DNA of 64,000 nucleotides from the IMG/VR virus record IMGVR_UViG_3300025070_000019, positions 32,642 through 96,641 of that record; one strand, given 5' to 3'. Under the pieces are notes generated by a model. It was not told where the DNA came from and made no database searches. It was given only the letters and a program-made list of their open reading frames with translations. How positions within the stretch are numbered: position 1 is the first letter of the stretch; each line of letters opens with the position of its first letter. Made by a program: the position numbers and the translations under genes. Origin of the DNA: a virus. This document shows, piece by piece, positions 1 through 64,000 of the stretch.

Positions 1-495
1 CCTAGACTACTATCAAAAGCTTTACGAGCTATTAGTAAAATTAGTGTAGATAATCAATGTATGTATTTATTTATTAATCAAGTACGTATAAACATTGGTG
101 TCATGTATGGAAATCCAGAGACAACTTCTGGTGGTAATGCTATACCGTTTTATTCTTCTGTAAGATTACGTGTCAGTAGTAAACCAAGTTCAGACCAACC
201 TAACAGCATTAACATGAAAGTTAAAATTGTTAAAAATAAAGTAGCTCCTGCTCTTAATAAAGTAGCTGAGTTTACATTTTTATGTGGTCAAGGTACTGAT
301 AAATACCTTGACCTTATCGGTTGTGCTAAAGACATGGGGTTACTTCGTTTTGCTGGTTCTACTGTTAAATGTTTTAATGGAGATACAGGAGAAGAAGAAA
401 GTATTTGCACAGGTGGCAAACTTGGTGCTAAACAATACTTTATGGAAAATCAAGATGCATATGAAAGTCTTAAACAACTTTGTTTAACAAATTAG
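1..495 (+). CDS. recA: RecA/UvsX recombinase, C-terminal part (runs off the left edge)
   Basis: Frame is open from base 1: PRLLSKALR..MYLFINQVR..GVMYGNPETTSGGNAIPFYSSVRL..KIVKNKVAP, all RecA signature motifs. Confidence 0.95.
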   Translation, partial: PRLLSKALRAISKISVDNQCMYLFINQVRINIGVMYGNPETTSGGNAIPFYSSVRLRVSSKPSSDQPNSINMKVKIVKNKVAPALNKVAEFTFLCGQGTDKYLDLIGCAKDMGLLRFAGSTVKCFNGDTGEEESICTGGKLGAKQYFMENQDAYESLKQLCLTN

Positions 496-502
496 GAGTA
501 AT

Positions 503-769
503 ATGAAAGCTTTAATAGTTGATACACCATATACAGAATCATTTAAAGGCAAATTCGATAAAATACAAGATAAAGTTTATGATATTTTGCATTTGCTACC
601 ATATAATCAAGATGATGTAGAATTTTTATCTTATTTGGCTGATAACTTCTTAGAAGGTTTAGAAGATTATTATAAAGAGAATGTTTTTAAGTGTAAATGT
701 TGTGAAAGGTTAGCTGTTAAAGGTAACATATGTTCTGACAACTATGAAAAGGATTGTAAAAGACAATGA
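503..769 (+). CDS. Hypothetical protein with a Cys-rich C-terminus
   Basis: 88 aa ORF; AGGAG RBS upstream; CKCC..C..C. Confidence 0.7.
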   Translation: MKALIVDTPYTESFKGKFDKIQDKVYDILHLLPYNQDDVEFLSYLADNFLEGLEDYYKENVFKCKCCERLAVKGNICSDNYEKDCKRQ

Positions 770-2034
770 GTGGAGAGTATGTACACTTACATGTACATAC
801 CGAGTATAGTTTATTAGATGGTATAAATAAGGTTAATAGATTACCACATATTATAAAAGAGATGAATCAACCTGCATTAGCTATGACAGATCATGGCAAT
901 GTATCTGGTTCATTTAAGTTTTATAAAGAGTGTAATAAAGCAGGCGTTAAACCTATTATAGGTATGGAAGCTTATTATACTGTAAATGATAGAACTGCTA
1001 GAGAAAAAGATGAATTAGAAAAATCCTATTATCATCTTATTTTGCTGGCTCAAAATAATATTGGTCTAAAAAATCTTATAAAACTATCTTCTTACGCTTA
1101 TACAGAAGGTATGTACAGGAAACCACGTATTGATGATGCATTAATTGCTCAATACTCTGATGGTATAATTGCAACGACTACTTGTTTAGGTGGTCGTGCA
1201 TCTCAATTAATTATTAATGGCCGAGAAAAAGAAGCTGAAAATTTAATACATCATCATAAAGCAATGTTTAAAAATAGATTTTTAGTTGAATTACAATTAC
1301 ATAAAGACAAAGATCAACAACTAGTTAATAATGTATTACAAAGAATTGCATTAGATAATGACTTACCTATGGTTCTTACAAATGACTGCCACTACACGCA
1401 TGAGCATGATAAGTGTCATCATGAGGCAGCTTTATGTTTGCAAACAAAAACAACTCTTAGTAATGAGAAACGTTTTACTTTTGGTGAAATAGATGTACAT
1501 GTAGCACATCATGACTGGATGTGGAAACATGCAGAAGCTCAAGGAATGCCTTATGATGTTATTAGTAATAGTGTTGCTGTTGCTGATTTAATTGATAGCG
1601 ATTCATATTTTATGGATAGAATGAATCGTTATCCTAAGTATCAAGAGCTACCTGAAGATATGACTTCTATTGATTATCTGAATGTAGAAGCTCAACATGG
1701 ATTGTATAGGAGGTTTAAAGAGTTGCCTCCAGAAGATTATAGAAAACGTTTAGCCTATGAGCTGAAAGTAATTAAAAGAATGGGTTTTGCTGATTATCTT
1801 TTGATTGTTGCACAATTTATGAATGGCGCAAAAGAAAGAGGTGTTTTGCATGGCCCCGGTCGTGGCTCTGCTGCAGGTTCTCTTATTGCTTGGGCACTTG
1901 GTATTACTGAAGTGGATCCAATTAAATATGGATTAGTTTTCGAACGTTTTTTAAATGAAGGTCGTGGTGCTACACCACTTATATTCAATAAACAAATGGC
2001 TTTAATAGCTGATCAAAATGGTTTACCATTTTAA
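766..2034 (+). CDS. dnaE: DNA polymerase III alpha, piece 1 (PHP domain plus start of palm)
   Basis: HLHVHTEYSLLDG, TDHGN, GMEAY, TNDCHY, GPGRGSAAGSL, FERFLN; ends before the catalytic DxD. Confidence 0.95.
   Translation: MSGEYVHLHVHTEYSLLDGINKVNRLPHIIKEMNQPALAMTDHGNVSGSFKFYKECNKAGVKPIIGMEAYYTVNDRTAREKDELEKSYYHLILLAQNNIGLKNLIKLSSYAYTEGMYRKPRIDDALIAQYSDGIIATTTCLGGRASQLIINGREKEAENLIHHHKAMFKNRFLVELQLHKDKDQQLVNNVLQRIALDNDLPMVLTNDCHYTHEHDKCHHEAALCLQTKTTLSNEKRFTFGEIDVHVAHHDWMWKHAEAQGMPYDVISNSVAVADLIDSDSYFMDRMNRYPKYQELPEDMTSIDYLNVEAQHGLYRRFKELPPEDYRKRLAYELKVIKRMGFADYLLIVAQFMNGAKERGVLHGPGRGSAAGSLIAWALGITEVDPIKYGLVFERFLNEGRGATPLIFNKQMALIADQNGLPF
1964..1976 (+). repeat. Direct repeat copy 1, GTGGTGCTACACC
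   Basis: 12/13 identical to 3108-3120, same codon phase (GGT GCT = G-A). Confidence 0.75.
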
Positions 2035-2047
2035 GAAAGAAAAAATA

Positions 2048-2476
2048 ATGCAAATTAAAACTCCTTTTATTGTATACTACGAAGATTACAAAAAAGATAA
2101 CAATATTTTAAATGAAAATATTTATAAAAATTTGAATAAAAGTAATTTAAATTCTTATAAAAGAATTATAAATAGAATCAACAGAAACCTTCACGAAGGT
2201 AACGAGCATGTAGCTCATTATACCAAAAAAGCTATCATTTCATTTGAAAAGAGCGAAATATGTTTTACTAATTTAAGATCTTTTTTAACTTTAAAAGATC
2301 AATTTGTAAATGAACAGTCATTCAATTTAGCAAAGATTAAAACTGCTAGTGAATTTGAAGATTGGGTTAGAAATCAAAATGAAGACAAACCTTTAGAATT
2401 ACTTAATTTAAAAATTCAAGAAATTCAACATAATTTAAATGGTTTAAAAGAGTTATTAAAAAGTTTTGATTTATGA
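2048..2476 (+). CDS. Hypothetical protein between dnaE pieces 1 and 2
   Basis: ORF (ATG 2048 preferred); no recognisable nuclease motif. Confidence 0.65.
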   Translation: MQIKTPFIVYYEDYKKDNNILNENIYKNLNKSNLNSYKRIINRINRNLHEGNEHVAHYTKKAIISFEKSEICFTNLRSFLTLKDQFVNEQSFNLAKIKTASEFEDWVRNQNEDKPLELLNLKIQEIQHNLNGLKELLKSFDL

Positions 2477-2718
2477 AAATTAAAGAAGTACCTATTTTAT
2501 GGAGGATGAATCGTAAAGCTAAAACTGCTACAAACAGTTTTAGTACAGATGGAAGTAACATTTATAGTTATCGTCTTAAAATTGGTTATACAAATGAATA
2601 TGGTCAAAAAGTTTTACTTAGATATACAAAAGAATATAACAATTTCAAAAGTCACACTACTAGTAGACACGTCAATCTAGCAGCTTATCATGCTGACATA
2701 TTTGAAATACCTAGCTAA
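2473..2718 (+). CDS. Small basic hypothetical phage protein
   Basis: 81 aa, ATGA overlap with the previous ORF; IYSY..TTSRHVN pattern. Confidence 0.7.
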   Translation: MKIKEVPILWRMNRKAKTATNSFSTDGSNIYSYRLKIGYTNEYGQKVLLRYTKEYNNFKSHTTSRHVNLAAYHADIFEIPS

Positions 2719-2781
2719 CATCCACCTTTACATCTACGTACGGGTTGTAACATCCAACGTTTAAACATAGAAAGACCCTTT

Positions 2782-2865
2782 ATGCAAAAAATTTGTATTG
2801 AACTTTTTTTAATTCCAGCAATAATTGCTTTTTTTAAAAAAATGAAAAAGAAAAAAAATGTATGA
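2782..2865 (+). CDS. Possible 27 aa hydrophobic/basic peptide (MQKICIELFLIPAIIAFFKKMKKKKNV)
   Basis: Read from sequence (below the ORF-track cutoff); overlaps the dnaE piece 2 start. Confidence 0.35.
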   Translation: MQKICIELFLIPAIIAFFKKMKKKKNV

Positions 2866-4450
2866 CAGTAGAAAAAATAATTTAAAACTCTTAGATGAGA
2901 ATATAATAGATGAAAGATACGATCAAGTCGATCCCGATTATTTAGCTTTTGAAGTTAAAATGGTATCAGATGAAGATTTAGAAAGAATTTTCTGGTTGTT
3001 AACTGAAAAAGTTAAATTTGAATCGAATCCATACAATTCTATCTTGCTTTATATTACAGGGATTACAGATGACTTTAATTTTGATAAAGCTAGATCTGAA
3101 ATGGTTGGTGGTGCTCCACCTGACATTGACATTGACCATGATGCTTTAGACAGAGAAGAAGCGATTCAATGGTGTGTTGATTACTGGGGTAGAGAAAATG
3201 TAGCTAATATTATTACTCATGGTACTTTTAAACCTAAAAGTTTAGCGCGGTCTTTTTATCGTATTACTGAAGGCAATAATGAAGACCTTAACGAGTTACT
3301 TAAAAAGATACCTATGCCTGTATATGGTAAAGAAGCTACATTAGATGAAATACTTGAAGTTGCACCTGAAATAAAAGAAGAAATACGATATGCAAACTTT
3401 TTGGAGTTTGCAGATCGTATTGAAGGTATGGTTTCTACATTTGGTATTCATGCTGCTGGTATTATTATATCTGACACTGAAGTTAATGATACTGTTCCTG
3501 TATGGAAAAATAGCAAGGCAGATCGTATTACTCAATATGATAAAGATGAATGTGAAGAACTTGGTTTGATTAAGTTTGACTTCTTAGGTATAGACACATT
3601 GTCTATTATTAAAGAATGCCGTCATTTAATTAAACATCATACTTTATTAGATATAGAACCATATGCAATTGAAGATGGAGATGAAAGAACTTATCAGACA
3701 CTTTGTAGTGGCTTGCTTACTGGCGTCTTTCAAATGGAAACATCTGGTACTGCTAAAAAACTAATACTTAGTATTCGTCCTAAATCAATAGAAGATTTAT
3801 CTGCTATATCAGCTTTGAATCGTCCAGGTCCGTTACAAGCAGGACTAGATAAACAATATATAGAGAACAAATATAAGGGCTCTCCTCCAAAAGATTTACC
3901 TAGTAATGTTGCTGAAGTATTACAAGCTAGTTACTGGACTTTAGTTTATCAAGAACAAGTAATGGATATATGTTCTAAAATTGCAGGATTCACTCCTAAA
4001 CAAGCTGATGATATTCGTCGTGCTATGGGTAAAAAGAAACATGAAGTATTAGAAAAATATAAAGAACAATTCATTGAAGGTTGTCAATCAATTGGTGGTC
4101 TTGCCAAAGATTATTCAAGTAATCTTTGGGATGATCTTGTCGGTTTTGCAGACTATTGTTTATTAGGTAATACTAAGATTCAAACTGTAGATGGTACTTT
4201 CACAATAAAAGACATAGTTGATAACTTTATTTCAGCAGAAGTATTTAGTTATAGTTTTAAAGATAAAAATTTTATTAAACAAAAAGTATCTCAATGGTAT
4301 AATCGTGGTGTCAAGCCAGTATATCGTTACACGTTAGAAGATGGTACTTATGTCGATTGTACAGAAGATCATAAGTTTTTAACAATAAATGATGATATGC
4401 TTGAAATTGATGCTATATTTGATAAAAATATAAAATTAAAGACTAAATAA
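2858..4450 (+). CDS. dnaE: DNA polymerase III alpha, piece 2 (catalytic palm/thumb/fingers) fused to split intein N-half
   Basis: PDIDID, GIHAAG, KFDFLG, GVFQME, ALNRPGP, VYQEQVM, RRAMGKK, then FADY|CL intein start. Confidence 0.95.
   Translation: MYDSRKNNLKLLDENIIDERYDQVDPDYLAFEVKMVSDEDLERIFWLLTEKVKFESNPYNSILLYITGITDDFNFDKARSEMVGGAPPDIDIDHDALDREEAIQWCVDYWGRENVANIITHGTFKPKSLARSFYRITEGNNEDLNELLKKIPMPVYGKEATLDEILEVAPEIKEEIRYANFLEFADRIEGMVSTFGIHAAGIIISDTEVNDTVPVWKNSKADRITQYDKDECEELGLIKFDFLGIDTLSIIKECRHLIKHHTLLDIEPYAIEDGDERTYQTLCSGLLTGVFQMETSGTAKKLILSIRPKSIEDLSAISALNRPGPLQAGLDKQYIENKYKGSPPKDLPSNVAEVLQASYWTLVYQEQVMDICSKIAGFTPKQADDIRRAMGKKKHEVLEKYKEQFIEGCQSIGGLAKDYSSNLWDDLVGFADYCLLGNTKIQTVDGTFTIKDIVDNFISAEVFSYSFKDKNFIKQKVSQWYNRGVKPVYRYTLEDGTYVDCTEDHKFLTINDDMLEIDAIFDKNIKLKTK
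3108..3120 (+). repeat. Direct repeat copy 2, GTGGTGCTCCACC
   Basis: 12/13 identical to 1964-1976; immediately before the PDIDID codons. Confidence 0.75.
4157..4447 (+). mobile_element. Split intein N-fragment (IntN, 97 aa), Npu/Ssp DnaE-like
   Basis: Cys1 after FADY; CLLGNTKIQTVDG..VSQWYNRGVKPVYRYTLEDG..CTEDHKFLT (block B TxxH)..MLEIDAIF, then stop. Confidence 0.95.
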
Positions 4451-4461
4451 AAAGGTATCTT

Positions 4462-4833
4462 ATGGCTACTCATGCAGAATCTAAAAATCAAGGTACTATA
4501 ATTGTAGATAGTACACTTAATATAGAAAATATCAACAATAGTGATCAAGGTTTATCAGTAGGACAAGTAATGACTATTCTACCTAAATCTCATGACCTTT
4601 CATCTCAGTGTGATGGTAGCTTAAAAGATTTTGTTTTAAGTCCAGCAGTAGTTCAAAATACTTTAAACTTTTTTAGTTTATATTTAGACGGTGTATTGCT
4701 TACAAGATCAGCAGATTTAACAATTTCAGACTATGTAGTATCTTCTCATAGTCAAATTAATTTACATCAATCAATACCTGCACCTCCTGCAGGTTCTAGT
4801 TTAATTGCTATTTATATAGGAGTAGTAGGATAA
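4462..4833 (+). CDS. Small virion structural protein (HDLSSQ..F.L..DG..DY domain)
   Basis: Paralogous to 12199-12504; domain type typical of phage virion/fibre proteins. Confidence 0.6.
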   Translation: MATHAESKNQGTIIVDSTLNIENINNSDQGLSVGQVMTILPKSHDLSSQCDGSLKDFVLSPAVVQNTLNFFSLYLDGVLLTRSADLTISDYVVSSHSQINLHQSIPAPPAGSSLIAIYIGVVG

Positions 4834-7800
4834 TGGCTATTGATAGAAAATCAAGATTAAAACCAGGATCAATACATCCTACATTAGTAGATGAAACTAG
4901 TGGTTTACAAGTAAATCCTGATACAGGAATTTTAAATGCTACAAGTCTAAAAAATGAAATCAATACCTTTGATCAAAGATTTAACAACTTGCCTTGGAAA
5001 CAAGTTATTAATGTTCAAGAAGTATTTGACGATGTAGATATCACAGATGAAGCTACTCAAGTTTTAGAATTAAATCACATCCTTGTACCTGGCAATACAT
5101 ATTACAGTCGTACAGATAAAGCTTTTTATATATACATAAAAGATGTAACTAATATAGATTCTGCATGGCAACCTACAAACTGGATTGCAGCTAATAGAAT
5201 AGAAGGTTTTTTAAAAATACCTTTAACTTTAGATTATGCTGATAAAGAATATGTAAATACTCAAGTTTCACAGCTTGTAGGTGTAGATCAGCAAACTTTA
5301 CAAAGCATACAAGACTTATTAGATTACATTGCTAACAATCCAACAGCAAATATTATTGGCAGAATAACAGCTTTAGAAACTAACAAAGCCAATCGAAGTG
5401 AAATTTACACTCAAGATATTATTGATAATAAGCTTCAAACTATTAATACAAATATTGATTTACTATCTGATTCTATAATGACCCCTGCAAATTATTCTTG
5501 CGGCAATGACCCTCTAGACTCTGATAATAATATAAATGATTTATATAATAATACTAAAGTAAGAATAGTAGACGACTTTACCTTGAATTATTTAATTAAA
5601 CAAGGCGTAGAAATTTCAGAAACCCCACTAATAATAGATCAAGCACCAGTTCTTTTTACAGGTTTGCAACCTCAAAAGAACTACATGTTTAGCAGGCTTA
5701 ATAAAGTTGAAATAAATCGCAATTTATCTTTACAACAAGGCAATTCAGATCAAATAACATTCAATAATATTTGGTTTGCTTATGGATTTGAAGTTAAATC
5801 TACTTCTGCTTATGTAAAATTAACTTTTAATAATTGTTTGTTTGAAAATACATCCCTTGCAGGAGGGAGTGTATTTTCTTCTTTAGTTGAAGATGCAAAT
5901 GTAAATCGTATTGATTTAGAATTTTACAATTGTACATTTAACTTAACTAACAATTTATTAATAAAACGAGCAAATGTATCATTTGATAATTGTTTCTTTT
6001 TAGATTCTGCTAATAAGGATCAAATAAACTTATATAATAATTGCGACGCAAAAGTTATTAATTCTCATTCAGAATCTTGTATCAACATATACGACAATTC
6101 TTTACTTGAGTTACAAGGATGTAGTTTTAAGAAAACTACAGGATCTGAGTCTTACCTTGATATAAGAAATTTAGATGTCAACTTAAGTCCTTCATTAGTT
6201 AAATTAAAAGATATTACCTTTGACACTTATGAAACATTTACTAGTGATTATATATCTGGTACAGGTGAGTTATATTTAGATTATAATATAATAGAGCAAA
6301 ATTTAAGATCTGCTTTAGTAGATGGAACTAAGATTATAGTACCAAGAATATCCTCTATGTTAAATGCAGGCTCTGGTATTGAGTTAAATAAGTTTTTTCA
6401 ACCTTATGGTAGTGAAAACTTTTTCTATAATGATGAGTTCGCAAGAGATGCTATTGGAGCTATGATTACCTCAAGTACTCATAGCTCAGGTATTGTTTGG
6501 ACTTACAATGATAACAATAATAAACTTAGTCTTTCATTAGAAACATTATCATCTATAGATTTAGCAGATACCAATAACATTGCTTATAAAGATGAAGAAA
6601 ATGTATTTTCAGGAACTTTAAATGCTTTTCAAAACATAAGTACAAATATAATAACAAATTCTGCTACTTTATCTACAGGCAGTGTAAAATCAACAACAGG
6701 TAATATAGACACATTAGAAAGCGCAAACCTTACTACTACTACACAGTTGTCTACTGACAACTCTACAAAAGCAGCTACAACTGCTTTTGTACAAGAACGT
6801 TTTAGTAACTTAGTTGCACAATTCAATAGCACTGAACTTACTGAACTTTCAGATGTAACAATCACAAGTGCAACTTTATCTAGCAGTCAAGTTTTAAAAT
6901 ATGATTCTAATACTACTCAATGGATTAATGCTCAATTAGATTTTGATGACTTACTTGATACAGATAAAGTTGTTACAGAAAATGATTCTGTATTTAAATT
7001 AGGACAAATAGATCCTCCTACAGATCAAAGAGATAATGGTGCTATACCAGAAACAACTAGATATTTATCTACTAATCAAGTTTTAGCTTGGAATGGTATT
7101 GACAGAATTGATGAAGGTACAGGAGATGAAGATCCTAATGCTAAATATATACCTGTACTTATAAATGAAATAATTTTATATGCACAAGAAGCTAACAGTC
7201 AGCAAGGTGAAACAGTAGCAGGAGCTGGTATAATTACTATTGCTTCTACAGAAGGAGTAAGAGATGGCACAGATCTTAATAAAGCTGTTATACCTCCTTA
7301 CCTATATAAACATTATTTAAGAAGAGATGCATCTAATATTGATCCATCTGAAACTCAAAGTGCAAGAGATAACCTTGATATAGACTCTGAATTTGTAAAG
7401 ATTGATTTAAGCAATGCCACAACTGCTGCTAATTATAGAAGTCATATAGGCTTACCTGCTCTTGAAGCAGGTAAATATCTAGTTGGAACTGCTAGTAATT
7501 GGACAAATACAGATAGAACATTAGGTTATTTACAACCAGAAGGTTTAGATTTTACTTCCTCACCTAGTAGTAAATGGGATCTTTCACCTTCTTATTTTTA
7601 TAATGTTAAAACACCTGCTAATGAAACTAAATATGTTGTATTACCTGATATAAATTCTATGAATCCTCAAGGTGGTACAATCAGAATTAAAAAAGAAAAT
7701 GGTTCTACACATGCAACTGCTGGAACAGTTTCTATACGTGCTAATGACTCAGATGATGTTATTATAACTGCTGATAATGAAGTCATTACTTCTTCAGGAA

Positions 7801-8858
7801 GTAATGAAGCACAAATAGACATACTTGTTGCAGGTCATACTGTTGATTTATATGTAGGTTATAGCATTGCTTTGAATAAAAGAGTTTGGTATGCATTCGG
7901 TTATTACTATAATAGTGCAGATCAAACACAACCTGTACCAGTTATTGATTTAACTCAAGAAGCTACAGAAGATGCTATTATATCATTATTCAATCATAAT
8001 GATCATTCACCAGCACTATCTGTTAATTATGATGACCCGAATCATCAAGTAGAACTTAATTTAGCTTTTGCTTCTCAAGCTGAAGTTACAGCAGGCACTA
8101 TAGATAATTTACCTATTGCTCCTAATACCTTAAAATCAATCACAAATGATATAGATACTTCTATTACAGATTTAGAAACTTTAGCTAGCAATACATATTT
8201 AGCTAAAGATAGTAATTTAGATGATTTACAAGATGTACCTACAGCAAGAACTAATTTAGGTTTAGGTACTGCAGCTACATATAATGTTGGTATAAATTCT
8301 GGTGAGTTATTATTAAATGGAACATTACTACCTAATAAATTTACTTATTTTAACGGTACTAATTTAGTTACAAATGATTTACCTATAGCTACTTCAACAA
8401 TAAATGGTTTAATTCAAACAACAACTATCACAGATGTAATTACTACAAATGCTTTATCTGATACTAAAGCATTGACCCCTTATGATTTAAATGAAGCCAT
8501 AACTACTAATGTAGGTACTTCTACTATACGTGATAACATTTTAAGTTTAACCAATACTTTAAAATATGAATATACCAACAATGCTACTGTAAATGCTACA
8601 GTTACTAAGCATTATTCATTAAGAGCAGACCCTAATAGTATCGTTGTAAATTTACCAGATATTACAACTGTTGCTACTGGTGCAAGAATTAGTATTAAAT
8701 TAAAAAGATTAGTTAATAACAATACTGTTACAATAAACCCATATAGTAATCAAACAATAGATGACGACACATCTAGCTTTGTACTAGATGTTGTCGGTCA
8801 AGCAATTACTTTAGTAGCAGGTAATGATAATAATGAAACTGATTGGGAGATTGTATAA
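4833..8858 (+). CDS. Large tail/head fibre protein with a beta-helix-like region
   Basis: FNNCLF/FYNCTF/FDNCFF repeats, KAATTAFVQ, LTELSDV..QVLKYD, NLDDLQDVPTARTNLGLG, AT..G....AVTP-type repeats. Confidence 0.8.
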   Translation: MAIDRKSRLKPGSIHPTLVDETSGLQVNPDTGILNATSLKNEINTFDQRFNNLPWKQVINVQEVFDDVDITDEATQVLELNHILVPGNTYYSRTDKAFYIYIKDVTNIDSAWQPTNWIAANRIEGFLKIPLTLDYADKEYVNTQVSQLVGVDQQTLQSIQDLLDYIANNPTANIIGRITALETNKANRSEIYTQDIIDNKLQTINTNIDLLSDSIMTPANYSCGNDPLDSDNNINDLYNNTKVRIVDDFTLNYLIKQGVEISETPLIIDQAPVLFTGLQPQKNYMFSRLNKVEINRNLSLQQGNSDQITFNNIWFAYGFEVKSTSAYVKLTFNNCLFENTSLAGGSVFSSLVEDANVNRIDLEFYNCTFNLTNNLLIKRANVSFDNCFFLDSANKDQINLYNNCDAKVINSHSESCINIYDNSLLELQGCSFKKTTGSESYLDIRNLDVNLSPSLVKLKDITFDTYETFTSDYISGTGELYLDYNIIEQNLRSALVDGTKIIVPRISSMLNAGSGIELNKFFQPYGSENFFYNDEFARDAIGAMITSSTHSSGIVWTYNDNNNKLSLSLETLSSIDLADTNNIAYKDEENVFSGTLNAFQNISTNIITNSATLSTGSVKSTTGNIDTLESANLTTTTQLSTDNSTKAATTAFVQERFSNLVAQFNSTELTELSDVTITSATLSSSQVLKYDSNTTQWINAQLDFDDLLDTDKVVTENDSVFKLGQIDPPTDQRDNGAIPETTRYLSTNQVLAWNGIDRIDEGTGDEDPNAKYIPVLINEIILYAQEANSQQGETVAGAGIITIASTEGVRDGTDLNKAVIPPYLYKHYLRRDASNIDPSETQSARDNLDIDSEFVKIDLSNATTAANYRSHIGLPALEAGKYLVGTASNWTNTDRTLGYLQPEGLDFTSSPSSKWDLSPSYFYNVKTPANETKYVVLPDINSMNPQGGTIRIKKENGSTHATAGTVSIRANDSDDVIITADNEVITSSGSNEAQIDILVAGHTVDLYVGYSIALNKRVWYAFGYYYNSADQTQPVPVIDLTQEATEDAIISLFNHNDHSPALSVNYDDPNHQVELNLAFASQAEVTAGTIDNLPIAPNTLKSITNDIDTSITDLETLASNTYLAKDSNLDDLQDVPTARTNLGLGTAATYNVGINSGELLLNGTLLPNKFTYFNGTNLVTNDLPIATSTINGLIQTTTITDVITTNALSDTKALTPYDLNEAITTNVGTSTIRDNILSLTNTLKYEYTNNATVNATVTKHYSLRADPNSIVVNLPDITTVATGARISIKLKRLVNNNTVTINPYSNQTIDDDTSSFVLDVVGQAITLVAGNDNNETDWEIV

Positions 8859-9367
8859 TGAGTCATAATTTAACAAAAGTTTTAAATCAACCTGGTTTAA
8901 AAGAAATTGATAATTCGAATCAATTTATAAATGTAACATTAGATACAGATAATGTAGATGAAGGTGTTACCAATCTTTATTATACAGATGCTCGTGGATT
9001 AGCTACTATGCGAGCTAATCCTATTATACAAGATCGGCATTTTTATACTGTTGATGAACTTGCAGTTAAACAAGGCGATTTATATTGGCGAATCATATCG
9101 CCAATAAAACTTTTGCAAGCTAAAGCTTATGTTGGTACACCATCAGTAGGTGCAGATATTTCTTTACATGTAATAAAGAATGATTCTACAGCACCTGAAG
9201 ATTTACTATATGATTTAGACATTACATCTACAACCAATGAAGTTTATATTGATGATGAATATACTTTAGCTGTAGGTGATTATTTACGTGTCGATGTAGT
9301 ACAAATTGGTACTACTACAAAAGGTTCAGACCTTATTGTATCTTTTAAATATCATTCAATACTTTAA
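8858..9367 (+). CDS. Fibre-associated virion protein (MSHN start)
   Basis: TAATG coupling; TDNVDEGVTNLYYTDAR fibre motif; C-terminal VGDYLRVDVVQIG. Confidence 0.7.
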   Translation: MSHNLTKVLNQPGLKEIDNSNQFINVTLDTDNVDEGVTNLYYTDARGLATMRANPIIQDRHFYTVDELAVKQGDLYWRIISPIKLLQAKAYVGTPSVGADISLHVIKNDSTAPEDLLYDLDITSTTNEVYIDDEYTLAVGDYLRVDVVQIGTTTKGSDLIVSFKYHSIL

Positions 9368-9383
9368 TTAAGGATTATATATT

Positions 9384-11600
9384 ATGGCTGTTGTTAAAGA
9401 AATTACAGGAAAACTTTTAATTGCTGATCGTGATAATGGAACAACAAGTAGTGGTCAAATTGCACTACCTGAAGTTTCAATTATAAATGACAACAATACT
9501 GTACTTATAGAAAATGAATCTCAACAAACTCTTTACTTGAATAACGAAGCTCATGATTCTGTTACATTAACACCATATTTTGATAAAAAAGCAACAGGTA
9601 TAAAAAGAAATGCTAAAAATGTTTTTAATCAATTTTCTAATAACATGCTTTTAACTTCAAAACCTCAATGTAGAACTAATTGGAATGATGATACATATAC
9701 TGCTAGCACATATTGGGACAATTGTAGTTTAGATGCTATAAAATATAGCAATGAAACATTTCATAAAAACTTAACATCAGAAGCCTATGATTTTAATCCT
9801 AATTTTTATAAGTTTACAGCTAACAATCAAGAATATACTCTTTTGTTATCTTATGCATTTGAAGACATTGGAAATGTAGCTCAAGCAATTGAAAACACAA
9901 CTCATTTTACTATAATAAAAGGTGATGACTATTCTAATCCAATTGCTACTTTAGAGTTAGACTATAGTAATAACGGTTTATATCCAGACAATATTCATTA
10001 TAGCACAAAATTACCTTTATATTTTGAAATATTAACTATAGATACAACAAATCTTTCTAGTTGTTTTGCAGTTTTACATTTTACTGCTTATCGTGAGTAT
10101 CAATATGAATATATTAAAGGTCAAGGTTTAATTACACTTAATTTTGATTTAAATACTTTTGCATGGAAATCTTCACCTATAAATTTAATATTTCCCAATC
10201 CAGTTTTCCCTGCAAATCAAGATTCGATTTTAGCTGATCTTGATTTGCAGACTGCACCACCAAGTAAAACTAATAAATTATCACATAACTTATTTTATTG
10301 TGGAAAAGATACATCTTCTAATCATATTTTTATGGATATAAATTTAGACCATGATTATGCTTCTGATGGTGGAGCAATAGCTGATGGAGAAATTTCATTT
10401 ACATTATATGAATTAGATGAAGTAAATATGATTTTAGATGCAACAACTAGATTTGTTGCATCAGATAATAATATTGCAAACGTAAAAACAATAACAGATA
10501 ATTATGTAAATGGAGATTTAATAAATATATATTGTTCTAAGTTTCAAGCTTTAGATAGTAACAAATCTAATACAATGTATTCTTACATTGCAGCTTTTGA
10601 TAATTCTGGCAATTTCAAACCAATAAGAATAATATGGAATAAAAATATAGTTATTAGCAATTACGCAGGCACTGGTACTGCACCATTATATGTAGATGAA
10701 TGTACAGTTACTTTTCCTAATTCTAATCCATCTACTAATTATATTAAGAATTGGGCTTCTAACTATGCAGATGCTGCAGATACTTTAGATTCTGTAGCAT
10801 CTAGCAATTATAGAAGTTTACCAAACATACCTTTATTTATGAAAAGTTTATCATTATTGAGTCCAACAGATAATACTATAAACTTTACTTACCTTTTTAA
10901 GAAAAATGAATTAGCTAATCATTTTCATGCTGCTGACGCTCTGCATTCAGATTTAACTTCTTTTTCAATTGATGTATCAGATTTTGCAACTAATTCTGAT
11001 TTAAATTTAACTTATCAGTCTTCATATACTTTAAAAGCTTTAGATTTAATCTACAATTCTGCAGTTAATAAAATTAAAGCAATTACTCCTACAGGTATAA
11101 AAATGCTTTCATATTCAGCAAATGCATGGGTTTTATCTTCAGAACATACAGGCATTTACAATGTATTAGCAGAGGATAGTTATGGGCGCAATTGGGCTTT
11201 AAATATGCCTGTAGCAGATTTAAGCTCTTTAAGTGATTCTGCTTTGCAGTACATTTATTTAAATGTAAAAAATGTAGATATGAAGTTAGAATTATTATCA
11301 GATACGCTTCCACACGTAACATCTTTATCATTAGAAACACCAAATCAGACCTATGCTGGGTCTGATTTAAACAATCGTTTAATTGTAAATGCATATGATG
11401 AAACAAATGTTAGAATTGCAAAAGATGTACGTTTAACTATTGAAGGCAACAACTGTACATTTGATGCAGATTTTGCACAAGGTATTACTGCAGGTGCTAC
11501 TACAGCAGTAGTTACTACATCTACTAGTGCAGATACATTTGTTGATATAACAATTACTAATTCTGGCTTAATTAATGTATCAGCATCATTTGATCTATAA
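9384..11600 (+). CDS. Large putative virion protein with an Ig-like C-terminus
   Basis: 738 aa, AAGGA RBS, N/T/S-rich, context in fibre island. Confidence 0.6.
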   Translation: MAVVKEITGKLLIADRDNGTTSSGQIALPEVSIINDNNTVLIENESQQTLYLNNEAHDSVTLTPYFDKKATGIKRNAKNVFNQFSNNMLLTSKPQCRTNWNDDTYTASTYWDNCSLDAIKYSNETFHKNLTSEAYDFNPNFYKFTANNQEYTLLLSYAFEDIGNVAQAIENTTHFTIIKGDDYSNPIATLELDYSNNGLYPDNIHYSTKLPLYFEILTIDTTNLSSCFAVLHFTAYREYQYEYIKGQGLITLNFDLNTFAWKSSPINLIFPNPVFPANQDSILADLDLQTAPPSKTNKLSHNLFYCGKDTSSNHIFMDINLDHDYASDGGAIADGEISFTLYELDEVNMILDATTRFVASDNNIANVKTITDNYVNGDLINIYCSKFQALDSNKSNTMYSYIAAFDNSGNFKPIRIIWNKNIVISNYAGTGTAPLYVDECTVTFPNSNPSTNYIKNWASNYADAADTLDSVASSNYRSLPNIPLFMKSLSLLSPTDNTINFTYLFKKNELANHFHAADALHSDLTSFSIDVSDFATNSDLNLTYQSSYTLKALDLIYNSAVNKIKAITPTGIKMLSYSANAWVLSSEHTGIYNVLAEDSYGRNWALNMPVADLSSLSDSALQYIYLNVKNVDMKLELLSDTLPHVTSLSLETPNQTYAGSDLNNRLIVNAYDETNVRIAKDVRLTIEGNNCTFDADFAQGITAGATTAVVTTSTSADTFVDITITNSGLINVSASFDL

Positions 11601-11611
11601 GGATAAAGCTC

Positions 11612-12190
11612 ATGGCATTACATGGATTTGTAGATAGCGTAAAAGAAACATTATCTTTTCAAGTAAAAGATAATTATTTTGTAGTTAATAATCAAACTAG
11701 AGAGAAAAAACTTTTATCATTTGATTTAAAAGTATTTCTGTTTGATGAATTTTTATCTTCTCAAAACCACACTAATGTTAATTTTAATTCTTATAATTCA
11801 TTTGAACTATTTGAGAATGTAGAAGAAGAATCTTACTCTAACCAACCTACATATAATGGTTCTACTGGAGTAGTATCTAAGCTTATGCATTATGTAAATA
11901 AAGCATATTCTTATAGAAATAATACTTTAAGTTATACTACATCTATAGTATCTACAAATATAGATTTTCTTAAATCAACACAACCAACTTACACTTATGA
12001 TGAAAATGACATAAATTATTTTAGTAAAAACTTAATAACTTATATTTCAGGTGCTGATGTTGATATAAATATAGAGTATAACAAATCACAAGATTACGTT
12101 AACCAATACTTCGAAGAAGAACCTTCATCTAATGGAGGAGGTTCTGAAGAACCTCCAGAAGTTACTGGTTTAAAAGAATTTTGGGCATAG
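11612..12190 (+). CDS. Hypothetical (likely virion) protein
   Basis: 192 aa, AAGGA RBS. Confidence 0.6.
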   Translation: MALHGFVDSVKETLSFQVKDNYFVVNNQTREKKLLSFDLKVFLFDEFLSSQNHTNVNFNSYNSFELFENVEEESYSNQPTYNGSTGVVSKLMHYVNKAYSYRNNTLSYTTSIVSTNIDFLKSTQPTYTYDENDINYFSKNLITYISGADVDINIEYNKSQDYVNQYFEEEPSSNGGGSEEPPEVTGLKEFWA

Positions 12191-12198
12191 GAGATATT

Positions 12199-12504
12199 AT
12201 GACTGTTGTTACTATATATAATTCTACAGTTACTACTACAAATTTAACTAACATTACAAATAGAGCGCGTTTAGTTACGCATGACTTAAGTAGTCAACTA
12301 ACTAATAACTCGTTGATATTTATTTTATCACCACCAGCAGTGATTGAAAGTGTTCAAGTAGTTGTAGATGGTCTTACTTTAAAGCCATCTACAGCTAATG
12401 TCGTTGGTGATTACAGTTTGAATAATGCGACTCAACTAGAGCTTCTATTTAATTCACCCTTATCTACTAGCTCTACTATATTAGCAATTTACGAAGAGGC
12501 ATAA
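12199..12504 (+). CDS. Small virion protein, paralogue of 4462-4833
   Basis: THDLSSQ..FILSP..VDGLTL..GDY..ILAIY; AGGAG RBS. Confidence 0.65.
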   Translation: MTVVTIYNSTVTTTNLTNITNRARLVTHDLSSQLTNNSLIFILSPPAVIESVQVVVDGLTLKPSTANVVGDYSLNNATQLELLFNSPLSTSSTILAIYEEA

Positions 12505-12506
12505 AA

Positions 12507-12842
12507 ATGGCACGTATCACTAAAATAAAAAGAGATAGTTTAGATTTACCTGAAATATTTGCATCTGGTTATCAAACAGATGCAAATGGCAAAGTTATAA
12601 CTGGTTACAAATGGAAAACACATGTTCCATCTTTAAGTCAAGGTATTCATACACAGTTCCAACTACCAGACCCAGTATTAGTTGTTAATAACGTTGAATT
12701 AATATTTTTATTTGTAAATGGTGTTCAAATAACTGCAGATAAAATTTCGTTGCAAAGCCAAAATAGCTTAGTAATATACAGCAATACTGAATTCAGTATT
12801 GATCAAGATGATGTAGTTGAAATAAAATACGTAGCAGCTTAA
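12507..12842 (+). CDS. Small virion protein (F.L..FVNGV domain)
   Basis: TQFQLP..FLFVNGVQ..DDVVEIKY. Confidence 0.6.
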   Translation: MARITKIKRDSLDLPEIFASGYQTDANGKVITGYKWKTHVPSLSQGIHTQFQLPDPVLVVNNVELIFLFVNGVQITADKISLQSQNSLVIYSNTEFSIDQDDVVEIKYVAA

Positions 12843-12852
12843 GAGGTTTACA

Positions 12853-14640
12853 ATGAAAATTAAATCTAAACAACTAGAAGAAAATTTAGGTTCTCAATCT
12901 TCTCCATTTACATCTGTGCATTCTTCAGATTTTACTGGTAGCTTAACAGGACCTATTCGGTTTAAAGCTAAAAACGAAACAGGCGTTGCAGTAGCTAAGG
13001 GTGTTCCAGTTTATATAAATGGAGTTAGTGGTGATGTCCCAACCATTGCTCTTGCAGATTCCGATACAATAAATATGCCTTGTGTTGGTTTAACAGAATC
13101 TGCAGCTAATAATAATGCTGAAGTTTATATTGTAAGTTTCGGTAATCTTACAGGTTTAAATACAGCCGCTTTAGGTACAGATATTGTTGGAGATACTGTA
13201 TATATAAGTACAACAGCAGGTGCTTTAACTTTAACGCCTCCAGCAGGCAGTTCAAGTAAGTTACAAAATATAGGTCAAGTAATAAGAGAGCATGCAACAG
13301 ATGGCATTATTAAAGTTGGTGGTGCAGGCCGTACAGCTGCAACACCAAACTTAGATCAAGGTAAAATATTTATTGGCAATGCTTCTAATCAATCATCTTC
13401 AAGTGTTTATACATTACCCATTGCAGATGGTAGTAGTGGGCAAGTACTTACTACTGATGGTTCTGGAGCAGTTACATTTCAAGATGCTAGTGGAGGTGGT
13501 GGTAGTTCTGCTGCTGATGATATTACTGCTGGTGATGCAGCAGTTAATATCACTACAACATCTGGTAATATTACTATTGATGCTCAAGCAAATGATTCTG
13601 ATATCATATTTAAAGGTACAGATAATAATTCTGATATAACTATGTTAACTTTAGATGGTTCAGACTCTGGTACAGCTATATTTAATAATAATTTAAAACT
13701 TAAAAGTGATTACAGCGTTTTATATTTTGGTTCAGATGACGATGTACTTGTACAACATGACCCAGATGATGGTTTAAAGTTTCAAGTAAGTTATAGCAAT
13801 GAAAGTATTCGAGACCCAAGGTTTACATTTCAAACAACTTCTGGAAACAATTCTGTAGGCCCTTATCTAACTTTTATGCATAGTGGTAGTGACTCTAATA
13901 ATGATACTATTGGTAATCTTGAATTTAGAGCTGCTACTACTACTAGTAATATACTTTCTGGAACAACAGATTACGCTTTAATCAAAGCTAAAATTTTAGA
14001 TAGAACTAATGCAACTAGATCTGCAGAAGTTTCTATTGCTACTCAAAGTAATGGAACCTCTACTACTGCATTACAAGTTTACGGTAATTCATCTAATACA
14101 AATGTAATAACCAAAATAAATAAAATAGTTAATGTAGCTGATCATGATGGTACTACAGGTTTACAATTAGCAGGTACTTTAGTTACTACTACTGCTGCAG
14201 AACTTAACATTATGGATGGTGATACTTCAGCAACTTCTACTACTTTAGTAGATGCTGACCGTATTATAATTAATGATGCTGGAACAATGAAGCAAGTTGC
14301 ATTAACAGATGTTATGACATATGTTAATGCAAATGTATCTGGTGGTGGTGGATTTACATACACAGCAATCACATCAGCATCTTCACCCGTTGCAGGAGCA
14401 GCCTCAACTCATTATTCAGCAGATACATCAGGCGGAGCGATCACAATCAATCTTCCTGCTTTGAGTGGTGTGACGGCAGGCACTGAGATTCGAGTAAAAC
14501 TTAAAACAGCAGGAAATACATTGACTCTTGATGGTAATCTATCAGAGACAATCGACGGCTCAACCACATACACTCTCACAGTACAAAACCAAGCTGTCAC
14601 TCTTGTGAGTGATGGATCATCAAATTGGGAGGTCATCTAA
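12853..14640 (+). CDS. Fibre protein
   Basis: Gly/Thr/Ser-rich; YTLPIADGSSGQVLTTDGSGAVTF, TAAELNIMDG; C-terminal domain shared with 4833-8858. Confidence 0.8.
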   Translation: MKIKSKQLEENLGSQSSPFTSVHSSDFTGSLTGPIRFKAKNETGVAVAKGVPVYINGVSGDVPTIALADSDTINMPCVGLTESAANNNAEVYIVSFGNLTGLNTAALGTDIVGDTVYISTTAGALTLTPPAGSSSKLQNIGQVIREHATDGIIKVGGAGRTAATPNLDQGKIFIGNASNQSSSSVYTLPIADGSSGQVLTTDGSGAVTFQDASGGGGSSAADDITAGDAAVNITTTSGNITIDAQANDSDIIFKGTDNNSDITMLTLDGSDSGTAIFNNNLKLKSDYSVLYFGSDDDVLVQHDPDDGLKFQVSYSNESIRDPRFTFQTTSGNNSVGPYLTFMHSGSDSNNDTIGNLEFRAATTTSNILSGTTDYALIKAKILDRTNATRSAEVSIATQSNGTSTTALQVYGNSSNTNVITKINKIVNVADHDGTTGLQLAGTLVTTTAAELNIMDGDTSATSTTLVDADRIIINDAGTMKQVALTDVMTYVNANVSGGGGFTYTAITSASSPVAGAASTHYSADTSGGAITINLPALSGVTAGTEIRVKLKTAGNTLTLDGNLSETIDGSTTYTLTVQNQAVTLVSDGSSNWEVI

Positions 14641-15275
14641 TGAGTCATAATAAAATAACAGTAGCAAGTCAAAGCCCTGATTCAAATGGTGATGTTTCGA
14701 TTGATGTTGCCAATATGTCAGATGTAAATATTAGTACACCATCCGACAATCAAGTATTGCAATATTCGACAGCATCAAGCCAATGGCAAAATCAAACTCT
14801 TTCAGTCGGGTCAGGCTTGCTTGTTCTAGGTCAAGGGGATTCGGACGCATACAGTAATAGCGGTGCTAGTTCAATGAGTGGAGACGTTTATTTATATGCT
14901 CCCTCAGCTTCTATTGTAAATACTCTCGGTGCAACAATCACTAAATATCTTGCCACAGATTGGGTCACATCCATCACATTGCCTCCTGGTAATTATCAAG
15001 CTATGATCACTTATAGAGTTGAGTTTTCAGCAAGTGGATATTTCAATTACGGATTAACAGACACAAGCGGAACAACAGAGTATACATCAAGAGCATATAT
15101 CGGGGAAGATAGGACAAACATTGATAATGCGGCTAGTACTGCTCTGGGCTATTTTGAATTAGCCTCATCAACTACAGTTATTTTGCATAATAACGCTTCC
15201 TCTGGCGTTGCTTCAGTAGCAAGCCAAGGAAACACCCCTGCCGAATTTAGTACTTTAATGATTCGGAGCGTGTAA
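14640..15275 (+). CDS. Fibre-associated protein (MSHN start)
   Basis: TAATG coupling; MSDVNISTPSDNQVLQY..W motif. Confidence 0.7.
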   Translation: MSHNKITVASQSPDSNGDVSIDVANMSDVNISTPSDNQVLQYSTASSQWQNQTLSVGSGLLVLGQGDSDAYSNSGASSMSGDVYLYAPSASIVNTLGATITKYLATDWVTSITLPPGNYQAMITYRVEFSASGYFNYGLTDTSGTTEYTSRAYIGEDRTNIDNAASTALGYFELASSTTVILHNNASSGVASVASQGNTPAEFSTLMIRSV

Positions 15276-15276
15276 A

Positions 15277-15882
15277 ATGTCTCATTTATTAAACTCTGTA
15301 AATAATGTTAAAAGCTCAAGTGATGGAAATATAAATCTAGGTTTATCTAGTTTAATGAGTTCACCCTCTGATACTGATGTAGTGGGTATTGATGGCGGTG
15401 GAAGTTCTAAGAAATTGGCAATAGGAACTAATGTTGGGGATCTTGCTATGTCTTATGTAGTCCAGTCGGCAGGCTGGGCAGGTTCAGGTACGATCACAGA
15501 GGGATATAATACTTATTTAAGAGGGAGTAGTTGTACAGTAGAGGAAAACACATCAATTATTACAAGACATGCCGCAGGAGGGGCTTCTTGGTTGCAGGGC
15601 TGGACTTTAGTAGCGGGCAATTATTTAATGTTAGCAAGCTGGGGGTTTAGTTTGTCAAGCGGTGGGAATTGTAATGTACAGTTTTATAATGCGACCACTG
15701 CGGCATATGTGGGGCCTAAAATGCACTTTATAACAGGCAATTTTAGCAATCGATTGATTTATCATGCTAACATCTCTAGTAGTACTCGATTCGAGTTGAG
15801 AGCGCGTGATGTTGTTAATAATGTAAATTTATTTGATGCGTCAAGTATGTTCGCATGTACAATACAAATATTTAAAGTTTAA
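15277..15882 (+). CDS. Fibre-associated protein (MSHL start), related to 14640-15275
   Basis: Similar N-terminus (MSH..V...S.G...) and TL..GNY motif. Confidence 0.65.
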   Translation: MSHLLNSVNNVKSSSDGNINLGLSSLMSSPSDTDVVGIDGGGSSKKLAIGTNVGDLAMSYVVQSAGWAGSGTITEGYNTYLRGSSCTVEENTSIITRHAAGGASWLQGWTLVAGNYLMLASWGFSLSSGGNCNVQFYNATTAAYVGPKMHFITGNFSNRLIYHANISSSTRFELRARDVVNNVNLFDASSMFACTIQIFKV

Positions 15883-15899
15883 AAAATTAGGAGTTTATT

Positions 15900-16262
15900 A
15901 TGTATGTCACTGTAAAATGTAATCAATCTTTAACTGTTGGTCAAGTCGTATCTTATAGTTTATCGAGTAATCAATGGGAGGTTGCAAACTCAATCTCTGA
16001 AGAGATCTCAGTAGTCAAAGATATGCCCTACAACAACGGAACAGATGAGAATCCTGAATATGTTTGTAAAATTCTTGTCTCTGGTCCTGTTCGTTGTTTC
16101 GCTTCAAGAGATATACCAGTGCAAGGAGGTCAATTGAATATTGAGAACGGAAAAGTATTTGTTGATAATTCGCTCACAGAATCAACAGGATTCATCGTGC
16201 CCAAAGACATCAATGAAGCTGATCGAGTTGTTGACTCTTCTGTTGTTATTGTTTTGAGGTAA
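15900..16262 (+). CDS. Small virion/decoration-type protein
   Basis: 120 aa, AGGAG RBS. Confidence 0.55.
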   Translation: MYVTVKCNQSLTVGQVVSYSLSSNQWEVANSISEEISVVKDMPYNNGTDENPEYVCKILVSGPVRCFASRDIPVQGGQLNIENGKVFVDNSLTESTGFIVPKDINEADRVVDSSVVIVLR

Positions 16263-16381
16263 TCATGACAATTTATGTAAATGTGATATTTCAAATTCTT
16301 GGCCTGTTTAGCACTGTAATCGATGTGATTTAGTATGTATCAAACATGATCAACAGTTTACGGAATGGATCTTCTGCTACA

Positions 16382-16510
16382 GATAAATTTTATAATATTA
16401 ATTTATCAACATACTCAATTTAATATATTATAAATAGTAAATTGAAATTATCTTTTACAATAAATTATTATATTTTTGGTTAACCAAAAAACAAAACCCT
16501 AATTAGGAGA
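16382..16510 (+). promoter_or_regulatory. AT-rich intergenic control region with inverted repeats upstream of 16517
   Basis: IR 16382-16389/16400-16407; perfect 18-bp palindrome TTTTTGGTTAACCAAAAA at 16473-16490; AGGAGA RBS. Confidence 0.5.
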
Positions 16511-16516
16511 CACCTC

Positions 16517-17896
16517 ATGGCGTTAATTAAAGGTAAACAATTAAGTAATAATACTCTTGCACTTACAAAAGTTGCACTTCAATCAGAAGCTGAAATTCTT
16601 GTTGCAGATTCTAATGGTCAATTACAAGCAGTAAGTCTTGGAACTGATGCTACTATTACAGCAGCAGGTGCTTTAACAATTGCTAATGATGCAATTAACA
16701 GCGCAAAAATTGCTAACGGTTCTGTTACATTTGCTAAACTCAATAGCGGCTCTTATTCAACAGATTTAAGTTCATCTGCTACTGCGTCTGAACTTGCTCG
16801 TGCTGATGCAGCTAAAGCTTATGCTGATTCAATTTTAACTTCAGCTCAAACTTATGCTGATAATGTTGCTAATGGTCTTGATATCAAAGCTTCTGTTAGA
16901 TTAGCTTCTACTGCAGCTTTAACGTTAGCAACAGACGTTGAAAATGGAGACAGCTTAGATGGTATAGCATTAGTTACAGGTGATCGTATTCTTTTAAAAG
17001 ATCAAGCTGATGCAACTGAAAATGGCATCTATGTAGTTGCTGCATCAGGTGCTCCTTCAAGAGCAGCTGATGCAGATCAAGGTGATCTAACAGGTGGTGC
17101 ATTCTTTTTTGTAGAAGAAGGTACTGCTAATGCTGACAATGGTTTTGTTTGTACAACTAATGGTACTCCAACATTAGGTACAGATAATATTGTTTTTGCT
17201 CAATTTAGTGGTGCAGGTAGTGTTAGTGCAGGTGCAGCTTTAACTAAAACTGGTAATCAACTAGATGTAAATGTAGATGATTCAACTATTGAAATAAACA
17301 ATGATACTTTACGGATAAAAGATGCAGGTATTACATCTCTTAAATTAGGTAATCTTTCTATTACACCTGCTAAGATTTCTCCTACTGTTGCCGGTGATGG
17401 TATTGCAGGTGGTAATGGTGTTGCACTTTCAGTAAGTTTAAATGAGTTAACTGCTGCAGTTTTGGATGTATCTGCTGATAGTATTGCATTCATTGATGCT
17501 ACTGACAGCTCAACAAAGAAAGAAAGTGTTGCAGATTTTGCTACTGCTCTAGCAGGTTCTGGTCTTACAGCTTCTTCAGGTGCTTTAGCTGCTGCCCGTC
17601 TTTCATCTAATGATCAATTTGAAACAGCTAGTGCTACTAGTTCGAATGGAGATAGTGCTGGTGTAACTATTGCAGCAACTCCTGAAGGTATGGTTCAAAT
17701 TTTTGTAAATGGATTACAACAAGAATTAGGTCAAGGCGTAAAAACTAAAGATTGTTACTTCAGTGCTGATGGTGGAAGTACAGCAAGAGCAATTACTGCA
17801 ATTGCTAGTGGTGACACATTGTACTGGAATGGAAGTGTTGCAGGCTATCAACTTGATACTAATGATAAAATTAGCATGGTATATGAAACTGCATAA
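16517..17896 (+). CDS. Ala/Gly-rich fibre or head decoration protein
   Basis: GLDIKASVRLAST..GDRILLKDQADATENGIYVV..RAADAD motif; strong RBS. Confidence 0.75.
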   Translation: MALIKGKQLSNNTLALTKVALQSEAEILVADSNGQLQAVSLGTDATITAAGALTIANDAINSAKIANGSVTFAKLNSGSYSTDLSSSATASELARADAAKAYADSILTSAQTYADNVANGLDIKASVRLASTAALTLATDVENGDSLDGIALVTGDRILLKDQADATENGIYVVAASGAPSRAADADQGDLTGGAFFFVEEGTANADNGFVCTTNGTPTLGTDNIVFAQFSGAGSVSAGAALTKTGNQLDVNVDDSTIEINNDTLRIKDAGITSLKLGNLSITPAKISPTVAGDGIAGGNGVALSVSLNELTAAVLDVSADSIAFIDATDSSTKKESVADFATALAGSGLTASSGALAAARLSSNDQFETASATSSNGDSAGVTIAATPEGMVQIFVNGLQQELGQGVKTKDCYFSADGGSTARAITAIASGDTLYWNGSVAGYQLDTNDKISMVYETA

Positions 17897-17956
17897 TCAT
17901 TTATTTCATAAATGATTAAAAAACACTTGGCTGTTTTTAAATAAACTGTATTTAAT

Positions 17957-17986
17957 AAAGCGTCTTAATTGACGCTTTTGTTTTTT
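17957..17986 (+). terminator. Intrinsic terminator-like hairpin just upstream of dnaE piece 3
   Basis: AAAGCGTC-ttaatt-GACGCTTT followed by TGTTTTTT. Confidence 0.6.
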
Positions 17987-17999
17987 GAGGTATGTAAAA

Positions 18000-18113
18000 A
18001 TGAAAATTGTAAAAAAAGAATTTCTTGGTAACCAAGAAGTTTACGATATCGGTGTGTCTTCTAACGAAGATGCACATAACTTTTTGCTAGATAATAACTT
18101 GATAGCAAGTAAT
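18000..18113 (+). mobile_element. Split intein C-fragment (IntC, 38 aa)
   Basis: MKIVKKEFLGNQEVYDIGV..HNFLLDNNLIASN followed by Cys+1; matches Npu/Ssp DnaE IntC blocks F/G. Confidence 0.95.
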
Positions 18114-19253
18114 TGTTTTAACAAAGCGCATTCAGTTAGCTATTCTATGTTAACTTATATTAGTGCTTATCTAAAAACTCACTACCCTGTTTACTTTTTT
18201 ACTGCTTTGATGTCTACTCGATCTAAAACTTTACAACCTAAATCATGGGCTGTTAAAGCTCCTGAATATGTATTGGAAGCAAAAAAATTTAATATAGATA
18301 TAAATACTCCTAGTGTTAATAAATCAGGTTATGAATTTACTATCTTTAATAATGAAGTATACTTTGGGTTAAATGCTATAAGAGACGTAGGTAAAACAGC
18401 AGCTAAAAGTATTATCAAAGCGAGAAAGAATGTCCCATTTAAAGACATTCTTGATTTTGTCGAACGTGTTAACTTGCAAAAAGTAAATACTAAAACTTTT
18501 GAAGCATTAGCCTATGCAGGTGCTTTTGATAGAATGGGTTACTCTCGTAAAGAGCTTATAGAAAAAACTTCTGAAATATATTCCTATATAAGAGATTTAG
18601 AAGATTATCGACAACGTAAAATAGATGCAGCTGCTAGACGAGAAAAAAATGCTCGCAATACACCTTTAATAGAAAGACGTAACTTTTTACGTAAAGAAAT
18701 AAAAAAAATAAACAATCGTATCAATAAGGATAAAGCTAAAGAAGAAGACTTTGAGAATTTGACTGTGTATGAAAATGAACTAGAACCTTTAGAAGACTTA
18801 GGACTTAAGAAACTAGTTGATCTTAAAGAAAAAGAAAGACCTGTTTTTCCTGAGTTAAAACGCAATAGTTCTGTTGAGTTAGATCTTCAGGATATAACTC
18901 AACAAGCACACTACATTGGCTGTTACTTAGGTGGACACCCTTTGCAATTTGTACAAGTAAGTGGTGTTTCTCAAATTATTTCATTAGATATCGGTGAAAT
19001 TGATACAATAGCTGGTGTAATATTAGGCATTCGTGAGATTACTACTCGTAAAGGCAAAAAAATGGCTGTTATAGATGTAAACGACTCAACGAATACTACT
19101 GAAATAGTTTGTTTTCCTTCAACATGGTCTAAGATAAATAATATGAATTTAAAAACTGGTGATATAGTTAAAGCTAAAATCAAAGTAGAAGAGACAGATC
19201 CAGACTATAAAATGATATTATTCAGCTTAACTACTGTTGATCAAAATCAATAA
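18000..19253 (+). CDS. dnaE: Split intein C-half fused to DNA polymerase III alpha piece 3 (fingers end, HhH, OB fold)
   Basis: GAGG RBS, ATG 18000; ..ASN|CFNKAHSVSY..AYLKTHYP..PSVNKS..FGLNAIRDVG..AGAFD..GCYLGGHPL..TRKGKKMA. Confidence 0.95.
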   Translation: MKIVKKEFLGNQEVYDIGVSSNEDAHNFLLDNNLIASNCFNKAHSVSYSMLTYISAYLKTHYPVYFFTALMSTRSKTLQPKSWAVKAPEYVLEAKKFNIDINTPSVNKSGYEFTIFNNEVYFGLNAIRDVGKTAAKSIIKARKNVPFKDILDFVERVNLQKVNTKTFEALAYAGAFDRMGYSRKELIEKTSEIYSYIRDLEDYRQRKIDAAARREKNARNTPLIERRNFLRKEIKKINNRINKDKAKEEDFENLTVYENELEPLEDLGLKKLVDLKEKERPVFPELKRNSSVELDLQDITQQAHYIGCYLGGHPLQFVQVSGVSQIISLDIGEIDTIAGVILGIREITTRKGKKMAVIDVNDSTNTTEIVCFPSTWSKINNMNLKTGDIVKAKIKVEETDPDYKMILFSLTTVDQNQ

Positions 19254-19263
19254 GGATCAATTT

Positions 19264-20325
19264 ATGAGATGGACTCCTGAAGAAGAATATTTACTTAGAA
19301 CTAATTTAAATTTAAATAATCAAGAAATAGCTTCTTTAATACAAGAAAAATATAATTCTAAAGTTGCTGGTTTTCCAATAATCAGAACTCCTCATGCTGT
19401 AAGAACTAAGATATATAGAGAAAGTTTAACTAAAGACTCTAAAAACACTTACAATGATGCATGGGATTATATAGTTAAGGTAGCAAAAGAATACAGAGCT
19501 AATTCTGTTAAACATGATGCTGGCTTAACTCGAAACAAAGAATGTAAAATAGTTTCCTTTAGTGATTTACATATACCATTCTTCAATTGGGAAGATATGA
19601 AAACTGCTTTAAATGATCACAAAGATGCTAACATAATTGTTTTAAATGGTGATATATTAGACGCTTATATTTTTAGTACTTTTAGTAAAAGTAAGAATAT
19701 AGCTGCATTAAAAGAATATAAAGTAGCTTTTGATTTAGTTCACTTTCTAAGTGATAGTTTTGAAAAAGTAGTTTTAGTATCCGGTAATCATGATTACCGA
19801 ACAACCAGAGCACTTAAAACCTCTGGTTTTTCAGACGAAGCTTCTAAAGTGTATCGTCCTGATTTATTATTTAGAATTGCAAATGGCGAAAAATTAGATA
19901 ATTATGGAAATTTAGAAGAAAAATTAAATTTCAATAATGTACATTATGATGTATACGATTCTTGGTATAGCATTATTGGCAAAACAATATTCTGCCATCC
20001 ATCTGGTTTTGGTTCTAAATATCCTGGAGCTACAGTAGTAAAACTTTTAGATCACTTTATACATAGAATGGAACCAAGTAGTTTTGATTCTATTGTTGTA
20101 GGACATACACATAAAGTGTATAAAGGTATAGTCTCCAATAAGATGCTTATTGAGCAAGGTGCTATGTGCCATAAATTACCTTATCAGTTTCGTGCTGATT
20201 TAAAATTTAAAAATGCAATGAATGGTTACGCTGTTGTCTACCAAGATGCAGATGGTAACACTAACTTTAATGATAGTGGATCTATTTATTTAGGTTCACA
20301 TTTACCTGTTAAGAAGGGAATATAA
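19264..20325 (+). CDS. Calcineurin-like metallophosphoesterase with an N-terminal Myb/HTH-like segment
   Basis: SDLH, NGDILD, GNHD, H, GHTH motifs; N-terminal RWTPEEE; AAGGA RBS before ATG 19264. Confidence 0.85.
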   Translation: MRWTPEEEYLLRTNLNLNNQEIASLIQEKYNSKVAGFPIIRTPHAVRTKIYRESLTKDSKNTYNDAWDYIVKVAKEYRANSVKHDAGLTRNKECKIVSFSDLHIPFFNWEDMKTALNDHKDANIIVLNGDILDAYIFSTFSKSKNIAALKEYKVAFDLVHFLSDSFEKVVLVSGNHDYRTTRALKTSGFSDEASKVYRPDLLFRIANGEKLDNYGNLEEKLNFNNVHYDVYDSWYSIIGKTIFCHPSGFGSKYPGATVVKLLDHFIHRMEPSSFDSIVVGHTHKVYKGIVSNKMLIEQGAMCHKLPYQFRADLKFKNAMNGYAVVYQDADGNTNFNDSGSIYLGSHLPVKKGI

Positions 20326-20326
20326 A

Positions 20327-20659
20327 ATGTCTGAAGAAATAAAAGATATTGAACTTGATGAAGAAGTAGCAAAACAAAATGTACCTTTGGGCTTTTTGCT
20401 TTCACTGACAAAAGCTTTAGAAAGTAGAGTTGATTATAACTTTAATAATCTAATTCAACTTTCTCTTTTAATTGAATTCTTATATGAATCTTTAGAAAAA
20501 CAAGGAATTAAAATTCCTTTAGATAAAGACTTTGAAAATTTTCAAGAAAAACGTTTAAAAGAAATTAAAGAAGAATTTGATAAACATGTCAAAGAAGAAG
20601 TTCAAAGCTTTGAAGAAAAAGTTGAACAAGAATCTAGCATTGACCTTAAGGATGACTGA
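20327..20659 (+). CDS. Acidic hypothetical protein
   Basis: 110 aa, coupled to its neighbours. Confidence 0.7.
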   Translation: MSEEIKDIELDEEVAKQNVPLGFLLSLTKALESRVDYNFNNLIQLSLLIEFLYESLEKQGIKIPLDKDFENFQEKRLKEIKEEFDKHVKEEVQSFEEKVEQESSIDLKDD

Positions 20660-21690
20660 TGTCTTGGTCTTTTATAAAACATGTAACTAATCACTTAGCT
20701 AGACCTGGCTTAAGTGAACAAAAAGCACCAACTTTATGGCCTAGTTCTGCTACAGCTATTAAAGATGGTAAAGTAATAGGAAAATGTCGTAGACAGGCTT
20801 ACTTTAGGTATTTAAAAGATTCATATTATTTTTATAATAAATATGATCATTTAGAAAATCTAGTAAAATATATTGAAGAAAAAGAATCACCAATTGCTTT
20901 GTACACTAGATGGATATGGCAACAAGGTGAACTTTATGAAGATTACTGCACTAATTTAGCTAAAGAATCTGGTGTATTTGTAGCAACTCAAACTTCTGTA
21001 TATGTTCCTGGTTACAATATTTCAGGTAAAATTGACTTAATTGTTGTCAATCCTGAAACAACTAAACTGCATATCGTTGAAGTTAAATCCGTTTATGGAT
21101 TTAACGCTAACTCAGTGTTGGGTACAGAAGCTCAACAACGCAAAGGAAATTTAGGCCAACCTAGAGATTCACATCTTATGCAACTAGGTTTATATCAATG
21201 GTGGTATGGCAACAATGACGATCGTTTTGCTGAAGGCCTACTAGTATATGGTGCTAGAGATACAGGCAGATTTGCTGAATACAAACTAACTGTAGAGAAA
21301 GTAGATGATAAAGATTATATTTTTTATCAAGGTCATACACCAATAACTACATCTAAAGTTAATTCTGGAATTAGCATTCAAAGTATTTTAGACAATTACA
21401 AATATTTAAATTCTGTAAGAGATACTAATGAAATTCCGCCTAAAGACTATGAGTTGTTTTATAGTGAAGATAAAATAGAACAACTTTATAATGATGGTTT
21501 GTTATCTAAAGCTGATACTGCTCAATTTGAAAAACGTAAACAACAGTTAGCTGAAGGTAAAAAACGAGTTGTTAAAGCTGTTGAAAAAGGCGATTGGCAA
21601 TGTCGTTTTTGTCAGTATAAAACAATTTGTTACAATGAAGACAATAATCCTTTTGATATTGAAAGTATGATTGATGAATCCAACATATAA
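20659..21690 (+). CDS. Cas4/RecB-like PD-(D/E)xK exonuclease with Fe-S cysteines
   Basis: KCRRQAYF, GKIDLIV..VEVKS, QLGLY, CRFCQYKTIC. Confidence 0.85.
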   Translation: MSWSFIKHVTNHLARPGLSEQKAPTLWPSSATAIKDGKVIGKCRRQAYFRYLKDSYYFYNKYDHLENLVKYIEEKESPIALYTRWIWQQGELYEDYCTNLAKESGVFVATQTSVYVPGYNISGKIDLIVVNPETTKLHIVEVKSVYGFNANSVLGTEAQQRKGNLGQPRDSHLMQLGLYQWWYGNNDDRFAEGLLVYGARDTGRFAEYKLTVEKVDDKDYIFYQGHTPITTSKVNSGISIQSILDNYKYLNSVRDTNEIPPKDYELFYSEDKIEQLYNDGLLSKADTAQFEKRKQQLAEGKKRVVKAVEKGDWQCRFCQYKTICYNEDNNPFDIESMIDESNI

Positions 21691-22768
21691 TAGAAATCAT
21701 AAGCTTTTTACTAGAGAAAACTTATCTACTAATGATGTTTTATTAAAGCCTAAAACAGGCATTTTAGATACTCGCAGTAAAGCTATAATTGATACTTCTT
21801 ATATATATAGTAGTCCTATGGATACTGTCACAGATATTGAATTAACCCATGAGTTTGTCAGTAATAAACAAAATGCTGTATTCTGTCGTTTTCTTTCGAT
21901 AGAAAAACGACAGAAAGCTCTTGATTTGTTTAGTAGTAATCCTTGGTTTTGGTATTCTGTAGGTTCTTCAGAAGAAGATTTTGAATTCTTAAAACATTAT
22001 TTTTCTAAAGAAAAAACTGCAAGAGAATCAGTTAACATATGTATTGATGTTGCACATGGAGATACAGTGCATCTTGTAGAAGTATATAAGAAATATGCTT
22101 CTGAATCATGGTGTTCTAACCTTATGTCAGGAACTATTGCTAATGAAGAATCTGCAATTCCACTTGTACAAGCTGGGTGCACTCATTTACGTATTGGTAT
22201 TGGACCTGGTAGTGCTTGCAGCACTAGGATTGTTACAGGTTGTGGTATACCTAATTTAACTGCTGTATTTAAAATACATGATATTTTAACTGTATGTAAT
22301 CTTAGAAATAATGTTACATTAATTGCAGATGGTGGCATTAAAGAAACTGGCGATATAGTTAAATATTTATGCGCTGGTGCTGATGCTGTTATGCTAGGTA
22401 GTATGCTTTCTACATTAAAAGAAAGCGCAGGTTGGATGCCAACTAAGCTTTATAAAATTTTTAAATACATTTGGTATTTCGATTACAATAAAAGATATTA
22501 TAAATATTACAGAGGTCAAGCTTCTTATGAATTTCAGATTGAACGTCGCGGTTTAGTCAATGGAGTTCCAGAAGGAGTACAATCTCAGAAAAGATTGTAT
22601 CCTTCTATTGACGCAAAAACCTTTTTAAGTAATTGTAATTCAGCTATAGCATCTGCTATTTCATATCTAGGTACAAATCAAATAACTGATTTGAATCCTA
22701 ATAATGTTGAATTTTTAAAGATTACGCAAAATGGATTTATTGAAAGTAAACCCCATATCTTATTATAA
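21674..22768 (+). CDS. IMP dehydrogenase / GMP reductase family protein (no CBS domains)
   Basis: SSPMDTVT, IDVAHG, GIGPGSACSTR (catalytic Cys), IADGGI, GADAVMLGS, YRGQAS, PEGV. Confidence 0.9.
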   Translation: MNPTYNRNHKLFTRENLSTNDVLLKPKTGILDTRSKAIIDTSYIYSSPMDTVTDIELTHEFVSNKQNAVFCRFLSIEKRQKALDLFSSNPWFWYSVGSSEEDFEFLKHYFSKEKTARESVNICIDVAHGDTVHLVEVYKKYASESWCSNLMSGTIANEESAIPLVQAGCTHLRIGIGPGSACSTRIVTGCGIPNLTAVFKIHDILTVCNLRNNVTLIADGGIKETGDIVKYLCAGADAVMLGSMLSTLKESAGWMPTKLYKIFKYIWYFDYNKRYYKYYRGQASYEFQIERRGLVNGVPEGVQSQKRLYPSIDAKTFLSNCNSAIASAISYLGTNQITDLNPNNVEFLKITQNGFIESKPHILL

Positions 22769-23444
22769 ATATCTTTTAATTGGAGACTCTTTTTTAGATT
22801 TTTATTTTGATGATAAAATAAAAGTTTTTTATGGAGGAGTTTTAAATGTTAAAAAAAATATTGAAATAATAAGTTCAAATAAATTTGAATTAAAAACATC
22901 TCAAAAACCAAAGTGTTTAAATTTTTTTAAAAAAAATAAAAAAATATTTTCTAAAATAAATTCAAAAGAAATAATTAATAACGAAACAATTTTTACTAAA
23001 GTAACTACAATAAGCGATTACAACAAAGGTTTTTTACATAATAATGTAAAAGTTCATGCTCGTATATTAATCGTAGACTCAAAGTATTGTTCTTTATTAA
23101 GAGACTATATCGTACATGCTAAAGTTAAAATTCTTAAACTCGCATCTACAGATGTTTTTAATACTGAGTTTATAGAACTATTTGATTATCTTATAGTGAC
23201 TTACTCAACACATGTTAATTTATTTCACAAAGGTAATTTAATTTATTCTTGCAAAGTTAAAAATAATTTACCTATATGCACTATAGGTGCTGGAGATGTG
23301 TTTATCGGATCTCTCACTTCTTATTTATATAATTGTTTTAAACAGTTTCAACTGTCAGATTTAATTTCCGCTATAGATTTTGCAACATATTATGCTTCTG
23401 AATCTGTAGCTACCTCTTTCACTTGTCGAATAAAGGAAATTTAA
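22731..23444 (+). CDS. PfkB-family sugar kinase, HldE/RfaE kinase-domain-like (divergent)
   Basis: IGDSFLDFY, GGVLNV, SDYNKG, VDSK, TIGAGDVF. Confidence 0.75.
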   Translation: MDLLKVNPISYYKYLLIGDSFLDFYFDDKIKVFYGGVLNVKKNIEIISSNKFELKTSQKPKCLNFFKKNKKIFSKINSKEIINNETIFTKVTTISDYNKGFLHNNVKVHARILIVDSKYCSLLRDYIVHAKVKILKLASTDVFNTEFIELFDYLIVTYSTHVNLFHKGNLIYSCKVKNNLPICTIGAGDVFIGSLTSYLYNCFKQFQLSDLISAIDFATYYASESVATSFTCRIKEI

Positions 23445-23446
23445 AA

Positions 23447-25936
23447 ATGTATATAACAGATATTGACGAGGTAGTTTCTTTACTAAGAGAGAAACTACCT
23501 GAGTATCTACAAATTAAACTTGGTAAGGATTTTGATCCTTACAAAAAATTTGTTTGTTTTGCTCATGATGATACTAATCCTAGTATGTCATTGAATCCTA
23601 AAACAGATAATCAAACAGTTAAATGTTTTAGTTGCGGTTATTACGGTGATATCTTTTCTGTAGCCAATCACTTTGACAACTTACCTACTAATGGTGCTGA
23701 ATGGCTCACTGTTACCATTCCATCTCTTTGCGACACCTTGGATATACCTTACTCTCCAGGTGCCCTCACACCGCAACAGAAAGAACGTATTTCTTTATAT
23801 AAATTAGCTGAAGATATTAGTAATATATTGGCTTCTCAAAAGATGAGTGAAAACAGCTATATTAAGGATCGCAATTGGATTCAACCTTATTTAGGTTTAG
23901 GTTCTATCGATCAAGAAGTTATTTTAGAGCAACTTCTTGATCTTGGCTGGTCTTCTTCATTTATTAATGATAGTTCGTTTATTAAAACTAAGTATCAATC
24001 TTTTTTTGGTAAAGATAAAATTACTTTCCCTATTAGAGATCATCTTAAAAGAACTATTGGTTTTATCTGTCGTAATGAATTATCAGAACAAGATAATACT
24101 ATACCTAAATACGTTAATACTCCAGAAAGCGATTTGTATAAAAAATCAAAAGCTCTTATGGGTATTGACGTGGCATACAGAGATGCAAAGAAGTATGGTC
24201 TATACATCGTAGAAGGCCCTGGTGACCTCATGCAGCTCTACCGTTTAGGTATTAAAAATGCTGTAGCTGTTTGTGGTACTGCATTTACTGAATCTCATTT
24301 ATTGTATTTAAAACAAATAGGTATTAAAAAGATTTACCTTTGTTTTGATTGGGACCAAGCAGGATTTGCTGCTACCCATCGTGTATTAGAAAATATACTT
24401 AAAGTTACTTCTGGTATCAATGCTTTTGTAGTAGAAGGTCCTGAAGGCTTTAAAGATCCTGATGAGTATTTATTTGACAAAGACGACGCTAGTCATTTTC
24501 ATAACTTAACACGTTTAACTGCCTTTCAATGGCAGTTAAACTCATTTGGTCAAAATGAAACGCCTGACTACATCTGTCAAAAAATGATACCTATTATTGC
24601 TTCTGAAGAAACAGCAGTCAAAAGAGATTTACTTGTAAAGGAGTTAGCTCAACATACTTCTGTATCTACGTCTTCTATTCATTCAGACGTTAACTCTATT
24701 AGAAATAATAGATTCTCAGAGCGTTTAGATAGAATTAAAACTGTATCTGAATCACATCTTAGATCTGTAATGGATGACCCTGATAATGTTAGGACTCATA
24801 TTGCTTCTTATGAACAGTCTTTAGATTACATTGAAAAAGAATTTAAAACAGATACTATTGGTATTAATTACCAAGTGTCACGTTTCGATGCTATGCAAGA
24901 ACTTAGAACACTTGCAGCAGATGATGAAAATTCAACATCTTTTAAAATGGACTATTTTAAAGATTTTTCTAATAATATGAATGGGGGTATGTCTTGGGCT
25001 AGTGGTGCACTTATGTATGTAGGTGGTCGTGCCAACTCAGGTAAGACTGCTACTTGTCTTATGATTGCTACTGATATTGCTATGAGTGATGAAAACGCTA
25101 CTGTTATTATTCACAGTACAGACGACTCATATGAACAAATCGAGCCACGTATTAAAACCAACATTTACAGAATGGCTTATCCTGATGGAGTTGCATTAAC
25201 TATTGGTATGGTAGTCCAACCTAATTTACACTTATCTGATATGCCTTATGAGTATACTAACGCTCATGAAGAAGCTAATCGTATATTTAAAGAGCTTATT
25301 GAAAAAGAACGTCTTGTTATTATCGATTCAGAAGATGGTGCTACATTATCTACACTAGAAAGAAATCTCAAACATTATCGTATGAGATTTCCTAATCGTA
25401 AAATTATGATGGTTTGTGACAATACTCACAATTATCTTGATTTTATGAATCTAGAACAATCTAGTAGAATGACAGCTATTTCTAATCAACAAAAGAATCT
25501 AACTGTTAAATATCATGCAGCTATGATTGCTACTGCTGAGTATCGTAAGAATATGCCAAAAGACAACTCTAAGTTGTCTTTACCTGTTGATGATGATCTA
25601 GCAGACGCAAGAGCTTTGATGTATAGACCTAACGTTATTTGGCATGTATACAATGATATGCATGATAGGAAACAACATGCCGAAATCTTTTGGCGTGATG
25701 AGGAAAATAATATGCGTCCTCGTTTATTATTACATTTTACAAAAAACAAAATTAGCGGATTTAAAGATAAACTTATTGTAGATCTTGATCCTTCTACTGT
25801 TTCTTTAAAACCTGTATCTGTTGATGATGCAACAAATGAAATACATCAATTTCAAGATTTAAAAGACTCTGGTCAAGTTAGATCTGATGGACGTAAAGTA
25901 ATATTTGTAGATAGTGAAGAATATAATGAAGAGTAA
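23447..25936 (+). CDS. DnaG-type primase fused to a DnaB-like (SF4) helicase
   Basis: CHC2 Zn finger CFAH..CFSC, KYVNTPES, TOPRIM VEGPGD and DWDQAG, Walker A GGRANSGKT. Confidence 0.9.
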   Translation: MYITDIDEVVSLLREKLPEYLQIKLGKDFDPYKKFVCFAHDDTNPSMSLNPKTDNQTVKCFSCGYYGDIFSVANHFDNLPTNGAEWLTVTIPSLCDTLDIPYSPGALTPQQKERISLYKLAEDISNILASQKMSENSYIKDRNWIQPYLGLGSIDQEVILEQLLDLGWSSSFINDSSFIKTKYQSFFGKDKITFPIRDHLKRTIGFICRNELSEQDNTIPKYVNTPESDLYKKSKALMGIDVAYRDAKKYGLYIVEGPGDLMQLYRLGIKNAVAVCGTAFTESHLLYLKQIGIKKIYLCFDWDQAGFAATHRVLENILKVTSGINAFVVEGPEGFKDPDEYLFDKDDASHFHNLTRLTAFQWQLNSFGQNETPDYICQKMIPIIASEETAVKRDLLVKELAQHTSVSTSSIHSDVNSIRNNRFSERLDRIKTVSESHLRSVMDDPDNVRTHIASYEQSLDYIEKEFKTDTIGINYQVSRFDAMQELRTLAADDENSTSFKMDYFKDFSNNMNGGMSWASGALMYVGGRANSGKTATCLMIATDIAMSDENATVIIHSTDDSYEQIEPRIKTNIYRMAYPDGVALTIGMVVQPNLHLSDMPYEYTNAHEEANRIFKELIEKERLVIIDSEDGATLSTLERNLKHYRMRFPNRKIMMVCDNTHNYLDFMNLEQSSRMTAISNQQKNLTVKYHAAMIATAEYRKNMPKDNSKLSLPVDDDLADARALMYRPNVIWHVYNDMHDRKQHAEIFWRDEENNMRPRLLLHFTKNKISGFKDKLIVDLDPSTVSLKPVSVDDATNEIHQFQDLKDSGQVRSDGRKVIFVDSEEYNEE

Positions 25937-26306
25937 AGATTACACAGGTTATTTACAAAACTTTGATATTATTAATAAGTCTTGGGGATTTGAAAAAATC
26001 TTTATAAATACCGATTTATACTGTACAAAAGAATTAAATATTTATGAAGGTTGTTCTACTTCTAAACATTATCATAAAGTGAAGCATGAAACATTTTATG
26101 TAGTACAAGGTGTTGCAAATATATCTTTGTATAAAAAAGATGGAAGTTTAAAAGAAACTTGCACTTTAAATGAAAAAGAAAGTTTTTGTATACAACCTGA
26201 TACATTACATTCAATTGAAAATGTTAGTTTCGGTAAAACATTAATTTTGTTAGAATCTTCTACGCAAGATAAACAATCAGATAATATAAGGTTAAAAAAT
26301 GTCTAG
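25926..26306 (+). CDS. Cupin, sugar-phosphate isomerase-like
   Basis: KSWGFE, SKHYHKVKHETFYV, PDTLH, LESST. Confidence 0.8.
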   Translation: MKSKDYTGYLQNFDIINKSWGFEKIFINTDLYCTKELNIYEGCSTSKHYHKVKHETFYVVQGVANISLYKKDGSLKETCTLNEKESFCIQPDTLHSIENVSFGKTLILLESSTQDKQSDNIRLKNV

Positions 26307-26586
26307 TGATAAAGATTTAGGTGTCTACCTACACAGTAAAAAAGTTTTCTATTACCTTGAAGCAGGCAATAGCTATATTGGTAATACAGTTGAAAGAGTA
26401 AGGAAAACTTTGATTCAAAGAGGCTATATTACTCCTGAAGTTGGAAATATTACTTCTGTAAATTATACTATATGTAGTATCAAAGAAGCTAAAATGAAAG
26501 ATTATGAAATGAAACCCATTTATCTTTCAAAACATATTCGTAAGCTTTACGAACAAACACAAGAATCTAAATCATCATTTAAATGA
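26299..26586 (+). CDS. Hypothetical protein
   Basis: 95 aa ORF in operon. Confidence 0.6.
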   Translation: MSSDKDLGVYLHSKKVFYYLEAGNSYIGNTVERVRKTLIQRGYITPEVGNITSVNYTICSIKEAKMKDYEMKPIYLSKHIRKLYEQTQESKSSFK

Positions 26587-26603
26587 TTTAAATAGGAGAT
26601 ATT

Positions 26604-26939
26604 ATGATTGAGCAAGTTTTAAAATTTTTAATTGCTTATAAAAAAGAACTTATTTATTTAGCTATTTTTTTAATAGGCTTTATTGCTGGAATTTCAATAT
26701 CTCCTACATGTGATAGAGATAGTATTTGTGAAGACGACATTAACGCTAAGAAAGCTGCTATCAAACAGCTAAATAAAAGACAAGCAGAACATATAGAAGA
26801 TCTTCGTAACAAAGAAGATTCTATGAAAAAAAAATGTGACAAAACTGTTGCTAAAGCATTAAAAGACAATAATATAAATTCTAGTGAGCTAGATTGTTTA
26901 ATTTGTGGAGGTATATTACAACAATGTATAAAAAAATAA
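26604..26939 (+). CDS. Membrane-anchored coiled-coil protein (i-spanin-like topology)
   Basis: N-terminal TM LIYLAIFLIGFIAGISI, coiled coil, several Cys; AGGAG RBS. Confidence 0.55.
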   Translation: MIEQVLKFLIAYKKELIYLAIFLIGFIAGISISPTCDRDSICEDDINAKKAAIKQLNKRQAEHIEDLRNKEDSMKKKCDKTVAKALKDNNINSSELDCLICGGILQQCIKK

Positions 26940-27409
26940 TATTTTTATTATTATCTTTATTTAGTTTATCTGTTAGTGCTGAAGGATTTAATTTAGGATT
27001 AAATCCTTCTACTTGGCAACCTCATTTTTTTGAATATGAATTAACTTCTACTTTTAAAATTGATAAGGTCGTTTATTTAAAACAAACAGTTCCTGCTCCA
27101 TTTGAAGGAATACTGTTGTATAAAGCTGATTTAGAAGACATTAAAACAGAAATGAATCGTATATCTAATAATGAAACAGATTGCATAGATGAACAACGTT
27201 TAATTTGCGATAAATTAATAGACACAATAAATGACGATTGTTTATCTTATAATGATCAACTTATAAAAGATAAAAAAGAACTTATAAAGAAGCTTAATTT
27301 AAAAACTAGTCAATATAAAAAACTACAATTTAAAACTACAGTTGCACTTGTAATCAGTGGCGTAATTGTAACAGCTTTAACAACATCGTTAGTTTATGGA
27401 ACGTTATAA
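26924..27409 (+). CDS. Signal-peptide protein with coiled coil and C-terminal TM
   Basis: MYKKIIFLLLSLFSLSVSA|EG; C-terminal VALVISGVIVTALTTSLVY. Confidence 0.6.
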   Translation: MYKKIIFLLLSLFSLSVSAEGFNLGLNPSTWQPHFFEYELTSTFKIDKVVYLKQTVPAPFEGILLYKADLEDIKTEMNRISNNETDCIDEQRLICDKLIDTINDDCLSYNDQLIKDKKELIKKLNLKTSQYKKLQFKTTVALVISGVIVTALTTSLVYGTL

Positions 27410-28157
27410 CGAAGATGAAGTAATTACAATCTCTTATTGCAATTACTTACATTATTTAGGCGGTAATATTAACAAGCTTTCTATAGCTCAATGTTTATTT
27501 AAAGATTTAATTTTAAAGTTAAATTATTTAATTTTAAAAAAAGAATTAAAAGATATAGATTTATTTTTAAATAACTATTTAAAAACTTTAATTAAAAAAT
27601 ACTACTCAGATATAAACACAATTGATGATTTAGGTTATTTACACTCTTTTTATAGTCAATTGTTTTTTAAGTATATTGACTTATTTCCAACAGAAAAATA
27701 TATGCCTGGTTTTGTAGATTACAAACCTGTAGTAAAAATGGATGATATTGAATTAAAATTAAATTTAGATCTTATTTTAATACAACAAAATAAAGACGCA
27801 TACTATCATCTTATATGTTTTGCAAAAGATTTAGATGAATTTAATATAAAAAATAACCCATTGAATTACTTTAAATTAAAGATATTAAGAAAAATACATA
27901 CTAAACAAAAACGTAGAAGAGAACCAGTTAAGATGCATTTCTTATATATTCCTACTCCTACATTTAGAAATCGCAATCAACGCGACTATAGATTAAAACA
28001 TATAACAATAGACCTAGAAGATTACAAAGAAGTAAATACGGATAATTTTAAATCTTTATTTAAAGATTACAAAAAAAGAAAACCTAAACCTAGATTTTAC
28101 TGTAATGAAAAAAACTGTATAAAAAGAAAGGAGTGCTTAAATGCCAACTTACGGTGA
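27396..28157 (+). CDS. Hypothetical protein, possibly a degenerate Cas4-like/PD-(D/E)xK fold
   Basis: N-terminal Cys, LNLDLIL, C-terminal C..C..C; no clear ExK. Confidence 0.45.
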   Translation: MERYNEDEVITISYCNYLHYLGGNINKLSIAQCLFKDLILKLNYLILKKELKDIDLFLNNYLKTLIKKYYSDINTIDDLGYLHSFYSQLFFKYIDLFPTEKYMPGFVDYKPVVKMDDIELKLNLDLILIQQNKDAYYHLICFAKDLDEFNIKNNPLNYFKLKILRKIHTKQKRRREPVKMHFLYIPTPTFRNRNQRDYRLKHITIDLEDYKEVNTDNFKSLFKDYKKRKPKPRFYCNEKNCIKRKECLNANLR

Positions 28158-28440
28158 TTTTGTACTAGCATCTAAGATAAGAATAAATCTTCCATCAGAC
28201 TTATTCTATGGTGGACCTTGGACTCATTTAGCAACTGTAAAAAGAAGTTTATGTGAATATGTAGCTTTATTACATGAACCGAGCCAAAAGATATATATAG
28301 AACAAATAAGTGCTACTGGTCATTTTCATCACATAGAAGACGATTCTTTATGGACTGCACTTGTGCAATTTCTTGTATCGAAAGGTGTATTAGGTTTCAA
28401 TAAAGATGAAGAGATTGTTGTAGGTAATTTTGAAAAGTAG
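28141..28440 (+). CDS. Hypothetical protein
   Basis: 99 aa, AAGGAG RBS. Confidence 0.7.
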   Translation: MPTYGDFVLASKIRINLPSDLFYGGPWTHLATVKRSLCEYVALLHEPSQKIYIEQISATGHFHHIEDDSLWTALVQFLVSKGVLGFNKDEEIVVGNFEK

Positions 28441-28849
28441 AAGTGTACTTAAGAATCAATTCTTTTATTATGAAAATGCTTCTAATTTCCATAATAAAGT
28501 ACGTGACATATTTGCAAACGATTCTTTCTTTAGGCAATTTGGTTGCTATCAAGAAGTACCTTTATCATTTCTTGTAGATGATTATCCTAATAATAAAGAT
28601 GCTGTTGATTGGTGGATAGATGAGTTTGGAGTAATTATAGAATTACATGGCAGACAACATTATCACTCTACATCTTTTACAAAAGATATAAGCTATGAAG
28701 AAAAACAGAAAAACTTTTTTAACATTAAGTATAGAGATAATCGAAAGAAAACATTTTTATTAGATGCAGATTACAAATACATAGAAATTTCTTATAAAGA
28801 AATTGGTAAAATAACTTCTGAATATTTAAAACAATTAATATTAAATTGA
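28430..28849 (+). CDS. Vsr/DUF559-like endonuclease
   Basis: QEVP..AVDWW..IIELHGRQHY..RDNRKK..IEISY. Confidence 0.7.
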   Translation: MKSRSVLKNQFFYYENASNFHNKVRDIFANDSFFRQFGCYQEVPLSFLVDDYPNNKDAVDWWIDEFGVIIELHGRQHYHSTSFTKDISYEEKQKNFFNIKYRDNRKKTFLLDADYKYIEISYKEIGKITSEYLKQLILN

Positions 28850-28856
28850 GGTTATC

Positions 28857-29492
28857 ATGAATAAAGAAGAACTAATTCAAATGTTATTTGCACTTGAGGA
28901 ACAAGAAAAGATCAACACTGTATGGGAACCAAACTCAATATTGTTTTATGGACCTGATAGCCGCGTTATCAGTTTCAATCAAGACGTAAATGCTCAATCA
29001 GCTACTTCTTTAATATCACAGCTTTATCATTTAAACCATTTAGATACAGAAGATACAATTGGTATACATTTAAATACACCTGGTGGAAACTTAACAGACG
29101 CTTTAGCTATATATGATTGTATAACTCAATTACCTAACCCTGTTATTATTCAAGCTACAGGTTTATGTGCTTCTGCTGGTTTGATTATATTAAGTGCTGC
29201 TGATTATAGAATAGCTACACCTAATTGTAGTTTCTTTTACCATGAGCCTGTAGTAGATGGTTCAGCTATTACTTCTTCTAGCGAGATGAATGAGTTTGCA
29301 TCTCACTATGCAAACTCAAAAGTAATTGCAGATAGACTTATACAAAGAAAAGCTAAAATTAAAAAAAGCATTTGGAACAAATATTTTGAAGGTAAAACTT
29401 CTTATTGGTTTGACACTCAAAAAGCATTAGAATATAACATAATAGATAAAATTAGTGAATCAGATAAAATTGATTTTAAAATAAAAACATAA
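28857..29492 (+). CDS. clpP: ClpP-like serine protease
   Basis: HLNTPGG, GLCASAG (Ser), HEP (His), KALEYNIIDKI. Confidence 0.85.
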   Translation: MNKEELIQMLFALEEQEKINTVWEPNSILFYGPDSRVISFNQDVNAQSATSLISQLYHLNHLDTEDTIGIHLNTPGGNLTDALAIYDCITQLPNPVIIQATGLCASAGLIILSAADYRIATPNCSFFYHEPVVDGSAITSSSEMNEFASHYANSKVIADRLIQRKAKIKKSIWNKYFEGKTSYWFDTQKALEYNIIDKISESDKIDFKIKT

Positions 29493-29508
29493 TTGTAAAG
29501 GATTTATT

Positions 29509-29859
29509 ATGGCTTCAAGAGGTCGAGGAGCAAGAACAAAAGGTGCTGCTTTTGAAAGAGAGTTAGCTAAGTATTTTACAGAAAATACTAAACTAACAGC
29601 CAAACGAGGGATTGGTCAAACTAGATCAGGTGGTTCTGAAGTATCCGATGTTGATATGCCTATACTTCATATAGAAGCTAAAAGACATAAAAGATGCAAT
29701 ATAAAAGCTGCACTTAGACAAGCTATTGATGATGCTAATGTAAATGGCAAAATACCAGTTGCTATAACTAGAGACGATAGAGCTGATATTTTAGTAACTA
29801 TGCGTTTAGATGATTGGATAGATCTATTCAATGCTTATCTTGTCAAAAAGAAAAAATGA
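29509..29859 (+). CDS. Holliday junction resolvase (Hjc-like)
   Basis: KGAAFERELA..SD..IEAKRHK. Confidence 0.85.
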   Translation: MASRGRGARTKGAAFERELAKYFTENTKLTAKRGIGQTRSGGSEVSDVDMPILHIEAKRHKRCNIKAALRQAIDDANVNGKIPVAITRDDRADILVTMRLDDWIDLFNAYLVKKKK

Positions 29860-30590
29860 TAATAAAACCAAAAAAGAAATCATTATATATAACTGTTGAC
29901 TATAATGATTTTGTTTTGCATTATCATAATATCTTTACTTTAAATTCTCAGAGTAAAGTCAAGTCGAGTTACATTTCAAAAAAGGAGTCTATTGCTTTTA
30001 TCCTTATAGCAGTGGATTCCTTTTTTGATTTTATAACTAACTTATTTAATGCAAAACAATATAACAAAAATATAACTTTATATACTTTATTAAAATTATT
30101 AGAAAAAGATGATCGTCCAATTGCAACTTTAAATTGGAAGTTAAAGAAGTACAAAAACTACCTTTTGCAAAATGATCTTTCTTTCAAAGATCATTTAGTT
30201 GAAGCATTTTTAATGCATTTAAATAAAGTACATAAAAGAAAACCTAAGTATAAAAAAAATTACAGATTGTTTTATTTTATTACTTGTGAAATTAAAACTT
30301 TTTTATTTAAAATAATTAGAAAAATCATTTATAAATCTAAAAGAGATTTTTTAACTAATCAATCCTATTATTATTATAATAATAAATGCTTTGACATATT
30401 TATAGATAGTGGTTATTTATCTATTATAGAAAAAGAAAATCCTTTTTTATTTTATCTGTATATTAAATACACAGAAGATTACTATGATAAAAAAGATTTT
30501 TATAAATTTCTAAATAATATTAGTAATAACTCTAATTATCATAAAGAGGACTTATGTCAATTGATAAAAAAACTGCCATACAGCAATTAG
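29856..30590 (+). CDS. Basic hypothetical protein
   Basis: ATGA overlap with the resolvase; K/Y/F-rich. Confidence 0.6.
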   Translation: MIIKPKKKSLYITVDYNDFVLHYHNIFTLNSQSKVKSSYISKKESIAFILIAVDSFFDFITNLFNAKQYNKNITLYTLLKLLEKDDRPIATLNWKLKKYKNYLLQNDLSFKDHLVEAFLMHLNKVHKRKPKYKKNYRLFYFITCEIKTFLFKIIRKIIYKSKRDFLTNQSYYYYNNKCFDIFIDSGYLSIIEKENPFLFYLYIKYTEDYYDKKDFYKFLNNISNNSNYHKEDLCQLIKKLPYSN

Positions 30591-31051
30591 GCACAAATAG
30601 TAATGTATCTAATCAATACAGTTTAGTTAAAAAACTATCTGGACCTAAAATAAATAAAACAGTAAAAATGGTTATACCTGCTGGTAGAAATTTAACAGAA
30701 TTAATTAGTAGAGAAAAATTGCCTCAAGCAATCTTTACTTGGTTAAGAAGAGTTCGCCATTTTAAAAATGTAACAATTAGTTTTGTTGATGATATCTCCA
30801 ATAGAGATTATCACGAAACTACAGTTGTAGATTTTAATACTAATAATAGACTTCCTGAATGGGAACTCCAAGGCAAAAAATGGTTAGCAGAAAGAACTGC
30901 AGAAGTACTTGCAATGGAGAACATACTTGCTGTTAGAATAGATAAACAAGGTATCCACGCGATTTTAGATATGAAACAATCTTTTAATTCTGAAAGTGAA
31001 AATTGGGAACCACATTTATTATTTACACCTCACAAACCTACAGGATTTTAA
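30554..31051 (+). CDS. Hypothetical protein
   Basis: 165 aa, GAGGA RBS. Confidence 0.7.
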   Translation: MSIDKKTAIQQLGTNSNVSNQYSLVKKLSGPKINKTVKMVIPAGRNLTELISREKLPQAIFTWLRRVRHFKNVTISFVDDISNRDYHETTVVDFNTNNRLPEWELQGKKWLAERTAEVLAMENILAVRIDKQGIHAILDMKQSFNSESENWEPHLLFTPHKPTGF

Positions 31052-31053
31052 TT

Positions 31054-31320
31054 ATGAGTTTATTTAAAGAAAGACAACAAACTAGTAAAAGAATTATTGC
31101 ATTAGAAAATCAAATTCTTGCTCTTAAACAAGAATTAGCTAATCAATCTTCACAACCAGTTGCTTCATGTGATAAATGTGAAAGTGAAAAGTTATTATTA
31201 GACTCTCAGCTTAAAGATCTTAAAGCTGAACTTAAGAAAGTTAAATCTGATTTAACTCGCAGTAAAAATAAAATCACTAAATTGCAAGATCAACTTTCTT
31301 CATCGCAAAGTGAAGAATAA
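31054..31320 (+). CDS. Coiled-coil hypothetical protein with CxxC
   Basis: Heptad pattern, CDKC. Confidence 0.65.
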   Translation: MSLFKERQQTSKRIIALENQILALKQELANQSSQPVASCDKCESEKLLLDSQLKDLKAELKKVKSDLTRSKNKITKLQDQLSSSQSEE

Positions 31321-31457
31321 TGTGTAATTGTAAAAAAGATAAAAAATCTGATTTACAAAAACGCATAGAAAAAATGAGAAAAGAAATTGCAGATTTAGAA
31401 TCTAAATTAGGTTTAGATTCTAATAAAAAAGATTTTAATCCTTATTTTAAAGATTAA
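31320..31457 (+). CDS. 45 aa coiled-coil peptide (MCNCKKDKKSDLQKRIEKMRKEIADLESKLG..)
   Basis: TAATG coupling; fills the gap to the strand switch; not in the ORF track. Confidence 0.6.
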   Translation: MCNCKKDKKSDLQKRIEKMRKEIADLESKLGLDSNKKDFNPYFKD

Positions 31458-31681
31458 TCAATATCTGGAATATCTTCTAAAATTGAAACTCTACGTTCTA
31501 ATGAATTTAAAGTTTCATGCATTGCTTGTAACTCAGTAGAAATTGCAGTTAACAGTTCTTGTACTTGTGTAAGTGACACCATTTGATTCTGTGCCGTAAA
31601 AAGATCTCGAACTCTTTCTTCAAGATTCGAGATTCTACGTACTGTTAATGCATCAAATTGATTATTTAATTCAATAGCCAT
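31454..31681 (-). CDS. Small coiled-coil protein
   Basis: 75 aa, AGGAGG RBS. Confidence 0.7.
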   Translation of the reverse strand: MAIELNNQFDALTVRRISNLEERVRDLFTAQNQMVSLTQVQELLTAISTELQAMHETLNSLERRVSILEDIPDID

Positions 31682-32355
31682 TATTGACCTCCTGATAGAC
31701 TTTCAAATAACTTGACTATAATTGTCATAGTGCCACCACCTAATGCACCCCAACCAATCTTTTCAGCCATAGTTACTTTGATTTGATTTAGATCTTCTTT
31801 AGTTTTGTCATCTGTTTGTTTTAAAACTTGAACATCTCTTTCTAGATTATCAACTTTAACTTTAAGTTCATTAACTTTAAGCTCACTATGATTGATTTTA
31901 TCTATAAGAGTATCTACTCTAGATAATAAAGTTTCTAAATTCTTTTCTATTTTTTTCTCCATTTCATTTAAGCGATAAGTAATTATACCGATATTATTAC
32001 TGTTACTATCTGAATTGTGAGAAGATTGAGGTTGCATAACATACTCCTTGAAATCATAAAAGTTTAAAGCTTTATCATCTATATACACATCTGCATTTGG
32101 TTTACCAAAATAAATTTCATCATAGGGTATGTTATACCTGTTCAAATTAAATAGAGTGCTTTCGACAATTTCTTTATTTATTTTACCAATATTACCATTA
32201 AATGTCTGCATTTTACGAGCAGTATACAAAACAATTTCATGGTTTAGTGACTTTAAATGATGAATATATTTAACTGTAGACGATATAGGCTCATGTTTTT
32301 TATAATCTTTATTTATCTTAAAAATAACCCCATCGATATCAAAACAAAAACGCAT
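31681..32355 (-). CDS. HAD 'capsule biosynthesis'-type phosphatase in frame with a coiled-coil/TM domain
   Basis: FDIDGVI, YTARKM, FGKP.ADVYIDDKA; the C-terminal half has its own AAGGAG-ATG at 32037. Confidence 0.8.
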   Translation of the reverse strand: MRFCFDIDGVIFKINKDYKKHEPISSTVKYIHHLKSLNHEIVLYTARKMQTFNGNIGKINKEIVESTLFNLNRYNIPYDEIYFGKPNADVYIDDKALNFYDFKEYVMQPQSSHNSDSNSNNIGIITYRLNEMEKKIEKNLETLLSRVDTLIDKINHSELKVNELKVKVDNLERDVQVLKQTDDKTKEDLNQIKVTMAEKIGWGALGGGTMTIIVKLFESLSGGQ

Positions 32356-33154
32356 AATTACTAATTTCCCTTATCACTTGACTAGGCTTTATTTCTTTCA
32401 TACACATGTAATTATTGCAATCTTTATAAAAACAACCTTTACATTTTACAGAAGTATATAATGCATCATGTGTAGGATAATGTTTTAAACGCAACTTAGG
32501 CTTAGTACTTCCAAAAAGTACTAAGCTTTTAACTTTTAACATAGCTGCAAAATGCATAAAACAACTATCTACACATATTAATAAATCTGCACCTGATAAG
32601 AATTGAACACATTTTTTAAGTTCATAATTCGAATAACTAGAAATACGTTTATCTTTTATTTTAAGAGGCATTTGATTTAAATATATTATATTGCAATCAG
32701 TATTATCTAATATCCATCCTATCAATGTTTCTGTATATTCATAGGACCAACTTCTTCTATCTTCAGCTGATTCTGTATGTATAGCTATAGTTTTTTTATC
32801 ATAAGAATATGAGATATTATTAGTATATACAGGCAAATAACTACTAGGTGCTACTTTACAATATTTAGCAAATATTTCTTGTCTAGATAAAGAATATCCA
32901 GCTTGCTCATAAGCATATGCTATATATGATAAGTCATGCACTGTATTATAAACATGATGATCAAAACTATCAATATCATATACACCCCCTACGAAAGGGT
33001 TTTTGTTTAAAACTTTTATTTCACTTATATATGATAGGTTTGTATAGAAGTCAATCTTAGTATTGTTTACTAATGATAATTCACGAATAATTGGAGATAT
33101 CATTAAAATATCTCCAATGCCTGAAGTGCTTCTAAGTATGGCTATTTTTTTCAT
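32339..33154 (-). CDS. Glycosyltransferase family 9 (ADP-heptose:LPS heptosyltransferase-like)
   Basis: GIGDILM, RRSW, CVDSCFMHFAA..VLFGST, CKGC..C..CM..I.P..V. Confidence 0.85.
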   Translation of the reverse strand: MKKIAILRSTSGIGDILMISPIIRELSLVNNTKIDFYTNLSYISEIKVLNKNPFVGGVYDIDSFDHHVYNTVHDLSYIAYAYEQAGYSLSRQEIFAKYCKVAPSSYLPVYTNNISYSYDKKTIAIHTESAEDRRSWSYEYTETLIGWILDNTDCNIIYLNQMPLKIKDKRISSYSNYELKKCVQFLSGADLLICVDSCFMHFAAMLKVKSLVLFGSTKPKLRLKHYPTHDALYTSVKCKGCFYKDCNNYMCMKEIKPSQVIREISNYAFLF

Positions 33155-35898
33155 GTCAAGATTTGTATATCAACTAAATTTAAAGATCTTAAACGACGTA
33201 AAAATAAATTCTTTTTAGTATATGACGAAGCTACAGCTAATTGTTGTAAAGTATTTGCTGTATTGTTAAATACATTTAATGCAGTATCTATTGTTTTAAA
33301 ACCAATACTAAAATATAAATAGTCAATTAAATCTTCATAATAGTTTTGATTTAAACTAGGATTTGTACCTGCTGCATATTTTGTATTTGTGTTATTATTA
33401 TTTATTTCTAATAGGTTTTCACAAAAAGCATTCATTCCAAATGCAATTTCATCTTTACGCCCTATTAATCCTAAACTCCAATCATGAGAATTTACTATAG
33501 TTCCTACTTCTTCTTTAAAAGAAATTTTTTGTAATGCACTTAAACCTAAATCTACATTATCAAATAATAACTCTTGAAGAGTTTTACTCCAGAGATTTTG
33601 TACATTTGTATAATTGTAATTAATGTTACTAGATAAATTTTCAGCAAAGTAATCAAACACTTCTTGACCTGTTAAAGAATATTTAGAAAAATCTTTTTCT
33701 TGTCCTACTATGAATTCTATCATTAATTCTAATAAAGTTTTATTCATAAAAGATTCACTAATAACAACACCAACGCTACCTTCTATATTTCTTATATCTA
33801 ATATAGACTCAGGACATATGTATATATTATCTCCCATTTCGTATGGGCCTAATATCATTATTTTAGATACACCATCAGATTGTATAGTTACATTATTACT
33901 TGATACACCAGGAGTACTGTCATTGTTTTGCAATGTACTTATATCTGTTAAAGATAAACTTCCATGCAAGCTATTAGCTCCTTGGTAAGTAGTTATAAAT
34001 GTTCTAAATGTTGATATCGGTTGTGAATTAGATTTACCGAATTGATAAAGAAATTGTCTTTTTATAAAATCTTGTTTATCTGCAAGATTATAGTTTAATA
34101 ACACTTCTTCACCTTGAGATGTTAATGAATGAGATTTACTATAATGTTTTACAGATTCATTTAATACTGATGAATCTGTAAGGCCTATTAAGTTGTTATC
34201 AATATAGTTAATCTTTGATATTCCATCATCAACAACTATGTTTGAAAAAACAGCTTTAAAATCTAAATCACTTCTACAAACACCTAGAACTTTTGTAACG
34301 TCAAAATAATTACAAACATAATCATACTTAAATGCATAATAACTTCCTGCCATGCCGCTAGATATAACACCATGTTCGTTATTAAGATTTTTTGTAAACT
34401 TACTACAAGAGTTCTGAGAAAAGTAAACATTTAAATCTTCAAACAATTCTAAGTCTTCATTCAGAAATGCAATGTTTGTATTGAACTTAACAAAACTACT
34501 TTTAATATAGTTTATACTCATAGGTGAATTAACACGCATAAGTTTACTATAAGGTGCTGCTTTAAAAACATATGGTATATTTTTATAATAAGTAGCTGGT
34601 GTGCTTAAAGTTGGATCTTGTTGCAATTGAGTTTTAGTATAAATTTTTCTATTACTTAAGTTACGATATCTACTGTTAAGACCTTGTGTAAATTCAGGTC
34701 CTCTTTTAGTCCATTGATTAAACAACTTAGACCAAATTAAATTAATGTTAGTAGCTTTATCATCATTGGGTATTTGACTATGATAAGAATACATATCATC
34801 TATAGTGCTGTTACTACCTACTATACCTAATTTAGAAGTAGCTTCAATGCTACCTTCTAAATCCCCTTGATTCAAGGGTCTTGGTACCCAACTACCAATA
34901 ACAGGATCATCTTGATCTGCTGCACTTGTATCGTCTACTGCTGTACTGTCATATACAAGTACATAACCATCTTTTATATTGTTATATGTATTAACATCAG
35001 CAAGTTGAGTTATAGACGATTCATTTATCTTCTCTAAGGCCACTTCTTTGACTTTTTCACGCAATAGGTTATCTCTCCTATTCGTAAAGCCAGAACCGTC
35101 AATGTCGAGCGATTTATGAAGGTTATGTGGTGTAAGAACTAATTGATGGTTACCAGTAGTTGAATTAGCTTTTTGAGCTAAAGCTCCAATCTCTGTTGGA
35201 GTAGCAATTTCTACTACGCCAGCTACTTCTGTTGTAGCTGGCTCTACATTAGCGGTTACACTTAAAGTAGGATAATTATCTTCACCTGTACCAGGATCTA
35301 AAGCTAAATTCACTTTAGAGTCTTGAGTATGACCAGATATGACTTGATTGAATATTTCATAAAGATGTCTAGCTAAGGGCCATTCTAATGATGGGTCGTC
35401 ACTGCAATTTAAATTATATTTAGTTCCAAAAGCATCTTTAGCTACTTTGCTGTTATTTAAAGTGTTACACCTTATAGCATCCCATAAATCATTAAGATCA
35501 ACAGTAGCTTGGCTAATCTCTACAACTTTCTCTACCATATTAGCCATAATGTAATCGAAAGACTCTTTTATAGTACAAGGTCTCCCGTCAGAGTTATTAA
35601 CACCTGGCTTCCAAAATAATTCAGTATTAAACTTATTATTACCTTGTTCTTCTGGATAAGTAACAATAGTCATACCAGACAAACCAGATTCTAATACATC
35701 GTACGGATATCTAGGTTTTGAACAAAGCATAGTAAATGCAGGATAGACAATAGAGTTAATATAACTAGATATATTATTTAAATCGTCTCTGTTTCTTCTA
35801 GACGTAATCACTAATGCGTCTTTATTAGACGCATTAGTGACAGTTGCAGAATTTATTTTAACTATTTTATTTAGATTGTTTAAATAATTTACAGCCAT
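33151..35898 (-). CDS. Tail fibre-like virion protein
   Basis: ATTEVAGVVEIATPTE..LTP and ITQLADVN..GYVLVYD fibre motifs. Confidence 0.65.
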   Translation of the reverse strand: MAVNYLNNLNKIVKINSATVTNASNKDALVITSRRNRDDLNNISSYINSIVYPAFTMLCSKPRYPYDVLESGLSGMTIVTYPEEQGNNKFNTELFWKPGVNNSDGRPCTIKESFDYIMANMVEKVVEISQATVDLNDLWDAIRCNTLNNSKVAKDAFGTKYNLNCSDDPSLEWPLARHLYEIFNQVISGHTQDSKVNLALDPGTGEDNYPTLSVTANVEPATTEVAGVVEIATPTEIGALAQKANSTTGNHQLVLTPHNLHKSLDIDGSGFTNRRDNLLREKVKEVALEKINESSITQLADVNTYNNIKDGYVLVYDSTAVDDTSAADQDDPVIGSWVPRPLNQGDLEGSIEATSKLGIVGSNSTIDDMYSYHSQIPNDDKATNINLIWSKLFNQWTKRGPEFTQGLNSRYRNLSNRKIYTKTQLQQDPTLSTPATYYKNIPYVFKAAPYSKLMRVNSPMSINYIKSSFVKFNTNIAFLNEDLELFEDLNVYFSQNSCSKFTKNLNNEHGVISSGMAGSYYAFKYDYVCNYFDVTKVLGVCRSDLDFKAVFSNIVVDDGISKINYIDNNLIGLTDSSVLNESVKHYSKSHSLTSQGEEVLLNYNLADKQDFIKRQFLYQFGKSNSQPISTFRTFITTYQGANSLHGSLSLTDISTLQNNDSTPGVSSNNVTIQSDGVSKIMILGPYEMGDNIYICPESILDIRNIEGSVGVVISESFMNKTLLELMIEFIVGQEKDFSKYSLTGQEVFDYFAENLSSNINYNYTNVQNLWSKTLQELLFDNVDLGLSALQKISFKEEVGTIVNSHDWSLGLIGRKDEIAFGMNAFCENLLEINNNNTNTKYAAGTNPSLNQNYYEDLIDYLYFSIGFKTIDTALNVFNNTANTLQQLAVASSYTKKNLFLRRLRSLNLVDIQILT

Positions 35899-35900
35899 AT

Positions 35901-37937
35901 CTATATCACTCTTACTTGTATCTGATCTATTTTAGGAGTAACTTTTATATCTGAGCTTTTTAATACAGCTTTAATATATAAAAGATTACTTTCATTAACA
36001 TCATTATTTCTTTTTTTACAATTTATTCTAAAACTTTCTAGTTTAATTTCGCTACTATTTTGTTGAGAATTTATTTTAAAGTAAATCCCATTATCATTTT
36101 CAACAATTGTAAAAATATTTAAATTATCAGATAAGATAAACCTTTGATTAGATACTTCTTTTAAATCAAAAGAATATACTTCATCTGCACCACTATATAC
36201 TTTTCTGCCTAAAAAATTAGGGTTATATTTAAAGCCTTCTATAATGTACTTATGATTGTATGGATATAGTTTATCTAATAGCTTTAATTGTTTTGCATTG
36301 TTGATATCTAATTCATTATCAACATCAATCTTTTTGTAATTTTCAGAATTAGTTTTAAAAGTATGTGCTCCTTGGGGGATAAATACTTTTCCATTAACTT
36401 GCTTATCATTTATAAAGCAGCTGTTGTTTCCAAAGTTAAAGTAACGTCCTTCAGGTTGCTGTATTTCAAATATAGTATTATAAAAACCTTGATGATCATA
36501 ATACCAACCAGTTCCTGAGTTATATAAAGATTGATTGCTAAATTTATTTAAAATATTGCGTTTTATTTTTAAAGAGTTTTTTATAAACTTATCTTTATTT
36601 TCATTACTTATAAATACATTTAAAAGATATTCATTATCATTTAAATTTATATTTAAACCGTCAATATTGTTTGCTATATAATAATTATCAGCATCTGGAT
36701 CTACTATATCAAATAAATTTTCATCTGATTCACTAGATGTAAAGTTATTAAATTGAACTACTTCTCTACCTGTACCATCAAAATTACAATAACTCCAATT
36801 AACATTATCTTTGCTAAGATAAAAGTTTACTGAACTTTTATCTGGCACAATACAACATGTGCCCCCTTTCAAAGTAGCCATAGAAAAGTTAATAGCTTCG
36901 TCATTTTCATCTTTTATTTCATATGGCCCTAAGTAAAGAACTGACTCTTTGTCTATTTTGAATTCTCTTTCAATCATCCCTACATAATCTAATGCAAATG
37001 CATAAGCATAAGTATCTGCATCTCTATAGTCTGCAAAATGCTTAGTCATTACAATCTTCACTCTTTTTACATTAGGTTTGTTTATCTCAATAAACATTTC
37101 GTTTTCTTCGACTCTTAAACCACTATCAAATATCTCTGTATATGAGTTGTTATCTTGAGTATATAAACACTTATATGAAAGCTTAGAGTTTCTTTCTATT
37201 GCACCTGTAGTTATTTTAAGTGTGTTAATAAATTTATTTTCTTCATCATTGAAATTTAAATCAATTATAAAGTCAATAACATCACTTTCTACAGTAGAAT
37301 AACTTATTACTTTAAAAAAAGACCCGTCTTCATATAGACAATCACTAATTTTGTTAATTTCTCTATTGCCTACTAAAGATTTACTTCTAGATCTTACATC
37401 ATAAGATATGTTTAGTATGCCTTTTTCTTTTGCAGAAAAAGATGAAAAACCTAATGTCGCTTTACCATTAAAGAAATCTATATTGCTATTATCAAAGTTC
37501 ACTTTACTATAGTCATCAAAGTTTTCTACTATCCCATAAGTAAAAATATCATCTTTAGAATATAACAATAGATTCTTATTTATATTTCTTTCATTTTTTT
37601 TTATTTCTTTTAGTAATCTATCTAGCTTTTGAAAATGACTTCTAAAGTTATTTTCAACAATATTCTTTTGATTGCTTACATTAGATAGCAGTGATTTAAA
37701 ATCCAACTCCATATTATCTAATAGGTTATTAAAAACAGATGCAGAAGATGAATCACCAGTTAATTGAAACTTTTGTTTACTTCCACTAAGTATACCAGTC
37801 ATTAAAGCATTTGGTTTTTCAACATTATAGTTATTATATAAAGCTTTAATTTCTTGTTGAGTAGGTGCCCTATCATATAAAGATATGAATTCTTTTATTA
37901 ACTTTTCTTTAATAGAGCCTTCATGCATCTTTATCAT
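35901..37937 (-). CDS. Large virion structural protein (paralogue family A)
   Basis: N-terminal coiled coil, ENF motif, C-terminal TPKIDQIQVRVI. Confidence 0.6.
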   Translation of the reverse strand: MIKMHEGSIKEKLIKEFISLYDRAPTQQEIKALYNNYNVEKPNALMTGILSGSKQKFQLTGDSSSASVFNNLLDNMELDFKSLLSNVSNQKNIVENNFRSHFQKLDRLLKEIKKNERNINKNLLLYSKDDIFTYGIVENFDDYSKVNFDNSNIDFFNGKATLGFSSFSAKEKGILNISYDVRSRSKSLVGNREINKISDCLYEDGSFFKVISYSTVESDVIDFIIDLNFNDEENKFINTLKITTGAIERNSKLSYKCLYTQDNNSYTEIFDSGLRVEENEMFIEINKPNVKRVKIVMTKHFADYRDADTYAYAFALDYVGMIEREFKIDKESVLYLGPYEIKDENDEAINFSMATLKGGTCCIVPDKSSVNFYLSKDNVNWSYCNFDGTGREVVQFNNFTSSESDENLFDIVDPDADNYYIANNIDGLNINLNDNEYLLNVFISNENKDKFIKNSLKIKRNILNKFSNQSLYNSGTGWYYDHQGFYNTIFEIQQPEGRYFNFGNNSCFINDKQVNGKVFIPQGAHTFKTNSENYKKIDVDNELDINNAKQLKLLDKLYPYNHKYIIEGFKYNPNFLGRKVYSGADEVYSFDLKEVSNQRFILSDNLNIFTIVENDNGIYFKINSQQNSSEIKLESFRINCKKRNNDVNESNLLYIKAVLKSSDIKVTPKIDQIQVRVI

Positions 37938-37938
37938 T

Positions 37939-40833
37939 TTATTTCATTCCTATATCAATAGAATAAATTAAAGGAGAAAAGAAATTTTCTAATCCACTTA
38001 GATTGAGGTTGTCTTTATTTTTAAACCAAATAAATTTAATAGAATTATTTATAGAAGATAAACCTTCTGTATAAACATCAATGCTGCGTTTATTTACAAT
38101 AAGATCTTCTACTTCTTTCATTAAACTATATTCTAAACCTAATCTTCCTACATTGTAGGTTATGTTTTTATCTTGAATATTCTGTATATCCTCAGAAGTA
38201 TACAGAATACCTTCGCTATAGTCTACACTAAACCGTTTTGTGTTTTTAGTTTTTTTGTTCTGATACCAATAAGATACATAGTAATTGTTTAAAGTTTTAG
38301 ATCTTAAATTTTCAGCAAACGTAATTGTAACAACTCTATCTTCTATACCAATTGACGAAGTACTTATTTCATCTCCAAGTATATCATAAACTTCTACATT
38401 TAATTGATTCTCTCTATACGGTATTTCTCTTATAGTAAATTTAATGGTATTTTCATTACTCACTTGTAAACTAGGTATATAATCTTTTTCTATTTTTTCT
38501 AAACCTAAAAATTCACTATACCCGTCAATAAAATCTATTTCTTCAAAATCTACGCTTTCACCAAAAAAATTTTTATCTAGATAAACACTACCTTCTACTA
38601 TATTTGTATTTGATAGTAAAAATGTATTGTCTCTATTGTCATATGCAACAGTGTTTCTAGTATCTGAGTAACTGCCATCAAACAAATAGTAATTTGTATT
38701 TTGATTATCTATAGATTCTGTTATCTCTTTAAATGTTATACTATCAGGTTTTATATAAATACCTTTAATCCTGTTGTCTTGAGACCATACTTCAAAATCA
38801 TTTTTATCTATTTCTTCTATATTATAGTATCTATAACTGATTCTAGTTTCATTAGTTGCCTCATAATAAAGAATACCATAAGTATTGTTTATTATGAATT
38901 GGTCACTAGTTAATTCTACCCAACTATTATTTACTAGTGTTTTGATTTTTAAACTATTAACATCAATGTAATTGTGTTTTAAAAAATGCCTTTTATTACC
39001 TAACTTAAGTATGTACTCTACTTTATCTGATTCGAATACAATTGATTTTAATTTAATGTTCTTTTTATCATAATCAAATATTTCGTTAATACGTACGTAA
39101 TAACCTTCTGGTTTTTTAATTAAAGTAGGTACTATAGGTTTCAAAGCATAACTTATTACTAAATTTCTATTCAAAGTATTATTTATAACAATTGTATGAC
39201 CATCAATATCTAAAAAATATTTATTATAATTAGTTTCTTCTTCACTAAATTCCAACTCAGTTAATGATTGAACTCTACTCCAAGTTTCTTCATTAACATC
39301 TAATATCAGATCATTGTAATCAATATTGAATTCATTTAGATTTATTGGCAATCTAAATGAACTTACTCCGTTATTGTTTATTTCTTTTATGAAAGATAGC
39401 TTTTCACTATCAAAGGAACGGTTAGCTAAGTTAGGTTGAAAAACTTTAAGACTATTATCTATCTGCTTTTGATCAAAGTTATAGCTAATAGGAGATACAT
39501 CTTTAGTAAATGTATTTAGGATAGTATCAATAGATACAAAGAACTCTTCATTTGAATAAGAATTAAGTTTTCTAAATTTATCTTCATCTTTTTTTAGATT
39601 AATTTTATATACTAATTCTTTGCTTTCACCATTAAGAATCTTTGTTTCGCTCTTGTCTTTTATAAAGTTTAACTTTTCAAATTCAGCACCGTTATTTTCT
39701 GAAAGCTTAAACTCTGTTTCATATGCAGAATTTTCTTTTGGATATTGATTTACATTAGCATTTAGTAAGAATAAGTTAGGCTGGGTATTTATTTTAGTAC
39801 TAGATATTTCACCTTCTATTTGATAAGTGTTACGCAAAAATTTTAGCTCACGTAAATATATAGAAAAGATTTTTATATCATCTACTAGTTTAAATTCATT
39901 GCTTTCTAGTTCTAAAGTAACTCTCTCAGCATAAACAGGTAAATGTTTTACAACTAAAGTATCTTCAGTTAAATAATCATCAAAGTTTAGGCTTTGATGA
40001 TTTGTATCAATTACATTTTTTAGATTTACAATACCATTTGTAGAGGATTCAAAAGACATATTGTTTATTTTAAAGTTAGTACTAATAAAATTATTAGTGC
40101 GGCTTATTTGAAACTCATTTATTATTTGTTCAGAATCAAATTCCATAATCAATACTAACTTTACAGGACCTTTACCTACTTTAAAAAACTCAAATCCTGA
40201 TGCAATATTTTTATTTATAATGTTATATACAAGTTTATTAGTTCCTGTATTATAGTTACCAGGAATACCTTTTGACTGTTTAGATATGTATATTTTTTTA
40301 ATCCCTACATTATGTGTTTCTTTTATAGGTAATGTAAGAACTTTAGCAACAGTATCTACAGATAAAGCTGTCTTCATATTTCTTTGAAATGAAAGATTAT
40401 ACATGTTAAAGAAGTTTTCTTTAATTGAAAACTTCTTTTCTACGTCAAAGCTCAATAGTGATTCTAACTTTTGTTTAAGTTCATTTAGTTTAGATTGTAT
40501 ACTTAACTTTTTAAATTCTACTTGTTGGCTATAGTCTACGATTGAATTAGTTAGATCTTCAGTCCTGTATTGCAACTCAAACATCTTTAAATCAAAATAT
40601 TCTTTAATTATATTTTGATTACTTAAGTCTAATTGTTTAAATGCGTTAGGATAACTAATCTTGCTTTCTAATAACTCTTTATAATCTTTAAAACTACTAA
40701 ACTGACTATGTTGATTTAGTAATTCTTCTTTAGAAGTATAAAGACTAATGTTAGCTTTCTTTCTTTCAAGAAATTCTTTTAGTAGATCAAATTCAACTTT
40801 ATGACTTTTTTTTAAAACACTATTGAATGACAT
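37939..40833 (-). CDS. Large virion structural protein (paralogue family A)
   Basis: KENFF..VDT..LTLP, PVKLVLIMEF..IN, C-terminal SPLIYSIDI. Confidence 0.6.
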   Translation of the reverse strand: MSFNSVLKKSHKVEFDLLKEFLERKKANISLYTSKEELLNQHSQFSSFKDYKELLESKISYPNAFKQLDLSNQNIIKEYFDLKMFELQYRTEDLTNSIVDYSQQVEFKKLSIQSKLNELKQKLESLLSFDVEKKFSIKENFFNMYNLSFQRNMKTALSVDTVAKVLTLPIKETHNVGIKKIYISKQSKGIPGNYNTGTNKLVYNIINKNIASGFEFFKVGKGPVKLVLIMEFDSEQIINEFQISRTNNFISTNFKINNMSFESSTNGIVNLKNVIDTNHQSLNFDDYLTEDTLVVKHLPVYAERVTLELESNEFKLVDDIKIFSIYLRELKFLRNTYQIEGEISSTKINTQPNLFLLNANVNQYPKENSAYETEFKLSENNGAEFEKLNFIKDKSETKILNGESKELVYKINLKKDEDKFRKLNSYSNEEFFVSIDTILNTFTKDVSPISYNFDQKQIDNSLKVFQPNLANRSFDSEKLSFIKEINNNGVSSFRLPINLNEFNIDYNDLILDVNEETWSRVQSLTELEFSEEETNYNKYFLDIDGHTIVINNTLNRNLVISYALKPIVPTLIKKPEGYYVRINEIFDYDKKNIKLKSIVFESDKVEYILKLGNKRHFLKHNYIDVNSLKIKTLVNNSWVELTSDQFIINNTYGILYYEATNETRISYRYYNIEEIDKNDFEVWSQDNRIKGIYIKPDSITFKEITESIDNQNTNYYLFDGSYSDTRNTVAYDNRDNTFLLSNTNIVEGSVYLDKNFFGESVDFEEIDFIDGYSEFLGLEKIEKDYIPSLQVSNENTIKFTIREIPYRENQLNVEVYDILGDEISTSSIGIEDRVVTITFAENLRSKTLNNYYVSYWYQNKKTKNTKRFSVDYSEGILYTSEDIQNIQDKNITYNVGRLGLEYSLMKEVEDLIVNKRSIDVYTEGLSSINNSIKFIWFKNKDNLNLSGLENFFSPLIYSIDIGMK

Positions 40834-42715
40834 TAGAACTACCTCTAGTTTCTACTTCTACAAAGTCTTCATATTCTATGTATTCTTTTACATTTTCTTC
40901 TAATTCTTCAACTAAAATTCTATATTCTTTTATTAAACTGCTTTCGTTATTCTTAGATAAGTTTCTAAAGATAAATCTAGGTCTTAAAAAGCCGACACTG
41001 TTATTTAACTTCTTATCAAAGACAATCTCATTATTTATATAAGATATTGTTCTTTCATAATTTAAAAAGAATATATTTTCTAGTAAGTATTCTGCTTTAT
41101 AAATAGCATTGTTTGAAGGTTCTGCTTTCATTAATATTTGAATTTCACCTGCTAATTTAAAACTTAAGCTATCTTCTATAGTCTTAACTAATGTGCTGCC
41201 ATCTTCTATATAAGTCGCTCCATCATTAAAAGATATAGAGTAATCATTGCCAATAGTAAGTTTTGTTTCATTCTTATATAAAGAGATACAATCTTTTAGT
41301 TTTAGATTAGTTTTACTTATCAAAGGAAACAGTTTTAAATTGCATTTTTTGTCTATAAAAGTTAATGCTTCTCTTTCGAGAGAAGCATTGTTCGATACAG
41401 GCACTATGAGATTTATACGTGGTGTTTTAGTAAAGTTTTTGTTTTTCTTTTTATATGCTTTGAAATCTTTCTCACCATATAGGACAATATGGCATTCTTT
41501 TTCTACAAAACACTCTTCATCTTCATATAAGTAGTCTTGATCTATAGTAAAGCTTAAAGGTTGGTTAATAAATAAAGGCAGTGCTTCTCTATAGAAACCG
41601 TATCCTTTATACACTTTTCTTTTTATTTCTAATTTAAGTATAGAAAGATCATATACTTTATTTATTTGTTTCTCTTTTATTACAGGATTGTAATTTAAAA
41701 ATGATTTTTGCAACAAGATATTTTCTGTATGCGTTTCAATATCTTCATCTACTAAAGAAGCACTATCGTAATACTTTTCTTGAAATAACTTTATCTTTAT
41801 TTTGTTACTGCGAATTCTATTGAAGTAAATGTTTTTTCTGTTGTAGTTATCTGATTCAGATACATCCTTTACATTCACCCATTGGTTTTCTTCATTGTTG
41901 TAGAAAAGATTAGCAATGTCAAAACGAATAGGTAGGCCCGATGAGCTTTCAATGAATATGTTATTCAATTCTTGATAACCACTAAAATGTATTATCAGTG
42001 ACAATGATACAGGCCGATCTTTTTTGATTTGGCCTGTTTCGTTAAACATATGTTTACCTACAATATAATTAAATACTTTTTCATTTCTATATAAGAACGA
42101 AGTATCTTTAGTTACATCTAGTTGAGTTAAGTTGTCAGAACCGTATGATTCTTCTTCACAGACTTCTATACAAACTATATTTAAGTCTTTTGTTAATCTA
42201 ATTGGTGCTGATATGCAATCAGACTTATAATCTGATTGCATTGAATCTTTAAATGAAAGTTTTCTTTTGTCGTCAAATAAATCGTAAACTTCTAAGAAAT
42301 CTTTTTCTTTAAAAATAGAATAAACTTTTACTTTATTATATTTAGAATTTAATTTTATATTTGTAGCTTTTATTAAAGAATTTAAATTTTTAATGTCTTT
42401 ATTTAAAACTTTTAAGTATTCAATTGTTTTAGTATTAAAAAAATCAACTTGATTATTTATTCTTTTTAAAGATCTTGAAGAATAAAAAAAATAAAACATA
42501 TAATTTTTAAAATCAAAGTTAAAAGTTCTTACATTTAAAGCTTCATTATAATTAGATTTTTTAAAAACCAGATTATTAAAGTTATTTAACTTTGGTAACA
42601 AAAAGGATTCTAACTTCTGTAAATCAGAACCTCTAGAGCTATTTTTTAATGAAAGCCTATATCTACTTGCATCTTGTAGATCTCTACTAAAATCAAATAA
42701 CAACGGATTTATCAT
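40820..42715 (-). CDS. Large virion structural protein (paralogue family A)
   Basis: PVSLSLIIHF..LNNIFIE, C-terminal SLIKEYRILV. Confidence 0.55.
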   Translation of the reverse strand: MINPLLFDFSRDLQDASRYRLSLKNSSRGSDLQKLESFLLPKLNNFNNLVFKKSNYNEALNVRTFNFDFKNYMFYFFYSSRSLKRINNQVDFFNTKTIEYLKVLNKDIKNLNSLIKATNIKLNSKYNKVKVYSIFKEKDFLEVYDLFDDKRKLSFKDSMQSDYKSDCISAPIRLTKDLNIVCIEVCEEESYGSDNLTQLDVTKDTSFLYRNEKVFNYIVGKHMFNETGQIKKDRPVSLSLIIHFSGYQELNNIFIESSSGLPIRFDIANLFYNNEENQWVNVKDVSESDNYNRKNIYFNRIRSNKIKIKLFQEKYYDSASLVDEDIETHTENILLQKSFLNYNPVIKEKQINKVYDLSILKLEIKRKVYKGYGFYREALPLFINQPLSFTIDQDYLYEDEECFVEKECHIVLYGEKDFKAYKKKNKNFTKTPRINLIVPVSNNASLEREALTFIDKKCNLKLFPLISKTNLKLKDCISLYKNETKLTIGNDYSISFNDGATYIEDGSTLVKTIEDSLSFKLAGEIQILMKAEPSNNAIYKAEYLLENIFFLNYERTISYINNEIVFDKKLNNSVGFLRPRFIFRNLSKNNESSLIKEYRILVEELEENVKEYIEYEDFVEVETRGSSNVIQ

Positions 42716-43230
42716 TAGAAACCTCTATCTTCTATTTGTAACCCAATATAAAAGCGTCTTGTTTCAGATAAAGAATTATTAGTAAAACCAATTCTATAAC
42801 TATATACACCTGGAATTGATATATTCTTTATATTTAACAACTCAATACCATTCCCTAATTTAGAACCTCTAGTATAACTAAAATAAACTTTTTCTCTATT
42901 TTCTATAGGAAAATTTTCATCTTCATTAAGAGCAGGAGCTTTAATATATAAACCTGATGGACTATCTGTATTTGATCCCCATAATAAAAGATCTTGATAA
43001 TCAGAATAAGATGATTGTAATCCAGGATAATCTACTTCACCATGATTGGTAGATGGCTGCAAATACATTACAGGGGTTATTGTTGGTAAATTGAAATCAA
43101 CTATATTTATATTGATTGTAATTTCTATACCATTATTTAAATCACCTATAAGTTTTTGACGATCAGAACTCTTTAAGAGTTCTCCATTCTCATTAGTAAA
43201 ATAAAATGTTTTATTAGAGTTACCTATCAT
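42715..43230 (-). CDS. Hypothetical virion protein
   Basis: 171 aa in the morphogenesis operon. Confidence 0.6.
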   Translation of the reverse strand: MIGNSNKTFYFTNENGELLKSSDRQKLIGDLNNGIEITININIVDFNLPTITPVMYLQPSTNHGEVDYPGLQSSYSDYQDLLLWGSNTDSPSGLYIKAPALNEDENFPIENREKVYFSYTRGSKLGNGIELLNIKNISIPGVYSYRIGFTNNSLSETRRFYIGLQIEDRGF

Positions 43231-45203
43231 AGTACTTTTACTCCAGTTACATTGCTTTTAGGATGAGAATCTATTCTAACTGTATAATAATAAGTACCGT
43301 CAGTATCTACATCGTTATCTTCGTATATTATAGAATCAACATATTCTAATTGTTCTACTCTATATATTTCTATTGGATTATCAATAGGAGTTTTACTTCG
43401 TTCTAATATATATGTACCAGGGCCTTCCCATGTGAATGTAATGGATACTTTATTTGCGGATAAACTATCTATTTGTAGTTTACTCTTAGGAAAAGTATAT
43501 TCGATAATAATATCTATATGTGCTGGTAATTTACGTCTAAATAAACGATCTAATTGAGCTTCAGAATAAGTGCCGCCATTTTTACTTAATAAAGAAGCCG
43601 GAGCTTCTATATATAAGATATCATTATTTTGATATACTTGACCTTCTGCTCCATAACCATATTCAGATTGTAATATTTTAAACTGCCTATTGATTATATC
43701 TTCATAATTGCTTTCTTTTAATGGATGCTTTTTTGATACATCAAAATGTAATATCTCATCTACATAAGATATATCGTCATATGTAATTTCACCTAACTCC
43801 ATATAATTTTGATCAATTACATAATCTGCTTTAAAATTACTTAAATACTTACCAATCAAAGAATCATCTTTATTGATTGGAAATTCAGATGATTCAAGTA
43901 TTCTATCTTCTTCATCTAGTAAGAAATGATGTACATGTCTACTTAAATGTTTACCTACAAAAGGTTTTAAGTAAAAGTAATATTTATTATGTATTATCTT
44001 TTCATTTTGGAAAGGATTCAAGTTTACATAATTGTATATGTAAGTATCAGTATTATAATAAAAAGATGCTTCTACAATATGTGTGATGTCAATTGCAGTA
44101 GATAATTCTACAATGCCATTATGTTCATCCCAAGATAATATACCTTCTTCAAACAAAACATCAGATGTAGAAAAACGAGTACCTATTAATCTTAGATCTG
44201 TAGTCAATGCTTTTATTATGTTTTGCTCTTCATTATAAATAAAAACATTCATTTCGATGTTTTCATTTGGATCAATCTTTATTTTGTTTACAGGCAACTT
44301 AATAAGGCTGCTGCTAACTCTAAAACAATCTTTATAATCTAATCGTATTAAGCCGTATATAGGATTGAATGCTTGTCTTTCATACTCAGGTATCTTGTAT
44401 GTTGAGTTATCAAAGCAATATCCATTTGTAATCCTGGGAGTCCATACATTCTTAATAGAGAAAGCTTCAGGTCCTAATAACTGTATTATATTAGTATCTA
44501 AACCTTTTACATATAGCTTATCTTTAGAGCATGCATCTGCATCTTTATTTACTTCATATATAAAATGATTACCAGATTGACTAACTGTATATACATCACC
44601 TTCTAATAAACCAGTATCAATGTCAATGTCTTCCCAAGAAGCTCTCTTAAAACAAGGCTCTACATTAAGCAATTCATTAAAGGAATTGCCATCTGTATCT
44701 ATTCCTGATACATAGTAGATTTTATAATCGCCAGTTCTTTTATTATAAGAATTTATGTAATTAGTATATAAGTAATTACCTTGAATTTTGTAACCATATT
44801 CAACATCTACTGTATCTCCTAAAGATACATAGTAGATGTTAGCTTCTTGTATTTTACGTTTATGTTTATAAAAAAGCGGTTTAGCAATACCTTCTTTATT
44901 TAGATATGTTTTATCACTTATTAGAACGTCTCTAAAAAACAATGAAAACGATTTAGTTTTAAATGAAAAATCATAGTTCTCAAAATAGTTTTCATTATTA
45001 CTAGTTATCTTCCAATGCAATTGGTTGATATTTAAATGATCTTCACTGTTAACTTCATCAGACTCGATATACTCTAATTCTACATTTTTATCATTAATAT
45101 ATTTAGAATATACGATTGAATCTACAGGTTGAGAAACAATTGCTTCTAAGGCAATTGTTTTTTCTTCTTTTCCTTTGTAATTTAATACTTCTAAAGTTAA
45201 CAT
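43227..45203 (-). CDS. Virion protein with a C-terminal FN3-like domain
   Basis: ..TFTW..YILERS..YED..GTYYYTV. Confidence 0.6.
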   Translation of the reverse strand: MLTLEVLNYKGKEEKTIALEAIVSQPVDSIVYSKYINDKNVELEYIESDEVNSEDHLNINQLHWKITSNNENYFENYDFSFKTKSFSLFFRDVLISDKTYLNKEGIAKPLFYKHKRKIQEANIYYVSLGDTVDVEYGYKIQGNYLYTNYINSYNKRTGDYKIYYVSGIDTDGNSFNELLNVEPCFKRASWEDIDIDTGLLEGDVYTVSQSGNHFIYEVNKDADACSKDKLYVKGLDTNIIQLLGPEAFSIKNVWTPRITNGYCFDNSTYKIPEYERQAFNPIYGLIRLDYKDCFRVSSSLIKLPVNKIKIDPNENIEMNVFIYNEEQNIIKALTTDLRLIGTRFSTSDVLFEEGILSWDEHNGIVELSTAIDITHIVEASFYYNTDTYIYNYVNLNPFQNEKIIHNKYYFYLKPFVGKHLSRHVHHFLLDEEDRILESSEFPINKDDSLIGKYLSNFKADYVIDQNYMELGEITYDDISYVDEILHFDVSKKHPLKESNYEDIINRQFKILQSEYGYGAEGQVYQNNDILYIEAPASLLSKNGGTYSEAQLDRLFRRKLPAHIDIIIEYTFPKSKLQIDSLSANKVSITFTWEGPGTYILERSKTPIDNPIEIYRVEQLEYVDSIIYEDNDVDTDGTYYYTVRIDSHPKSNVTGVKVL

Positions 45204-45213
45204 TTATAGTGCC

Positions 45214-48200
45214 TTATGTCCCAGTTTTAATTTTATTTACATTTAAATTTGTTATATCAAATGTAATATTCAATTTAATACTGTCTGAATTTGTTACTTC
45301 TTTTACTTCTAAAATAAAATTTAATCCAAATACATAATTTAAAGTTTCGCTCATTTCAAAAACCCAATCCATGTCATCTACTAAGGCTGTAACACCACTA
45401 TTATTTCCATCCAACCAATGATTTCCAGTACCGCTATATAGATGCAATCTCCATTTATTTTTAAAAGAAGTATTTATTATATTTTTCCTTTTATGATCTA
45501 TATGATAAAAAGCATTTGAAAAAATAGATTTTTTAAAATTTGAAAAGGAACTTAATATATTTTCATTACTAAATAATCTTGGATAAGAAATACTATAATC
45601 AAATTTAGGATAAGAGAATAAACTTAAAATGTTTCTAACTATATATTTTTTTAAGTAGACAGAAAGATTAACATCTTTTTTATATTGTTTTCCTAAATAT
45701 TGATCATTGATCTTAACAAAGATTGGTTTAGTAAAATTTCCATTGGTATTTAAATATGCATTATCGTTTTCAGTATCTATATAATATCCATTAAAATAAA
45801 AATCATTTTCAGAACGTTTTTTAAATTCATTTACATTTGTATAACTGATAACAAAATTAGGTATATTCAACCATTCAATATGTGAATCATTACTATCTGT
45901 TTTCTTTATATCACTTTCTTCATCTTTAATTGTTTTTCTAAAATGAAAATTAATTAAGTTAAACTTAATCACTTCTTTGTTGTATTTACCATCATTTAAA
46001 CTTTTAATTTTAAATCTTCTTGTAACTTCATTATCTGTACGTTCAGCTTGATCAGGTTCTTTTCTTAAAATAGTTATATATTGACTATTTTCACCATAAT
46101 CTTTCCACCTATTGATTCTAGTTTTTATAGGATTTGAATCACTGTTGTGTATACGGTGAATACACTCCTTACCATATGGCAAGGAATATAAATACCTATT
46201 AATAGGGTAATAGCCATATGTATCAGACAAACTATAATCTTCTAAATCGCTATAGCTTTTTAAATCTACTAAATAATTTCTATCACTAATAAAAGACCAA
46301 TAATTGTTTGCATTATCAGGTATTCCGCTATATTGTGCATTTTTTATATGTCCTGCAAAATCCGTATATCTTACAATATTTTGTTTATTATAATTAAAAT
46401 CAGTATCATCACCATTATACAACGAATTATTTGATTGTTGTATTGTATACCAACTAGAATCATTGTCTTCAGAGAATGAAGAATTACTTTCTATGTACGT
46501 ATAATTATCATGCATTTGATGTGTATTTTGTTCATTCTCAAATGAATGAACTAAAATAAAAGTGTAATCATCTTTATTTGTGATAAAACTATTAAAATTT
46601 TCACCTATAATATTAGGTCTTATGTGAAATCTAATAGTATTTCCTAATATTGTATAATCATAATTTTGTTTAGTCCAGTATGGATCTGTGTTTTCTCCAA
46701 AATCAAAAGGTGCTTCCTTGTAAGAGGTTCCATTATTAAATGGTTCATATGACATATGAAAATCATCATAAGTTATAAAATACGGTTTTAACCAATAAAT
46801 TTTATTTGTAGATGTATTTTTTACATAAATTGCAAAATTTTCATTAATTAAAGCTTTTGGATATTTTCTGTGAGTAGTTATGTTTTCAGGTGTATTGTTA
46901 CTATCATTTTCTTCATTTTCAAAAGAAAAATAACCATGAGTAAAAATACCATTTCTAAATTTCCAGTAATCGTGAGCTTGATATGTATCTTGGTTCCAGT
47001 CAATACTATTTATTCTTTCAAATATAACAACTTCTCCATAAGGTTGAAGTTTGTATTGATCTGTAGAATTTTGACTAACGTTTCTAACGGTTTGCAATTG
47101 AATTCTATCTATAGCTTCTGCAATATATGGAGTTGTTTTTAAGTTGTTATTTATGAGACTTGTTATATCTAAATAGTTAAATGTTCGTTTTTCATTTGAT
47201 TTATATTTAAAAATTCTTAAATCATTATCAAGAAAATTATACTCTCCTACATTTTGCGTACTTCCTTGTGTACTTTCTCTTAATATTGTTTGTGTTGTTA
47301 ATACAAATTCACTAAAATTTGTACTACTAGGAGCAAGTTGTTGAAGCTCTCCAAATGATATTACATGTTCATGATTTTCATTTGCTGTAATTTCATTACC
47401 GTCATTATTTAACCAAGGTAAATTAAAATTATTACTACTATCTAATTCTATTTCATCTTTATACTCTAATATAAAGTTATCATCTTCTATAGGTAATATA
47501 TATTCTTTAATATTTAAGTTTTTATAACCAATAGCAGGGCAACCAATTTTATTAGATTCATCACCGTTTTTATATACTTCACCTGCATATACAAGCCATT
47601 CAAACTGGCCTGATTCCTGATTTATTTTATTTAAGTTAGGTCTATAATAATCAGGAGTGTCAGATAACATTCTTGGTTGCAAAGTATATGTATTTTCAAT
47701 ATCCTTACGTATTTGAATGTCTGAATGATCTTTCCAAATTGTTAAATCTGCTTTTGTATTAAATAAACTTGTTGTTTCAAATGTAGTTGAATAATCTAGT
47801 GCATGTTCTTCATCGTTAACTGTATTACTGCCAATAGTATTATCAATAGACTCTCTAGTTTGATAGTAGTATTCTTGATTTGTAAACAATTCTTGAGATC
47901 CGTTTTCGTAACGGATCTTTTTGTTTTGTTCATAATCGTCATAAATATAATTTGCTTTTTCAAAAACATTAGGTGCAGTATTTACTATACTATCAGCAGC
48001 TATTGAATCAATATTGTTATATGAGCTTATTTGTACATTAGGTGCAATATTTGAACCTGTTTTAGGATTTTCTTGACCTTCAATAAAAAGATTAGAATCT
48101 AAATCTCTTTTTATATGTGCTCCATCATTTCCGATACCACCAAATGAAATACTATGACTCAATCCATCTTTTGATTGAACAGGTTGATTTGCAGCATTTT

Positions 48201-49452
48201 GATAGTCAAACTCTGAACGACTCATTAACAATGTACCAAGCATACTATTGTTGCCGTTATTTACGGTTTCATCAGTCATATAACCGATTCTATGCAAATA
48301 CATAGGTAAATGATTGTCTTCTACTGAGGACTTAGAAAACGAAATATCAGGCAATAAGAATCTTACATGTTCTTTTACAAAAATGCCTGCAAGATTTTTA
48401 ATGTTTATACGTTCTTCGCCAAATGTTCCGTCATGTGTGTGACGGAACCATTTTAATCGCAAATCATCAATGCTAGTAGTTATATCAGTAGCAACTGTAA
48501 CTAAAACAAAGTTATGTCCTTCTCCAATACATAAAGAAGCATTTTTAATTTCAATTGTTGTTTCACTTACATAAAAATAATCTGCTGTAAGATAACCTTC
48601 ACCTAAAGTTAAATCCTTCAAGTAAAGACTGTTTAAAGGTATAGCGTCTCCAACAGAAAGACTTTCTGCCATCCATTCAGGTAATTTAATTTGTGATTGA
48701 TAGTTATATTCTTCAGTGTTTAAAAGATCTACATCTTTGAAACCATCTTCATTTGCTAAACCGCTTTGTTGTGCAAAAACTTTAGGTAATTGTATAGTAT
48801 AACTATTGTCTTCACCTGTGACTGGTTCTATCTTTAATTTAGCATCATCTGTATTTGCATTTGTAGATATAAAAATATTTGGATCTGGTATTACATTAAA
48901 TCCTGCTTCAGAGTAGTTAATTCCTCCAAAGTATTCATTAGGGTTCGTAAAATAACTTAATCTTATCTCTTCATTAGTAGGTTTAGCAAATACGATACTA
49001 TTGTTTTCTCTATTATAGTAATACTGATTTTCGTTGCTAAAAGAATTTGAATTAACTTCAATTAGACTAGATGGGTTCAAAGTGAATAAATTGTTATTAT
49101 TTAATTCATAGTTTAATTCATGTTCTTTAGTACCTAAAACTATAGTTTCACTAACTGATTTGCCACTATCTGAATGATCTAGCATTTTTGCATTTAAATT
49201 AGATGCAGGACCTATAATCCTAGCTAAATTAAGTATATCTAAGTTTCTACGTTGACCATTTGTTGCATTCCATTTAGCGGAATGCAATACACCTTCTGGT
49301 CTTACATCGTATACATCTCCAATAGCTCTCGATATATCTTCCATACCTCTACTAAAGTAAGAAACCATTGCATTGAATTTATCAGCAGATGGTCTTTCAC
49401 CTGCTGCAAATCTAATTAAATTTGAAGTAAAAGATTTTAATATATCAGCCAT
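45214..49452 (-). CDS. Large tail-associated protein
   Basis: N-terminal FAAGERPSADKFN, HTHDG motif; 1412 aa. Confidence 0.6.
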   Translation of the reverse strand: MADILKSFTSNLIRFAAGERPSADKFNAMVSYFSRGMEDISRAIGDVYDVRPEGVLHSAKWNATNGQRRNLDILNLARIIGPASNLNAKMLDHSDSGKSVSETIVLGTKEHELNYELNNNNLFTLNPSSLIEVNSNSFSNENQYYYNRENNSIVFAKPTNEEIRLSYFTNPNEYFGGINYSEAGFNVIPDPNIFISTNANTDDAKLKIEPVTGEDNSYTIQLPKVFAQQSGLANEDGFKDVDLLNTEEYNYQSQIKLPEWMAESLSVGDAIPLNSLYLKDLTLGEGYLTADYFYVSETTIEIKNASLCIGEGHNFVLVTVATDITTSIDDLRLKWFRHTHDGTFGEERINIKNLAGIFVKEHVRFLLPDISFSKSSVEDNHLPMYLHRIGYMTDETVNNGNNSMLGTLLMSRSEFDYQNAANQPVQSKDGLSHSISFGGIGNDGAHIKRDLDSNLFIEGQENPKTGSNIAPNVQISSYNNIDSIAADSIVNTAPNVFEKANYIYDDYEQNKKIRYENGSQELFTNQEYYYQTRESIDNTIGSNTVNDEEHALDYSTTFETTSLFNTKADLTIWKDHSDIQIRKDIENTYTLQPRMLSDTPDYYRPNLNKINQESGQFEWLVYAGEVYKNGDESNKIGCPAIGYKNLNIKEYILPIEDDNFILEYKDEIELDSSNNFNLPWLNNDGNEITANENHEHVISFGELQQLAPSSTNFSEFVLTTQTILRESTQGSTQNVGEYNFLDNDLRIFKYKSNEKRTFNYLDITSLINNNLKTTPYIAEAIDRIQLQTVRNVSQNSTDQYKLQPYGEVVIFERINSIDWNQDTYQAHDYWKFRNGIFTHGYFSFENEENDSNNTPENITTHRKYPKALINENFAIYVKNTSTNKIYWLKPYFITYDDFHMSYEPFNNGTSYKEAPFDFGENTDPYWTKQNYDYTILGNTIRFHIRPNIIGENFNSFITNKDDYTFILVHSFENEQNTHQMHDNYTYIESNSSFSEDNDSSWYTIQQSNNSLYNGDDTDFNYNKQNIVRYTDFAGHIKNAQYSGIPDNANNYWSFISDRNYLVDLKSYSDLEDYSLSDTYGYYPINRYLYSLPYGKECIHRIHNSDSNPIKTRINRWKDYGENSQYITILRKEPDQAERTDNEVTRRFKIKSLNDGKYNKEVIKFNLINFHFRKTIKDEESDIKKTDSNDSHIEWLNIPNFVISYTNVNEFKKRSENDFYFNGYYIDTENDNAYLNTNGNFTKPIFVKINDQYLGKQYKKDVNLSVYLKKYIVRNILSLFSYPKFDYSISYPRLFSNENILSSFSNFKKSIFSNAFYHIDHKRKNIINTSFKNKWRLHLYSGTGNHWLDGNNSGVTALVDDMDWVFEMSETLNYVFGLNFILEVKEVTNSDSIKLNITFDITNLNVNKIKTGT

Positions 49453-49453
49453 T

Positions 49454-51952
49454 TTAATTCTCTACCATAAAGTTGATTTGATAAACATTGTTTGGATTAA
49501 TAGTAATAAAGTTTGCACCACCTAAACCAGCAGACTCTTCAGTGACATTATCTTTTATTCTAAATCCATTAGTTGATTTTAAGTATTCAGGAAAATCTAC
49601 TTTTATATTAATGAAATTACTAAAAATAGTTCTACCTGTTGCAGGGTCTGTACAGAATGCCCTTAACTTGATTAGCTTAGGATAAAAAACTTTATACCCA
49701 GCAATTAGATTATTAGAGTCAATTTCAGAACCTTTAGGTAACAGAATATCATCAAAATATATTCTGTTACCGATTATTCTTGAAGGTAATAGTTTTTGGT
49801 ATTCAGGGTTTTCAATAGTGTCATTATATTTATAAATGATTCTTTCTAATGCACCTTGTTCATTATTACGATAATCATTAGGATTCCATTTTATTTCATT
49901 ACGTTTAAATACAGTAATACCACTTACACTTAATGGTAAGCTTCCATTTAAATCTAAAAATGATTTAAGTGCACCAGTTAAAAATAAATACACTTTATTA
50001 TTTACTATTTTATAAATAATAACTTTACCTGAATCATCAAAAGATCTTAAGTTGTTTAAAGTAAATACTGTAGCAAAACCATAATTCCTTATAGTTCTAT
50101 CTTGTCCAGCACAAATGTTTTCTAGTATTTGTGCTGCTGAGCTTTCTTGATTTACATCATAAGCATAATACTCGTAAGGATCTTCAATGTTTTTATCTAC
50201 TGTCAATACGAGAAACTCATTTTCTATTTCTTGACTAGTAACATTTAAAAACAATCCATAACTTCCATAATATGGATCTGTTTTTAAAACTTGAAAAACA
50301 CTTATATCATTTACTGTTAATCCAACTGGAATATCTTGTAAATCAAAGTAAGAGTTATTACGAATATAATCTACATGTGTAAATTGAGATAAACCATTAT
50401 GTTCGTAAGGGTAACTATAACTTGTTTGAGCGACGCCTTCTAAGTTTGTTATTTTAGTAATTTGTAAAGCTTCACTTTCAAACAAACCTTCTTTAGCTGT
50501 AAAAGTTACTTTTATATCTTCTACTGGTGAATTAATATTGTTTAAAGCTCTAGCAAATAATAGTGCAGCATTACCTTGCATATATAATGGACCATATACA
50601 TTACCAGCTATTTGACTTAGGTCTGTTGATAATTGCAATTTGCTTACATGTTTTTCTATAGGAGATATTTGAAGTACGCCATTACTTTCTTCTTTAGTAT
50701 ATGGTTTTAAATTTATATTATAATAAGTTAAATCTTTTTCGTATACTTCATAATCTATTCTAGGTGTAACTGTGTAATTCACATAAATCTGTTCGCCTTC
50801 TTTTAAGTTTCTAGGACGAGAAATCAAAGCTATTTTAGATTTATGATTAATTGCAGCTGATATGTTTTCTTTTAAATAGAAAACATATTTACCTTTACTA
50901 TAATATTCAACTTCAACAGTACCGCCAATTAGTAAAACACCTTGTTCTGGATAATTATCTATTTTATTTAGAGTAAATAATTTCCTATTATCTACTCTAT
51001 CTACATAACATACATTACTTTCTTCTTCGTAATTGTTAAAGATAATCTTACCAGTATGACTTTCTAGAATATAATGAGTATCACCATCTCTACTGTTATA
51101 AAAGTTATCTACTTCAGTCCATTCAATCAAGCTACCATCAGGGTAGATAGTTTGTAATTTTAAATTTTTACATGGAAAATACTCTAGATAAGCAATTGAT
51201 CTTGAATATTTACCTATACCCAAATATTCATTAAAACATTCAATTGATTCTAAATCTGTTGATTCAACACCAACTTTAAAACTAAAGTCATTGCTACTAT
51301 ATATAAATAATTCATCATCTGTTTCACGAGATATAAAATATTCATAATCATCAAAATTACCTTTTTCGTTAACCTGTATAAAAGTACGAAAGGGTATGTT
51401 TATAAAGTTTCTATCTCTCTTAAAGATAGTCATAGTTAAAGAGGGTTCTAAGCAATCTTCTTTAACTTGTTGTACGTATAATCCATCTTCATTTAAAGAT
51501 GGATTATACAGCTCACTAGATGAGTAATTTGAGTAAAGTTTTTTAACATAATTATAAATACTGTAATTACCTGTTTTTATAACAGGTAACCATTTTTTTA
51601 CTTTTGTTTTGTATTGTATTTCGATGATACTATTTAGTTTTATACCATCTACAATAGAACCTTTCCAATCACTTTTTATTGTACCTTCCTGCAAATTGTA
51701 AGAGTATCCACCTAATGTATTTTCAATTCTATTTCTAATAGAATTTAAGTCTTGTGGAAAGCTTACATTCCAACGCCAAGATCCAGCTTCTGCAAATGTA
51801 CCAGTTAAAGGATAGTATTCTTTTTCTTCGTAAATATGATTTTGTATATCTATTTTTTGAGTAACGCAAAACTTATCAATAGATTCAGTATCAGTACCAC
51901 CTAAACCTCTTGTAACAATTTTGCTACCAAGATTTCTTAATATAATAGACAT
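49454..51952 (-). CDS. Baseplate/tail protein with an Ig-like (Big_1-type) segment
   Basis: HYILESHTGKIIF; PVEDIKVTF..TNLEGVA. Confidence 0.6.
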   Translation of the reverse strand: MSIILRNLGSKIVTRGLGGTDTESIDKFCVTQKIDIQNHIYEEKEYYPLTGTFAEAGSWRWNVSFPQDLNSIRNRIENTLGGYSYNLQEGTIKSDWKGSIVDGIKLNSIIEIQYKTKVKKWLPVIKTGNYSIYNYVKKLYSNYSSSELYNPSLNEDGLYVQQVKEDCLEPSLTMTIFKRDRNFINIPFRTFIQVNEKGNFDDYEYFISRETDDELFIYSSNDFSFKVGVESTDLESIECFNEYLGIGKYSRSIAYLEYFPCKNLKLQTIYPDGSLIEWTEVDNFYNSRDGDTHYILESHTGKIIFNNYEEESNVCYVDRVDNRKLFTLNKIDNYPEQGVLLIGGTVEVEYYSKGKYVFYLKENISAAINHKSKIALISRPRNLKEGEQIYVNYTVTPRIDYEVYEKDLTYYNINLKPYTKEESNGVLQISPIEKHVSKLQLSTDLSQIAGNVYGPLYMQGNAALLFARALNNINSPVEDIKVTFTAKEGLFESEALQITKITNLEGVAQTSYSYPYEHNGLSQFTHVDYIRNNSYFDLQDIPVGLTVNDISVFQVLKTDPYYGSYGLFLNVTSQEIENEFLVLTVDKNIEDPYEYYAYDVNQESSAAQILENICAGQDRTIRNYGFATVFTLNNLRSFDDSGKVIIYKIVNNKVYLFLTGALKSFLDLNGSLPLSVSGITVFKRNEIKWNPNDYRNNEQGALERIIYKYNDTIENPEYQKLLPSRIIGNRIYFDDILLPKGSEIDSNNLIAGYKVFYPKLIKLRAFCTDPATGRTIFSNFINIKVDFPEYLKSTNGFRIKDNVTEESAGLGGANFITINPNNVYQINFMVEN

Positions 51953-51961
51953 ACATTATCC

Positions 51962-52498
51962 TTATATGGTTTTTAATGAAACAACGCTTCTTTTAAAAGG
52001 ATTGTTAGAAGTTGGTTGTCCATTATTATCATATAAGTTAAAAGTAGCCAATATATCATTTGGATCATTAGGGTGACTAAACAATAATTGATTGTTTTCT
52101 ATTCGCCATTCACCTTGTTCTATGTCAATTAATCTTTGAACATGACCATCTAATCTATCTGCAATTATTTTTAATTGATCTGCTACACTTTTAATTTCTT
52201 TAGTTTTAACATCTAAAACGTCAACGCCTTCCATACGTAAGGTGATATGTGAACTACTAACATTACCAGTCCTTATCTTTATAAGATAAACTTGATGAGT
52301 GTAAGCTTCTATATCAAAAGAAAATGAATAAAAGCCTTCTCCTAAATTGTTTATTACTGGTGTTGTAAAACCAACACTACCTATCAATTCTTCTGATAAA
52401 CCAGTAGCTAAAACATGTTGAATAGATACAAATTCAGGAGTTAAGTTATTTAATGATTGATTAGCTTCCTCAACATAAAAAGTATATACATCACTCAT
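51962..52498 (-). CDS. Hypothetical virion protein
   Basis: 178 aa; C-terminal GEWRIENNQL..ATFNLYD. Confidence 0.6.
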   Translation of the reverse strand: MSDVYTFYVEEANQSLNNLTPEFVSIQHVLATGLSEELIGSVGFTTPVINNLGEGFYSFSFDIEAYTHQVYLIKIRTGNVSSSHITLRMEGVDVLDVKTKEIKSVADQLKIIADRLDGHVQRLIDIEQGEWRIENNQLLFSHPNDPNDILATFNLYDNNGQPTSNNPFKRSVVSLKTI

Positions 52499-52501
52499 TT
52501 C

Positions 52502-53368
52502 TTATTCTCCCCAATAGGTATTTTGTTTTTGTAATAAAGAATTTATTATCTTTGCGCCTTTTTGAGATAATACTTTATTCTTTTCAGAACTTTCAACTAC
52601 GTTACCATTAGTAATTGCACCATAGTTTTCATTATCTTTTTTTACATCGTATAAATAATCTTCCATGTTGTCACTATTAAATGCAGTAGCTTTTATTGGT
52701 AGCCATTTAACAGTAAACGGAAAGTCTTTGTAATCAAAGGTAACTGACTCAAGTTCGTCTGAATATTTGCGTAATACATTTTCTACTAAAGAAAATGTAA
52801 ATGGTGTATTTACGTTTTCACCAACGCCCATGTTAGTCAAAAAAAGACCATTGTAGTCTTGTAAATTTTCGATGTTACTTTTAGGTAAAAGATTTACAAA
52901 ATTATTTACATCAAAACTTTGATAGTTTCTTTTAGTAGTTTTTGGCATTAAATTTTTAGCATCAAAAAAACGGTAGTCAATATCAGTTAAATCTTTAATT
53001 GTAAAATACGTTGGATACAATTCAAAAACATCTCTAACTTTAAAAATAAATTTTAAATCACTTAGTTTTTCGTTATGAAAAACTTCATCGTTTAAATAAA
53101 AAATTAAACGGTTTTCTTTTATCTCTATATTTAAATCTAAGGTTTCATCTACTAAATCTATTTCAAATAAATCATAATCTGTTAATGAAGTAGAGCAACC
53201 AAAACTTTTTTCAAAAGCATACTTTTCAGTATCAGCAGTATTCTTTAAAAGCTTATAAATTCTTTCTCTAAAAGAATTTAATCTTTCGTCTTTTTGTCTA
53301 GCAATTCCGTATTTGAAACTTAGCTCATCTAAAGTAGTACTATTTCTTATTTTATTTGCTTTAATCAT
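52502..53368 (-). CDS. Baseplate wedge-type protein
   Basis: LDELSFKYGIARQKDERLNSFRERI motif; GAGGA RBS before ATG 53368. Confidence 0.6.
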   Translation of the reverse strand: MIKANKIRNSTTLDELSFKYGIARQKDERLNSFRERIYKLLKNTADTEKYAFEKSFGCSTSLTDYDLFEIDLVDETLDLNIEIKENRLIFYLNDEVFHNEKLSDLKFIFKVRDVFELYPTYFTIKDLTDIDYRFFDAKNLMPKTTKRNYQSFDVNNFVNLLPKSNIENLQDYNGLFLTNMGVGENVNTPFTFSLVENVLRKYSDELESVTFDYKDFPFTVKWLPIKATAFNSDNMEDYLYDVKKDNENYGAITNGNVVESSEKNKVLSQKGAKIINSLLQKQNTYWGE

Positions 53369-55214
53369 AACTAATTTCCTCTTCCTCACCATTCTCTAAT
53401 GATAATGTTAAGCTATCATACTCTTCTAATAAAGCAGCTATGTTATTTTCGTAATCATATATAAAATAATCTTTATGCTCTTTCATTTCACTAACTTGAC
53501 AAGTATTACTATACTCTCTTGTTATGTATAATGTATTTTCTACATTTTGATAAAATATACCAACTTCATAATTTTCTTCATCACTTAAATCAAGTGGTGA
53601 ATCTAATTCTAATATCGGTGTAACATATTCACACATAATTGAATAAGAATTTATAAATAACTCTCTTTGTAAATTGTCTTCTAAAAGGCTTTCTACTTTT
53701 TTCTTAAATTCTATTTCATTAATAATTCCATTTTGTAATTTAGTAATTAATGAAACATCTCTGTTGTTAGCAAAAGAAAATATATAAAAATCATATTGAC
53801 CGAATTCATTAAAGGTTACATCAAAAGCTATTGAAGAAAATAATTTAACATCACCATTTAATATATTATTTTCGAAAACATATAATTGATCGCTCCAAGT
53901 ACTTTTATCTTCTTGTAAGTACTCAAAATTAAATTCTTCATTACCATCTACAGATATTGGAGTTCTTCTAGCAATAAAAACTTTAGGTATTGTACCTTTA
54001 TTTCTTTCAATTTGGGCATGCATCTTAAGAGTTTCACCTAATGAAACTCTTTGTTTTTCTGATTCGATTACATAAGTAACTCTTTTAGTTCTTTCAAACT
54101 CTTTAGTTTGAAATGATATAGGTTCTAAATTATACCAACGTATTATATTATCTCTTGATGCAGTTACTATTAAATTTCGTTGATAATCGTAACAGTAGTC
54201 TTCTATTTTTACATGATTGTCAGCACTATCTAATAAACATTGCGAATACTTGACATAATCAAATTCATTACTATCTATTGTACTATATTCATTTTGATAA
54301 TCTGTTCTGTTTCTATAGAATCTATGTATATTATCTATAGATGAATAAGTACTGTTTTCACTATCTGTATTTTGTTTTAATTGTGTTACTAAAAAAGTTT
54401 CTCTTAATGAATTTCCAAATGAAATTGGGTCACTTTTCAATATACTAAAAAGATTTTTGTGTTCTTTACTACCTAGTTTAACTGGTAACTGCAGAACTTC
54501 TATTTTTGCATTAATTCCTGAAACTTCAATAGTTTCAGCTTTAACTACATTATACTTATCTTCTTTTTGTAATGGAGTTAATTTTCTATAAAAGTTTTTT
54601 GATTCGTAATAACCCTCATTATATACATTTATATATTCTTGTGAGGGTTCTCCATATATATCAATACCACTAATTAATATGCGGTTTTGTTGAGATTTAT
54701 TATCTTTTAATAAATCAAACTCAATGCTATCGTAAACATTGAAACATATCTTTTTAGGTATTTTAAAATCATAAACTTCTGAATGTTTATGATTTAAGTT
54801 ATTGTTATTAAATAAATGCAACAATCTACCAGATACATTTTCTGATGAATGTACTGATAATTCAGTAGGTAGTAGATTTGAAAGATCTGTATAGTTGTAT
54901 ACTTCTGTTAAAGGAATCTCTTCATCGTTCCTAGTTCCTGTAAATAGGATTGTATTTAGTTTTCTAACTTCATCTAAAAGCGTTGTAACTTTTTCACTTT
55001 CAAAAGCATTTATAATATATAGATTTGCTGGTTCACATACAGGTAAACCATGCAAAACTTCTTGTTGCATTTCCATCTTATAGTTAGAAATGCGAGCATC
55101 TTCTATATACTTGCCAATACTATCTAATAATATTGCAGAGTCAGAAGAAGAATCTTTTCTAACTTTAGACCAGTAAGGAAATCTATTTCTTATTGATTGG
55201 CCTACATTACTCAT
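53361..55214 (-). CDS. Putative baseplate protein
   Basis: Directly downstream of baseplate J; N-terminal FPYW..LLDSIG. Confidence 0.55.
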   Translation of the reverse strand: MSNVGQSIRNRFPYWSKVRKDSSSDSAILLDSIGKYIEDARISNYKMEMQQEVLHGLPVCEPANLYIINAFESEKVTTLLDEVRKLNTILFTGTRNDEEIPLTEVYNYTDLSNLLPTELSVHSSENVSGRLLHLFNNNNLNHKHSEVYDFKIPKKICFNVYDSIEFDLLKDNKSQQNRILISGIDIYGEPSQEYINVYNEGYYESKNFYRKLTPLQKEDKYNVVKAETIEVSGINAKIEVLQLPVKLGSKEHKNLFSILKSDPISFGNSLRETFLVTQLKQNTDSENSTYSSIDNIHRFYRNRTDYQNEYSTIDSNEFDYVKYSQCLLDSADNHVKIEDYCYDYQRNLIVTASRDNIIRWYNLEPISFQTKEFERTKRVTYVIESEKQRVSLGETLKMHAQIERNKGTIPKVFIARRTPISVDGNEEFNFEYLQEDKSTWSDQLYVFENNILNGDVKLFSSIAFDVTFNEFGQYDFYIFSFANNRDVSLITKLQNGIINEIEFKKKVESLLEDNLQRELFINSYSIMCEYVTPILELDSPLDLSDEENYEVGIFYQNVENTLYITREYSNTCQVSEMKEHKDYFIYDYENNIAALLEEYDSLTLSLENGEEEEISYD

Positions 55215-56461
55215 TATCTAAGATCCTCTTCTATAATAACATCTATTTTACCAAAGTTAATTCTTTCATCTTCTTTAATAATATAAAAGCTATTCATTAA
55301 TTCTTGTCGCTCTTCAGGATATTCGTTATATCTATCTGTTTTTCGTATATATAGTTTTTCAAATATGTTTCTATTATTAGATTGATTGCCAAATCCAACA
55401 ACATCTCCATTGTTAAAACTGTTTTTAAGGTATGTAGATATGGTTTCAAAATCTATCACTTTGCTGTTTTCTAACTGTTTTATCAAAGAGTATAAATCTT
55501 GTTTTACATTCTTCCTTATACGTTCTTTTACTAACTCACTAACACCTGTTCGGACATATACTCTTAATTGAAACTCAAATATAACTTTTATACCTTGATT
55601 AACAATCAATTTTCTCCCTGGCAATCTTAGTTCATTTATTCTAGATTGAACCATATTATTTATATTTACGTTAGTTTCTTTACCTGTATTAAACAGTATG
55701 ACACCAACAGTACCTATACCATTATAAGAAGGTATAACTCTTATATCTACAACTCCAGGCACTAACAAAGATCTTAATGTAATTGCATCTACATTAAGAT
55801 TAATTTGAGATGTTAAAAAGTTTGTTAATCTAAATTTAAAATCTTCATCCGTTTCTAAATCTCTACCATTTAAGATAGGGTATACATTAGATACATTTAA
55901 TCCGCCAAAGTTTACCATAGAGTAATCTGTAAAATTATGATGTACAAGACTATTAGAATCTACATTGTAGTTAAAACCTGTATTGACAGCTATTGCGGAA
56001 AAAAAAGCTTGTCTTGAATCAGCTTCAAGTATTACATTAGCAACAGTTCTATAAACTATAGGTGAATTATCTATATCACGTTCTGTAGATATTAAGGTTC
56101 CCACTGGTATAACTATGTCGTTATTGCCATTCAAACTTCCAAATGTACCTTCATCAGGATAAAAGTAGAAGTTTCTTTCATTAGCATTAGATTCTGCAAA
56201 TGAATCAGGTATTCTAGTTAAACCGTACATTTCAAAAGCAATTTTATCTAGATTACTTCCTGTAGCATTTGAAGGTTGAGAATTGTTAAAGTAATTCTCA
56301 ACTTGTCTACGTACAAAAATAAGTTCATCTGCAACGCTTTCAGCAAACATATTTACTGTTGAATCAATAGCGTTGTAACTTAAATTTAAGTTATTTGAGA
56401 TCTCATTTTCTATAGATCTTTTAACTTGTGTTTCACTTATATTAGGAATTAATCTAGCCAT
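55214..56461 (-). CDS. Baseplate J/gp47-like wedge protein
   Basis: ATGSNLDKIA..GLTR, IPVGT, GRDLETDEDFKFR, VPGV..GTV. Confidence 0.85.
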   Translation of the reverse strand: MARLIPNISETQVKRSIENEISNNLNLSYNAIDSTVNMFAESVADELIFVRRQVENYFNNSQPSNATGSNLDKIAFEMYGLTRIPDSFAESNANERNFYFYPDEGTFGSLNGNNDIVIPVGTLISTERDIDNSPIVYRTVANVILEADSRQAFFSAIAVNTGFNYNVDSNSLVHHNFTDYSMVNFGGLNVSNVYPILNGRDLETDEDFKFRLTNFLTSQINLNVDAITLRSLLVPGVVDIRVIPSYNGIGTVGVILFNTGKETNVNINNMVQSRINELRLPGRKLIVNQGIKVIFEFQLRVYVRTGVSELVKERIRKNVKQDLYSLIKQLENSKVIDFETISTYLKNSFNNGDVVGFGNQSNNRNIFEKLYIRKTDRYNEYPEERQELMNSFYIIKEDERINFGKIDVIIEEDLR

Positions 56462-56470
56462 TGTATTACC

Positions 56471-56905
56471 TTAAAAATTTTGTACTGTTAAATTGTTATC
56501 TAGATTATATGAAAAACCATATGCGAAAATCTCGTCTCTATTAATTCTATTGTTATATACATTTATTGTAACTATAGCATTTACATTGTTTTGCATAACT
56601 ACAGAAATAGAAAGATTTTCACTTTCTAAAAAACCATCTATAGTTAATGTCTCTATAATTCTAGACTGGATTCTATTAACAAGACTGTTATCTATTTTAC
56701 TACCTAATTCATCGTTTAGATTAGCACAAAGAATTTTTTCTATTTCAAAGTCATTTGCATTTGTTTGAATTCTTCTAGTAATAGTTTGCTCTAACAATTC
56801 GTTATCTTCATAAGTTGCATTTCTAACTTTATCTGTTTTTTTAGAAACAATAATATCAAAATCTTCTGTCAAGAAGATATCTTTGCTATCATAATTAATA
56901 ATCAT
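56471..56905 (-). CDS. gp25/GpW-like sheath initiator
   Basis: Position immediately upstream of baseplate J; LEQTITRRIQT..RIIETL. Confidence 0.6.
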   Translation of the reverse strand: MIINYDSKDIFLTEDFDIIVSKKTDKVRNATYEDNELLEQTITRRIQTNANDFEIEKILCANLNDELGSKIDNSLVNRIQSRIIETLTIDGFLESENLSISVVMQNNVNAIVTINVYNNRINRDEIFAYGFSYNLDNNLTVQNF

Positions 56906-57243
56906 GCCATCCCCTGTAAAATAGCAATAGCTCCAGAAGCTATTGCTATTTGAGTCATTGATCCAAGTATAGGTAAATCAAAATACTTTCTTGGAGTTGG
57001 ATTAAGCAAACCTGGTAAATAATCAAACGGTATATTACTATTACTATGCATCGGTCCTTTAATATTATTAGTGTTAATATATAAAGGATTTCCAGGACCA
57101 GGCTGTATATTTATACCTGATGGTAGAATTTCTATAGCTGATAAGCCATTATATCCACCATATAAAGCAGTAAAGTTCATATCTAACTTTAAACCTGCAA
57201 CACACTTTTTGTTAAATTGAGCTTTTAATACTTTACTTGACAT
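56902..57243 (-). CDS. Small baseplate-region protein
   Basis: GGAGG RBS before ATG 57243. Confidence 0.55.
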   Translation of the reverse strand: MSSKVLKAQFNKKCVAGLKLDMNFTALYGGYNGLSAIEILPSGINIQPGPGNPLYINTNNIKGPMHSNSNIPFDYLPGLLNPTPRKYFDLPILGSMTQIAIASGAIAILQGMA

Positions 57244-57742
57244 GTGGATTCCTCCAACTTTCTCCAGTGCCTTCTTGTTCGTTATATAAATATGCATTAT
57301 CTTGAGAGGTTTGATCTATATTCAAACCTCCTAGAGACGCACCGCTAATATAAGTATCAGTTTTTTCATCTTGATAAAATGATTCATCTACTTTTTTAAA
57401 AGTAAATTTAGCATATTGAATTTCATCTTGTGAAAAAGATTTTGAAAATACTAATAATTCTCTACCTATTATATTTTCATCTAAACCATAAATCATTCTT
57501 AATTCATCATAACTATTAGGCCACATAACATGGTAGAATTCATAATCTTGTTTACAGAAAATAATAAAATGAATTCCTGACTCAAATGTTTTATCTATAA
57601 ACTTAGTAGTAGGTTTATAATTTGCACATATATCTACAATGTAACAATCTAAACTTAAGTATCTTGTTTCATTTAAATTAAACTGAAAGCTATTTAAACT
57701 GTTGTTATATGAAAATAAACTTCTTCTACCTGATGTTTCCAT
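57233..57742 (-). CDS. Baseplate-region hypothetical protein
   Basis: AAGGA RBS; lies between hub and gp25-like genes. Confidence 0.55.
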   Translation of the reverse strand: METSGRRSLFSYNNSLNSFQFNLNETRYLSLDCYIVDICANYKPTTKFIDKTFESGIHFIIFCKQDYEFYHVMWPNSYDELRMIYGLDENIIGRELLVFSKSFSQDEIQYAKFTFKKVDESFYQDEKTDTYISGASLGGLNIDQTSQDNAYLYNEQEGTGESWRNPHVK

Positions 57743-57753
57743 AATTGTTTCCT

Positions 57754-60700
57754 TTACTTGTCACTTAAATACCAACCAGTTATTCTTCTTCTAGTTTCAT
57801 CTCCAAAAATAGCAGCAGTTAAATCACTACTTAATATCTCTGTTGCGAAACTCCAATCATCATCTGTTTCTGATATTTCTAAAACTCTTCTACCTATTTC
57901 ATCATATTCTTTTTCACGACTAACTCGTGCACTTACAGCATTAGACATACTGTTATAAATGTTTCCATAAACATTTTCCCATATATCTTTATCTGATATC
58001 TCTTCAAAACCACCTGCTAGTAAAGGCATACCATCTCTAACTAAAGGGTATAGTTGTACGTTGTTACCACCCTTCATAGAAGAAAATATTGCTTTCTTAA
58101 AGTAGTTTTTACCTAGATTGCCACTTTTGTAAGAATCATCAAGTTTATCAAGACCAAAATCTGTTAACATTCCTACAGTAAATGAACCCAATGCAAATAA
58201 GAATGCGCCCTTTCCTTTACCTAAACTAGATACCATTCCTTTGCTTAAGAATTTATTATAACGTGCTTCAGTAAACATACTACTTCCCATAGCACCAGCT
58301 CCTATTATAAATGAACTAGTTTTAATTAGTTGAGATGCGGTATCTCTAGAGATACCTCCGCTAGTTAATGCTGCAATTGCATCTGCATTTTCAGGAGTTA
58401 CATCAGTAACAAAATTAGGTAGATTGTTTTGTTTTCTATAATTTATTTCATCAAAAACACTATTCGTAATAATGTCTGTCAAATTATCTTCAACATCTAG
58501 TTTAATCGCAGAGTCTCTATTTGTTTTTTCAATTGTATCTTCTACAACAGATCTAATTGTATCTTTTATATCACTATCTGAATCTTGAAAGCTTCGATAA
58601 GAAGAGAACTTTTCAAAGAGTTCTCTTCTAGCTTCATATTCAATCATTGCATTATAAGTTGGATAAGTTAGTGATTCGTTTCCTGTAACTAATGCACTTA
58701 TTCCTATTTCACTTATAAAGCCTGTTTGGAAGTCAAAAGAATGTATCGTATAATCTACTTCTAATGGTCCATGCATGTTAGTAATATTATCTTTAAGAAT
58801 AATAACATCATTAGTGTTTATTTTAGTATTACCTAATATTAATAAAGACCCTTGATAAAGTTTCTTACTTCTTTCTAATAAAGCACCCATGCCCCATCTA
58901 AAAGCATTTGCAATACCTTTAATGTTGCCATTTGGATCATTTAAAACAACTTCTTTTCTATTATGTTCGCTTACCTTATATAAAGAAGAAACTTCAATAG
59001 TATTTAAATCAGAACCTTCTCCATCTCTTGAAGTATACATTTGATAATGCACTTTAATACTGTTGATCAAATCATGTCCTGATACAACAATATCATTTGA
59101 GATGATATTGTTTTCTGCAGTTATATAATGATATTGACGATACGGAGTAAACCTATCTTTTGTTTTACGAAGATATTCGTCAATTGCTAATGTACTAAAC
59201 AAATATCGTTTATTTTCAGTTTGGTTCTTATTATAAATAGGAAACAAAATATTTAAGGTTGTTTCGTTTATTAAACCTTCAGAACTATTTAATATGCCTT
59301 CTTCTATTTTATTTAGTCTATCAATAACATTATTGGTTACTTGTTTACTAAAATAACGTTGATTAGGTAACCCAAAAAACATTCTGTATTCCATTGAATT
59401 ACCATATGGTCTAATACCAAAGACATATCCAGGATGTCTATAAGACATATCTTTAAATATTTTCCATACAGTTTGACCATTTATTTTATATAAGTTTTCG
59501 TTTTTATTAATGTCTAATCTTTTTTCACTTAAGAAAAAAGAAGACTCATATATTTCTTTTCTAACATCCTCACTACTTATATTAAAATAATTCAAAATAG
59601 TAGCATCGTAAAATTGATATAAAAAGTTTAAAACAGGTGGATAACTACTATCATGCATATATAGCTTAGGGTCAGGTGAAAAAATATTATCATCTTGAGG
59701 TGATAATAACAATTTTTGAGTAAGCTTAAATCTGTCTTTTTGTTGTGTTTCAAATGCATCAAATATAAAGTTTTTAGCTGCTACTAAACTATCTATAAAC
59801 CCTCCATAATAAGCTGCTGCACCAACTAAAGGAATTGCATATGCATACTGACCAATAAATGCTCTCGTTAAACCACCGCCAGTAAAAACATTCCATCCAT
59901 AACCTACTCTAGATAAAATTCCTTGATTAATAAAACCTAATTTTGAAGCATTTTCATAACCTAATTCTCTTACTATTAATTTTTCAGCTTTATTTAAAAA
60001 ACTATTAGTAACTGGAGAACTAGATATGATTCTGTTTCCATAACCATATTTATTTATAATTCGGCCTAAAATACTACTACGTTTTAATTCATTAGCTACA
60101 TTTTGGATTAGAGTTTTATTTTCCAAACCTATATTCATTACATTACTATAAGGACTTATATTTGACATTTGTCTAAATTGAATTAAATTTTTTATTGCAG
60201 TATTAGTAGTTTTACCTCCACTCCAGCCTATCTTATATCCTAATTGCCCTGTCTTCACTCCAACATAACTAATAGCTTTTACAGCTGTATTGTCATAAAC
60301 ACTCTTACCAAATGTTGCAACACTTTGTCCTAATCTAGAAGCAGGACCTTTTAATGCTTGAGGTATATATTTATTAAAAAGCTTTTTACTTACAGCTCCA
60401 CCAAATTTGCCTAAAGGTATTGCACCTAACAAAAAGAATAAATATACACTATTATCTGACAACACATCTGTGAATGTTCTAGTGTATTTTAAATCAAAAT
60501 AACTACTATTGCTGTAATCTTCTAAGTCTAGTGAAGGTTCCATAGCTTCTGATGTTTGAAATTTACGACCAACTTTTCTTCTACCAAAGTGTTTTAGCTC
60601 TGGTGACATTATTGCATGAGAAAGTAAATGATGTGTTGTTAAGAAATGGTTGTTGTTGTCACTAAATGCATTTGCACCTTTTACTTTTGTATCTAATTCT

Positions 60701-63700
60701 ACTCCAAAAGATTGAACTATAATATTGCAAATTGTATTGTTGTTTCCATATGAAATATCAGTTATTCTTCCAGATATTAATATATCTAATTCGTTTGTGT
60801 TGGAATCATATCCAGCCCTAAGCTGGACATTGATTCCGTGACGAAGCACTACTGAGTCAGCATACTTTCTATATATATTTTTTAAATCTAAGGAATCTTC
60901 ATCTATATCAGCAGGTATATCAGTATCTACTAAATCACCTTTTCTACTACCATCTAAAATACCTGATAAGTTTTGTAATTGTATCTTTGCAGTAGCAGCA
61001 GGTAAATTTCTATTGTTTTCTATTGAAAAACTAATGACAGAATTGTAACTAAAAAAGTCATCATATGCAGTTAAACGATCACTAAAGATACTATCTTCTT
61101 CTACTAAGTATAATCTAAATGTAGGAAAAGCATTTTTTAAACTAGGTACAGTTGTTATACCTTTAGAAGAATCTTTAGATATTTCTACAGGATTGTAATT
61201 TTCTAATTCTAATGGATTGTTTTTAAAAGGTAAATTGTTTAAGTTATTGTTACTTTTTCTTCGTTTATACCCTAGTTTACTTCCAAACATATTTCTAACA
61301 TCTTTAAACTCAGACATTAAAGCTGAATTCATTTTCTTTATATCCTTTAGTTTAGATTCATTGTCTGGATCTTTTGAATCTAAGACGATGTTATTTAATG
61401 TAGTTTTATTATCCTCTTCTAATTTTTTTTCAGTTGTTAAAACTTCTTTACTTAAGATTACATTTCCACTTGGATATTCATAAGTATCAGTTAAAAAGTC
61501 ATTGTCCTCAAACATCTTTTTAAATGTTTCTTTATTTTTTACATTTTTCAAGTTAGAGCTGTATTGATTTCCTAATTTAAATACAGCTCCATTTCTCATT
61601 GCATCCATAAAGTTTTTAGAATTTTTTACAATCTTTTCTGCGTTATTAATTCTTGTATCTATAAACGTATTTAAATTGTTATCGTTCTCGTAATAAGTAT
61701 TAAAATCTTTTATAAAGAACATTGGATGCATACTTGGATTTTCGTTAAAACTACTAAAATCTTCAGGAGATTTTGGTAGTTTTATGTCAGGGTAAGCATT
61801 TGTTTCTAATAATTCAAAAACACTTTTACCATCAAATATAGTTAGTAGCTCTGAACTTTCTTTTTCTAATATGTCTTTATTTAAAATTATAGAATCTTCT
61901 AGTAATGCTTTGGCAATGTTTTTTAAGTAAGCAATTCTTTGATTTTGTAATTGTTTTAATTGATCTTTTCTATCTTTAAAAAATGTAAACTCAAATTCTT
62001 CATTATTTATTTGAGCATCAATCAAATTGTTATTATTAAAATATTCTATGCCTATTTCTGGTTTAACAACATTTTTCCAATCATCAATATAAAAAACTTC
62101 AGTAGCTAAATCTTCATTTTCAAAAAACTCTTCCCTCATAGGAAACATAAACAAATACTGCATATATTCTTCTAATGGTTGTATAAGAAGTCTATCACTT
62201 AAACCATTAAATCTATATTTATCAAAATCTCCACTACTAGTATTTTTAACTATCATTCTTCTTACTGCACTAGATGTTTTTAATCTAGTGCTAAGATCTA
62301 CAAACTTTTTAAATAAAGGTGTATTGTAAATTATTTTTTCACTAAAATTTTGTATACCACTAAATACAGTGTCTGACTGATCTATTTGATTTAAGAAATC
62401 TTTATATAATACTTCATCTTCTCGTTCAATTCTTTCTAAAGCACTTTTCTTTAATTCCTCTAGTATTTCTTTAGAATCCATCTTATCGATAAATTGTAAA
62501 TACTCTCTACAATCTTTTTGAAAGTTTTGACTTTCACTAAAAGCTAATAAAACTCTTTTTAATTGTAAAAGAGCATCATCACTAACTCCTTCAAAAAAGC
62601 CTTCTACTAATGTGCTTACAAAATTAACAGTACCAAATATAGCAAATCCTAGACCTATACCTGAACTTGCTTCAACAAGTATAAGTCCTAAAAGAAAAGC
62701 CAATTCACTTGCAATCATTACATTCTTTTGTTTTTGACTAAAATTAGATTCAGTATCAAATTGACTTGTTTTTAATTGTGAATACATATTTACATACAAA
62801 TGTGAAGTACCTAAAAAATTGCTTTCTAAATAATTGTAATGTAATGGAATTACATCGATATCGAATAATTCAGATATTATTCGATTCATTTCTTCTTTAA
62901 TTGTATCTTGTTCTACTACATCTAAATATAAATGCGGTTCAATTAAAAGTATTGAAGCTAATGCTTGAAAGTTATTTAAAAGATCTTTATTTATTTTACG
63001 TTCTTTTTTATAATTTTCTTTTTTAACTTTTATTATAAGCTTTTGTTGAGTCGTATAAGGGACAATGGCTCCATGACCGACACCTACTCTTTCTTGATCT
63101 GTTTCTATTGTTATATTTTTAAATCTACTTAATTGACCTTTAATTAGATTTAATTGATTTAGATTTCTGTCATAACTTCTTCCACTTAAAGCAGTATAAT
63201 TTGTACTAATAACAATTTGTTTTTCATATAAAGTTAAATCATTGCTAGTCTCTAAATTTACATCTTCAAAATGCAATCTATTATATTTTTCAAAAACAGA
63301 TTTAGTACCTTCTTGATTCTTTAAAAATTCTTTTAATGACTTTGCTTCATTGAAAATATTTTCATTTTCAATTTCATTTAACATAAGACTATTATTTAAG
63401 TTTAAAGTATTACCTGCAGTTATATTATCGTTTGTTTCTTGAAAGTCATTATTTGATGAATCATTCTCTTCGTCGTCTGAAGGACTAGTTGCTATTTGAT
63501 AATCTGATTCAAAACTTTTATATTTTAATTCATCCATATGTTGATTTACATATGAAGTTAAAGAATTTATTTTTGCATTATGCCCATCCCAAAAATCATT
63601 TTTAGCTTGCGAAGCATTTTGATTTGCTTCTGTTCTAAAAGCAGCATTTCCACTAACACCCACCCACCTTCTTTTATTAGTTTTTAAAGAAGTGGCATTT

Positions 63701-63999
63701 CTTTTTGTTGAAGAATTATAATCTTCTATAACTCTTAAATTTAAATCAATATGTAAAAAATAATTTAAATTAGTTTTCATTAAATAATCAGACTTTCTAA
63801 AGTCTGATATTGACATATTGTTAATATTTAATTCATTGTAAGTATTAGTGAAAAAATCTAAAGAATAGTTTCCATAAACACCCATTCCTACCCAAGATAA
63901 AGCATTTGATCTTTCATTTTGATTTAAAGACAATGCACCATAATCTTTAGTTATTTTATTTCTTTTTAAAAGTAATTCAATAAAAGCAGCAAGCTCCAA
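57754..63999 (-). CDS. Giant baseplate hub-like (gp27/GpD-type) protein with hydrophobic insertions; 5' end probably outside the window
   Basis: ATAKIQLQN..VQLRAGY..GRIT..IVQSFG and YQGSLLILGN..D...L.D..HSFD..GFISEI hub-type motifs; frame open to the edge. Confidence 0.6.
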   Translation of the reverse strand: MELAAFIELLLKRNKITKDYGALSLNQNERSNALSWVGMGVYGNYSLDFFTNTYNELNINNMSISDFRKSDYLMKTNLNYFLHIDLNLRVIEDYNSSTKRNATSLKTNKRRWVGVSGNAAFRTEANQNASQAKNDFWDGHNAKINSLTSYVNQHMDELKYKSFESDYQIATSPSDDEENDSSNNDFQETNDNITAGNTLNLNNSLMLNEIENENIFNEAKSLKEFLKNQEGTKSVFEKYNRLHFEDVNLETSNDLTLYEKQIVISTNYTALSGRSYDRNLNQLNLIKGQLSRFKNITIETDQERVGVGHGAIVPYTTQQKLIIKVKKENYKKERKINKDLLNNFQALASILLIEPHLYLDVVEQDTIKEEMNRIISELFDIDVIPLHYNYLESNFLGTSHLYVNMYSQLKTSQFDTESNFSQKQKNVMIASELAFLLGLILVEASSGIGLGFAIFGTVNFVSTLVEGFFEGVSDDALLQLKRVLLAFSESQNFQKDCREYLQFIDKMDSKEILEELKKSALERIEREDEVLYKDFLNQIDQSDTVFSGIQNFSEKIIYNTPLFKKFVDLSTRLKTSSAVRRMIVKNTSSGDFDKYRFNGLSDRLLIQPLEEYMQYLFMFPMREEFFENEDLATEVFYIDDWKNVVKPEIGIEYFNNNNLIDAQINNEEFEFTFFKDRKDQLKQLQNQRIAYLKNIAKALLEDSIILNKDILEKESSELLTIFDGKSVFELLETNAYPDIKLPKSPEDFSSFNENPSMHPMFFIKDFNTYYENDNNLNTFIDTRINNAEKIVKNSKNFMDAMRNGAVFKLGNQYSSNLKNVKNKETFKKMFEDNDFLTDTYEYPSGNVILSKEVLTTEKKLEEDNKTTLNNIVLDSKDPDNESKLKDIKKMNSALMSEFKDVRNMFGSKLGYKRRKSNNNLNNLPFKNNPLELENYNPVEISKDSSKGITTVPSLKNAFPTFRLYLVEEDSIFSDRLTAYDDFFSYNSVISFSIENNRNLPAATAKIQLQNLSGILDGSRKGDLVDTDIPADIDEDSLDLKNIYRKYADSVVLRHGINVQLRAGYDSNTNELDILISGRITDISYGNNNTICNIIVQSFGVELDTKVKGANAFSDNNNHFLTTHHLLSHAIMSPELKHFGRRKVGRKFQTSEAMEPSLDLEDYSNSSYFDLKYTRTFTDVLSDNSVYLFFLLGAIPLGKFGGAVSKKLFNKYIPQALKGPASRLGQSVATFGKSVYDNTAVKAISYVGVKTGQLGYKIGWSGGKTTNTAIKNLIQFRQMSNISPYSNVMNIGLENKTLIQNVANELKRSSILGRIINKYGYGNRIISSSPVTNSFLNKAEKLIVRELGYENASKLGFINQGILSRVGYGWNVFTGGGLTRAFIGQYAYAIPLVGAAAYYGGFIDSLVAAKNFIFDAFETQQKDRFKLTQKLLLSPQDDNIFSPDPKLYMHDSSYPPVLNFLYQFYDATILNYFNISSEDVRKEIYESSFFLSEKRLDINKNENLYKINGQTVWKIFKDMSYRHPGYVFGIRPYGNSMEYRMFFGLPNQRYFSKQVTNNVIDRLNKIEEGILNSSEGLINETTLNILFPIYNKNQTENKRYLFSTLAIDEYLRKTKDRFTPYRQYHYITAENNIISNDIVVSGHDLINSIKVHYQMYTSRDGEGSDLNTIEVSSLYKVSEHNRKEVVLNDPNGNIKGIANAFRWGMGALLERSKKLYQGSLLILGNTKINTNDVIILKDNITNMHGPLEVDYTIHSFDFQTGFISEIGISALVTGNESLTYPTYNAMIEYEARRELFEKFSSYRSFQDSDSDIKDTIRSVVEDTIEKTNRDSAIKLDVEDNLTDIITNSVFDEINYRKQNNLPNFVTDVTPENADAIAALTSGGISRDTASQLIKTSSFIIGAGAMGSSMFTEARYNKFLSKGMVSSLGKGKGAFLFALGSFTVGMLTDFGLDKLDDSYKSGNLGKNYFKKAIFSSMKGGNNVQLYPLVRDGMPLLAGGFEEISDKDIWENVYGNIYNSMSNAVSARVSREKEYDEIGRRVLEISETDDDWSFATEILSSDLTAAIFGDETRRRITGWYLSDK

Positions 64000-64000
64000 A

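Follow-up and report, generated by a model that had tools for sequence, protein, structure and literature searches.

How does a replicative DNA polymerase work when its catalytic centre is divided between two genes? C-family polymerases are textbook single-chain catalytic subunits. In an uncultured marine phage (IMGVR_UViG_3300025070_000019), the replicative C-family DnaE is encoded in three pieces separated by two breaks. The window analysed here is a 64,000-nt stretch of that record (positions 32,642 to 96,641), and all genes described below are on its plus strand. The first break is intein-free and passes through the catalytic centre, leaving the nucleotide-binding residues on piece 1 and the metal-binding residues on piece 2. 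The second break (4157-4447 and 17985 onward) is of the split-intein type. PHP, palm motifs, finger domain, HhH, and OB are all present across the pieces, which places the enzyme in the DnaE type. The ORF list, Pfam, and alignments to DnaE put the ORFs and motifs where an earlier sequence-only reading of this DNA had located them.

Piece 1 (766..2034) encodes 422 amino acids: PHP, then the N-terminal palm subdomain, which binds the dNTP phosphates, and lastly a short tail that is conserved. Pfam finds PHP at residues 7-179 (PF02811, E 1.2e-48) and positions 2-102 of the 260-position DNA_pol3_alpha family. The protein aligns to residues 6-463 of Taq DnaE and 5-400 of E. coli DnaE, and its sequence matches those of single-chain DnaE structures from T. 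aquaticus, M. tuberculosis, and E. coli at E 7.9e-89 to 7e-51. About 110 metagenomic clusters resemble piece 1 and are of similar length (388-497 aa). Among 50 piece-1 proteins with identity down to 28%, the dNTP-contact residues G365, R366, G367, S368, G371, F392, R394, and R400 are invariant. The same number of piece-1 sequences keep the nine PHP metal-ligand positions (H7, H9, D18, H43, E68, H90, C140, D207, and H209). The canonical GS loop, G365-R366-G367-S368, is encoded at 1858..1869 (R362-G363-S364 in E. coli by alignment offset) and the FERFLNEGR helix, F392-R400, at 1939..1965, where R394 corresponds to E. coli R390 and L396 is also invariant. Piece 1 ends about 20 residues past this helix. 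As the sequence-only reading had proposed, GRGS and FERF are followed by a different segment in place of the DxD strand: the tail GATPLIFNK...PF (1966..2031), with Leu and Phe at the Asp positions, is aligned by hhalign (GATPLIF) with GAPPDIDID. This tail is conserved in relatives L005-L009, and P404 and F407 are near-invariant in the 50 sequences.

Piece 2 (2858..4450) encodes 530 amino acids and includes an N-terminal extension, the C-terminal half of the palm, thumb, fingers, and the N-half of a split intein. Pfam assigns to it DNA_pol3_alpha positions 100-260, the finger domain PF17657, and the intein N-part, and leaves residues 1-85 unmatched. The metal-binding strand P88-D89-I-D91-I-D93 (3119..3136; D401/D403 in E. 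coli) is invariant in 61 sequences and aligned with both Taq and E. coli DnaE. The third catalytic Asp lies with a Lys in K239-F-D241-F-L-G (3572..3589), where K239, F240, and D241 are invariant in the 61 sequences; K239 and D241 are taken here to be E. coli K553 and D555. Structural alignments of a 433-residue model of piece 2 to solved DnaE chains have 33-34% identity. The intein N-half starts from C434 (4157-4447), of which only residues 448-517 are matched by Pfam. Piece 3 (17985..19253; 422 aa) encodes the intein C-half, HhH (HHH_6, PF14579), and an OB-containing C-terminus. In relative L008, pieces 2 and 3 exist as a single 807-aa protein with HHH_6 and an OB fold (PF01336).

Alignment to T. 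aquaticus and E. coli DnaE places the first break after the FERFLN..R helix and before the DxD strand. T. aquaticus DnaE is covered by piece 1 up to residue 463 and by piece 2, starting with its residue 86, from residue 460. The two Pfam matches (2-102 and 100-260) are likewise exactly complementary. The Pol-beta-like palm residues are all present and invariant but divided: piece 1 has RGS, R394, and R400, and piece 2 has D89, D91, K239, and D241. The catalytic core is not on one polypeptide, since piece 1 stops at 2032-2034 and a new start is found at 2858, a layout shared with all close relatives. The earlier statement that neither polypeptide has a full canonical site holds, with the dNTP-contact residues found on piece 1 only and the catalytic Asp residues on piece 2 only.

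The 87-residue extension of piece 2 (2858..3118) duplicates the palm N-subdomain in diverged form, with N-P-x-N-S replacing the GS loop and the FERF..R helix missing. The relationship is seen through profile comparisons by way of an intermediate family and a fold search. Direct BLASTP of the end of piece 1 against the start of piece 2 was not significant (E 0.13), a first hhalign run between piece-1 end and extension gave a match of only 12 columns (E 0.11), and direct comparison of the profiles of both segments was marginal (E 0.022; 4 of 200 column shuffles did equally well). The marine-type extension matches the extension of a distant huge-phage clade at E 1.2e-7, and the latter in turn matches the profile of the canonical subdomain (E 1.6e-5). 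When the extension was modelled alone, the top five of 48,161 chains in an exhaustive VIA search were C-family polymerases at E. coli residues 284-386, with Z of only 3.9-4.6; Foldseek of the extension model against PDB gave no match. In the model of piece 2, the extension is not superposed on solved DnaE chains and alignments begin at residue 85-91. The linker (residues 80-86) has pLDDT below 50 in the monomer model (pTM 0.53), in which the placement of the extension relative to the palm is uncertain.

Described at first as a degenerate copy of the upstream segment, the extension is indeed its homologue once intermediate profiles are used, but it is not decaying. It is strongly conserved, and all of 61 sequences share E32, N57, N60, F73, and G85. 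GRGS and FERF are both absent from piece 2 as claimed, except that a short FD..K.RS remnant is retained at the position of the FERF helix. In the huge-phage type the basic residues of this remnant are also lost. The extension has neither RGS nor the Arg residues of the canonical subdomain, and these losses leave piece 2 with no recognisable triphosphate-binding residues from the N-subdomain.

Both dnaE genes are present in all seven close relatives fetched and in three records of the huge-phage clade, in which the two genes are 7-9 kb apart. The extension profile matched 140 representative clusters, nearly always at the protein N-terminus and, among the clusters checked, never behind a PHP domain. 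The overlap sought in other phages recurs in close relatives, in a distant clade, and in these extension clusters. Searches by tblastn with both extension types gave no match in 50,697 deposited phage records, piece 2 likewise had no close relative there (every hit was under 60% identity), and no cultured phage with the layout was identified; a nucleotide search of phage records returned short matches only, to unsplit dnaE genes. One unsplit DnaE, LR756511.1, is sister to the split huge-phage clade, while the marine and huge-phage extension families resemble one another more than either resembles the canonical subdomain. The overlap would allow re-fusion of dnaE by recombination, which could explain these relationships.

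A complete relative of 161.8 kb (G004) has two PF07733 halves only, and Pfam detects neither a family A nor a family B polymerase in it. Family B (PF00136) has no match in the phage's own record or in this relative. The split DnaE appears, from these family searches, to be the sole polymerase of the complete relative. Domain 2 of the beta-clamp (PF02767) was not found in it.

The gap between pieces 1 and 2 contains a 152-aa ORF (2018..2476), with no relatives among the fetched loci and no family match, and an 81-aa ORF (2473..2718), which has no family match either and has homologues in the same place in L005, L006, and L009-L011 (47-55% identity). Among relatives the gap is 418 to 1679 nt long with differing ORFs, and close relatives have from 0 to about 5 unrelated small ORFs in it. 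Small cargo genes repeatedly land in this gap. Promoter-like sites are not enriched over shuffled sequence in 400-4600. The window has no tRNA genes.

Could a group I or II intron, translational bypassing, or DNA excision during infection unite the two frames before translation is complete, giving an ordinary single-chain DnaE? Phage DNA-metabolism genes are common intron sites, joining GA to PPDIDID at the gap would give back normal spacing, and the 8-nt exact word GTGGTGCT is found at both break points of the window. This repeat was rejected as a joining site, being only 8 nt and missing from L005-L009. Rfam has no match over the window at the gathering threshold and no intron family in 1850-3250 even at E up to 10. 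An endonuclease gene in the gap, as in the 'genes in pieces' of the Aeh1 nrdA/mobE type, is not seen: at E up to 1, none of the gap ORFs from the window, L005, L007, and L009 matches HNH, GIY-YIG, or LAGLIDADG, and no recombinase or nuclease domain was found in the gap. Protein splicing has no better basis at this break: Pfam has no intein match over the tail or extension, and neither a conserved Cys, Ser, or Thr nucleophile nor an HN motif is present at the junctions, where the tail begins Thr-Pro and the extension finishes Gly-Ala-Pro. Joining would also have to bridge a gap of variable length and content, and 7-9 kb in the distant clade, and it would discard the tail and extension, both of which are conserved as protein. 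It is very improbable. So, to a still greater degree, is the explanation that dnaE was broken by an insertion and is decaying on its way to loss, or was misassembled. The stop codon soon after the canonical sequence of piece 1 ends and the unannotatable gap ORFs would suit decay, but each half is intact, with conservation across hundreds of clusters, and the complete relative is without any further family A, B, or C polymerase. An assembly artefact is disfavoured by contigs from four marine metagenome runs, possibly the source samples, which span 1500-3500 collinearly; the same sequence was assembled in several runs, and no contig joining piece 1 to piece 2 was found in them. With recurrence in relatives and a varying gap, an intron, an intein, a homing-endonuclease scar, and an assembly error were all rejected as the origin of the first cut. 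On the sequence evidence, this break is a true gene fission without splicing.

The best reading of the locus is a two-protein enzyme with a shared active site, and from sequence conservation it is probable. It is favoured because piece 1 keeps the nucleotide-binding residues without variation and piece 2 lacks them. The replicative polymerase would be made up of separate gene products, pieces 2 and 3 being joined by the split intein. Piece 1 would supply PHP for proofreading, together with the palm subdomain whose RGS loop, R394, and R400 hold the triphosphate of the incoming dNTP. Piece 2/3 would supply the three catalytic carboxylates (D89, D91, and D241), K239, thumb, fingers, and the DNA-binding C-terminus. 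The two proteins are predicted to associate non-covalently, with the canonical subdomain of piece 1 completing the active site of piece 2 and being the copy seated there. The fission presumably left an overlap, in which piece 2 retained an N-subdomain copy without the catalytic residues and piece 1 an Asp-less tail at the place of DxD. Both conserved leftovers may now be docking elements, possibly pairing with each other. A specific form of this arrangement, put forward tentatively, is a reciprocally swapped heterodimer: the N-subdomain of piece 1 on the DxD sheet of piece 2 may form the live site, and the catalytically dead copy on piece 2, paired with the Asp-less, strand-like tail of piece 1, a pseudo-palm latch. 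If so, the polymerase would be active only with its proofreading subunit bound.

A counterpoint to the shared site is that the covalent N-subdomain copy of piece 2 would be expected to take the canonical position, competing with piece 1. Piece 2/3 would then be a complete PHP-less polymerase with a remodelled pocket (N57, N60, and S61 standing in for the RGS loop), and piece 1 a detachable PHP exonuclease using its palm fragment as a handle. The extension lies covalently just before the DxD strand and has the fold of the canonical subdomain. Its conservation is strong, and the polar residues that stand at the GS-loop position do not vary. The conserved PHP metal ligands of piece 1 suit an exonuclease, and a presumably PHP-less DnaE family exists in PHROGs (phrog_11165, 782 positions) with the canonical palm segment near its N-terminus. 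A non-catalytic handle, however, is not expected to keep all canonical dNTP-contact residues invariant over such divergence, and the huge-phage-type extension is without the basic residues of the FERF remnant. This alternative is rather unlikely, although it deserves to be taken seriously. Among the options of the sequence-only reading, complementation in trans is best supported on evolutionary grounds, while joining at the RNA or DNA level fails on the variable gap, the spacing in the distant clade, and the lack of an intron.

The split-DnaE family is abundant in marine viromes and huge phages. If the shared site is real, this is a large natural family whose proofreading subunit carries the triphosphate-binding residues, with the metal ligands on another protein. 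It would be a natural system for the coupling of polymerisation and PHP proofreading, a worked example of how duplication and complementary loss can split a gene within an active site, and possibly a two-component polymerase for engineering.

Compared with single-chain DnaE (T. aquaticus 2HPI/3E0D, M. tuberculosis 5LEW/7PU7, and E. coli 2HNH/5FKU), the phage enzyme has all domains and catalytic residues in collinear order, and like those with an active PHP proofreader it keeps the PHP ligand positions. It differs in the cut chain and in the extra diverged N-subdomain copy on the downstream protein. The split DnaE intein of the cyanobacterial type is a likeness at the second break only, and the first break is without intein features. 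Another example of an essential replication enzyme in two cistrons with inserted DNA is gp43A and gp43B of Aeromonas phages 25 and 44RR, as is NrdA of Aeh1 (PMC2988022). In phage 25, gp43A and gp43B co-purify and have polymerase activity, and Aeh1 NrdA is active despite its split, in each case with no splicing, indicating that such split phage enzymes can work (PMC2988022). While gp43 is a family B polymerase, the enzyme described here belongs to the C-family. The gp43 and NrdA splits are young, are found in few phages, and are linked to homing-endonuclease genes or an untranslated spacer (PMC2988022), whereas the dnaE split has no nuclease gene detected in its gap and is old, widespread, and marked by a duplicated overlap.

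The closest precedent, compared by description, comes from T4-like jumbo phages, whose minimal Pol III alpha is split (PMC7824862). In group 2.2 (T4-like) jumbo phages, the Pol III alpha module is split between NTP-binding and Mg-binding parts, and its reconstitution was predicted (Iyer et al. 2021, Viruses 13:63, PMC7824862). By that description, both systems place an NTP-binding part and a Mg- and template-binding part in separate genes. The jumbo-phage module is minimal, lacks the other Pol III alpha domains, and exists alongside a family B polymerase (PMC7824862). In contrast, the marine phage has no family B match in its own record or in the complete relative, which is also without family A, and its full-size DnaE includes PHP, thumb, fingers, HhH, and OB. 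Unlike the module as described, it also has a duplicated-subdomain overlap and a third piece added through a split intein.

On the plus strand at the left end of the window (GC content about 29%; it forms the final 64 kb of a source record of 96.6 kb, estimated to be 59% complete), a recA-like gene truncated by the window edge (1-495) and an 88-aa ORF are followed by dnaE piece 1 (766-2034, 422 aa). Piece 1 encodes the Pfam PHP domain (residues 7-179) and matches positions 2-102 of the 260-position DNA_pol3_alpha profile. Piece 2 (2858-4450, plus strand, 530 aa) matches the same profile at 100-260 and also contains the finger domain and the N-part of an intein, and piece 3 (17985-19253, plus strand) supplies the intein C-part, HhH and the C-terminus. 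Two plus-strand ORFs of 152 and 81 aa, without family match, and an A/T-rich hairpin (2803-2843) lie between pieces 1 and 2. When aligned to DnaE proteins of solved structure, piece 1 stops at T. aquaticus residue 463 (E. coli 400), and piece 2 begins at its own residue 86, which is T. aquaticus 460 (E. coli 398). The cut therefore falls between the FERFLN..R helix and the strand carrying two catalytic Asp residues. The break through the DnaE active-site region proposed by the sequence-only reading is thus borne out by the complementary profile positions and by the alignments of both ORFs. A terminator-like hairpin (1964-1978; GTGGTG CTA CACCAC, then a T-rich run) sits exactly where piece 1 departs from the canonical DnaE sequence, and its stem is absent from the DNA of relatives.

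The two pieces keep different residues. Among 50 piece-1 sequences, G363, G365, R366, G367, S368, G371, F392, R394, L396 and R400 are invariant, and the PHP ligand positions are invariant or almost so. By alignment offset, the E. coli equivalents of R366-G367-S368 and R394 are R362-G363-S364 and R390, which are triphosphate contacts in Pol III alpha structures. Among 61 piece-2 sequences, D89, D91, D93, K239 and D241 are invariant. The N-terminal extension of piece 2, which precedes PDIDID, has an invariant set of its own (E32, N57, N60, F73, and G85), and N-P-x-N-S stands at the position of the GS loop. Judged from this pattern, the extension is under selection, though not for the canonical chemistry.

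Residues 1-85 of piece 2 have no match in Pfam or PHROGs, and pairwise BLAST of the piece-1 segment against the extension is not significant. When piece 2 is compared by BLAST with unsplit phage DnaE, the alignment carries on across the extension and stays collinear there with the canonical segment. The extension of a distant huge-phage clade, searched alone, has its best match, a non-significant one, to this same segment of a 1159-aa DnaE. In profile comparisons, the extension of the marine type (the window and its close relatives) matches the huge-phage extension (E 1.2e-7, 85 columns), which in turn matches the canonical subdomain profile built from 96 piece-1 proteins (E 1.6e-5, 64 columns). 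The direct comparison of the marine extension with the canonical subdomain is weak (E 0.13 and 0.022; 4 of 200 shuffles equally good). Through the huge-phage intermediate, these profiles establish the extension as a further copy of the palm N-subdomain, so that its earlier description as a degenerate upstream copy holds as homology. Modelled by itself, the extension reaches pLDDT 79-92 over residues 1-70, and in an exhaustive structural search the top five of 48,161 chains are C-family polymerases. The model matches at E. coli 284-386, M. tuberculosis 313-406, and PolC 821-917 (76-84 residues, 3.4-5.0 A); Z for the five is just 3.9-4.6, and what carries weight is which chains are matched and where, not the score itself. 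Note that hhalign pairs GATPLIF in the piece-1 tail with GAPPDIDID of piece 2. Therefore the overlap appears to include the DxD strand, and on piece 1 Leu and Phe seem to replace its Asp residues.

The arrangement recurs in other phages of both the marine and the huge-phage clades. When the extension by itself was used for an exhaustive profile search of 1.84 billion proteins, 140 representative clusters at the 50% identity level matched, in nearly all of them at residues 1 to about 90. Among those that differ, one carries a cpYpsA SLOG domain ahead of the match and another consists of the palm half only, both lacking a PHP domain; a further two, HTH proteins, are apparent chance matches. The SLOG protein (P0358, 611 aa; PF12694, E 1.4e-29, ahead of the palm extension) could be a genuine fusion or an error of gene calling. 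Word-indexed searches find 167 clusters (90% identity) for piece 2 residues 1-135, either 530-550 aa with the N-intein or 800-840 aa without intein, on contigs reaching about 180 kb, and list about 110 clusters for the piece-1 end (388-497 aa). In the huge-phage clade (three records, about 30% identity), the piece-2-like gene begins with the same kind of extension. The piece-1-like gene (462-469 aa) is 7-9 kb away, and its product stops about 20 residues past its own RGS ... RFLSPARGG motifs. Immediately before piece 2, this clade carries an AAA+ ATPase gene (PF00004; L013:4793-5842, L014:4796-5863, and L016:4797-5825), which may encode a clamp-loader-like partner.

Joining of the pieces at the RNA or DNA level, which had also been proposed, is rejected. 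Rfam finds nothing in the whole window at the gathering threshold and no intron family in 1850-3250 at E up to 10. Both genes are present in 7 of 7 related viral contigs (62-80% protein identity), with a gap varying from 418 to 1679 nt and holding 0 to about 5 differing small ORFs. An 8-nt word common to both break points in the window encodes Gly-Ala in preferred codons and is not found in relatives. Contigs from four marine metagenome runs, possibly the source samples, are collinear over 1500-3500, where they have 0-1 differences and show no joints, rare forms being invisible in contigs. Neither nuclease nor recombinase families turn up among the gap ORFs of the window and of three relatives. 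The relative L008 has no intein and its pieces 2 and 3 are fused (807 aa); the palm cut is still there, and therefore the palm and intein breaks are independent. An intron, an intein, a nuclease scar and an artefact are ruled out by these absences, the recurrent split, the variable gap and the collinear contigs. The 81-aa gap ORF (2473-2718), without Pfam or PHROG match, has homologues at the same place in five relatives (L005, L006, and L009-L011; 47-55% identity). The remaining gap ORFs vary between phages, so the gap serves as a landing site for small cargo genes.

Of the two other options in the sequence-only reading, complementation of pieces 1 and 2 in trans is favoured and a remodelled site is possible. 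The simplest history would be a partial tandem duplication, or duplication then complementary truncation, leaving the N-subdomain and DxD strand in both genes. On this view the piece-2 copy then shed the dNTP-contact residues, and the piece-1 copy has retained all of them across very long divergence. Of the arguments for placing the piece-1 copy at the active site, this complete set, gone from piece 2, is the strongest. The enzyme would be a heterodimer with a composite catalytic centre, and the conserved extension and tail would serve as docking elements; a reciprocal swap, with extension and tail paired with each other, would be an attractive possibility. Alternatively, piece 2/3 may polymerise by itself through a remodelled pocket, piece 1 being a detachable PHP proofreader. 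The extension is covalently at the canonical position, as such a pocket would have it; its position relative to the palm is undefined in the piece-2 monomer model. A complete 161.8-kb relative with terminal repeats has just these two PF07733 halves, and the Pfam models of family A and B polymerases find nothing in it; on this census of PF07733 and family A/B models only, the split DnaE is probably the replicase.

A small, unrooted tree of 300 residues downstream of the DxD strand has a marine split clade and a separate huge-phage split clade, with other unsplit phage DnaE falling between them. The immediate sister of the huge-phage clade is the unsplit 1179-aa DnaE of LR756511.1, a 595-kb uncultured phage (L031:2839-6378), which is 47-50% identical to both huge-phage-type pieces. 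On this tree two fissions would be most parsimonious, and the placement of LR756511.1 suggests re-fusion or independent fission. The two extension families are closer to each other than either is to the canonical subdomain, which points to one origin, then re-fusion or module exchange.

Further interruptions occur in relatives. In some, piece 2 is cut again at the conserved finger motif ...SAISA(L/I)N | RPGPLQ: the first ORF stops just past the motif, and the next, about 1.25 kb away, begins again at RPGPLQ (L009:6951-8205; also L010, L011, and the ~324-aa proteins P0019, P0048, P0059, P0064, and P0095). Candidate explanations are an intron, a nuclease cassette or a split without intein. Several relatives have an interruption of 285-940 bp behind residue 38 of the recA-like gene that precedes dnaE (L007:2715-3657; L009-L011:2632-2917), and window recA residues 1-162 align with both parts. 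The L007 insert holds a 271-aa ORF, whose end is conserved across relatives; the interruption looks like an intron or mobile insertion.

A non-exhaustive search of surveys of bacterial and viral C-family polymerases found no mention of this layout. That enzymes divided in this way can be active is shown by gp43A/43B, the family B polymerase that phages 25 and 44RR encode in two parts, and by NrdA of Aeh1, which is likewise split (PMC2988022). The closest precedent for the cut position is in T4-like jumbo phages, for which a 'minimal' Pol III alpha is predicted, with NTP binding on one protein and Mg/template binding on another (Iyer et al. 2021, PMC7824862). By description, that protein lacks other domains and occurs alongside a family B polymerase, whereas here the other domains are present and Pfam matches no family B polymerase in the source record or in the complete relative.

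Follow-up and report, generated by a model that had tools for sequence, protein, structure and literature searches.

The window analysed here, a 64,000-nt stretch of viral DNA, encodes Pol III alpha (DnaE) in pieces, and a 13-nt direct repeat lies at the two break points between the first piece and the second. An initial annotation of this locus raised the question of whether the repeat marks a site at which the intervening sequence is removed or skipped, so that a single chain is restored, or whether it is only the relic of a partial duplication. As detailed below, the locus very probably holds conserved, separately translated DnaE pieces with overlapping homology, and the repeat would then be a functionless echo of shared codons.

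Architecture of the split polymerase and its repeat

DnaE piece 1 (422 aa, 766-2034; all features discussed lie on the plus strand) contains a PHP domain, the N-terminal palm half with the GPGRGSAAGS (GS) motif, and an 18-residue tail. In Pfam, its residues 7-179 match PHP and its residues 304-404 match positions 2-102 of the DNA_pol3_alpha profile. Piece 2 (530 aa, 2858-4450) comprises a leader, the catalytic DxD strand, the remaining palm, the thumb, the fingers and the N-half of a split intein; DNA_pol3_alpha positions 100-260 map to its residues 86-244, the finger domain to 247-411 and the intein to 448-517. Piece 3 (422 aa, 17985-19253) carries the C-half of the split intein (ending ...IASN|CFN), an HhH domain and the C-terminal region, and the three pieces jointly hold all Pol III alpha domains. 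The break between pieces 2 and 3 is of the same split-intein type as in the fractured genes of Dassa et al. 2009 (PMC2677866), which combine split inteins with a free-standing endonuclease; as in those genes and with the cyanobacterial split DnaE intein, a marine/metagenomic DnaE is found in adjacent genes with ORFs between them. Unlike the fractured genes, however, the first break has neither intein halves nor catalytic splicing residues, and pieces 1 and 2 therefore cannot be ligated. We found no description in the literature of an intein-free DnaE split of this kind, and an INPHARED blastn search returned no close phage.

The repeat at this first break is present as initially annotated, with copy 1 (GTGGTGCTACACC, 1964-1976) and copy 2 (GTGGTGCTCCACC, 3108-3120) offset by 1144 nt and identical at 12 of 13 bases. 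Copy 1 reads as codons (C)GT GGT GCT ACA CC(A), encoding RGATP, and copy 2 as (G)GT GGT GCT CCA CC(T), encoding GGAPP and adjoining the DIDID catalytic strand, which lies immediately 3′ of it at 3122-3136. The shared codon phase and G+C richness noted earlier are likewise borne out: both copies begin on the second codon base of their respective ORFs (766-2034 and 2858-4450), and 8 of 13 bases are G or C versus 28.8% in the window. Removal of the 1144 nt would indeed yield an in-frame product, FERFLN-EGRGAPP-DIDIDH, with the canonical seven-residue spacing, but the agreement is trivial, because both pieces retain the homologous linker ahead of the DxD strand and Pfam DNA_pol3_alpha profile positions 100-102 are accordingly present in each. 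The predicted join of the two copies reads EGRGAPPDIDIDH at the junction 1971^3116.

How much of the nucleotide identity calls for explanation can be gauged from the encoded residues, since RGATP and GGAPP by themselves force eight matches and one mismatch. Under the phage’s own codon usage, in which GGT accounts for 57% and GCT for 52% of their respective codons, the probability that all four free third positions match is ~0.025, or ~0.05 with the CGT codon given; the coincidence is mildly unusual, and multiple looks remove its significance. On the level of bare DNA, the repeat is one of two G+C-rich 13-mer pairs spaced no more than 2 kb apart in the whole window, and 15 direct-repeat families of at least 11 nt are found in the same 1.7 kb. 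Copy 1 is further spanned by a self-complementary hairpin, GTGGTG-CTA-CACCAC (6 bp, 1964-1978), which is not conserved among relatives, and a promoter/terminator scan of the gap gave background only, the sole ‘terminator’ called being the repeat copy itself.

Conservation of the split around a variable gap

The DnaE break is common to all 21 related loci, 10 from IMG/VR and 11 recovered in a metagenome scan, and these retain both the piece 1 tail and the piece 2 leader (~85 residues). Piece 1 is kept at full length in all relatives, and the positions of its stop and of the piece 2 start are conserved as well. Its C-terminal tail, with the motif LIF[ND]KxMAxxADxxxxPF, occupies 1978-2034 together with the stop codon, and tail length and motif are unchanged in 14 of 15 distinct relatives; the tail sequence includes …LIFNKQMALIADQNGLPF. 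With dS of 0.3-1.3, dN/dS amounts to 0.03-0.2 for the leader among close relatives and to 0.09-0.29 for the tail: both extensions are under purifying selection and both are therefore translated. Leader-bearing piece 2 proteins form a large family of dozens of 50%-identity clusters. The closest protein relatives include P0001, 97% identical. A fused piece 1-piece 2 protein was found in none of the relatives of at least 50% identity, and IMG/VR contains no junction DNA.

The gap between the two pieces, by contrast with this conserved frame, varies from ~250 nt (L012, L021) to 4 kb (L007) and differs in its ORF sets. In the window it holds O1 (2018-2476; 152 aa, or 142 aa if started at the ATG at 2048), an ORF unmatched by any family and shared with L019 only, followed by O2 (81 aa, 2473-2718), also without a family match but with homologues in the gap of most relatives. 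A mini-ORF for a 27-aa hydrophobic peptide (2782-2865) overlaps the piece 2 ATG by 8 nt, and both the mini-ORF and the identical overlap are kept in L017, L025 and L026. Eleven gap ORFs from six loci gave no match to Pfam or to PHROG families of known function, and neither a recombinase nor a homing endonuclease is recognisable among the gap ORFs with these two resources. The sole conserved non-coding DNA of the gap is an element at 2716-2781 with a pair of TAACAYCCA boxes 32 nt apart, which could be aligned in 16 loci, is unique within the 96.6-kb contig and probably serves as a signal for the expression of piece 2. RNAalifold gave no consensus structure for this element, and a candidate hairpin drawn by hand within it has weak covariation support.

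The repeat does not share in this conservation. Its 12/13 match is limited to the window and its close relative L017, the only two loci in which all four free third positions agree; in L018 the copies match at 10 of 13 bases although piece 1 is 94% identical to that of the window, and in twelve further distinct loci the match is 7-10 of 13, where the encoded residues account for eight of the matches. Across relatives, the repeat is thus free to vary at its synonymous positions, and in L006, for instance, GGT GCC stands against GGC TCT. The synonymous matches common to the window and L017 are at least consistent with a local constraint on this sublineage.

The leader as a second copy of the palm segment

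Piece 2 opens with a leader (88 codons, 2858-3121) that is a decayed palm segment in which NP[HY]NS replaces the GS loop, and its intact counterpart is the palm segment at codons 326-404 of piece 1 (1741-1977). In hhalign comparisons piece 2 residues 26-72 align with piece 1 residues 326-383 at E 1.3e-5, a significance reached only with deep profiles: the two segments gave no significant match to each other in BLASTP (E 0.13) or in hhalign with eight sequences each (E 0.28), and leader residues 1-58 alone match the palm weakly (E 0.006). The assignment agrees with the mapping of both pieces onto the same 82 codons of unsplit DnaE genes: on one phage DnaE both align to residues 332-414, and on another DnaE they overlap by 245 nt. 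Leader-type and canonical sequences share E32, S61 and R79 at a conservation of 90% or more. The same homologous segment is thus represented by residues 326-404 of piece 1 and residues 26-88 of piece 2, and a different motif is lost in each copy, the pattern left by fission through partial duplication and complementary decay: piece 1 retains GPGRGSAAGS and has PLIF in place of PDID, whereas piece 2 retains DIDID and has NP[HY]NS at the position of the GS loop.

An AF2 model of piece 2 residues 1-433 (pLDDT 90.8) shows the leader as a confidently predicted helical subdomain and superposes with single-chain Pol III alpha from E. coli (2HNH/5FKV), T. aquaticus (2HPI/3E0D) and M. tuberculosis (5LEW) at Z 18-20 over ~345 residues. 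Among the 11 top chains, VIA-align end points reach leader residues 27-28 in six and residue 23 in one more, where the placement of the leader may be biased by the canonical sequences included in the AF2 alignment; with only 22 sequences the prediction dropped to pLDDT 60 and was unusable. Unlike the single-chain enzymes, the locus places the GS motif and the DxD aspartates on two polypeptides and adds the decayed palm segment to the second.

Alternative readings of the break

Split inteins start with Cys or Ser in the N-intein and end with Asn in the C-intein, followed by Cys, Ser or Thr, and their HINT fold takes ~130 residues. The break could accordingly be a decayed or atypical split intein, in which the leader up to NP[HY]N would be a C-intein remnant with Ser+1 and the tail a short N-intein. 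This is an improbable reading, albeit one with several points of contact: the N-S pair is invariant and preceded by a variable residue (H/Y/T), as at intein C-termini, other DnaEs have an intein at the homologous site (GPGRG|C...HN|SAAGS), and phmmer alignments to intein-bearing DnaEs start ~24 residues within their intein. Piece 1, however, runs past GPGRG and includes the whole extein segment as far as P404, its tail begins with Leu, a non-nucleophile, and tail and leader at ~78 residues in total are too short for a HINT fold. Eight leaders gave no Pfam intein match, and splicing would duplicate a helix and disrupt the canonical spacing. A profile comparison with intein C-ends aligned the extein part only, while the leader aligns with canonical palm, and an intein-remnant origin of the leader was judged less likely on this ground.

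It is also quite unlikely, and more so than an intein remnant, that the repeat acts as a substrate for DNA deletion, be it homologous, microhomology-mediated or site-specific, through which some genomes would have lost the 1144 bp and regained a single-chain gene. The in-phase 12/13 identity would indeed give an in-frame join with canonical spacing, and L017 keeps the same repeat pair; against this, the match falls to 10/13 in L018 and to a background of 7-10/13 in all other relatives, and neither a fused protein in close relatives nor junction DNA in IMG/VR was found. Such a deletion would moreover remove the tail and the leader, both under purifying selection, and 13 bases with a mismatch are a poor recombination substrate, with no recombinase gene recognised in the gap. 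A more restricted variant, in which the repeat would permit occasional microhomology-mediated deletion or polymerase template switching in the sublineage of the window and L017, yield a single-chain piece 1-piece 2 and render the fission reversible at low frequency, carries a very slight probability.

Removal of the interval as RNA, through a group I or group II intron or non-canonical splicing, is remoter again. Group I introns do exist in the DnaE of relatives L008 and L014, and splicing therefore occurs in this gene family, but intron covariance models over the gap gave no score in 1700-3400 even at E up to 10, and the gaps of 10 relatives were likewise without a score. In the same run the true introns, which lie inside the piece 2 homologues of L008 and L014 and thus serve as a positive control, were recovered with Rfam Intron_gpI at 66.8 and 62.9 bits. 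Furthermore, a gap of 250 nt to 4 kb with variable content contains protein-coding genes and is flanked by selected coding sequence.

In the bypass of T4 gene 60 a stop codon directly follows the take-off codon and the gap is non-coding and ~50 nt long. Ribosomal hopping from GGT/GCT take-off codons to matched landing codons in that style has next to no plausibility here, for although GGT GCT occurs at both sites in the window, so that matched codons flank an interval in a phage replication gene as in gene 60, and a 6-bp take-off hairpin (1964-1978) is present in the window only, the gap measures 1144 rather than 50 nt and holds two or three translated ORFs, the take-off site is followed not by an adjacent stop but by ACA, with the stop 20 codons on and the last 18 codons forming the selected tail, the codons are unmatched in L018 and 12 other loci, and the hairpin is not conserved.

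Together, the unconserved repeat, the selected coding sequence in the flanks to be removed, and the failure to find an intron match or a fused form leave the site of DNA excision, non-canonical RNA splicing or ribosomal bypass proposed in the initial annotation unsupported. That annotation had itself named the lack of nucleotide-level conservation in homologous loci as telling against its proposal, and such conservation was looked for and is absent; its fallback of a partial-duplication relic, on the other hand, is the reading favoured by the deep-profile and unsplit-DnaE alignments.

Proposed assembly and origin of a two-chain active site

In light of these results we propose that Pol III alpha is encoded as separate genes whose first break involves neither an intein nor an intron, and that pieces 1 and 2, translated independently, most likely assemble non-covalently into one active site, to which piece 1 would contribute the GS motif and piece 2 the DxD aspartates. 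The 18-residue tail and the ~85-residue leader probably aid this assembly, possibly in a docking role. The fission would have originated in a partial duplication followed by complementary decay, with piece 1 keeping its palm segment intact. The repeat would then sit at the 3′ end of this ancient overlap, where both copies encode G-A-x-P before the catalytic strand and where the favoured codons of an A+T-rich lineage, GGT, GCT and xCA, would happen to coincide.

The closest precedent is the NrdA-a/NrdA-b pair of Aeromonas phage Aeh1, a phage ribonucleotide reductase split in its catalytic core over two genes (Crona et al. 2011, PMC3045599). It functions without RNA splicing, protein splicing or DNA rearrangement and needs unique tails at the break for the assembled enzyme; the break holds the homing endonuclease gene mobE, whose insertion gave rise to the tails (PMC3045599). 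As with Aeh1 NrdA, the core of an essential phage enzyme is here cut into two translated pieces with conserved break-specific extensions. Unlike in Aeh1, no endonuclease is recognisable with Pfam or PHROG, the leader derives from the enzyme’s own palm segment as a decayed duplicate, and the role of the two extensions is putative.

Had the repeat been a signal for recoding or excision, it would have implied a hop of 1.1 kb or a novel form of splicing, either of which would be remarkable, and its rejection removes a false lead. What stands in its place is of moderate interest: a break that bears the textbook marks of duplication and subsequent complementary decay, in a replicative polymerase whose active site appears to be split over two polypeptides and has long been kept so in a large clade of uncultured marine phages.

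The 13-nt repeat at the first break

The window spans the right-hand 64 kb of an IMG/VR contig of 96.6 kb from an uncultured A+T-rich phage (28.8% G+C). The phage's Pol III α subunit (DnaE) is encoded in pieces: piece 1 (422 aa; 766-2034) carries the PHP domain and matches positions 2-102 of the Pfam DNA_pol3_alpha profile, piece 2 (530 aa; 2858-4450) matches positions 100-260 and also contains the finger domain plus the N-terminal half of a split intein, and piece 3 (17985-19253) carries the C-intein (…IASN|CFN). Just ahead of piece 1, a RecA-like gene ends (its 3' part at 1-495), and a small Cys-rich ORF (503-769) has its stop overlapping the piece 1 start. Inspection of the sequence bears out every detail of the direct repeat described in the initial annotation at the first break, between pieces 1 and 2: GTGGTGCTACACC (1964-1976) and GTGGTGCTCCACC (3108-3120) each start at codon position 2 of their ORF, share 12 of 13 bases and lie 1144 nt apart, and the joined reading is FERFLN-EGRGAPP-DIDIDH. 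The two profile matches share just 2-3 positions, the G-A-x-P residues encoded by the repeat; piece 1 continues for an 18-residue tail past P404, and piece 2 opens with a leader of ~85 residues ahead of the DIDID strand that has no Pfam match.

The encoded residues (R/G, G, A, T/P, P) dictate matches at 8 of the 13 positions as well as the sole mismatch, leaving four third positions free. All four are identical only in the window and the related locus L017; the repeat drops to 10/13 in L018 (piece 1 identity 94%), and to 7-10/13 in 12 further distinct loci (longest exact runs 2-7 bases), with each synonymous position varying among relatives. Given the codon preferences of the phage (GGT 57%, GCT 52%, ACA 42%, CCA 32%) the four matches have a chance probability of ~0.025, or 0.05 with CGT given, and the G+C richness of the repeat merely reflects Gly, Ala and Pro codons. 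Copy 1 itself forms a 6-bp hairpin (1964-1978; GTGGTG-CTA-CACCAC), flagged as terminator-like by a scan, because GGTG in Gly codons is complementary to CACC in Thr/Pro codons, and it is not conserved in relatives. The repeat thus lacks nucleotide-level conservation in homologous loci, the very outcome named in the initial annotation as speaking against a functional site. The string is real but has no function as a feature: it is what remains, at the level of codons, of an ancient overlap, and codon bias has sharpened the match in one sublineage.

Homology of the leader to piece 1

The fallback reading of the initial annotation, a relic of partial duplication, is upheld by both profile comparison and alignment to unsplit DnaEs. 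By BLAST, piece 2 residues 22-88 align through the leader with residues 332-414 of the unsplit DnaE of Streptomyces phage Godpower, the same segment matched by piece 1 residues 322-404; the alignments of the two pieces to a second unsplit DnaE share 245 nt, and leader residues 59-62 are where many phmmer alignments with full-length DnaEs begin. Leader and piece 1 profiles of eight sequences per side gave no significant match; once the profiles were enlarged to 59 leader-type and 57 canonical segments, hhalign paired residues 26-72 of the leader with residues 326-383 of piece 1 (E 1.3e-5, probability 80%), matching D-x-L-x-F-E with RLxYEL and NSiLLYitGlTd with GSLVAYxLGIT. In the joint alignment E32, S61 and R79 are ≥90% conserved in both groups. 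When piece 2 residues 1-433 are modelled with AF2 (114 sequences, pLDDT 90.8), the leader is confidently predicted as a helical subdomain, and the model matches Pol III α with Z 18-20, the match reaching leader residues 27-28 in 6 of the 11 top chains and residue 23 in one more, a placement that the MSA may bias. The leader has NP[HY]NS in place of the GPGRGS loop, which piece 1 retains, and piece 1 has PLIF at the place of PDID; such reciprocal losses are the pattern that would be expected of partial duplication followed by complementary decay. The leader was also considered as a possible intein remnant because other DnaEs (P0053, P0057, P0075, P0084, P0105, P0137, P0167) carry inteins inside the GS motif (GPGRG|C...HN|SAAGS), ~35 residues upstream of the break; against the intein C-ends of other DnaEs, the extein part alone aligns.

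Conservation of the break and its gap

The same break occurs in every covering locus among 10 IMG/VR relatives (57-81% identity) and 11 metagenome relatives (up to 94%). Piece 1 ends there in …GR[GA]A[TS]P, LIF[ND]KxMAxxADxxxxPF and the stop, with a differing tail in the most distant relative, L014 (…GRAAQP), and the leader consensus is …RYxQVDPDYLxFEVKMxSxEDLxRI…NPHNSILLYITGLTDxFDFxKARSDTIGGAPP. In an all-against-library search, leader-bearing piece 2 proteins form a large family of dozens of 50%-identity clusters, either 530-560 aa with a terminal N-intein or 790-850 aa with piece 3 fused and no intein, a distribution indicating that the first break is old and predates the intein break. DnaE pieces with other natural split points (P0060, P0104, P0107, P0112, P0154, P0115, P0118) begin variously, exactly at MPDIDxD, at MGFxxYFLIV or at the palm start.

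The gap ranges from ~250 nt with one 56-codon ORF (L012, L021) to 4 kb (L007), and its genes change even among close relatives: L018 holds only an O2 homologue, and the L017 gap spans 2.9 kb. Neither window ORF, O1 (2018-2476) nor O2 (2473-2718), has a family match; O1 is confined to the window and L019, and O2, a conserved protein of about 81 aa (SFSTDG..LYSY...IG.T..YGQK.L..YTK....TSRHVNLA), is frequently found in the gaps of relatives as well (L005-L010, L013, L017-L019, L023-L026). In most relatives, though not in the window, piece 1 is followed by another small ORF, which ends in WKTAK. A 27-codon mini-ORF (2782-2865), encoding a hydrophobic peptide with a Lys-rich end (MQKICIELFLIPAIIAFFKK...), has a stop that overlaps the ATG of piece 2 by 8 nt. 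L017, L025 and L026 retain it with identical overlap, and other relatives lack it. The sole conserved non-coding DNA of the gap, a 65-nt element (2716-2781) unique in the 96.6-kb contig, holds two TAACAYCCA boxes 32 nt apart, with a candidate hairpin between them (weak covariation support). It sits immediately upstream of piece 2, or of the mini-ORF ahead of it, and is kept in 14/16 related loci despite saturated synonymous sites. The element may serve the polymerase gene as a promoter or a translational operator, and its presence agrees with piece 2 being expressed on its own.

Joining of the genes or assembly of their products

The site of DNA excision, RNA splicing or ribosomal bypass proposed in the initial annotation is not borne out: the repeat is not conserved, no intron or fusion was found, and the flanks are under selection. 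A permissive Rfam scan of 1700-3400 gave no intron, and a run on ten relatives scored no group I intron in any piece 1-piece 2 gap. The group I model did score inside piece 2 homologues, a good positive control: 66.8 bits in L008 (9516-9838, at ALN|RPGP; also in L009 and L010) and 62.9 bits in L014 (10978-11214, at RRAMG|KKK), where the insertion also holds a 278-codon ORF with LAGLIDADG-like motifs. The longer piece 1 homologues at 59-79% identity (P0173-P0179; 745-817 aa) are not fusions to piece 2 but piece 1 with a full LAGLIDADG intein about half-way along, yet another interruption of the polymerase in this clade, and the next best are cellular DnaEs (41-45%). A degenerate pattern for the predicted junction DNA had no match in IMG/VR. 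Bypass fares no better, with no stop after the take-off codon, genes inside the 1144-nt interval, and matched codons and local hairpin (1964-1978) that are not conserved.

In Nei-Gojobori estimates from close relatives (dS 0.3-1.3), the leader has a dN/dS of 0.03-0.2, its final 28 codons taken alone give 0.05-0.2, and the 18-codon tail lies at 0.09-0.29, compared with 0.03-0.12 for the neighboring polymerase core; piece 1 tail length and stop position are fixed. Tail and leader, the sequences that joining would take out, are by this measure translated, and a joined product discarding them is hard to reconcile with their selection. What the relatives preserve is two separately framed genes, each with a break-specific extension under selection, the GS motif being confined to piece 1 and the DxD aspartates to piece 2. 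We propose that the two products would assemble unligated into one active site, with tail and leader serving as putative docking elements, and that the split intein would then ligate piece 2 to piece 3. The tails of split NrdA in phage Aeh1 (PMC3045599) offer a parallel to such docking; Aeh1 and the 'fractured genes' (PMC2677866) differ in featuring a homing endonuclease, whereas none was recognisable here among 11 gap ORFs from 6 loci compared with Pfam and PHROG. Fission of phage DnaE is recurrent, and the intein-free split enclosing the repeat is genuine and of moderate novelty, a new form of the genes-in-pieces arrangement.
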